Source: Chlamydiota bacterium (GTDB taxonomy: Bacteria; Auribacterota; JACPWU01). From it: DNA of 32,000 nt. The stretch covers positions 1-32,000 of the forward strand of contig JACPWU010000011.1 in NCBI GenBank assembly GCA_016196885.1, given 5' to 3'. The notes under the pieces were generated by a model. It was not told where the DNA came from and did not search any database. It was given only the letters and a program-made list of their open reading frames with translations. Made by a program: the position numbers and the translations under genes. Of the stretch, positions 1 through 32,000 are shown piece after piece; within the stretch, counting starts at the first letter, position 1, and each line of letters begins with the position of its first letter.

Positions 1-163
1 TACATTGGGTGGTCTCCTTTTCTTATGTTGGATGACGTTTGGGTCAACCATTCTTCTCCCCTTCATAATAGCCGAACACTTCGTGTTCAGAGCTCATCAA
101 GTTTAAATACTTGGGGAGACCACCTTTTCCAATTTACCGACGAATATTGTTGAAAAATAAAAG

Positions 164-1471
164 TTAATGCCTAATCTTCTCCCAATATTTTGCAAAATCA
201 AAATGAGGGCTATTTTCTGGATCGTGGCAAGTCTGACACTTGTTTTCCAAGGGTTTCTCCATGGAGCAAAGAGTAGGCGAAGCAACGTGCATGGAACCGG
301 CTCCATGACAGGATTCACAACCCACTTGAGCAAATCCTAATGTTTTATCTACCCCCTGAAAGCCACTTTTGTATTTAAAACCTATGGAATGACAGACTAA
401 ACAATCCGGGTCAAAAGATCTCTTTTTTTTAATTAATGATTGGAAGGCCTTCGCATGCCTTGAACCCTGCCAAACTTTAAAAGCCTCTAAATGACACCCC
501 TTACAAGCTTGACTCCCCAAAAAAGAAGCCTTGGAGGTAAGACGCCCCTCCATCTTCTGATCCAATCTCTCATTTTGAAGAAATGATTGATAGTCTTCTA
601 AAATTTGTTGAATCTTTTCAGACATCTCCCACTTTTCATCAAGAGGCGTCCAGGCCATTCGATCAAAAACAAGATTATTTGATTCATTCAATTCAAAATA
701 AATTTCTCCCACATATTTTCCTCCAACAGGAACTGAAGTAAGAATAGAATCCCCCACGTGAACAACCTCGCGAGGAGGTTCATCTAAAGCATTAGCCACA
801 ACTCCCAATTTAATTTGAGGGAATGCTTTGACCAGCTCCACAGCATCTTTCATCTGTCCATGATAAATTAACATCCAAAAAATATTGGGCGCTAAATGAT
901 TCTGAAAAAATTGATACAGGGCTTTGCGAGGATCTATCTGTTGGACAGTATTTTCAAAATTTTTTTCTATAACGCTAACAATCTGGACTCTCCTTTTCTC
1001 ATCCATCCATTTTTTAGAATAGAGTTTTTCAAAAGGAGAATTCTTGAGATTACTCGCCAACATCGGAAAATCACAAGAGGGGCCCATCTCCTGAAGGTCA
1101 TCGAATCCCAAGAACAAATCTTCTTTTCCAAGCCCCATCACATCATAATGCATTTCATTCATGGCCTGAAGAATAGTCTGAAATTTTAGACGATCTTGGC
1201 GGGTCAATCCTTGAGTCAAGTTACCTGTACTCAACAACAAGGTATGGGGGTGATCTTTCAAAAAATTTTCTAAAAAACTGTGTCGGCGAGAGAGCCCCCC
1301 TAACTGGCCTGAGGCACAACCACAAGGCTCCAAACGACCTTTCTCCTCTCCTGTGACCAAAAAAACTATTTCTTTAGAAGTTTGAGAGGAAGCAAAAAGA
1401 AAAGAGATTTGCGAGAAAAAAATAGAAAAGACTAAGATTTTGGTGCAGGTTGTGACGTAGCAGGAATCCAT
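164..1471 (-). CDS. Secreted tetrahaem c-type cytochrome fused to a degenerate metallophosphoesterase/5'-nucleotidase-like N-domain
   Basis: 435-aa ORF with a hydrophobic signal-like N-terminus (ILVFSIFFSQISFLFASS). Four CxxCH motifs in the C-terminal ~110 aa (CKGCH, CLVCH, CESCH, CQTCH). The N-domain has a UshA-like layout, but GNL and GKED stand where GD and GNHE metal ligands are expected, and it carries an EPCGC motif. The start overlaps the upstream gene by 40 nt. Confidence 0.75.
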   Translation of the reverse strand: MDSCYVTTCTKILVFSIFFSQISFLFASSQTSKEIVFLVTGEEKGRLEPCGCASGQLGGLSRRHSFLENFLKDHPHTLLLSTGNLTQGLTRQDRLKFQTILQAMNEMHYDVMGLGKEDLFLGFDDLQEMGPSCDFPMLASNLKNSPFEKLYSKKWMDEKRRVQIVSVIEKNFENTVQQIDPRKALYQFFQNHLAPNIFWMLIYHGQMKDAVELVKAFPQIKLGVVANALDEPPREVVHVGDSILTSVPVGGKYVGEIYFELNESNNLVFDRMAWTPLDEKWEMSEKIQQILEDYQSFLQNERLDQKMEGRLTSKASFLGSQACKGCHLEAFKVWQGSRHAKAFQSLIKKKRSFDPDCLVCHSIGFKYKSGFQGVDKTLGFAQVGCESCHGAGSMHVASPTLCSMEKPLENKCQTCHDPENSPHFDFAKYWEKIRH

Positions 1472-2469
1472 ACTTGGACAGGAATGTCTATTTCCTTTAA
1501 GACCTTATCATCCGTAGAGACTTTCATCACCTTTGAAAAAAGGCGCTGCTCGATCCCTTCTTTCACACGAATCACAATCTCATAACTTTTTCCTTCCTCT
1601 TTTACCACGGTCTGGACATCAAAAAACTGAGGATCCAAATCCACATTCACAATTTTAAAAGTAGAACCATCCGTGCGTGTCAGAATAACCCTTTGGGAAG
1701 GCCACTCCATGGGCTTGCCCACCTTGGATCTCACAATAAAATTTAATCTCGGAGGAATGACCCGTATCGGACCTTCCACACGGCCAATGACAGGAACCGT
1801 CACGGGATTGACGGCCGGATTTTCAAAACGTAAAACCACTCTTTCATTTAGATTGCCTGGCGTATCTGCCTTAAAAAGAACGGTGAGGATCGTCCAGTCC
1901 TTTTGAGTAATCACTGGATCCTTCATCACCACTTCCAAACGATCGCTCTTATCCACCTGGGTCATTTTAAGCGGCTGATCGTAGGCATCCGCTTTAATCT
2001 TGATCTCACGCTCTGCACTGGATCCTAATTTCATCACTCCAAAATTAAGGGTCGGCGACTGAATCTGAAGGAGCGTGCGAATCTTGCCATGAATCATCAG
2101 CTCAAATTTTGGAGATTGCGGATCGTTCGAATAAACCTGTATCGCCTTGCTAAATTCACCCTGGCGCCCTGCTGAATTAAAGGTAACATTGATCTCACTC
2201 GACTCCTGAGGCGCCAGCTCATTCTTCCCTGCGATCGCGGCCGTACAACCGCAAGAGGTCTGAATCTTGATAATTTTTAAAGGGGCATTGCCCGTATTTT
2301 TAAAAACGAAAGGATAGGCTGCCTGGGTCCCTTGAATCACTTCACCCCATGAATGCTCTTTTTCCGGAAAATAAATTTTGGGTATAGGCGCATCAGCGGG
2401 TTTGGTTTCCTCTGCTAAGAGGATGGGAGAAATAAAAAGTGAAAGAATCAATGCCCCATATTTAACCAT
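1432..2469 (-). CDS. DUF1573 domain-containing secreted protein
   Basis: 345-aa ORF with a signal-like N-terminus (ALILSLFISPILLA). DUF1573 signature: WGEVIQGTQAAYPFVFKNTGNAPLKIIKIQTSCGCTAA. The rest looks like beta-rich Ig-like repeats. Confidence 0.75.
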   Translation of the reverse strand: MVKYGALILSLFISPILLAEETKPADAPIPKIYFPEKEHSWGEVIQGTQAAYPFVFKNTGNAPLKIIKIQTSCGCTAAIAGKNELAPQESSEINVTFNSAGRQGEFSKAIQVYSNDPQSPKFELMIHGKIRTLLQIQSPTLNFGVMKLGSSAEREIKIKADAYDQPLKMTQVDKSDRLEVVMKDPVITQKDWTILTVLFKADTPGNLNERVVLRFENPAVNPVTVPVIGRVEGPIRVIPPRLNFIVRSKVGKPMEWPSQRVILTRTDGSTFKIVNVDLDPQFFDVQTVVKEEGKSYEIVIRVKEGIEQRLFSKVMKVSTDDKVLKEIDIPVQVWIPATSQPAPKS

Positions 2470-2526
2470 AGGCTCTCACTCTACCAAACCCTCCTATCCC
2501 TGACAAGAAAAAAGGGTGGTAGTGAC

Positions 2527-2556
2527 TTGACAAGGAGATCCTTCCATTGATACCCT
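2527..2556 (+). promoter_or_regulatory. Possible sigma70-type promoter of the PqqD-kinase operon
   Basis: Perfect TTGACA at 2527-2532. The only -10 candidates are weak (TACCCT at 2551-2556 with an 18-nt spacer, or ATACCC with 17 nt). It lies in the 103-bp divergent spacer. AAGGAG at 2532-2537 overlaps the -35. Confidence 0.25.
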
Positions 2557-2572
2557 GACTTCTGGTTTAACC

Positions 2573-2836
2573 ATGAGAGCGCATCCCAAAGCCCGTAGAG
2601 ACGTCGTATGCAAAGCTCTTCAAGAAGAGGTCATGCTTTATGATCCTCTCAAAGAAGATGTTCACGTTTTAAACAATACCTCGCATTTCATTTGGAATCT
2701 CTTAGACGGCAAGCACACGCCAGAGGATATCGAAAAAAAAATCCAATCCTCTTTTTCAGACACAGTCCCTTTTAAAATTTTTTCAGACATTCAGGAAATC
2801 TTAAAAGTCTTTGAAGAGAAAGGACTTTTAGAGTGA
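2573..2836 (+). CDS. PqqD-family peptide chaperone (RiPP recognition element-like)
   Basis: 87-aa ORF with the typical PqqD/RRE stretch VMLYDPLKEDVHVLNNTSHFIWNLLDGKHTPEDI. Its stop overlaps the next start (GTGA at 2833-2836). Confidence 0.8.
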   Translation: MRAHPKARRDVVCKALQEEVMLYDPLKEDVHVLNNTSHFIWNLLDGKHTPEDIEKKIQSSFSDTVPFKIFSDIQEILKVFEEKGLLE

Positions 2837-3987
2837 GCTCCCTCGCAGAAGAAAAACTGGAAACCCGCCCACAAGTTCTGCGCGAAAAAAGCTATCGTTT
2901 TTTTGATATAGAAATAGTCTTAAAAACAGACCCTCCTGATATCCTTGAGAATTTTCATCGAATTTATCACCGGTTTCAAATCACAGAAACACATGAGGCC
3001 CATGACATTTATATCCTGAGATCTAAAATAGATGACAATCCATTTATATTAACAGCGGGTGAAGGCTCTCGAATCCTCACCCAGCCCTTCACGCCTCAGT
3101 TTTACCTCTCTTTCTTCTCGTTTGTCCTTTCAAAAGTCAAAAGTCATTTTCTCGTCCACGCGGCTGTCGTGAGTTTAAGAAACGAGGCTGTCCTGATTGT
3201 CGGACACTCTGGCTTTGGAAAAACGACACTGGCGGTAGAACTTCTTAAAAGAGGTATGTCTTTTTTATCTGATGAACTGGCTCCTCTTCACCGAACACAT
3301 CATCACGTAGAACCCTTCCCACGAAGCATAGGCTTGAGAAACATTTGCTTACACGATCTCTCATCCGAAAAATCTTTTCGAAATCCTAACAGCAAGGGTG
3401 AAATCAAATGGATGATGGACATTGAAGAACTCAAAATGAGCCGCCTGGGCGAGACCTCTCGCCCCGGAAAAATTGTTTTCCTGGAACCTCAATTTGAAAA
3501 TGAACCCATTCCAGAACACCTTCAAATTTTTGAGATCCACTTTACATCCCTCACAAAAACTTTCTGCAATGCCATCGCTGAAATATCCCAGATCCATAAA
3601 GTAGAAAGAATAGAGGATCGGCTCTTTCCCATGCTGCGCCTCACGATCACAAAAAACACATCCCCCCTTGCTCAAATACAAAAAGGGGCTCAAGATCACA
3701 AAATAGGTCTTGTGTCTGTGATCGAAGGAAAAACGCAAAAACCGGATTTTAAAAGATCCCCCCTCTTGAAACGCATCAATCCTTTTGATGGCATTCGCAA
3801 ACTTAGCCAAATGACACTCAACGCCCACGAAGGTTCTTCCTTAATGAAACTGCTCGGGAATCGCCCTGCAAAATTGCTCTGTGAACTTGCCGACATCGTG
3901 GGCCAAGCCCAATTTTACGAATTGACGATCGGAGATCTAGGAGAGATGACAAGAAGGGTGGAAGGAATCATGAGAAATGAGGGTTAA
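2833..3987 (+). CDS. HPr kinase-related (HprK C-domain-like) serine kinase
   Basis: 384-aa ORF with a GTG start. The core FLVHAAVVSLRNEAVLIVGHSGFGKTTLAVELLKRGMSFLSDELAPL matches the HPr-kinase C-domain pattern (HA..V, Walker A GxSGxGKT/S, downstream acidic SDE/DD). Confidence 0.8.
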   Translation: MSSLAEEKLETRPQVLREKSYRFFDIEIVLKTDPPDILENFHRIYHRFQITETHEAHDIYILRSKIDDNPFILTAGEGSRILTQPFTPQFYLSFFSFVLSKVKSHFLVHAAVVSLRNEAVLIVGHSGFGKTTLAVELLKRGMSFLSDELAPLHRTHHHVEPFPRSIGLRNICLHDLSSEKSFRNPNSKGEIKWMMDIEELKMSRLGETSRPGKIVFLEPQFENEPIPEHLQIFEIHFTSLTKTFCNAIAEISQIHKVERIEDRLFPMLRLTITKNTSPLAQIQKGAQDHKIGLVSVIEGKTQKPDFKRSPLLKRINPFDGIRKLSQMTLNAHEGSSLMKLLGNRPAKLLCELADIVGQAQFYELTIGDLGEMTRRVEGIMRNEG

Positions 3988-4009
3988 CCCAAATTAAACA
4001 AAGAAATCC

Positions 4010-4564
4010 ATGCACACAGACATCATCAAAGAAAATTTGATTCAAATTTGGAAGGATTTGGAGAAAACCCAATGGATCTCTTGCTCTGGATCCAGCATGA
4101 AACCCCTCATCACAGACCGAACAGAATTGCTGCTACAATTCTGTAAGCCCGACAAAATTCACTTGGGACACATCATCGCCTTTCGAAATGAAAATGAGAT
4201 GATTGTTCATCGCATCTTGGGATTTTCAAAGAAGGCAAACAAGCTTTATTTTATTGAAAAGGGTGACAACAATCCCCTTCCAAACTTGATTCCCCAAGAA
4301 AGCCTGATCGGCCGCATTGTGGCCCTTAAAAAGGGGAGTCGCATCCTTTCACTGCGAAACCCCCTGTGGAGAATTTTGGATTTTCTTTATGTGATTTTTA
4401 ATGCCTCTTTCATCATTTTCTTCAAAATCTTTTACAAAATTAAAATTTTAGCCTTCGGAAAGGAAAAAAAGGCCTGGACCCAAAATATCTATCTTCTCCT
4501 TAAAAGTTTTTTCCTTTTCATTCCTGAAAATATATCCCGTCTGATCAAAAGGTTTTCTAAATGA
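4010..4564 (+). CDS. S26-family signal-peptidase-like serine protease (SipW/Sec11 type), membrane anchored
   Basis: 184-aa ORF with SGSSMKP (nucleophile Ser box), IVHRILG (His box) and EKGDNNP (box E). C-terminal hydrophobic segment WRILDFLYVIFNASFIIFFKIF. Confidence 0.7.
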   Translation: MHTDIIKENLIQIWKDLEKTQWISCSGSSMKPLITDRTELLLQFCKPDKIHLGHIIAFRNENEMIVHRILGFSKKANKLYFIEKGDNNPLPNLIPQESLIGRIVALKKGSRILSLRNPLWRILDFLYVIFNASFIIFFKIFYKIKILAFGKEKKAWTQNIYLLLKSFFLFIPENISRLIKRFSK

Positions 4565-5877
4565 ATACACTCGAGACATTCAAAAAAGCTGAAAATCTTC
4601 TTGAGACAAAAGAGTCTGCCTTCTCAAATGAGCACAGATTCATGCTATCTCTTTTGTCTGGCAATCCTTCCGAAACGGAACAAATTGAATGGCTCATCCA
4701 CAAGAGGCTCTCCTGGCTTTTCTTCACCCAGGAAGCCCTGCGAAATAACGTCGGGCCGCTCCTCTGGCAAGAAATTTCTCATTCCTCTATTCAAGACCTC
4801 ATCCCGGAGAAGGCAAAAGAAATTCTCAAATCAGATCATGAAAGAACGGCTGTTTCAAACTTACTCCTTTTTCAAGAAACTCGAAAAGTCGTTCAAACCC
4901 TTCAAGAAAATTCCATTCCTGTGCTCCTCCTGAAAGGGGCTTTTCTCGCCCCTGAAGTCTATCGAAACATCGCCCTTCGTCCTTGTGCGGATACCGATAT
5001 TTTGATTCGCTGGGAAGATTTTTCTCGCATTAAAAAAACGCTTCCACGACTGGGGTTTTCCCTCTCCCCCCGACTCATGAGTGAATCTTTTTACCACCGC
5101 CACCATTTTCATATTCCCTTCTTAAAGCTTCTTAAACTTACAACCGTTCATATAGAGGTTCATTGGAATTTGATGGACAAATATCTCCTTCAAGGACTCC
5201 AGATTTCGGAGGTTTGGAGGCGGGCGAGACCTTTTACCTTTGAGGGTCTTCCTGCCTTGACTCTTTCACCTGAAGACGAATTGATTTATCTTGCATTACA
5301 CATTTTAAAACATGGCTTCATGAACCGCTGGATTGCAGCCGATCAGAGCCGATTTGCTTTTCTTTTCCAAGCACTTTCTGAAAATAAACTCATTTGGTTC
5401 ATGGATCTCAAAAAAATTCTAGAATCTTCAACCGTCATAGACTGGAATTTGCTGATTGAAAGAACTCAAAGGTGGAATGTCTCGGAATCCATCCGCCCCA
5501 TTTTCAAACTGTTGTCCCTTTTATTTCCGAGTGTTCCCTTCCCTAAATCTCTTTTAAGAATCGGCCAACCGTTTCGTGTTTCGAGAGAGCGCGAAATCTT
5601 TTTCAAAATGGTCACATCAAAATCAAATTCTCATTGGATTCAAAAACACCTTCTCAGCATGAATGGAAATCTTCAATTCCGTCCGATTCGTGTCTTGGAT
5701 ATTTTAGAATACTTTTTTTTGCCACAGAAAACCCTCATCCAATGCTACCGACTCCGCAGTAAATTTCAAATTTTCTTTTATTACCCCTTTCACTTTTTAA
5801 AGACACTTTGTGACAGTATTTCTGGCCTTGTCGAATGGGCCTTTTTCAGGCTGACACAGCGATGGAGAAAACCATGA
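4561..5877 (+). CDS. Uncharacterised nucleotidyltransferase family protein (PF14907/NTP_transf_5-like)
   Basis: 438-aa ORF. VLLLKGAFLAPEVYRNIALRPCADTDILIRWEDF ... HIEVHWNL matches the family pattern (KG..L....Y......R...D.DlLv ... lDlHw.l). ATGA overlap with the peptidase gene stop. Confidence 0.75.
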   Translation: MNTLETFKKAENLLETKESAFSNEHRFMLSLLSGNPSETEQIEWLIHKRLSWLFFTQEALRNNVGPLLWQEISHSSIQDLIPEKAKEILKSDHERTAVSNLLLFQETRKVVQTLQENSIPVLLLKGAFLAPEVYRNIALRPCADTDILIRWEDFSRIKKTLPRLGFSLSPRLMSESFYHRHHFHIPFLKLLKLTTVHIEVHWNLMDKYLLQGLQISEVWRRARPFTFEGLPALTLSPEDELIYLALHILKHGFMNRWIAADQSRFAFLFQALSENKLIWFMDLKKILESSTVIDWNLLIERTQRWNVSESIRPIFKLLSLLFPSVPFPKSLLRIGQPFRVSREREIFFKMVTSKSNSHWIQKHLLSMNGNLQFRPIRVLDILEYFFLPQKTLIQCYRLRSKFQIFFYYPFHFLKTLCDSISGLVEWAFFRLTQRWRKP

Positions 5878-6425
5878 GCGAGCTTGAAAAGCTTTCAAAC
5901 CTCGAGATTTTGGCCAATTCCTTTTTCTCACAGGGGAAATTTAAAGAGGCCCTCGAACTCTATGAAGAAATGGTCCGTCTCAACCCCGCGGATCTTCACA
6001 CCCAGTCAAAAATCGCAACGCTTTACATCTTGACCGGAAACCCTCAAAAGGCAGCCGCTCTCTTCGAGGAAATTCTTCAAAAGAATCCAGACCATTGCGA
6101 CGCCCAAAACAATCTGGCGACCCTTTATTTGTCAAAGGGCTGTTTTGAAGAAGCTATTTCTCTGTTTCAAAAATTCCTCCGTCAAAATCCAGATCAAGAA
6201 GAGATTCGCATGAACCTCGCCTTGGCGCACTTCTTAAAAGGAGATCTTGAGGAAGCAAAAAAGGAAGTGGATAAGATTCTTCAAAAAGATCTTGAGCACT
6301 CTCGCGCAAAAAGGCTCTTGAGGGAAATTCAAGAGAAAGAGGAGAAGCGGGAAGGAGCACTGGATGAATTTGTTAAAACACTTGCTCGTAAAAATAACTC
6401 CCCCTTCCCCTCAAGATTTTTCTAG
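5874..6425 (+). CDS. TPR-repeat protein
   Basis: Repeated 34-aa TPR-like units (FFSQGKFKEALELYEEMVRLNP, ...AAALFEEILQKNP, ...AISLFQKFLRQNP). Start chosen at the ATG at 5874 because it forms an ATGA overlap with the upstream stop. The longest ORF starts at 5835. Confidence 0.8.
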   Translation: MSELEKLSNLEILANSFFSQGKFKEALELYEEMVRLNPADLHTQSKIATLYILTGNPQKAAALFEEILQKNPDHCDAQNNLATLYLSKGCFEEAISLFQKFLRQNPDQEEIRMNLALAHFLKGDLEEAKKEVDKILQKDLEHSRAKRLLREIQEKEEKREGALDEFVKTLARKNNSPFPSRFF

Positions 6426-6442
6426 TCCTTTAGCTAGCCCGC

Positions 6443-6575
6443 ATTTCATCTGAAAATAGTCTTTACTCTTTCTTATACAATGACTCATGATGACTTGTAG
6501 TCGCCCGATTTATCGGGCAATGCCCAATGCCCCAATGTCATAGACCGCCCCATAAATGGGGCGACTACAAGGGTG
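6443..6575. repeat. ~130-bp repeat unit (copy 1) containing REPIN-like core 6496-6569
   Basis: Near-identical to 17335-17468 (4 mismatches over the ~126 clearly alignable nt, by eye). Core is TGTAGTC-GCCCGATTTATCGGGC-28 nt-GCCCCATAAATGGGGC-GACTACA. Confidence 0.9.
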
Positions 6576-7274
6576 GAGTTTGAACGTTCGGGCCCCCGAG
6601 AAATTCTAGAATGGGCCTTGAAAGAATTTTGGCCTGACATCGCCATGAGCACGGGATTTGGGGCAAGCGGCATGGTTTTGATTCACATGGTGAGTCAAAT
6701 CAATCCCAAAATGAAAATCATTTTTCTGGACACAGGATTTCATTTTAAAGAAACTCTGGATTTTAAAGACAAGGTCATTGAGAAATATGGCGTCAACATT
6801 GTGGAATACAAGGCGCAAATTTCAAAGGAAGAGCTCTTTAAAAAAATCAGCCCCCATCCTTACCACGACAATCCCGATCAGTGCTGTCACATCAATAAAG
6901 TCGAGCCCATGAAAAGGGCCATTCAAGGCCTTCGCGCCTGGATCAGTGCCCTGCGCAAAGATCAATCCCCCACACGATCCAACATCGAAATCCTGGAGGA
7001 ATACGAAGGGAATCTCGTGAAAATCAATCCCCTCGCAAACTGGACCCAGAAAGAAGTCTGGAATTATCTTTATCACCATCAAGTGCCCTATCATCCCCTC
7101 CATGATCAAGGGTATCCCAGCATTGGTTGCGAGCCCTGCACACAAGCCGTCACAGAAGGCGCCCATGAAAGAGCAGGCCGCTGGGTAGGTAAAGGAAAAC
7201 TCGAGTGCGGCATTCACACATTCTTGAAGAAAGTGGACACACATGACAAAACTTCTGTCAAAAAAGGTGGCTGA
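6573..7274 (+). CDS. cysH: Assimilatory adenylylsulfate (APS)/PAPS reductase, Fe-S type
   Basis: 233-aa ORF with PAPS_reduct family motifs. CC pair (DQCCHINKVEP) plus CxxC (SIGCEPC) are typical of [4Fe-4S] APS reductases. C-terminal ECGIH catalytic motif. The GTG start at 6573 is uncertain because it abuts the repeat. Confidence 0.88.
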   Translation: MEFERSGPREILEWALKEFWPDIAMSTGFGASGMVLIHMVSQINPKMKIIFLDTGFHFKETLDFKDKVIEKYGVNIVEYKAQISKEELFKKISPHPYHDNPDQCCHINKVEPMKRAIQGLRAWISALRKDQSPTRSNIEILEEYEGNLVKINPLANWTQKEVWNYLYHHQVPYHPLHDQGYPSIGCEPCTQAVTEGAHERAGRWVGKGKLECGIHTFLKKVDTHDKTSVKKGG

Positions 7275-7740
7275 TTCTAGGACGCTGATCTCTCAACTGA
7301 TGATGCCCAACGATGCCAATCATTTGGGGACCGTGCATGGAGGGGTCATCTTGAGCATCGCTGACAAAGTGGCCTATGTCTGTGCCTGCCGGCATGCGGG
7401 TTCCTATTGTGTCACAGCTTCGGTGGATCGTGTGAGTTTTGACTCTCCCATTAAAGTAGGACAGTTGGTGACGTTTGATGCGACCCTTCGCTATGTCGGC
7501 AAAACTTCCATGGAGGTAGGGATTGATATTTATGCAGAGGACTTAATTTCAAAAATCAAAACTAAAACAAACACCTGCTATTTTACAATGGTCTCCATTG
7601 CCCAAAATGGCAAACCCACGGCCGTTCCATCCCTCCTCATTGAGACAGAAGAGGAAAAAGCGAAATTTGAAGAGGCCCGTCTCAGAAAAGAATTAAGCTT
7701 GAAGTACGCAAGAGGGAAGATAAACAGCCTTTCCAGTTAA
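7243..7740 (+). CDS. Acyl-CoA thioesterase (hotdog fold, YciA/BFIT-like)
   Basis: 165-aa ORF. MMPNDANHLGTVHGGVILSIADKVAYVCA is the hotdog thioesterase signature. The 32-nt overlap with cysH makes the start uncertain (alternative ATGs at 7300/7303). Confidence 0.82.
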   Translation: MTKLLSKKVADSRTLISQLMMPNDANHLGTVHGGVILSIADKVAYVCACRHAGSYCVTASVDRVSFDSPIKVGQLVTFDATLRYVGKTSMEVGIDIYAEDLISKIKTKTNTCYFTMVSIAQNGKPTAVPSLLIETEEEKAKFEEARLRKELSLKYARGKINSLSS

Positions 7741-7744
7741 TAAC

Positions 7745-7939
7745 GGTTGATGGCAGAATGAAAATGAAGCACCTTATTTTAGGTGTTTATAAACGAACCC
7801 CCGTGCAAAATTCGAAATCCGAAATTCGAAGCATGAAACAAATTCTAAATTCAAATATTTCAAATTCAAAACGTTTCGAATTTCGTGCTTTTAATTGATC
7901 CCTAGGTCGGGGGTGCTCACTTTTATTATGCCATCAACC
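7745..7939. repeat. Nested palindromic element downstream of the thioesterase gene
   Basis: Outer arms GGTTGATGGCAGAATGAAAATGAAGCACC (7745-7773) and GGTGCTCACTTTTATTATGCCATCAACC (7912-7939). Inner ACCCCCG (7797-7803) pairs with CGGGGGT (7908-7914). The core holds heptamer-like TTCGAAA/TCCGAAA repeats pairing with TTTCGAATTTCG. Confidence 0.85.
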
Positions 7940-8026
7940 AATAACCCATAACAAATGACCCATGTCAATTTCAATGATCTTTCGAGATCATCGTGTGCGA
8001 TGAAAGTTCTCCCCATCGTGTTTTTT

Positions 8027-8096
8027 TGTAGTCGCCCGATTTATCGGGCAATCCATGCAAGGGGTACACGGCAGCCCCATAAATGGGGCGACTACA
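8027..8096. repeat. REPIN-like element, copy 2
   Basis: TGTAGTCGCCCGATTTATCGGGC - 24-nt divergent spacer - GCCCCATAAATGGGGCGACTACA. Arms are identical to copies 1 and 4; the spacer is unrelated. Confidence 0.9.
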
Positions 8097-8135
8097 AAAT
8101 GAGCTTCACTTTCATAGCAATCAATGTCCCATGAT

Positions 8136-8171
8136 CCAATGTCCAATTCAGAATTGGTTATTGGACATTGG
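8136..8171. repeat. Perfect 12-bp inverted repeat hairpin
   Basis: CCAATGTCCAAT (8136-8147) and ATTGGACATTGG (8160-8171). An inner alternative palindrome is CCAATTCAGAATTGG. It lies 12 nt beyond the stop of the minus-strand peptidase gene, but no U-tract follows in that sense. Confidence 0.7.
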
Positions 8172-8182
8172 AAACTGCTTTT

Positions 8183-8923
8183 CTAATTCCTCTGGGCCCT
8201 CTTCGCAGCAAAAAATCTCCGAACCGTAGAAGAGATTTCTTCCACAGGTCCGTAAACCTTACTCAAATCATTTTTTACAATCACCCTGCGACGCCCCCAC
8301 TCCTGAATCAGGGACTCTACATAATAAAGTTTAGCGAGAGCGCCCTTGCGATGGCGGTAACGTCTCTTCCAGTTAAGCTTGGAACTTAAAAGGGTGGCAA
8401 AGGTTTCGGCAAAATCATCGTCTGGATGCTTTTGCGCATAACAATCGCCGCAAGGATTCACAAAATCATGGCTCCAGGGATTTCGGTGATAACGATTCCC
8501 CACCGGATACGTGTTAAAAAAGTGGCCCTTAACCCGAAAAACCTGACGAAACTCTTTCAGGCGATAAAGCTTGTAAGAATAGCAAAACGCATGACCCATT
8601 TCATGGCGGAGCACCATGCGAATATCTTCCAAACGATAATACTCTCCCAAATACCGAGCGGCAATTAAAGACAGGGTGTGATCCACATCCCAAAAGGCAA
8701 GTCCAATATTGGCTGTGCCCTCGCAGGTTCCATAGCCATCGCTCAGATAAAAATGAGGGCGAAGAATGATTTTGAAATGGTTTAACTCCTGAAGAAGATC
8801 CTGGATACAACGTTCCATACGACTCCCCCTTAAGGTAAGGCCTAAAGAATGCACAGGGGATTGAAGAACGTCTTCTAACTCAAGGAAATGCTTGTCTCTC
8901 TCTCTCTTCAAAGTTTGTGACAT
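8183..8923 (-). CDS. Putative zinc metallopeptidase (HExxH; Peptidase_Mx-like)
   Basis: The ORF contains VLRHEMGHAFCYSY (HExxH) and a downstream HPDDDFAETFA motif. Start trimmed to MSQTLKRERDK (ATG 8923, preceded by AGGAG) because the longer ORF start (8971) lies inside the MITE terminal repeat. Confidence 0.6.
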   Translation of the reverse strand: MSQTLKRERDKHFLELEDVLQSPVHSLGLTLRGSRMERCIQDLLQELNHFKIILRPHFYLSDGYGTCEGTANIGLAFWDVDHTLSLIAARYLGEYYRLEDIRMVLRHEMGHAFCYSYKLYRLKEFRQVFRVKGHFFNTYPVGNRYHRNPWSHDFVNPCGDCYAQKHPDDDFAETFATLLSSKLNWKRRYRHRKGALAKLYYVESLIQEWGRRRVIVKNDLSKVYGPVEEISSTVRRFFAAKRAQRN

Positions 8924-8944
8924 AACACTCCTGACCCTCCTTGT

Positions 8945-9027
8945 TTTAACCTCAATACCGAAGTTGAGCATGAGAACTCAAGATCTTGCTTCGAATTCCA
9001 TGATTCAACTTCGGTATTGAGGTTAAA
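8945..9027. mobile_element. MITE-like element, short (83-bp) copy
   Basis: Perfect 23-bp terminal inverted repeats TTTAACCTCAATACCGAAGTTGA (8945-8967) and TCAACTTCGGTATTGAGGTTAAA (9005-9027). Both ends (about 32 nt each) match the ends of 23354-23575 in inverted orientation. Confidence 0.8.
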
Positions 9028-9099
9028 GGAATATATCGAATTCTACGCCCTTCAAGGAAAGGATGTCAAAAAAAATATTCAGGAAAATTGAATACGTAA

Positions 9100-9606
9100 C
9101 TACCTTATTAAGAATACGTTATGGAAATAAAGAAAGACTCTTAAAACAAGATGGGCATAAAGGCCAGCCATCACATCATCTAAGACAATCCCCCATCCGC
9201 CCGGCAATTTTTCAAGACGCCGAATAGGAAAAGGCTTCCAAATATCGAAAAGCCGATTGAAGAAAAAGGCTAAAATCAGAAGGGTCCACGAAAAAGGAAG
9301 TAAAAAAAGACTTGTCAAGAAGCCAACCCCTTCGTCCAGGACAACACAAGATGGATCTTTGTTATTTAGATATTGTGCCGCCTGGGTACAAACCCAGACG
9401 CTGCCCCATGTAAGAAAAATCAAGACGAGTCCATACCAGAAGAAATTAATTTTTAAAACGAGGGATAAAAAAAGATAGAGAAGAACCGCCCCGAGTGTTC
9501 CGACCGTCCCTGGCATGAGGCGTGAATATCCCAGTCCAAAAAAAGTGGCGAAAAATAAAACGACGTGCGGTGAGTTTTTCGTCCTACCTGTGCCCTCCTC
9601 CATCAT
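9100..9606 (-). CDS. pgpA: Phosphatidylglycerophosphatase A
   Basis: 168-aa ORF with FFGLGYSRLMPGTVGTLGAV ... DPSCVVLDEGVG ... FDIWKPFPIRRLEKLPGGWGIVLDDVMAGLYA, the PgpA signature. Confidence 0.9.
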   Translation of the reverse strand: MMEEGTGRTKNSPHVVLFFATFFGLGYSRLMPGTVGTLGAVLLYLFLSLVLKINFFWYGLVLIFLTWGSVWVCTQAAQYLNNKDPSCVVLDEGVGFLTSLFLLPFSWTLLILAFFFNRLFDIWKPFPIRRLEKLPGGWGIVLDDVMAGLYAHLVLRVFLYFHNVFLIR

Positions 9607-10109
9607 GCCTCCCGAAGAAGATTCTTAAATCGGTTGGAAAAAAGGGATTTTAAAAGTAATGCGATAGAGAAAAAAATCCACATCCCTGAAAGACCTGCGA
9701 TCAAATTCTGATAAAGCGACAATGAAATAAATGTTTGAAAGGCAATCAAAATAAGAAAAAGCATGACCAGGACCATTTGAAGCGTTCCTCTGCCTCGAAC
9801 AGGTCTAAAGGATTCATCTAACAAATCCATTCCGGACAAAACAAAATCCACTCCAATCACCCAGGCGACAAAGCCCGCATGAAGAATTTTTTGGTCTACC
9901 CAAACAATTAAGACAGACCCCCAAAAAATTTTATCTACCAGGGCATGAAGAATCGCTTCTTTTTTTCCAAAATGTCTCGACTTAAAAAAGCAAAGTCCCC
10001 ACTGAATGACTGAAAGAATGAGGGCAGACCCTTTCATCACCCAAAAAGAATGATAAAGAAAGAGAAGAATGAAAGGGAGAAAGAAAAGTCTTACCCACCA
10101 AAGGCTCAT
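9603..10109 (-). CDS. Polytopic membrane protein, degenerate CDP-alcohol phosphatidyltransferase (PgsA)-like
   Basis: 168-aa hydrophobic ORF, translationally coupled on both sides (ATGA overlaps). IQWGLCFFKSRHFGKKEAILHALVDKI aligns by eye to the PgsA motif region DWFDGFLARR...FLDPVADKV, but most catalytic Asp/Gly residues are replaced. Confidence 0.5.
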   Translation of the reverse strand: MSLWWVRLFFLPFILLFLYHSFWVMKGSALILSVIQWGLCFFKSRHFGKKEAILHALVDKIFWGSVLIVWVDQKILHAGFVAWVIGVDFVLSGMDLLDESFRPVRGRGTLQMVLVMLFLILIAFQTFISLSLYQNLIAGLSGMWIFFSIALLLKSLFSNRFKNLLREA

Positions 10110-11446
10110 GCGTCTAAACGCTCCCCGACGAGATCATACTCCGTAGCCTGAAAAATTTTCACCCATCGCATATCACCTGGGCAAAGGGAATTCTCAGCAT
10201 CCTTCACAAAAACAACGCCGTCAATTTCTGGAGTATCGAAATAGCTTCTTGCCTCCATGAATTCAAGGCTTTCAGAACGCTTGTCGCATAGAACATGCAA
10301 GGTTTTCCCTATCCATTTTTTCGTCCATCGCGAGGAGATCCCCTGCTGAAGAAGCATGGCCCTTCCCCGACGTTCTTCTTTCAATTCCTCCGGAACTTGA
10401 TTTTCTAAACGATCGGCATAAGTGCCGGGCTCTCGAGAGAAATTAAAAACTCCCAAGCGCTCAAACTGAACCTCTTCCATAAAATCCAATAAATTCTGAA
10501 AATGGGCCTCTGTCTCTCCCGGATATCCCACAATAAAAGTTGTTCTCAAAGCGAAACCTGGCATTCTCTCACGCATTTTCTGGATCAGCTGCAAATATTC
10601 TTTGCGGCTACCCAATCGAGCCATGCGCACGAGCATTTCATCATCCGCATGTTGAAGAGGCATGTCTAAATATTTGCATATTTTGGGCTCCTCTGCCATG
10701 ACGTCAATCAATTCATCTGAAACATAGGCGGGATAGGCGTAGAGAATACGAATCCATTCGAGTCCCTCTATTTTCGCCAAACATCGTAGAAGATCCGGTA
10801 ATCGTTGCGCCTGATAAATATCCCTGCCATAGTCCGTCGAATCCTGGGCCACCAAGACGATCTCGCGCGTCCCGCCTAAAACGAGATTTCTCACCTGAGC
10901 CTCAATGTCCTCGATCGACCGACTGTAATGACGGCCCTTGATTCTTGGAATCACACAAAATCGGCAGGGGTGATCGCATCCTTCTGCGATTTTCACATAG
11001 GCAAAATGCTGGGCCGTCAGACGATCGATCGGAGTGTGATGAGAGAGAATTTTCTTCGAGCGTGAGAGGGCTTTATATTTTTCACCGTCTAGAATTTTTT
11101 TGACGGCCAAGGCCACTTCGTCAAAATGAGAGGTTCCTAACAAGGCATCCACTTGTGGATGTTCTTTTAAAATGCGCATTCCATAGCGTTCGACGAGGCA
11201 TCCTGCAACCACAATCCCCTTACAGGGACCGCTCTTCTTTAATTTTTCGGCAGCCCCAATGGTGTCCAAAGATTCCTGAGTCGAGGCCTGAAGAAATCCA
11301 CAGGTATTGATGACAATGACATCCGCCTCTTGGGCATTTCTACACAAGGACATCCCGTGCACCTTGAGAGCACCCGCCATGACTTCAGAATCAACAAGGG
11401 CCTTGGGGCATCCCAAACTCACAAGCCCCACTTTGATGCAAGTCAT
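10106..11446 (-). CDS. rimO: Ribosomal protein S12 methylthiotransferase
   Basis: 446-aa ORF with N-terminal VGLVSLGCPKALVDSEVMAG, a radical-SAM CDHPCRFC motif and a C-terminal TRAM-like region. Confidence 0.9.
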   Translation of the reverse strand: MTCIKVGLVSLGCPKALVDSEVMAGALKVHGMSLCRNAQEADVIVINTCGFLQASTQESLDTIGAAEKLKKSGPCKGIVVAGCLVERYGMRILKEHPQVDALLGTSHFDEVALAVKKILDGEKYKALSRSKKILSHHTPIDRLTAQHFAYVKIAEGCDHPCRFCVIPRIKGRHYSRSIEDIEAQVRNLVLGGTREIVLVAQDSTDYGRDIYQAQRLPDLLRCLAKIEGLEWIRILYAYPAYVSDELIDVMAEEPKICKYLDMPLQHADDEMLVRMARLGSRKEYLQLIQKMRERMPGFALRTTFIVGYPGETEAHFQNLLDFMEEVQFERLGVFNFSREPGTYADRLENQVPEELKEERRGRAMLLQQGISSRWTKKWIGKTLHVLCDKRSESLEFMEARSYFDTPEIDGVVFVKDAENSLCPGDMRWVKIFQATEYDLVGERLDA

Positions 11447-12351
11447 ACCACACCGTCCTTCGTCAGGCGAATGTCTTTAAGCTTACCCCTTCTTCCCCCC
11501 TCCAAGTGCCCCAAAACTTTTCCGTTCAATGACCACTCGACTGCTTCGGGTTTACCGATTCGGATCTGAAAATATTTTTTGGCCTTCCAATTTTCCTTTG
11601 CCCCCCTTTTCAAGATCCCCTCAAAAATCAAACGCTGATCACATTGAATTCTTAACCAGACCGCTTGATTCGCCTGGGCTGTTAAAACAAGTTCCGATTC
11701 TTGGGCTTGAGCCGAAGGAGCATTTTCAACCTTTGGAGCCTCCACAGGAACTTCTCTCTGAGGAGATGAGACGGGCAAAGGAGACGCTTCTTGCACAGTT
11801 TGAACGTGAGAAGGATGATTCATGAGAGAGGCGTTAGAGGCAGGCACTTCGGAAATCATGTTTTCAGAAGAACTTTTTTCATCCGAATGAGTACAAGACC
11901 TCACCCATGAGATAAGAAGAAAAATAAAAAGAGCCCCGCCTGCGGCTCCCAGCCAAATCCTGGAAGAAATTTTTCCAAAGATTCCAAGAATTCCTAAAAC
12001 CCTTGGATAAATTTTAGAGAAAAGATTCCCAACCGATTTCAAGGTGATCTTCCCAAAACTGGGAAGATCGCCTTTCTTGCTTTCTATGACCAGGGTTTGC
12101 TTGGAAGGTTCATGTCCGTTTCCTAAATTTCTTTGATACTCCTCTAACACCTCTTTTGAATCGAGCCCGATATTTTGGGAAAATAATTTTAAAAAACCCC
12201 TCACATAAATAGGAGCTGGGAGCTCTTCATATTGGTCGGCCTCGATGGCCATGATTTTCTTATCAGAAATCTTGGTCAGCTTGGCCATTTCCTCAATGGA
12301 AAGACCTTTCGCCTCTCGAGCCTTTTTAAGTTTTTGTCCTAAAGAGTCCAT
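11443..12351 (-). CDS. rodZ: RodZ-like cytoskeleton protein (HTH + TM + DUF4115-like C-domain)
   Basis: LGQKLKKAREAKGLSIEEMAKLTKISDKKIMAIEADQYEELPAPIYVRGFLKLFSQNIGLD, then a single TM segment and a Pro/Ser-rich linker. ATGA overlap with rimO. Confidence 0.8.
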   Translation of the reverse strand: MDSLGQKLKKAREAKGLSIEEMAKLTKISDKKIMAIEADQYEELPAPIYVRGFLKLFSQNIGLDSKEVLEEYQRNLGNGHEPSKQTLVIESKKGDLPSFGKITLKSVGNLFSKIYPRVLGILGIFGKISSRIWLGAAGGALFIFLLISWVRSCTHSDEKSSSENMISEVPASNASLMNHPSHVQTVQEASPLPVSSPQREVPVEAPKVENAPSAQAQESELVLTAQANQAVWLRIQCDQRLIFEGILKRGAKENWKAKKYFQIRIGKPEAVEWSLNGKVLGHLEGGRRGKLKDIRLTKDGVV

Positions 12352-12362
12352 AAAGACCTTAT

Positions 12363-12429
12363 TGTAGTCGCCCCATTTATGGGGCCGTTCCCCTTACATA
12401 GATATTGCCCGATAAATCGGGCGACTACA
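12363..12429. repeat. REPIN-like element, copy 3 (inverted orientation)
   Basis: TGTAGTCGCCCCATTTATGGGGC - 21-nt divergent spacer - GCCCGATAAATCGGGCGACTACA. It lies between the ftsK stop and the rodZ start. Confidence 0.9.
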
Positions 12430-12463
12430 TTTGAATTTTGTTCAAGATATTATAATTAAGAGA

Positions 12464-14821
12464 CTACGCACCTGCTTCTTCCTCAATATCAATCAAAATA
12501 TCCCTCGCCTTACTCCCTTTATACGGTCCGACAATCCCCTGTTCTTCCAATAAATCCATCATGCGGGCCGCACGGCTGTAGCCAATGCGAAGCTTCCTTT
12601 GCAAGACAGACACCGATGCCTGCCCTGTGTTGCGAATCACCTGAATGGCCTGCTTCAAGAGTGATTCGTCGTCCAATGGATTCAAGTCACTTGATAAGGC
12701 TTGAGCCTTTTCCAAGATTTCAGCCGGATTCACAACAGAACTAAAAGAAACTTTTTGAGATTTGATAAATTCTAGCACTTTCTTCAGCTCGCTGTCTCGC
12801 ACATTGGCACCTTGGGCTCGAATCAGCTTAGAAGAGCCAGGGGGCATGAAAAGCATGTCTCCCCGTCCCAAAAGTTTTTCTGCTCCCATGGTATCTATCA
12901 CAGTTCGAGAATCTACCCTAGAAGAAACTTGAAATGAAATTCGAGCCGGAAAATTGGCTTTAATCACACCGGTGATCACGTCCACAGAAGGTCTCTGCGT
13001 CGCTAAAATTAAATGGACGCCGATCGCCCTTGAAAGCTGGGCTAATCTTGCGATGCTGTTTTCGACTTCGTAAGAAGCTACGAGCATAATATCAGCCAGT
13101 TCATCCACCACCACGACAATGTAAGGCAAAGGTTTTAAAGGGGCCTCATCCGATTTTAAAGTTATTTTCTCCTGGATCACCTTTTCATTAAATATTTCGA
13201 TGTTTCTCACCCCCACCTCGGCCAAAATTTTATAGCGCCTCTCCATCTCCGTCACAAGCCAGCCCAGTCCCGCTGCCGCTTTCTTCGGATCTGTGATGAC
13301 GGGAATTGCCAAATGCGGAATGTCTTTAAACACAGAAAGCTCCACCATTTTGGGATCAATCAAAAGAAAGCGAAGATATTCAGGACTCGCATAAAAGAGA
13401 ATGCTCAAAATAATCGAATTCATGCAAACGCTTTTTCCGGAGCCCGTCGCACCGGCGATCAAAAGATGAGGCATCTCGGTGAGATCCGCTACAATCGGCA
13501 CACCGGAGACATCTTTCCCCAAGGCCAAGGGAATGCGCTTACGGGTATTTTTAAATTCATCCGAGGTTAAAATTTCTTTCAAGGAAACGGTGACACTCGT
13601 TAGGTTTGGAACCTCCACACCGACGGCGGCCTTCCCCGGAATGGGCGCCACCATGCGCACCGCCCCCACCTTCATGGCCAAGGCAATATCGTTAGACAGC
13701 CCCGTGATTTTTTGAACTTTCACCCCCGGCGCTGGTTGAAGTTCATAACGCGTAATCACGGGGCCGTGAGTTACATTTACCACCTCTACTTCTACGTCAA
13801 ACTCAGCCAAGGTGTTCTTCAAAATCTCGGCGTTTCTTTTGAGATCATCGCTGGTCATCCCTTTGGATTGCGACGGCATCATTTCATCCAAAAGCTTCAC
13901 CGAGGGGAGTTGATATTCGCTTGAAGAAAGAAGTTCCAATTGGACTCTGGTTTCCTTCTCGCCCTTTTCTGAAACAACCCGCGCAGGCAAGGGAGAACCT
14001 TGGGTCGGCGCTATCCCCAGAGGTGGAAAACGCTTCGGCGGTTCCCATTTTTTAACCTTCTCCGCGACCGCCCCTTCTTCATTTTCAAAACCCATAGAAC
14101 TGTTTCTTGAAACTCCCGAAATCGAAATTTCAACGGGACGGGGCCTTTTCCTTCTTGGAAATTCAAAGGTTCTCAAACGTTCTTGAAAACGTCCGCCCCA
14201 TTCCACAGCCTTCTTAGAAAGGCCCTTAAAAAAGCGGCTGGAATATTCTCCTAAAAAACGCCCCAAGGAAGATAATTTCAAATCCAAGAGCAAAACCAAA
14301 CCCGCTAAAAACATCGAATAAAGCAAGATGTAAGATCCCTCACGCCCCACCCATCTGACAAATGTCTTTCTCAAAACCCATTGTCCAATGAATCCTCCCG
14401 GCCCCATTTCTTTTAAACCAAAACGAGATCCCCAACTTGAGAAACTCCCGTCTGAATAAAGTTCTAAAAGACAGGAGCCACTCAATAAGACCATCAAGAC
14501 GAGTGCCGCTCGAGCGGAAAAACGTTCTGTTGTTTCCTTAAAGATGGAGCGAATTCCAAGAAACATCATCAAAACGGGAAATAGAAAGGAAGAGAATCCA
14601 ATTAAAAAAAAAGCGACAAATGAAAACCATGCGCCTACCAAACCAATGTAGTTATGCGGAGGATCATTCGGCTGAGCTGTATAAAAGGAGATATCATGGG
14701 GGTCATACGAAATGAGACTCAAGAATACGAAAACGCCCAGGACGATGAGAAGAATACCCCCCACCTCCCTCCAACGAGTCGAAGGAGGCTGACGCTTTTG
14801 CTTAACAATTTTCCTGCGCAT
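12464..14821 (-). CDS. ftsK: DNA translocase FtsK
   Basis: 785-aa ORF with N-terminal TM segments, Walker A GATGSGKS, a Walker B-like VVVVDELAD stretch, and a C-terminal gamma domain (LQRKLRIGYSRAARMMDLLEEQGIVGP). Confidence 0.95.
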   Translation of the reverse strand: MRRKIVKQKRQPPSTRWREVGGILLIVLGVFVFLSLISYDPHDISFYTAQPNDPPHNYIGLVGAWFSFVAFFLIGFSSFLFPVLMMFLGIRSIFKETTERFSARAALVLMVLLSGSCLLELYSDGSFSSWGSRFGLKEMGPGGFIGQWVLRKTFVRWVGREGSYILLYSMFLAGLVLLLDLKLSSLGRFLGEYSSRFFKGLSKKAVEWGGRFQERLRTFEFPRRKRPRPVEISISGVSRNSSMGFENEEGAVAEKVKKWEPPKRFPPLGIAPTQGSPLPARVVSEKGEKETRVQLELLSSSEYQLPSVKLLDEMMPSQSKGMTSDDLKRNAEILKNTLAEFDVEVEVVNVTHGPVITRYELQPAPGVKVQKITGLSNDIALAMKVGAVRMVAPIPGKAAVGVEVPNLTSVTVSLKEILTSDEFKNTRKRIPLALGKDVSGVPIVADLTEMPHLLIAGATGSGKSVCMNSIILSILFYASPEYLRFLLIDPKMVELSVFKDIPHLAIPVITDPKKAAAGLGWLVTEMERRYKILAEVGVRNIEIFNEKVIQEKITLKSDEAPLKPLPYIVVVVDELADIMLVASYEVENSIARLAQLSRAIGVHLILATQRPSVDVITGVIKANFPARISFQVSSRVDSRTVIDTMGAEKLLGRGDMLFMPPGSSKLIRAQGANVRDSELKKVLEFIKSQKVSFSSVVNPAEILEKAQALSSDLNPLDDESLLKQAIQVIRNTGQASVSVLQRKLRIGYSRAARMMDLLEEQGIVGPYKGSKARDILIDIEEEAGA

Positions 14822-14826
14822 GATAA

Positions 14827-14910
14827 AAGTTGTAAGTTGTAAGTTGTAAGTTATAAGTTTGAAAGGAGTCCATTTTTTACTTACAACTTAAAACTTATAA
14901 CTTACAACTT
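14827..14910 (-). repeat. Heptamer-periodic intercistronic hairpin (pnp|ftsK), terminator-like
   Basis: Left arm is (TTGTAAG)x3 + TTATAAG (14830-14857). Right arm is ACTTACA ACTTAAA ACTTATA ACTTACA (14879-14906). The 19-nt loop contains AAAGGAG. It abuts the pnp stop, and in mRNA sense it is followed by UUUUAUC-AUG of ftsK. Confidence 0.85.
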
Positions 14911-17042
14911 TATTTGTATGATCCCTCATCATCAGAAGGCAGGGCTAGAGCAGACGAGCCGGCTTCTGCAAGAACCGCCTTGCGGCTTAGGTTGATGCGT
15001 CCCCGTTCATCAATCTCAATCACCTTGACCATCACGGTATCTCCCGTTTTCAAAACGTCCTCCACCTTCTTGACCCGATGTTCCGCCAATTGAGAAATAT
15101 GAACCAAGCCTTCTTTCCCGGGAAGCACTTCTACAAAGGCGCCAAATTCCATGATATTTTTCACAGTCCCTTTATAGATTTTTCCCACCTCGACTTCAGC
15201 CGTCAATTCTTTAATCTTTTGAATCGCAGCGTCCACCCTCTGACTCTTGGGAGAGGCAATGGCCACAGAACCATCATCTTCAATGTTAATCTCGGTTTGA
15301 GTTTCCTCAATAATCTTCTTGATGGTTTTTCCACCCGGCCCGATCAAAAGACCTATCTTTTCCGGATTGATTTTAATCGTCACAATTCTCGGGGCATGTT
15401 CAGAAATTTTTTCACGGGGATGAGCTATCGCCTTCTCCATCATGTTCAAGACGTGAAGGCGGGCCACACGGGCCTCTTCCAAAGCCTTTTTCAAAACAGG
15501 CTCTTCCAACCCTTCAATCTTCAAATCCATTTGAAAACCTGTAATGCCCTGAGAGGTTCCCGCCACCTTAAAATCCATATCCCCCAAATGGTCCTCAGAA
15601 CCCAAAATATCCGTGAGCACCACCGTCTTGTCGGACTCTTGAATGAGTCCCATCGCCACACCCGCCACAGGGGCCTTTACCGGAACCCCTGCATCCATAA
15701 GCGCCAAAGCACCGCCGCAAACCGTCGCCATGGAACTGGAGCCATTGGACTCCAAAATGTCGGAAACGAGGCGAATGGTATAAGGAAAAGCTTCCTGACT
15801 TGGAAGAATGGCTAAAAGCGATCTCTCTGCCAACGCCCCATGCCCGATTTCTCTTCGGCCCGGACCTCGGGAAGGCTTGACTTCTCCCACACTAAAGGCC
15901 GGAAAATTATAATGCAACATGAACGATTTAGAAGTCTCTCCCTCAAAACCCTCGGTTCTCTGCTCATCATCCACGGTCCCTAACGTTGCAACAGCCAAGG
16001 CCTGGGTCTCTCCGCGCGTAAAAAGGGCCGAGCCATGCGTGCGAGGTAAAATTCCCACCTCACAGGTGATGGGTCGAACCTCTTTCGTCGAACGGCCATC
16101 GTTGCGAATCCCCTTCTCCACAATCATGCGGCGCACCTTCATTTTTTCAATTTGGGCAAAGGCCTCCTTAAACATTAAATCTGAGACTTCAGGAAATTGA
16201 GCGGACAAAATTTCTTTCACCTCTCGGTACAATTGACCCAAATTTTCTTCCCTCTTTCTTTTCTCGGGAACCACTAAAATGTGATCTATCTTTCCATCTA
16301 ACGCCTTTTTCATCGCATCAAAAAACAAGGGCTCCACGGTAAAGACGGGAAAATCTTTTTTGGTTTTTCCACATTTCTTCCTTAAATCTTCCTGAAGACG
16401 CGTCAATTTCTTAATCTCTTCGTGCCCCACCCGCAAGGCCTCGACCATCTGATTTTCAGAAATCTCATGTGCAGAACCTTCCACCATCAAAATAGCCTTT
16501 TGGGTTCCTGCCACCACCAAATCCAACTCGCTTTCCTTTAATTCAGCATACGTAGGATTGATGATCCATTTCCCATCCTTCAAACCGACTCGAACAGCAC
16601 CGACCGGTCCGGAAAAGGGAATTTCAGAAACATGAAGCGCGGCCGAAGCTCCAATAATGGATAAAATATCCGGATCATTGTGCTCATCAGCAGAAATGAC
16701 CTGGGATGTGATTTGGACTTCATTGAAGAATCCTTCGGGAAAAAGGGGTCTCAAGGGACGATCGGTGAGACGGGCTGTCAAAATTTCTTTCTCGGTTTGA
16801 CGTCCCTCTCTTTTGATATATCCCCCCGGAAATCTTCCGGCCGCAGATGTTTTTTCCCGATAATCTACGGTCAAAGGAAAAAAATCTGTCCCTTCCCTTA
16901 CCCCCGAACTCACCACGGCTGCGACGAGAACAATGGTCTCGCCCATCTGAACTGTGACAGCCCCATGGGCTTGCTTGGCCATGCGGCCTGTTTCAACCGA
17001 AATCATTTCTTTTCCAATTTGAACCTCTAATCGTTGTGTCAT
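14910..17042 (-). CDS. pnp: Polyribonucleotide nucleotidyltransferase (PNPase)
   Basis: 710-aa ORF with two RNase PH domains, KH (GPGGKTIKKIIEETQ) and S1 (GKIYKGTVKNIMEFGAFVEVLPGKEGLVHISQL). Confidence 0.97.
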   Translation of the reverse strand: MTQRLEVQIGKEMISVETGRMAKQAHGAVTVQMGETIVLVAAVVSSGVREGTDFFPLTVDYREKTSAAGRFPGGYIKREGRQTEKEILTARLTDRPLRPLFPEGFFNEVQITSQVISADEHNDPDILSIIGASAALHVSEIPFSGPVGAVRVGLKDGKWIINPTYAELKESELDLVVAGTQKAILMVEGSAHEISENQMVEALRVGHEEIKKLTRLQEDLRKKCGKTKKDFPVFTVEPLFFDAMKKALDGKIDHILVVPEKRKREENLGQLYREVKEILSAQFPEVSDLMFKEAFAQIEKMKVRRMIVEKGIRNDGRSTKEVRPITCEVGILPRTHGSALFTRGETQALAVATLGTVDDEQRTEGFEGETSKSFMLHYNFPAFSVGEVKPSRGPGRREIGHGALAERSLLAILPSQEAFPYTIRLVSDILESNGSSSMATVCGGALALMDAGVPVKAPVAGVAMGLIQESDKTVVLTDILGSEDHLGDMDFKVAGTSQGITGFQMDLKIEGLEEPVLKKALEEARVARLHVLNMMEKAIAHPREKISEHAPRIVTIKINPEKIGLLIGPGGKTIKKIIEETQTEINIEDDGSVAIASPKSQRVDAAIQKIKELTAEVEVGKIYKGTVKNIMEFGAFVEVLPGKEGLVHISQLAEHRVKKVEDVLKTGDTVMVKVIEIDERGRINLSRKAVLAEAGSSALALPSDDEGSYK

Positions 17043-17048
17043 ATATGT

Positions 17049-17318
17049 TTACTTTCTTAAGTTTAATTTTTCGACCAAGGTCTGATATCTACCATTGTCC
17101 TGACGGTTTAAATAATCTAAAAGCTTCCTTCTGGCTCCCACCATTTTCAAAAGGCCGCGTCTAGAACTGTGATCCTTGATATGGGCCTTAAGATGTTGGG
17201 TCAAATCATTGATCCTCTGGGTTAAAAGGGCAACCTGGACCTCAGGAGAGCCCGTGTCTCCTTCATGAACACTAAAATTTTTTTTGATTTCCTCTTTTTT
17301 TTCCTTCACCAAAGCCAT
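17049..17318 (-). CDS. rpsO: 30S ribosomal protein S15
   Basis: 89 aa from [11 protein letters not shown]...[54 protein letters not shown] lies about 10 nt upstream of the ATG at 17318. The 110-aa track ORF extends into the repeat and was trimmed. Confidence 0.95.
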
Positions 17319-17334
17319 AATCTTTATCTCCTTA

Positions 17335-17468
17335 TATTTCACCTGAAAATAGTCTTTAGTCATTCTTATACAATGACTCATGATAGCTTGTAGTCGCCCG
17401 ATTTATCGGGCAATGCCCAATGCCCCAATGTCATAGACCGCCCCATAAATGGGGCGACTACAAGGGTG
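17335..17468. repeat. ~130-bp repeat unit (copy 4) containing REPIN-like core 17389-17462
   Basis: Near-identical to 6443-6575, including the 28-nt spacer ...AATGCCCAATGCCCCAATGTCATAGACC. It occupies the ribF|rpsO spacer. Confidence 0.9.
17346..17373 (-). promoter_or_regulatory. Promoter-like motif inside the repeat unit, facing rpsO
   Basis: On the minus strand: TTGTAT (17373-17368), 16-nt spacer, TATTTT (17351-17346), about 28 nt upstream of the rpsO ATG. The same motif is intact in repeat copy 1 (6453-6480). Confidence 0.35.
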
Positions 17469-17529
17469 ATTTTCATCCCCCTTTGTGCCGACCTCAGTCG
17501 GCATGAATGTTTCATAACACCACAAAACC

Positions 17530-18465
17530 TTAAGAAATATGAAGAAACTTATTTCGTACATTTTCACAATCTCTTGCGATTTGTTGACGCAGTTCTTCTA
17601 AACTTCCAAACCGCCTCTCATTTCGAATCTTTTCTATGAGAAAGACTTCCAATGATTTTCCATAAATATTTTGGTCAAAGTCAAATAAATGTACCTCAAA
17701 ATGGTTTTTCCCTTCTTGAGAAACAGTCGGTCTTGTCCCAATATTGGCCACGCCCAAATGTTTCTCTTTTTCTCCCAACCCCACCTCTACCCTATAAACT
17801 CCCCCGGGAGGTAAAATCATATCCTCCACATTCAGGTTGGCCGTCGGAAATCCTATTCTTTTCCCAAGGCCAGAGCCTTTGATCACAGAAGAAAAAAAGG
17901 AAAAGGGCCTCCCCAGCATCTCGGATGAGCGCTTAAAATCGCCTTCCTGAATGAAACGGCGAATCAGGGTACTCGAAACCATTTCCGAACCTATTTTGAC
18001 AGGCAAAACTTGATCTAGGCAAAATCCAAATTCAACACCCAAAGATTTTAAAAGTTCGACATTCCCTTGACGGTCTTTTCCAAATGCATAATTCTCTCCA
18101 ATCACAAGGCCTTTAAAAAATAAATTTTTAAATAACTTATCTATCAAGAAGGATCTGGCAGTTATTTGAGAAAAGGCCTTGTCAAAGGGAAGAATCAAAA
18201 CCAGATCTACTCCCTCTTTCGCCAAAAGTCTCAAGCGATGTTCCATCGAAGTAATCAACTGAAGAGAATCACTGCCCTTCAAAATTTTTCTGGGATGAGG
18301 ATCAAAGCTCACCACTCCCGCCTGCGCCCTTGTGTTTCTCGCATTCTCGATAAGCCTCTCTAAAATCACCTGATGTCCTAGATGAACCCCGTCAAAATTT
18401 CCAAGCGTCATCCATAAGGGAGAGGGAACCTCACCCAAATGTTCTAATCCCCTGACAATTCTCAT
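17530..18465 (-). CDS. ribF: Bifunctional riboflavin kinase / FMN adenylyltransferase
   Basis: 311-aa ORF with LGNFDGVHLGHQ, and GFPTANL in the kinase domain. Confidence 0.93.
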   Translation of the reverse strand: MRIVRGLEHLGEVPSPLWMTLGNFDGVHLGHQVILERLIENARNTRAQAGVVSFDPHPRKILKGSDSLQLITSMEHRLRLLAKEGVDLVLILPFDKAFSQITARSFLIDKLFKNLFFKGLVIGENYAFGKDRQGNVELLKSLGVEFGFCLDQVLPVKIGSEMVSSTLIRRFIQEGDFKRSSEMLGRPFSFFSSVIKGSGLGKRIGFPTANLNVEDMILPPGGVYRVEVGLGEKEKHLGVANIGTRPTVSQEGKNHFEVHLFDFDQNIYGKSLEVFLIEKIRNERRFGSLEELRQQIARDCENVRNKFLHIS

Positions 18466-18470
18466 TTTTT

Positions 18471-19223
18471 CTAACGTCCTCTAATCATTCCCATCAACGA
18501 ATATGTACTTTCTTTCTGAGGAAATTCCTTTTCTCCTGAGAATCCGTAAAACTTCAAAAGCCTTCTTCGCAAATCTTCCCGTGTCATTTCTTGAAGCTCT
18601 TGCCAACTCAGCGCCTCTCCAATCGAAAAAGTCCCTGATTTTAGGCGCTGCAGGGCATGCAGAAATCCACCCACTTTTAAAATATTTCCAATGTCATGAC
18701 ACAAGGTGCGGATGTAAGTGCCTTTTGAACAACGTACGCGAAAAGAAACAAAGGGAAGACGAATCCAATCCACTTCCAGCTCATGAATCCAAACCGTCTT
18801 AGGTTCACGCACCACCTCAATACCTCGTCTGGCCAATTCATAGAGCCGCTCCCCCTGATAACGCCGGGAGGAAACCATGGGAGGAATCTGTTGAATCTCT
18901 CCCCTAAAAGAATGAATCACCCGAATGACTTCCTCTTCTTTGAGATGAGAGCTGTCGGCCGTAGAGAGAACCTTCCCCTCGCGATCCTGAGTACTTGTCT
19001 GAGCCCCCAGGCACAAAATCGCCTGATATTCTTTATCCTGATCAATCAAGACATTCGCCCTCTTGGTCGCTTTTCCCAGAACCAAAATCAAAACACCTGT
19101 TGCCATGGGATCTAAAATCCCCGTATGGCCTACTTTTTTTTCAGAAAATTTTCTTCGCACAAACAGGACCACATCGTGCGAAGTCATTCCTGCAGGTTTA
19201 TCAACAACTAAAAGACCATCCAT
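18471..19223 (-). CDS. truB: tRNA pseudouridine(55) synthase
   Basis: 250-aa ORF: GLLVVDKPAGMTSHDVV...VGHTGILDPMATGVLILVLGKATK. Confidence 0.93.
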   Translation of the reverse strand: MDGLLVVDKPAGMTSHDVVLFVRRKFSEKKVGHTGILDPMATGVLILVLGKATKRANVLIDQDKEYQAILCLGAQTSTQDREGKVLSTADSSHLKEEEVIRVIHSFRGEIQQIPPMVSSRRYQGERLYELARRGIEVVREPKTVWIHELEVDWIRLPFVSFRVRCSKGTYIRTLCHDIGNILKVGGFLHALQRLKSGTFSIGEALSWQELQEMTREDLRRRLLKFYGFSGEKEFPQKESTYSLMGMIRGR

Positions 19224-19236
19224 GAAAGTTCCATTT

Positions 19237-19300
19237 CAGAATACAGAAGTCAGAAGTCAGAATAAATACAATTCCTTACTATTCTGTCTTCTGTATTCCA
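19237..19300 (-). repeat. Heptamer-periodic hairpin spanning the rbfA stop codon (rbfA|truB)
   Basis: CAGAATA CAGAAGT CAGAAGT CAGAATA (19237-19264) pairs with TATTCTG TCTTCTG TATTC (19280-19298). The right arm encodes the last RbfA residues (IQKTE) and its stop (TAG). Confidence 0.8.
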
Positions 19301-19632
19301 GACAACGTCTTAAAAACCTTTTCTAACCGATCGATCTTATCTCCCGTCTCATCCAAAAGAAATTGTAATGTCGGCGTGTACCTCAAACTCACCCGAGAGC
19401 CTAATTCCCGTTGCATTGAAGACGCCTTGCTTTCTATAAAATGAGTCGCGGCTTCTTGCTGCTCTTTCTTACCATACACACTGTAGAAAACTTTTGCGTA
19501 TCGTAAATCCTTTGAGGTACGGACCTCAGTCACCGTCACCATGCCAAATCTGGGATTGCACAGGTCTCTTTGAAAAATATCGCTCAGCTCACGGTGAATC
19601 AACTCATTGACCCTCGGCATTCGATGTTTCAT
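19279..19632 (-). CDS. rbfA: Ribosome-binding factor A
   Basis: 117-aa ORF: RVNELIHRELSDIF...VTVTEVRTSKDLRYAKVFYSV. GAGGGG lies upstream. Confidence 0.9.
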   Translation of the reverse strand: MKHRMPRVNELIHRELSDIFQRDLCNPRFGMVTVTEVRTSKDLRYAKVFYSVYGKKEQQEAATHFIESKASSMQRELGSRVSLRYTPTLQFLLDETGDKIDRLEKVFKTLSGIQKTE

Positions 19633-19727
19633 AAAAAATGAATCCCCTCATCACAAAATTTCTATTTTAAAAGGCCAACGACCCTTTTAATTTTCTGAAT
19701 TGTCTGAGTTAGAAAAAAAGGGAGGGA

Positions 19728-19923
19728 TAGCTAACCCGCATTTCTCATCATCACCTGTCATTCCCGCAAGCTTCAACGAAATAGCCCCTGTGGGGTAAGC
19801 GGGAATCCAGGGTTTTACACTCACTCTGGATCCGTCCCCGAGAGTTTCAGTCGGGGATCCATCCATTTCGGGGATGACAAGCTGTAGGCATTTTGAGCTT
19901 GTGATGAGAAATGCGGGCTAAGC
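19728..19923. repeat. 196-bp composite palindromic element between infB and rbfA
   Basis: Outer arms TAGCTAACCCGCATTTCTCATCATCAC (19728-19754) and GTGATGAGAAATGCGGGCTAAGC (19901-19923). Inside are two inverted TGTCATYCCCG...GGATCCAG units, each with its own hairpin (ATTCCCGC...GCGGGAAT; GGATCC-GT-CCCCGA...TCGGGG-ATCC). Confidence 0.8.
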
Positions 19924-21987
19924 GGGGAGTTTCTGAGCCGTTTTCTGAATTTCAAAAAACTCCAGCGTATCCCCTTCTTCCATTTCTGAAAAACCTTCCA
20001 CTCGAATACCACACTCTAACCCTTCACGAACCTCTTTCACCTCTTCCTTAAAACGCCTCAGGGACTGAATCGAACTCTCACATAAAACTTCACCTTTTCG
20101 AAGCACCCTGACCTTGGCGGACCTGGATGCCTTGCCATCGCTGATCCCGCAGCCAGCAACCTTTCCCGATTTTGAAAGTTCAAACACCTGGCGAACGATG
20201 GCATGCCCCAAAACCACCTCTTTTTGAATGGGCTCCAGCATTCCTTCCAGCGCCTTTCGAATATCGTCCACAATTTCGTAAATGATCGAATAAGTCCTGA
20301 GATCCACACCCTCTTTTTTCGCCAAATCCTTCACCTTGCCAGAGAGCCGCACGTGAAAGCCCACAATCACCGCCTGAGAAGCACTGGCCAACATCACATC
20401 GTTTTCACTGATATCCCCCACGGCCTCATGAATGATATGCAATTGAACTTCTTCAGATTTGACACCTGCAAGACTAGATCTTAGCGCCTCCAAAGAGCCC
20501 CGAACATCCGCTTTCAAAATTAATTTTAATTCCTTTAACTTTGCCTCTGAGATCTGCTGAAAAATATCTTCCAGCGTTACCTTTTTTGGCTGAAGCTCCT
20601 CTAGATTTTTTAATTCCTGTTTTTTCTTTTCAGCAATCTCGCGAGCCAATTTTTCACTCTTAACCACCTTGACCTGAATTCCAACCTCTGGAACTTCCGA
20701 GAGCCCCAGGACTTCCACGGGTGTTGAAGGGCCGGCCTCGCGAAGCATTTTTCCCTGATCGTCAAAAAGGGCCTTGATCCTTCCGAAAGTGGTTCCACAA
20801 ACCAAGGCATCGCCTACTCGGAAAGTTCCCTGCCTGACCAAGATCGTCACCGTGACACCCCGACCCGTGGTCAATTTAGATTCAATCACAATTCCTCTTC
20901 CGGATAAATCTGGATCTGCCTTTAATTCCATGATCTCGGCTTGAAGCAAAATCATCTCCAAAAGATGATCTATCCCCTGAGCTGTCTTTGCAGAAACTTC
21001 ACACACAATGGTCTGGCCCCCCCAATCTTCTGCCAAGAGACCTTTTTCAGAGAGCTGGCGCTTGACCTTTTCAGAATTAACGCCCGGCTTGTCCATTTTA
21101 TTTGCCGCAACCATGATAGGCACATTGGCCGCCCGACAATGATCTAAAGCCTCTTCGGTCTGCGGCATGATACCGTCGTCAGCCGCAATCACTAAAACCA
21201 CCACATCCGTCGCCTGAGCACCGCGGGCCCTCATCAAGGTAAAAGCCTCATGACCCGGTGTATCGAGAAATGTAATCTTCCCTCCCTTTAAACTCACCTG
21301 ATAAGCCCCGATATGCTGGGTGATTCCACCTGATTCTTGATCCACCACTTTGGTTTTTCGAATTTGGTCGAGGAGAGAAGTTTTCCCATGATCTACATGG
21401 CCCATGAAAGTGACCACGGGAGGACGAGGCACTAAATTTTTCGGCTTTTCCTCCTCTGGTTCTGAAATCTTTTCAAGCGCATCTTCCTTTTTTTGGACAT
21501 ACTGAATTTCAAAACCCAATTCAGACCCCAAAAGCGAAACGATGTCCTCATCCCTTAAAAAATCATTCAGGGTGACCCTTTCACCTAAATCAATTAACTT
21601 CGCAATTAAAAGATTGACACCCACTCCAAATTCAAGAGCCGCATCTTTCACCAGAATGGGGAGGGAAAGCTCTAATATTTTTTTCTCTTGCTGAAGCTGA
21701 GTCGCAAGAGGGACTTCCACTTTTTCTTCTTGGGTTGGGGAAACGACTTCTTCTTTTTTAGGAGGCTCTTCTTCTCGAGGTATTTCTTGTGAAACGGGTT
21801 TACTTTGCATTTTTTGAGGACCTTCCACTTTTTGAGTGGAAGGTTGCATGGCCTGACGCACTTTAGAAATCGCCTCTGTCTCTAAAGCACTCATGTGATT
21901 CTTGGCCTCAATGCCAAGCTCCTTCAGTTTAGCAATCAAGTCTTTGCTCGAAACACCCAGCTCTTTGGCTAATTCGTGAACTCTCAT
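19918..21987 (-). CDS. infB: Translation initiation factor IF-2
   Basis: 689-aa ORF with G-domain VVTFMGHVDHGKTSLLD, DTPGHEAF, NKMD. Confidence 0.97.
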   Translation of the reverse strand: MRVHELAKELGVSSKDLIAKLKELGIEAKNHMSALETEAISKVRQAMQPSTQKVEGPQKMQSKPVSQEIPREEEPPKKEEVVSPTQEEKVEVPLATQLQQEKKILELSLPILVKDAALEFGVGVNLLIAKLIDLGERVTLNDFLRDEDIVSLLGSELGFEIQYVQKKEDALEKISEPEEEKPKNLVPRPPVVTFMGHVDHGKTSLLDQIRKTKVVDQESGGITQHIGAYQVSLKGGKITFLDTPGHEAFTLMRARGAQATDVVVLVIAADDGIMPQTEEALDHCRAANVPIMVAANKMDKPGVNSEKVKRQLSEKGLLAEDWGGQTIVCEVSAKTAQGIDHLLEMILLQAEIMELKADPDLSGRGIVIESKLTTGRGVTVTILVRQGTFRVGDALVCGTTFGRIKALFDDQGKMLREAGPSTPVEVLGLSEVPEVGIQVKVVKSEKLAREIAEKKKQELKNLEELQPKKVTLEDIFQQISEAKLKELKLILKADVRGSLEALRSSLAGVKSEEVQLHIIHEAVGDISENDVMLASASQAVIVGFHVRLSGKVKDLAKKEGVDLRTYSIIYEIVDDIRKALEGMLEPIQKEVVLGHAIVRQVFELSKSGKVAGCGISDGKASRSAKVRVLRKGEVLCESSIQSLRRFKEEVKEVREGLECGIRVEGFSEMEEGDTLEFFEIQKTAQKLPA

Positions 21988-22013
21988 TTTTTACTGCCTC
22001 TTCTCGTTCGGGA

Positions 22014-23339
22014 TCACTTCTGCGCAGGTTCCTGGGGAGTGGATGTCTGAAGAGCATTCTTCACCATCTCGAGAACCTTCATCGCTTGCGCCTCTTCTAA
22101 ACCGACAATTTTCGAAAGTTCCACGGCCGGCAAACGAAGAAGCTCCTGAGCCGTATGATAACCTGTTTGCTTCAGGCTTCTCAAAATCCCTTCTTCTAAA
22201 CCATGCACTTGATTCAAGGGCAAACCTTCTTTTGAAATTCCCTCTTCAGATTCCCCTACAGAAAACATCACCTGGGGCCCTTGAGAGGCTTGATCGGCGG
22301 GCGCTCCTGACCCTTTATATTCAGCTAAAATATCCACGCCATACCCTGTTAATTTTGCACACAATCTAGCATTCTGTCCCTTGCGGCCAATCGCCAAGGA
22401 CAATTGATCGAGTTCGACATACACCTCCACCTTTTTCTGACCCGATAAAACCTTTGCCTGTTTAGGCTTTGCAGGACTGAGGGCATTCCCAGCAAAAGTG
22501 GCTATTTCTTCGTGCCAAGGAACAATATCAATTTTTTCGCCATTGAGTTCTCGAACAATGTTTTTGATTCTTTCCCCTCTCATTCCCACGCAAGCCCCGA
22601 CTGCATCCACCTTTTCAGAGTGAGAAAAAACCGCTACTTTAGACCTAAAGCCCGGCTCTCTCGCAACAGCCTTGATCTCAACCATACCATCCCCTACCTC
22701 CGGAACCTCTAACTCAAAGAGCTTTCTCAAAAGTCCGGGATGGGTTCTTGAAAGAATCACCTCGAGGGACTTGGCGTTGTCTCTCACATCCACCACATAA
22801 GCCCGGATACGAGAACCGATGGGATATTTCTCCGTGGGGCATTGTTCACGGGGGGGAAGAAACGCTTCACATTTTCCCAAATCAACCACGATGTTGCGCC
22901 GATCATGACGGCGCACAATCCCCGTCACCAAATCTGAAATTTTTTCGCGATATTCGTTGAAAACAATGTCCTTTTCCGCCTCACGAATTTTTTGAATAAT
23001 AACCTGCTTGGCCACTTGAGCTGCAATGCGTCCAAAATTCTTAGGCGTAATTTCCATATTGATTTCATCACCGACCTTCGCATCAGCTTTATAATGCTTG
23101 GCCTCCTCAACGGACAGTTCTTCCTTGGAATTAGCCACCGTCTCAACCACCAGCATTCGGTTGTAAACCTTGATATCTCCTGTCTTAGGCTCAATCATAA
23201 TTACAGTGTTTCTCTGAGCGCCCAAACTCTTTCTAGAGGCCGAAAGCAGAGAAGTCTCAACCGCCTTGATGAGAATCTCTCGTTTGATTCCCTTTTCACG
23301 CTCCATGTAATCTAAGACATTGAGTAATTCGCCATTCAT
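22014..23339 (-). CDS. nusA: Transcription termination/antitermination factor NusA
   Basis: 441-aa ORF with N-terminal domain, S1, two KH domains (GACVGMRGERIKNIVRELNGEKIDIV; AIGRKGQNARLCAKLTG) and a C-terminal HhH-like extension. GAGAGGA SD. Confidence 0.97.
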   Translation of the reverse strand: MNGELLNVLDYMEREKGIKREILIKAVETSLLSASRKSLGAQRNTVIMIEPKTGDIKVYNRMLVVETVANSKEELSVEEAKHYKADAKVGDEINMEITPKNFGRIAAQVAKQVIIQKIREAEKDIVFNEYREKISDLVTGIVRRHDRRNIVVDLGKCEAFLPPREQCPTEKYPIGSRIRAYVVDVRDNAKSLEVILSRTHPGLLRKLFELEVPEVGDGMVEIKAVAREPGFRSKVAVFSHSEKVDAVGACVGMRGERIKNIVRELNGEKIDIVPWHEEIATFAGNALSPAKPKQAKVLSGQKKVEVYVELDQLSLAIGRKGQNARLCAKLTGYGVDILAEYKGSGAPADQASQGPQVMFSVGESEEGISKEGLPLNQVHGLEEGILRSLKQTGYHTAQELLRLPAVELSKIVGLEEAQAMKVLEMVKNALQTSTPQEPAQK

Positions 23340-23353
23340 ACGAACATCCTCTC

Positions 23354-23575
23354 TTAAACCTCAATACCGAAGTTGAATCATGGAATTCGACGCATCCCAC
23401 AGGGACTATAACAGCTTGAGATCTTGGCCATCTTGACCTTCAGAAATGCTCGACAGGCATTTTTTTATGCATGCCTGCGCTTTCTTCAGGCCAATCCCAC
23501 AGGGACTGCAAAGGCCTGTCTGGCTCAAGCTCTTGCGTCTCGGTCCTCATGCTCAACTTCGATATTGAGGTTAAA
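23354..23575. mobile_element. MITE-like element, long (222-bp) copy
   Basis: Termini TTAAACCTCAATACCGAAGTTGA (23354-23376) and TCAACTTCGATATTGAGGTTAAA (23553-23575). Internal 14-nt direct repeat ATCCCACAGGGACT (23394-23407 and 23494-23507). Internal hairpin CAGGCAT-10 nt-ATGCCTG. Confidence 0.8.
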
Positions 23576-23669
23576 ACAAAACCGCTGCCGCCTAGAGGTG
23601 CTCACCTCGGCGCGAAGCGAGAGCCTCGCAAAAAACATAAACGCTGACCCCTGTACGCTATTTTTCCAC

Positions 23670-23702
23670 AAACGAAAAAGAGTGGGTATCTCCCACTCTT
23701 TC
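23670..23702 (-). terminator. Rho-independent terminator downstream of proS
   Basis: mRNA sense: AAAGAGUGGG-AGAUA-CCCACUCUUU followed by UUCGUUUGUGG. It is a 10-bp perfect stem about 70 nt after the proS stop. Confidence 0.6.
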
Positions 23703-23773
23703 GTAAACACAATGATCCATTTCAGACGCATTTTAGATAAATTAGATAGCTCTTGTCAAGAGGAAATGAAACT

Positions 23774-25084
23774 TCATAACGGTGCCATCTCCTCTAGAAC
23801 TCTCCCAATCACTCCTATCGCATCTTGTAAATTCACCAACTCTGTCTTAGAATGGAACCTAGAACGTATCTCGACTTGGCCTGTGTCCATCAATTTTTGC
23901 CCAAGGGTCACTTGGAGAGGGAAACCAATCAAATCCGCGTCCTTAAATTTAACACCTGCCCTCTCGCCTCTATCATCCAGCAAACAATCGAAATTTTGCT
24001 CCTTCAACTGATGATAAAGATTTTCAGCAGATTCTTTAACGGTCAGGTTTTCCATCATCACAGGCAAAATCAAAATTTCATAAGGGGCGAGCGCCCGATT
24101 CCATAAAATCCCCTGCTCATTTGAATTTTGTTCAATGAAGGCAGCCAAACACCGAGAGACCCCAATCCCGTAGCAACCCATCACACAAGGGTTTTGAACA
24201 CCCTGTTCATTCAGATAATGGGCCCCCAGGATGGCGCTGTATTTCGTACCCAGCTTAAAAACATGCCCCACTTCAATCCCTCGCAAGATTTCATAAGGCG
24301 TCGCGCACTTCGGGCATACCCCCCCTTTTTGAGAAGGTTCTGAAGATTTTGAAGAGGCGTTGGCACCTCTTGAGACCGCCCATTCTCGATTGAATGCATC
24401 ATCACATTTGGAACAAACAAGAATCTCATCTTCCCCGGAATCCGCAAGCACCATAAATTCATGGCTCAAGGATCCTCCCATCACGCCGGTGTCTGCCTCG
24501 ACCATTTTAAATTTAAACCCGCATCTCTTGAAAATGGCTCGATAGGCATCCACCATGTTCCAATAAGCCTTTTGAGCTGCCTCGTCTGTGGTGTCAAAAC
24601 TGTAGGAATCTTTCATCAAAAATTCCCGAGCCCGCATCAAACCAAAACGTGGCCGGATTTCATCTCTGAATTTGGTTTGAATCTGATAAAAATTTTTAGG
24701 CAAATCGCGATAGGATCGGATTCTCTTGGCTGCCAAATCGGTGATAATTTCTTCATGCGTGGGTCCCAGAACAAAAGAGCGCTTCATGCGGTCTTCGGCT
24801 ACCAGCATCAAATCCCGCATGGAATCCCAGCGGCCGCTTTGTGTCCAAATTTCCTTGGGCTGCAAAATAGGCAGAAGAAGCTCAATCGCCCCATGGCTGT
24901 CCATTTCCTCACGAATGATTTTTTCAATCTTGCGCAGGGACCGCAGACCCAGAGGCAAAAAGGAATAAAGTCCGGAGGACAATTTCTGAATAAGACCCGA
25001 GCGAAGCATCAAACGATGGCTTCTAATTTCAGCCTCTAACGGCGACTCTTTCAAAGTTGGAATAAAAGTTTTTGTCCAGCGCAT
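23774..25084 (-). CDS. proS: Prolyl-tRNA synthetase, bacterial type, lacking the INS editing domain
   Basis: 436-aa ORF with class II motifs (FRDEIRPRFGLMRAREFLMKDSYSF; GCYGIGVSR). Only about 45 aa, with CSKC...CPKC, lie between SHEFMVLADSGEDEI and RGIEVGHVFKLGTKYS, where E. coli-type enzymes carry a ~180-aa INS. Confidence 0.9.
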   Translation of the reverse strand: MRWTKTFIPTLKESPLEAEIRSHRLMLRSGLIQKLSSGLYSFLPLGLRSLRKIEKIIREEMDSHGAIELLLPILQPKEIWTQSGRWDSMRDLMLVAEDRMKRSFVLGPTHEEIITDLAAKRIRSYRDLPKNFYQIQTKFRDEIRPRFGLMRAREFLMKDSYSFDTTDEAAQKAYWNMVDAYRAIFKRCGFKFKMVEADTGVMGGSLSHEFMVLADSGEDEILVCSKCDDAFNREWAVSRGANASSKSSEPSQKGGVCPKCATPYEILRGIEVGHVFKLGTKYSAILGAHYLNEQGVQNPCVMGCYGIGVSRCLAAFIEQNSNEQGILWNRALAPYEILILPVMMENLTVKESAENLYHQLKEQNFDCLLDDRGERAGVKFKDADLIGFPLQVTLGQKLMDTGQVEIRSRFHSKTELVNLQDAIGVIGRVLEEMAPL

Positions 25085-25087
25085 GTC

Positions 25088-26428
25088 TTACTTTCCAAAA
25101 AAATCGGATCCCCATCTCATGAGATCGTGATATGTCACAAAAAGGGCCAGAAAAATAAAGGCTGCCACAAAAACATTTTGAATCAACACCATCGCTTTTT
25201 TCGGAAGAGCTCGTCTAAAAATCATTTCAATCCCATTGAATAAAACATGCCCGCCATCCAAAACTGGAATGGGTAAAAGATTAAAAATTCCTAAATTGAC
25301 ACTGATCAACGCCATGAGCGCCAAAAGATAAGAAAATCCTACTTTTGCAAAGGCCCCAATCATCATGACAATGCCCAGAGGACCTGCCAATCCTTTCGGT
25401 GAAACGGTTCTGGCAAAAAGTGCTCGCAAGGTCTCAAAAATGCTCGCAATGTCATGCGCCATGGCCAAGAAGGGATTCGGATGTTCTTCCTCAAATTTAA
25501 AATCCCTGGTAAAACCAATCATGAATTTCTTCTGACCTGAATTCCAAAGAGGTTTAACGTGAAGGGTCACGTGTCTAGAGGAGCGTTCAACTTCCAAGGA
25601 GGTTTCTTGATCGCGATTCTCTTCCAACTTCTTCATCAAAACATCCCATTGATAAACAGGCTCGCCTCTAAATCCAATGATCATATCCCCTTTTTGAAGA
25701 CCCGCCTTTTCACCCGAGCCCTGTTTTTGAACCTCACCGACGAGAATGCTTTCAGCCGCGGAAATCCCAATCAAACGAAGCCCCTTTTCTTGATCCATCC
25801 GCGGGCTCACCGCGATTTTTATTTCTTGTCCATCCCTCAAGATTTTGAGCAAGACACTTTCATGATAAGACAAGGCTGTGGCGTTGATAATATCCTTCCA
25901 ACTGGAAACCGCTTTACCGTCTACTTCCAAAATCCGATCGCCCAATTGAAGTCCCGCATCTTGGGACGGAGATTTCTCCAAAATACTCCCGATCATATTG
26001 GATTTTTCATCCACCACCGTGGGCTTTCCAATCACAAAAATCACACAATAGATTAAAAAACCAAAAAGGAGATTCATGGCAGGTCCCGCCAAGCACGTTA
26101 AAATACGCCGCCCAGGTGAGACAGCGTAAAATCCACCCTCTGGAACCTCCTGGCTTTGCCCTTCCAATTCATCCCCCACAAATTTGACAAACCCGCCAAA
26201 GAAAAGCCACGAAATACAATACTCCGTCTCTCCCCTCTTCCAAGAATAAATCTTGGGGCCAAATCCAATGGAGAATTTCAACACCCGAATTCCACACCCT
26301 CTTGCCACCAAAAAATGTCCCAACTCATGAACAAAGACAACCACCCCCAAGGCAAAAAGAGGAATGAATCCATTAAAAAATATTTTCCCGATCAAGCCTT
26401 CCATGCCAAAGCCTCCTCTCTCGCCCAA
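25088..26428 (-). CDS. rseP: RIP metalloprotease RseP (site-2 protease, M50)
   Basis: 446-aa ORF with HELGHFLVA, PDZ region(s), and C-terminal NLLPIPVLDGGH. The start is uncertain (overlaps the dxr 3' end; alternative ATG at 26404). Confidence 0.9.
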   Translation of the reverse strand: MGERGGFGMEGLIGKIFFNGFIPLFALGVVVFVHELGHFLVARGCGIRVLKFSIGFGPKIYSWKRGETEYCISWLFFGGFVKFVGDELEGQSQEVPEGGFYAVSPGRRILTCLAGPAMNLLFGFLIYCVIFVIGKPTVVDEKSNMIGSILEKSPSQDAGLQLGDRILEVDGKAVSSWKDIINATALSYHESVLLKILRDGQEIKIAVSPRMDQEKGLRLIGISAAESILVGEVQKQGSGEKAGLQKGDMIIGFRGEPVYQWDVLMKKLEENRDQETSLEVERSSRHVTLHVKPLWNSGQKKFMIGFTRDFKFEEEHPNPFLAMAHDIASIFETLRALFARTVSPKGLAGPLGIVMMIGAFAKVGFSYLLALMALISVNLGIFNLLPIPVLDGGHVLFNGIEMIFRRALPKKAMVLIQNVFVAAFIFLALFVTYHDLMRWGSDFFGK

Positions 26429-27588
26429 CGATCTGATTCCAAAATTTCCAAAAGGGTCATCCCCGATCCATTGTCTTGATGTTTCTCTAAAACGGCTTCT
26501 ACCAAATGGGCAATTTGCAAAAATTTAATTTTTCCCTGCAGAAATTTCGATACGGCCACTTCATTGGCTGCGTTTAAAACAGCTGGATAAGTTCCCCCTT
26601 TTTGAAGGGCCGCCCTCGCCAGACGAAGCGCTGGAAATTTTTCCGGATCCGGATCCTTAAAAGTCAATGTTCCCACTTGAGCCAAATTCAAACGGGGAGA
26701 GGAACCATTCAGGCGTGTGGGATAACACAACGCATATTGAATAGGCAACTTCATGTCCGGAACACCCAATTGGGCCAGCACAGAACCATCCACAAATTCA
26801 ACCATGGAATGAACAATGCTTTGGGGATGAATCAAAATCTGAATTTGATTCTCCGGCAATCCAAAAAGCCAGTAGGCCTCAATCAGCTCCAAGCCCTTGT
26901 TCATCATGGTTGCGGAGTCCACTGTGATCTTAGGCCCCATTTTCCAATTCGGGTGTTGCAAGGCCTCCTCCACTGTCACTTTTTCGAGCTCACTCGTTTC
27001 TTTATGAAGAAAGGGCCCGCCCGAAGCCGTCAAAATAATTTTTGCCACCTCCTGTTTTGTTCCGCCTTCAATACATTGAAAAATGGCGCTGTGCTCGCTG
27101 TCCACCGGAATCATTTCCGAACCCCGTTTCCCCACCTCACTCACAAACAATTCCCCAGCCATCACCAAAACTTCTTTATTGGCCAAGAGCACCCTTTTCT
27201 TCACGTGCACAGCTTCAAGCGTTGGAATGAGACCCGCCGCACCCACCATGGCCGAAAGGACCATCTGTGTTTCGTCGTGACAGGCCACCGACTTCATCCC
27301 CTCAGGGCCAGCCATCACCTCAACGCTATTCCTACCGGATTTCGCCAAATCATGCAGGCGGTCCTTTAAAACACGCGCCTTTTCTACATCCTCAACCGCC
27401 ACCACCTGAGGTTTAAACGTGCGCACCTGCTCTTCTAAAAGATCAATGTTCGACTTTGCAGCAAGCCCCACCACTTTAAAGTGATCCGGAAAATGATGAA
27501 TCACCTCCAGCGTATTTTTTCCAATGGACCCTGTAGAGCCCAAAATGGAAACGCCTTTGACACCATTTAAATCTTCTTGTTTTGTCAT
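26392..27588 (-). CDS. dxr: 1-deoxy-D-xylulose 5-phosphate reductoisomerase
   Basis: VSILGSTGSIGKNTLEVI, LANKE, and the (V)DSEHSAIFQC motif. Start trimmed to MTKQEDL (ATG 27588, GGAG 7 nt upstream). The track ORF start at 27618 lies in the hairpin arm. Confidence 0.92.
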   Translation of the reverse strand: MTKQEDLNGVKGVSILGSTGSIGKNTLEVIHHFPDHFKVVGLAAKSNIDLLEEQVRTFKPQVVAVEDVEKARVLKDRLHDLAKSGRNSVEVMAGPEGMKSVACHDETQMVLSAMVGAAGLIPTLEAVHVKKRVLLANKEVLVMAGELFVSEVGKRGSEMIPVDSEHSAIFQCIEGGTKQEVAKIILTASGGPFLHKETSELEKVTVEEALQHPNWKMGPKITVDSATMMNKGLELIEAYWLFGLPENQIQILIHPQSIVHSMVEFVDGSVLAQLGVPDMKLPIQYALCYPTRLNGSSPRLNLAQVGTLTFKDPDPEKFPALRLARAALQKGGTYPAVLNAANEVAVSKFLQGKIKFLQIAHLVEAVLEKHQDNGSGMTLLEILESDRWAREEALAWKA

Positions 27589-27603
27589 AGTTAACTCCGA
27601 AAA

Positions 27604-27686
27604 CAGTCCATAGTCCATAGTCGATAGTCCACAGTTTTAAAGGAGTTCGTTTATTTCTATGGACTATGGACCGTCGACTATGGACT
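27604..27686 (-). repeat. Heptamer-periodic intercistronic hairpin (cdsA|dxr)
   Basis: AGTCCAT AGTCCAT AGTCGAT AGTCCAC (27605-27632) pairs with CTATGGA CTATGGA CCGTCGA CTATGGA (27657-27684). The 25-nt window spanning the loop (27634-27658, GTTTTAAAGGAGTTCGTTTATTTCT) is 20/25 identical to the corresponding window at 14857-14881. Confidence 0.85.
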
Positions 27687-27689
27687 AAA

Positions 27690-28517
27690 TCATATCACCA
27701 TCCAAAAATACATGATCGGGCCCGTGACAAGCAAACTATCCATCAAGTCTAACACACCTCCCATTCCTGGCAAGAGACTTCCCGAATCTTTTCTCCCGGC
27801 ATCTCTCTTCAAGGCTGACTCCATCACATCTCCGACCTGAGAAAAAAATCCCAAGAGAGTTCCTAAGCACAAAACATCTTTCCACTCGAGAGGATAAAAA
27901 AAATGTCGCGCAAAAAAATAAAGAAGTGAAGCGATCAAAATGGCCCCTAAAACCCCTGCTAAAGCTCCCTCTAATGTCTTCTTTGGACTGATTTGAGGGA
28001 CCCACTTCCTCTTTCCTATCCAAGATCCGACGAGATATGCAAAAATATCCGTGGCCTTCGTCACCAAAATGAGAAAAAGCAAAAGCCAAGCCCCGTTTCC
28101 TTGAGGGAAATAGCGGATTTTGACCAGAAAACTCGACAACCCAGAAACATAAAAAATGCCCAGCAGCGTGGTTGAAATACAAGCAATCACCGCGACACGT
28201 CCAAAGCGAGATAAGACAACCCCAAAGGTTCCCAAGATGATTAAAAAAGAAGTGAGGCCTTCCAAATGGAACTGGCTGTCCAGACGAGGAGCCAAGGCGC
28301 AAAGAAATTGGACAGAAAACAAAACAACCCCAGCAAAAATTCCAAAGAAAAGAAGAGGATGCAAAACCTTCTCATCCATCATCCGGTAAAACTCCCACTC
28401 TCCCAAAACAACCAAAATAAGACCGATCACAAGAAAAAGAGGCCAAGGGGCAAAGAAAACAATCCCCAGCATGGCTAAGATTAAAAAACAGGATGTGAAA
28501 AAACGTTGAGAGAACAT
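27690..28517 (-). CDS. cdsA: Phosphatidate cytidylyltransferase
   Basis: 275-aa polytopic ORF with C-terminal signature SALKRDAGRKDSGSLLPGMGGVLDLMDS. Confidence 0.9.
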   Translation of the reverse strand: MFSQRFFTSCFLILAMLGIVFFAPWPLFLVIGLILVVLGEWEFYRMMDEKVLHPLLFFGIFAGVVLFSVQFLCALAPRLDSQFHLEGLTSFLIILGTFGVVLSRFGRVAVIACISTTLLGIFYVSGLSSFLVKIRYFPQGNGAWLLLFLILVTKATDIFAYLVGSWIGKRKWVPQISPKKTLEGALAGVLGAILIASLLYFFARHFFYPLEWKDVLCLGTLLGFFSQVGDVMESALKRDAGRKDSGSLLPGMGGVLDLMDSLLVTGPIMYFWMVI

Positions 28518-28526
28518 ATAAAAAAT

Positions 28527-28621
28527 AGTTTTGAGTTTTTGGTTTTGAGTTTTTAGTTTTTAGTTTTTAGTTTTTAGTTTTTAGTTTTTAGTTTTTCACT
28601 CAAAACTAAGAACTCAAAACT
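28527..28621 (-). repeat. Heptamer tandem array inside a hairpin (uppS|cdsA)
   Basis: Ten in-phase heptamers at 28527-28596 (AGTTTTG AGTTTTT GGTTTTG, then AGTTTTT x7). The first 23 nt pair with CTCAAAACTAAGAACTCAAAACT (28599-28621, 21/23), leaving the pure repeat run as a ~49-nt loop. Confidence 0.85.
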
Positions 28622-28633
28622 TATAACTGTCTT

Positions 28634-29347
28634 TCAAACTACTTCTCCAAACCTCCTCTGTCTCCTTGAAAAATCCTCAATCGCCTTCCAGAGTTCATCC
28701 CTTTTGAAATCTGGCCATAGCGTTTCCGTCACCCATATCTCTGCATAGGAAATCTGCCAGAGAAGGAAATTTGAAATTCTCAGTTCGCCGCTGGTTCGGA
28801 CCAAGAGATCCGGATCAGGAATACCTTGGGTGTATAAATAATTTGAAAAAGAAGTTTCGTCAATGGCCGAAGATTGCAATTTTTCTGATTTGATATCATC
28901 GGCCACACGGCGAACCGCATCTACAATTTCAGATCTTCCGCCATAACTCAACGCCAAAACCAGAGAGAGGCCCGAATTATTTTTCGTCTTTTCAATCGAG
29001 GAGGCAAGTTCCTTACGAACATCCGCAGGCAATTGGTCCAGCCGCCCAATCGCCATCAGACGCACGCGATTTTTCATCAACTCATTCAATTCCATTTTCA
29101 GAAAAGTTTTTAAGAGAAACATGAGGCCTTTCACCTCATCCCCAGGCCTTTTCCAATTCTCAGCGGAAAAAGAATAAAGTGTGAGAAATTTAACACCCCA
29201 CTGCCCGCAAGCCCTCACCACATCTCGCACGGCCTGAATCCCCGAGCGATGCCCCTCAAGACGAGGCCACCCCTTCGCCCTGGCCCAGCGCCCATTGCCA
29301 TCCATGATAATTGCTATGTGCTCAGGAATTTTAATTGGATCGTTCAT
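28634..29347 (-). CDS. uppS: Undecaprenyl (di-trans,poly-cis) diphosphate synthase
   Basis: Start trimmed to MNDPIKIPEHIAIIMDGNGRWA (ATG 29347). The protein also has FSAENWKRP and ELRISNFLLWQ. The track ORF's extra 35 codons read through the hairpin repeat. Confidence 0.93.
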   Translation of the reverse strand: MNDPIKIPEHIAIIMDGNGRWARAKGWPRLEGHRSGIQAVRDVVRACGQWGVKFLTLYSFSAENWKRPGDEVKGLMFLLKTFLKMELNELMKNRVRLMAIGRLDQLPADVRKELASSIEKTKNNSGLSLVLALSYGGRSEIVDAVRRVADDIKSEKLQSSAIDETSFSNYLYTQGIPDPDLLVRTSGELRISNFLLWQISYAEIWVTETLWPDFKRDELWKAIEDFSRRQRRFGEVV

Positions 29348-29356
29348 ATATAAAAA

Positions 29357-29518
29357 CAGTCGTGGGTCGTGAGGGGTGAGTCGTGAGCAAGAGTGAAACA
29401 GTCGTAAATGGGTAGTCGTGAGTTTTGAAGATATTATTTTTTTACTCACCACTCACGACTCACCACTCACAACTGCTTTTAAGAAACTCACCACTCACGA
29501 CAGACGACTCACGACTAT
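29357..29518 (-). repeat. Largest heptamer-periodic hairpin (purA|uppS)
   Basis: Left: 9 in-phase heptamers from 29359 (GTCGTGG GTCGTGA GGGGTGA GTCGTGA ... GTCGTGA). Right: 11 in-phase heptamers from 29444 (ACTCACC ACTCACG ACTCACC ACTCACA ... ACTCACG). It fills the spacer from the purA stop to 9 nt before the uppS ATG. Confidence 0.85.
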
Positions 29519-30898
<1,380 letters not shown>

Positions 30899-31999
30899 TT
30901 AAAGAACGACCATCTTTACATCTAAAACATTCTTAACTTTGGACAACTCGGCCAATAAAGGATCCGCAATCGGGCTGTCCACATTCATCACCGTCACTGC
31001 CCGTCCGCCCGCCACATTGCGTCCGACAGTCATCCCTGCGATATTAATATTGTTCTTGCCCAAAAGCGCAGAAACCCCTGCGACCAAACCGGGCTTATCT
31101 TCATTGGATAAAACGAGCAAATAACCTGAGGGAACGGCATCCACATGGTAACCATTCATGCGAACCACACGGGCATCTTTTTTCATACCAAAAAGCGTTC
31201 CCTCGACAGAATACGCTTGTGGCCCTTCCTTTCCGTTGGTCTGGGTTTCAACTTCAATGAGATCCGCAAAATCTTGGGCGACAGAACTCTTGGACTCCAG
31301 AACTTCAATGCCTCGATTTTTCGCCAAGAAAGGCGCGTTCACAAAATTCACAGACTCCTGCATGGCCCGGCCTAAAATTCCCTTGAGAACACTGAGCGTA
31401 ATCGGTTTGACATCCAAATCAGCCACTTGCCCCGCATATCGAATGGAAACCTTCTTCATCGGGGCAGACACCAGTTGTCCCAAAAGAAGTCCCAACTTCT
31501 GTCCCAAATCTAAATAAGGCCCCAATTGTTTCATCACCTCAGGATCCAAAGTGGGTGCGTTTACAGAATTGATGATGACGCCTTTCTTTAAAGCGTGAAT
31601 CACCTGATGCGCCACCTCAAGTGCCACATTCACCTGGGCCTCTTCTGTCGCCGCCCCCAAATGAGGTGTCGCAATCACACGGTCCAATTCCAAAAGCTTG
31701 CAATCCTTGGGAGGTTCTTCCTCGAAAACATCCAAGGCTGCCCCCGCTACCTTTCCAGACTTGATAAATTCACACAAGGCGGCTTCATCCACCACGCCCC
31801 CTCTGGCACAATTAATGACTCTCACCCCTTTTTTCATTTTTTCAAAAGCGGCGGTACTAACTAATTTTTCTGTCTCCCGCGTGAGAGGGACATGAACCGT
31901 AATATAATCGGCCCGGCGGTAAAGCGTATCTAAATCCACCGCCTCGATATCGTACTTGGCTATTTTTTCCGTAGAAATAAAAGGGTCATAAGCAATCAC
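30899..31999 (-). CDS. serA: D-3-phosphoglycerate dehydrogenase (5'-partial; N-terminus lies beyond the window)
   Basis: The ORF is open to the window edge. It has the 2-hydroxyacid dehydrogenase catalytic region (INCARGGVVDE, TPHLGA) and a C-terminal ACT-like domain (LVLSNEDKPGLVAGVSALLGKNNINIAGMTVGR). Confidence 0.9.
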   Translation of the reverse strand: MIAYDPFISTEKIAKYDIEAVDLDTLYRRADYITVHVPLTRETEKLVSTAAFEKMKKGVRVINCARGGVVDEAALCEFIKSGKVAGAALDVFEEEPPKDCKLLELDRVIATPHLGAATEEAQVNVALEVAHQVIHALKKGVIINSVNAPTLDPEVMKQLGPYLDLGQKLGLLLGQLVSAPMKKVSIRYAGQVADLDVKPITLSVLKGILGRAMQESVNFVNAPFLAKNRGIEVLESKSSVAQDFADLIEVETQTNGKEGPQAYSVEGTLFGMKKDARVVRMNGYHVDAVPSGYLLVLSNEDKPGLVAGVSALLGKNNINIAGMTVGRNVAGGRAVTVMNVDSPIADPLLAELSKVKNVLDVKMVVL

Positions 32000-32000
32000 C

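Follow-up and report, generated by a model that had tools for sequence, protein, structure and literature searches.

A probable LPP-type cassette for RiPP maturation, from a Chlamydiae-like MAG

What kind of product could be matured by an operon that combines a PqqD-type RRE, a P-loop kinase, a signal-peptidase-like enzyme and a nucleotidyltransferase-fold protein, yet has no precursor gene beside it, is the question raised by positions 2573-6425 of the 32,000-nt stretch of DNA analysed here (the window). The list of open reading frames of the window confirmed five ORFs on one strand in this interval, described below with the region upstream of them.

2470..2572, no strand assigned: divergent intergenic region of 103 bp, upstream of the operon
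2573..2836, + strand: PqqD-type RRE, 87 aa, LppB counterpart (PF05402, cassette HMM)
2833..3987, + strand: HprK/PEPCK-fold P-loop kinase of the "long" form, 384 aa, GTG start, distant LppK/PsmK counterpart
4010..4564, + strand: Sec11/SipW-type S26 Ser/His peptidase, 184 aa, LppS counterpart (TIGR02228, motifs)
4561..5877, + strand: PF14907 nucleotidyltransferase-fold enzyme, 438 aa, LppN/PsmN counterpart (PF14907)
5874..6425 (alternative start 5835), + strand: TPR protein, fifth gene (many TPR families)

The coupling of these ORFs proposed in the first-pass annotation was confirmed by reading the junctions from the sequence: GTGA at 2833-2836 between RRE and kinase, a 22-nt gap (3988-4009) between kinase and peptidase, and ATGA at both the peptidase/transferase (4561-4564) and transferase/TPR (5874-5877) boundaries. 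The divergent intergenic region presumably holds the operon promoter; a promoter scan of it gave zero matches on the + strand, its sole small ORF is a 23-codon frame on the reverse strand, and it is too small for a precursor gene. The divergent neighbours of the cassette encode a DUF1573 protein and a UshA-like cytochrome, and the rest of the window comprises housekeeping genes (FtsK, PNPase, RibF, TruB, IF-2, NusA, a class II aminoacyl-tRNA synthetase, RseP, Dxr, CdsA, UppS, PurA and SerA). Given this content, the absence of a lasso cyclase, a B2 protease, an ABC exporter and a precursor from the 32-kb window, as annotated earlier, is real; no glycosyltransferase was found there either. The source contig ends ~160 bp past the left edge of the window, 2.5 kb from the cassette.

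We consider it likely that the operon is a RiPP maturation cassette of the LPP type. In Bacillota, LppS, LppB, LppK and LppN, with LppD and LppA, have been shown experimentally to make linear polyphosphorylated peptides (LPP), the reference cluster being lppA-K-B-S-D-N of Paenibacillus alginolyticus (Popov et al. 2026, Nat Commun 17:6633, PMC13381572). Such clusters are defined by an SpI-like peptidase, a discrete RRE, a kinase of the HprK-like type, an NTP transferase that is uncharacterised and an exporter resembling MsbA (PMC13381572). The gene set of the window matches this pathway, which argues for a known system represented by a distant variant from another phylum; the first annotation had called the pathway undescribed, whereas a paper of May 2026 describes it as LPP biosynthesis (PMC13381572).

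HMM searches largely upheld the family assignments made earlier by motif. The RRE reached 40.6 bits against PF05402 (cut-off 23.4), the transferase 170 bits against PF14907 (cut-off 31.2), and the peptidase 52.7 bits against TIGR02228, the archaeal-type signal peptidase I, just over its cut-off of 51.85 (against PF00717 it gave only 19 bits); the fifth protein matched TPR families, and the kinase, at 33.2 bits, fell 0.1 below the PF07475 cut-off of 33.3. The HMMs for locus annotation were built in this analysis from 3-8 sequences each (33 for the kinase). The one derived from cassette RREs matches LppB (E 1.7e-13), to which the window RRE is weakly similar by BLASTP (E 0.03). In that alignment D72 lies opposite LppB D70; N34 takes the position of LppB N33 by reading of the LN-x6-W pattern only, BLASTP pairing it instead with LppB N23. 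In LppB, N33 and D70 hold the Pro and Tyr of the leader (PMC13381572).

The assignment of the kinase draws also on an alignment profile of its family, which matches HprK/P structures (E 8.5e-7), and on an AlphaFold (AF2) model (pLDDT 90.5), which Foldseek matched to PEPCK (TM ~0.45) and HprK/P folds. Among 33 homologues, residues H109, G129-K130-T132 and S146-D147-E148 vary little or not at all. With the HMM from cassette kinases, LppK (261 aa) resembles the window kinase, which is 120 residues longer, in the catalytic core only (23 bits), and in the short kinases of other loci the main match is over by position ~160-200, and around ~300-360 similarity is limited to short segments. Clustering the long, 384-aa family at 50% identity gave at least 599 clusters.

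The peptidase aligns its GSSMKP, VHRI and KGDNN with the catalytic motifs of human SEC11A, and a match to SEC11A structures (E 1e-4) brings the SM.P, HR and GDNN motifs into register. Its similarity to LppS extends over 111 aa (26% identity by BLASTP, E 4e-9), the cassette-peptidase HMM scoring 64.5 bits against the latter, and GxSMxP, HR and EKGD are invariant in all 11 cassette peptidases compared. In SipW and Sec11, an N-terminal anchor puts the active site outside the membrane. No such anchor was seen by hydropathy in any of the 11, whose first 40 residues never exceed 0.5; five have zero segments at the hydropathy threshold, and in one locus (L015) the peptidase and the cytoplasmic PF14907 enzyme form a single fusion protein of 628 aa. 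These observations speak against the cleavage at the membrane by an anchored signal peptidase proposed earlier. The earlier description of the window enzyme is also corrected in that its single strongly hydrophobic stretch lies near residues 119-145; an N-terminal TM anchor is absent. The peptidase of the Chlamydiae-like clade carries a C-terminal hydrophobic tail. Since the N-terminal anchor is missing, the hydropathy profile suggests that the active site probably faces the cytoplasm, and we regard the enzyme as a probable RRE-dependent leader peptidase. That a signal-peptidase-like enzyme may stand in for B2, as first suggested, has been demonstrated for LppS, whose leader cleavage is RRE-dependent (PMC13381572).

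The transferase family also includes LppN (91.6 bits against PF14907; E 3e-23 with the cassette HMM). The KG, LRPxxDxD (D144, D146) and ExHW motifs are conserved in eight homologues, and PsmN, which adds hexose to phosphoserine, is inactive as D134A/D136A (PMC6993621). The activity of LppN was undetectable and deletion of lppN had no effect (PMC13381572). The sole functional data for the family concern hexose addition and an undetectable activity, and do not support the nucleotidylation initially envisaged.

The core four genes are syntenic elsewhere, and all five are so within the Chlamydiae-like clade. The cassette is found beyond Bacillota, and ~15 metagenomic lineages have it. Kinase and peptidase are tightly associated: of ~15 non-redundant lineages with the long kinase, 14 also have the peptidase, as against none of 115 loci with the short kinase; these 115 metagenomic loci carry a trio of kinase (~280 aa), RRE and PF14907 enzyme, with Tat-signal-like precursors. 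A PqqD-type domain is encoded in every sufficiently complete locus. The TPR gene lies 3' of the PF14907 gene in all four Chlamydiae-like loci (the window, L001, L014 and L140) and was not found in cassettes of other lineages; it is a clade-specific fifth gene. Its product would have 183 aa from ATG 5874 or 196 aa from ATG 5835, the former start being favoured because GGAGA lies 7 nt upstream of it. The homologues have 419+ (running off the contig) to 445 aa, and the window gene is less than half as long.

No LppA-like ORF was found in the window or in the three related Chlamydiae-like loci, while four related lineages have LppA-like precursors inside their cassettes. In L005 and L015 a small ORF directly 3' of the RRE gene encodes Y-x-x-P-x-[IM]-KTYEAxELEEELGLT|xGS, and L013 and L137 have candidate precursors of 71-73 aa, the former with a Y-to-F spacing of 13, equal to that in LppA, the latter with Leu where L013 and LppA have F. 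For this genome, a precursor substrate encoded elsewhere remains the best reading.

By analogy, we infer that a ribosomal precursor, encoded away from the operon in this clade, would carry an N-terminal [Y/W]xxPx[V/I/L] leader bound by the 87-aa RRE, which would present it to the P-loop kinase for phosphorylation of a Ser just past the leader. A precedent for this step is the LppK-dependent, repeated phosphorylation of core Ser3 in LPP (PMC13381572). The PF14907 enzyme would probably decorate the phosphate, as PsmN does with hexose, and the Sec11/SipW-type peptidase, probably facing the cytoplasm and perhaps tethered to the membrane in this clade by its C-terminal tail, would remove the leader in an RRE-dependent manner.

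It could be supposed, instead, that what the cassette modifies and processes is no small peptide but a larger protein, secreted or in the membrane, the S26-type enzyme being a dedicated signal peptidase, as SipW is for TasA, and the substrate being the DUF1573 protein, the UshA-like cytochrome or an unlinked protein. The missing small precursor in the four Chlamydiae-like loci, the divergent adjacency of the DUF1573 and cytochrome genes in three of these (41-48% identity), the hydrophobic tail of the clade's peptidase and the length of LPP precursors, up to 200 aa (PMC13381572), would suit this proposal. However, L014 lacks the gene pair, and DUF1573 N-termini are unconserved and devoid of [Y/W]xxP. 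Leader peptides, moreover, are the known ligands of PqqD-type RREs, and the peptidase lacks the anchor that puts SipW/Sec11 active sites outside the membrane, all of which leaves the proposal unlikely. An orphan or decaying cassette, its enzymes persisting without a product in this organism after loss of precursor and exporter, would explain why both are absent from the window and why the TPR gene is shortened; it appears highly unlikely, the catalytic residues of kinase, peptidase and transferase being intact and conserved, and the five-gene order without a local precursor being kept in four lineages despite divergence to 36-56% identity, which implies purifying selection.

The nearby contig end, the frequency of RRE, HprK-like kinase and PF14907 enzymes as lasso tailoring genes (PMC8498205, PMC7533575) and the linkage of ~1/3 of Bacillota SpI genes to lasso genes (PMC13381572) might suggest the tailoring half of a split lasso cluster, with cyclase, B2, precursor and exporter past the contig's edge or at another genomic site. 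Yet neither cyclase nor B2 was found across ~10 kb on each side in L001, L003, L005 and L137, Asn_synthase and Transglut_core3 are missing from the families that recur across 126 neighbours of related kinases, a scan of all loci for the PP-loop motif (SGGxDS) yielded only one unrelated frame of 381 residues, and the L005 core, only ~10 residues past the leader, is too short for a lasso. A split cluster is thus even less probable, and the original view of one non-lasso RiPP-type operon holds. Least likely of all is a cell-envelope glycoconjugate pathway without a peptide, in which a carrier, either sugar or lipid, would be the substrate of the kinase and the nucleotidyltransferase-fold enzyme; in seven lineages the long-kinase cassette adjoins a gene for a GT-C-like membrane protein (weak PMT_2 match), L036 has a flippase-like gene, nucleotide-sugar genes, for UDP-glucose dehydrogenase (5 loci) and GDP-mannose dehydratase (3 loci), recur near the trio, and LPP clusters are located in capsule loci (PMC13381572). 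Against it stand the peptide-binding PqqD-type domain of every sufficiently complete locus, the conserved leader-bearing small ORFs adjoining its gene, and the want of a glycosyltransferase in the window.

Interpreted as an LPP-type pathway, the cassette extends beyond Bacillota a system described as "restricted to the Bacillota" (PMC13381572). Also new are the family of long kinases, a peptidase free of an N-terminal anchor and in one locus fused to the transferase, the LppA-like precursors of four related lineages, and the widespread kinase, RRE and transferase trio that has Tat-signal-like precursors and no peptidase.

Among known systems, the Sec11/SipW (S26B) signal peptidases and SodX, a cytoplasmic protease of NiSOD maturation, share the Ser/His(/Asp) catalytic motifs of the window peptidase, and that of L003 weakly matches TIGR02754 (SodX); the window enzyme differs in lacking an N-terminal signal anchor and in having an RRE encoded alongside it, and its expected substrate is a leader presented by the RRE, not a Sec signal peptide. 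The HPr-rel-A system of TIGRFAMs/NCBIfam (TIGR04352, HprK-related kinase A; TIGR04353, PqqD family peptide chaperone) likewise has adjacent kinase, RRE and PF14907 genes, but the window proteins fall far under its curated cut-offs (53 bits vs 200 for the kinase against TIGR04352, and 17.8 vs 35), and trio loci of that type differ in their shorter kinase, missing peptidase and Tat-signal-like precursors. Phosphorylated and phosphoglycosylated lasso clusters (paeninodin, pseudomycoidin; PMC8498205, PMC6993621) share the RRE, HprK-like kinase and PF14907-type tailoring set and the leader motif [Y/W]xxPxL, but employ an Asn-synthetase-like cyclase and a transglutaminase-like B2, both absent here, and their phosphosite is a C-terminal Ser, in contrast to one near the core N-terminus in the related LPP system. 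From LPP clusters themselves the window differs in its host (a Chlamydiae-like MAG vs Bacillota), its kinase (384 vs 261 aa, alignable in the core only) and transferase (438 vs 341 aa), the extra C-terminal tail of its peptidase, the added TPR gene, the want of a nearby MsbA-like exporter or precursor, and a housekeeping-gene setting in place of a capsule locus. With LPP it nonetheless shares a single operon for a SipW/Sec11-type peptidase that lacks an N-terminal anchor, a discrete RRE of the PqqD type, a P-loop kinase resembling HprK and a transferase of the PF14907 family, with neither cyclase nor B2 protease, and the precursors of its related loci have the YxxPx[V/I] leader, with Ser 2-4 residues past the predicted cleavage site.

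The five open reading frames reported by the first-pass annotation lie where it placed them and are joined as it described, the junctions being legible in the sequence, and its family assignments for all five products hold on Pfam and NCBIfam scores. The genes of the cassette are:

2573-2836, + strand: RRE gene, first of the five coupled ORFs
2833-3987, + strand: kinase gene, its GTG start overlapping the RRE stop (GTGA)
4010-4564, + strand: peptidase gene, after a 22-nt gap
4561-5877, + strand: PF14907-type transferase gene, starting within an ATGA overlap
5874-6425, + strand: TPR gene, ATG at 5874 in an ATGA overlap (alternative ATG at 5835)

For the TPR gene, whose product matches many TPR models, the ATG at 5874 is preferred over that at 5835 because of the ATGA overlap and a GGAGA 7 nt upstream. 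The RRE and peptidase genes are about 1.2 kb apart in the same operon, with the kinase gene as the single intervening gene. The remainder of the window consists of housekeeping genes, and upstream inspection extended to the end of the source contig, about 160 bp past the window's left edge. A defence-system reading of the window was rejected, PADLOC having returned no meaningful matches there. An intergenic repeat of 133 nt, REP/MITE-like in appearance and made of inverted hairpins (TTGTAGTCGCCCGATTTATCGGGC), occurs at 6443-6575 and 17336-17468 in copies that are 96% identical, with hairpin cores at 6495, 8026, 12362 and 17388 and inverted copies at 6539-6570, 8074-8106 and 17432-17463; one copy, beginning 18 nt past the TPR stop, delimits the operon on its 3' side. 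Further repeats of the window (8941-9028 versus 23353-23579; 28512-28602; 29444-29527; 14826-14911) include 37-42-nt inverted repeats that lie 14 kb apart and are 95% complementary, a series of 14-nt units in tandem and two direct repeats of 42 nt; the stretch separating ftsK from pnp contains a hairpin of 33 nt.

The cassette represents a divergent form, from outside the original phylum, of the system that makes linear polyphosphorylated peptides (LPPs), which Popov et al. (Nat Commun 2026; PMC13381572) called restricted to Bacillota. The conserved LPP core comprises a SpI-like peptidase (LppS), a discrete RRE (LppB), an HprK-like kinase (LppK), an NTP transferase (LppN) and an MsbA-like exporter (LppD), and the precursors (LppA), of 35-200 aa, carry the motif YxxPxVLxHQxIxFETxxS; Ser3 of the core receives several phosphates from LppK, leader removal by LppS is RRE-dependent and the unphosphorylated precursor is cut poorly, residues N33 and D70 of LppB are functionally critical, and deletion of lppN has no visible effect (PMC13381572). 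Protein sequences from the supplement of that paper served for the comparisons that follow. The window, too, encodes a SipW/archaeal-type peptidase in the same operon as a discrete RRE; LppS matches an HMM of the cassette peptidases at 64.5 bits, is 26% identical to the window enzyme over 111 residues (BLASTP, E 4e-9) and likewise has no N-terminal anchor. An NTP transferase is also common to both, PF14907 scoring 170 bits for the window protein and 91.6 bits for LppN, and LppN matches the cassette transferase HMM at E 3e-23. The RRE scores 40.6 bits against PF05402, and LppB matches the cassette RRE HMM at E 1.7e-13. In the BLASTP alignment D70 of LppB stands opposite D72 of the window RRE; we equate N33 with N34 from our reading of an LN-x6-W pattern, the same alignment placing LppB N23 opposite N34. 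A PDB sequence search with the RRE returned TbiB1 only, weakly, and not the LppB entry 9X8Z, so that the residue equivalence rests on the pairwise alignment and the sequence pattern. An MsbA-like ABC exporter was not found when window ORFs of at least 100 aa were scanned against Pfam, five short ORFs, the longest of 262 aa, having no confident Pfam match or falling outside that scan; among the related loci an ABC pair, of ABC-2 type, is present in one only (L040).

The kinase assignment calls for separate comment, since the window protein (384 aa) scores 33.2 bits against PF07475, 0.1 short of the cut-off of 33.3, and covers profile positions 6-58 of 171; it also lies below the cut-offs of the HprK/P equivalog TIGR00679 (36 bits versus 240) and of the HPr-rel-A kinase model TIGR04352 (53.3 bits versus a curated 200). 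The assignment is nonetheless secure, because a profile of 33 family sequences matches HprK/P crystal structures at E 8.5e-7, because the His, the P-loop GxGKTT and LSDELAP are invariant or nearly so in the family, and because a confident AlphaFold model (pLDDT 90.5, pTM 0.89) matches HprK/P and ATP-dependent PEPCK, enzymes of one and the same fold. By motifs and fold the protein answers to the HprK-like kinase of LPP clusters, in a long, divergent form. LppK (261 aa) aligns with the long-kinase profile over the catalytic core only, at 23 bits; short kinases of about 280 aa align at positions ~1-200, with short pieces at ~300-360, and the long form carries some 120 extra residues. A profile search of 1.84 billion representatives returned 25,198 proteins at E <= 1e-3 and 599 at E <= 1e-30, so that the long kinase is a sizeable family rather than a rarity; among the best 150 of the long-kinase matches, most were near full length (288-422 aa) and a few truncated.

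The peptidase marginally exceeds the cut-off of TIGR02228, the archaeal-type signal peptidase I model (52.7 bits versus 51.85), and its SM.P, HR and GDNN catalytic motifs align with human SEC11A and are invariant in 11 homologues; in Ser/His motifs and family score it is a type I signal peptidase of the Sec11/SipW type (S26B). It lacks the N-terminal anchor that in that type places the catalytic domain outside the membrane. No such anchor was detected in any of the 11 cassette peptidases, the 19-residue hydropathy maximum over the first 40 residues being 0.15 for the window enzyme and nowhere above 0.53 across the set, and five have no segment at all that reaches the hydropathy threshold. In the related metagenomic locus L015 the peptidase and the PF14907 enzyme form a single fused ORF of 628 aa (6499-8385, -). 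From these features the primary structures suggest that the cassette peptidase acts on the cytoplasmic side. The first-pass annotation had seen a classical membrane signal peptidase here, a view that needs correction: in the clade of the window it is a C-terminal hydrophobic segment (residues ~119-145) that probably tethers the enzyme to the membrane. The published survey lists, in SSN cluster 6, a 'signal peptidase I' of Candidatus Brocadia (Planctomycetota; WP_070066131.1, RZV58771.1; Supplementary Data 1, PMC13381572). Scored with the cassette peptidase HMM, this protein reaches 100 bits in a match that spans almost all of it, and it belongs to the window type; the context columns of the cluster are 0, which we read as the lack of a linked RRE, and the survey may thus have brushed against the window-type branch without recognizing it.

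Related loci were collected by tracing kinase homologues to contigs, by a profile search of genome contigs with the kinase alignment (at least one locus) and by a degenerate DNA pattern, LSDELAP-x9-P[FY]P, which yielded 120 further metagenomic loci, annotated with HMMs built from the cassette proteins. Loci with a long kinase (350-400 aa, >300 bits on the family profile) represent about 15 non-redundant lineages. In 14 of these an anchor-less S26-type peptidase is encoded, L011 being the exception; it adjoins the kinase in 12, and lies 2.6 kb away in L005, across a GT-C gene, and 3.3 kb away in L136. Genes for the RRE and the PF14907 enzyme are present wherever contigs are sufficiently long, L136 lacking the latter. 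The genes are arranged differently from lineage to lineage, which speaks for a functional link and not for an order kept by descent. All five genes, down to the one for the TPR protein, stay in the same order within the Chlamydiae-like clade (the window, L001, L014 and L140), whose proteins are 36-56% identical; lineages outside it add other partners, among them an ABC-2 pair, a flippase-like gene or a secreted beta-rich protein. A DUF362 gene is found in four lineages, counting L136, and precedes the kinase in L013, L036 and L137. Seven lineages carry beside the long-kinase cassette a homologous multi-pass membrane protein of 700-820 aa, which has the motifs GGWDPGxYxNTG and RRYxP, weakly matches PMT_2 (GT-C) and is encoded at:

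L003, 7509-9602
L005, 11125-13581
L009, 6512-8797
L013, 3008-4690
L015, 8661-10871
L036, 8582-10906
L137, 6559-8895

Locus L136 (8133-15130) is a different RiPP-like context of the kinase-peptidase pair: a long kinase and an S24/S26-like peptidase occur with a PqqD protein, a PqqD-radical SAM-SPASM enzyme and a 1079-aa C25 (gingipain-like) peptidase, and there is no PF14907 gene.

The 115 short-kinase loci have the RRE and PF14907 genes adjacent to a kinase of about 280 aa, most with the complete trio, an arrangement (kinase, PqqD-type protein and PF14907) that we take to be the HPr-rel-A system of TIGRFAMs/NCBIfam; none of the 115 matched the cassette peptidase HMM. Seventy of them have a short ORF, of median length 72 aa, close to the RRE gene (median distance 43 bp); of 65 unique cases, 60 share the strand of the kinase. 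The consensus of this ORF, TRRDFLKKAAYIAPVILTLAAAPSFASAGSG, is conserved at RR (92-95%), Y (89%), P (100%), T (95%) and GS (95% and 93%), and leads into a variable core in which Gly, Arg, Ser, Asp and Lys are abundant; no curated family matched this small protein. Examples, from loci ranging from L016 to L134, are:

L046, 95-307
L100, 822-989
L123, 6181-6333

The N-terminus looks like a Tat signal peptide that contains the YxxPxI RRE motif: its h-region is moderately hydrophobic (mean 1.44), an AxA-like site is present and TAT models match it below threshold. Long-kinase leaders, by contrast, are hydrophilic (hydropathy -0.5 to -1.75). They comprise homologous ORFs of 42 and 50 aa directly after the RRE gene in L005 and L015 (..YKRPEIKTYEAEELEEELGLT/LGSG..; in L015, LppA-like and at 6387-6539), whose profile found three proteins only in a protein search, and homologous ORFs of 71-73 aa directly after the transferase gene in L013 and L137 (MKQYKKPGIKSLAPKDFRE/YIGS..). 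The Y-to-F spacing of the L013 peptide (L013a) is 13, as in LppA, and that of the short-kinase consensus is one residue longer. Assuming cleavage in the LppA register, the conserved Ser would be the third core residue in L005, in L015 and in the short-kinase consensus, the fourth in L013a and the second in L137.

Six-frame regex and HMM scans found no LppA-type leader (YxxPxVLxHQxIxFET/xxS) in the window, although ORFs of this type occur in L005, L015, L013 and L137. Nor did anything credible emerge from the window, L001, L014 and L140 when these were searched with the regex [YFW]xxPx[LIVMF] near start codons, with a leader HMM of 63 segments, nearly all from short-kinase loci, and in six frames with an HMM of the L013/L137 family; none of the four loci held a member of the short-kinase, L005/L015 or L013/L137 precursor families. 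A 92-codon frame between the DUF1573 and RRE genes of L140 (3436-3711, +; identical in L141), ending in a Cys-rich stretch after LKGG, was rejected as precursor evidence because it has no ATG, GTG or TTG start, is unconserved in the window or L001, and belongs to a kind, Cys-rich frames, that is common by chance.

From homology, and by analogy, we propose that the RRE would capture a [Y/W]xxP leader, that the kinase would phosphorylate a Ser early in the core, that the PF14907 enzyme, with D144 and D146 intact, would elaborate the phosphate, and that the Ser/His peptidase would then remove the leader. The only positive functional datum for the PF14907-type family is the addition of a hexose by PsmN (PMC6993621). 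That Tat-like leaders occur without the peptidase and hydrophilic leaders with it suggests, by inference, that the dedicated enzyme stands in for the housekeeping signal peptidase and replaces that step.

Among other explanations, the weightiest is that the cassette acts on a protein substrate. A gene pair for a DUF1573/OS_HP2-like secreted protein and a UshA-like c-type cytochrome (NF041198, 245 bits versus a cut-off of 275) lies divergent from the cassette, at 164-1471 (-) and 1432-2469 (-), and is conserved at 41-48% identity beside it in three of the four Chlamydiae-like loci (also L001, 6689-9132, and L140, 1167-3466); the pair is without a leader motif, however, and is missing from L014, and its adjacency to the cassette may reflect either a functional link or inherited order. 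Next in weight is a decaying cassette, which conservation across 36-56% identity speaks against. A split lasso cluster ranks third: the contig end is close to the cassette in the window's genome, but the comparative data on related loci point the other way. Pfam scans found neither an Asn-synthetase-like cyclase (PF00733) nor a B2 protease (PF13471) in the window, and neither occurs in L001, L003, L005 or L137, the four loci that are flanked by 10 kb on each side. Among 126 proteins of 200-1000 aa encoded within 5 kb of kinases, the recurrent families were UDP-glucose dehydrogenase (5), ABC_tran (4), radical SAM (4), methyltransferases (4) and GDP-mannose dehydratase (3), Asn_synthase and Transglut_core3 not being among them, and a PP-loop motif scan of every frame of all loci gave a single match, in an unrelated 381-residue frame. 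Least weight attaches to a glycoconjugate pathway that involves no peptide. The non-lasso pathway of peptide phosphorylation and cleavage proposed in the first-pass annotation was right in substance; the word 'undescribed' has been overtaken by the LPP paper of 2026, and the part given to the membrane was imprecise.

Taken together, these LPP-like assemblages allow a wider reading, which we advance tentatively and with somewhat more doubt than confidence in it as a whole: that LPP-type chemistry, far from being peculiar to Bacillota, makes up a wide and ancient RiPP superfamily in which at least two branches are undescribed. In one branch the long kinase (at least 599 clusters at 50% identity) would always be paired with an anchor-less Sec11/SipW-type leader peptidase, with an unlinked precursor and a TPR partner in PVC-like lineages and a GT-C-type membrane glycosyltransferase and DUF362 elsewhere. 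In the other, the RRE motif of the trio would be embedded in a Tat-type signal peptide, RRxFLKKAAYxxPxILT...PSFA/xGS, such that phosphorylation in the cytoplasm would be followed by Tat export and a cut by the housekeeping signal peptidase, of which the peptidase of the first branch would be the functional replacement. If real, the Tat-signal-like trio precursors would give the first example of an export signal that is read by an RRE. The long kinase, the peptidase-transferase fusion, the GT-C/DUF362 association, the TPR partner and the unlinked precursors offer natural experiments on the role of PF14907 enzymes and on product exit. To RiPP specialists the breadth of the long kinase, the fusion and the Tat-like precursors would be of greater interest than the window itself, whose message is more modest: an LPP-like cassette with its substrate still to be found.

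With HPr-rel-A the window shares a kinase, a PqqD-type protein and a PF14907 enzyme together in an operon, and it differs in that its kinase and its PqqD protein (17.8 bits versus 35 for TIGR04353) both lie under the curated NCBIfam cut-offs. The four enzymes occur together far more widely than has been reported, and the LPP family, described in 2026 from Bacillota only, is now joined by a divergent version from many uncultured lineages and a Chlamydiae-like MAG.
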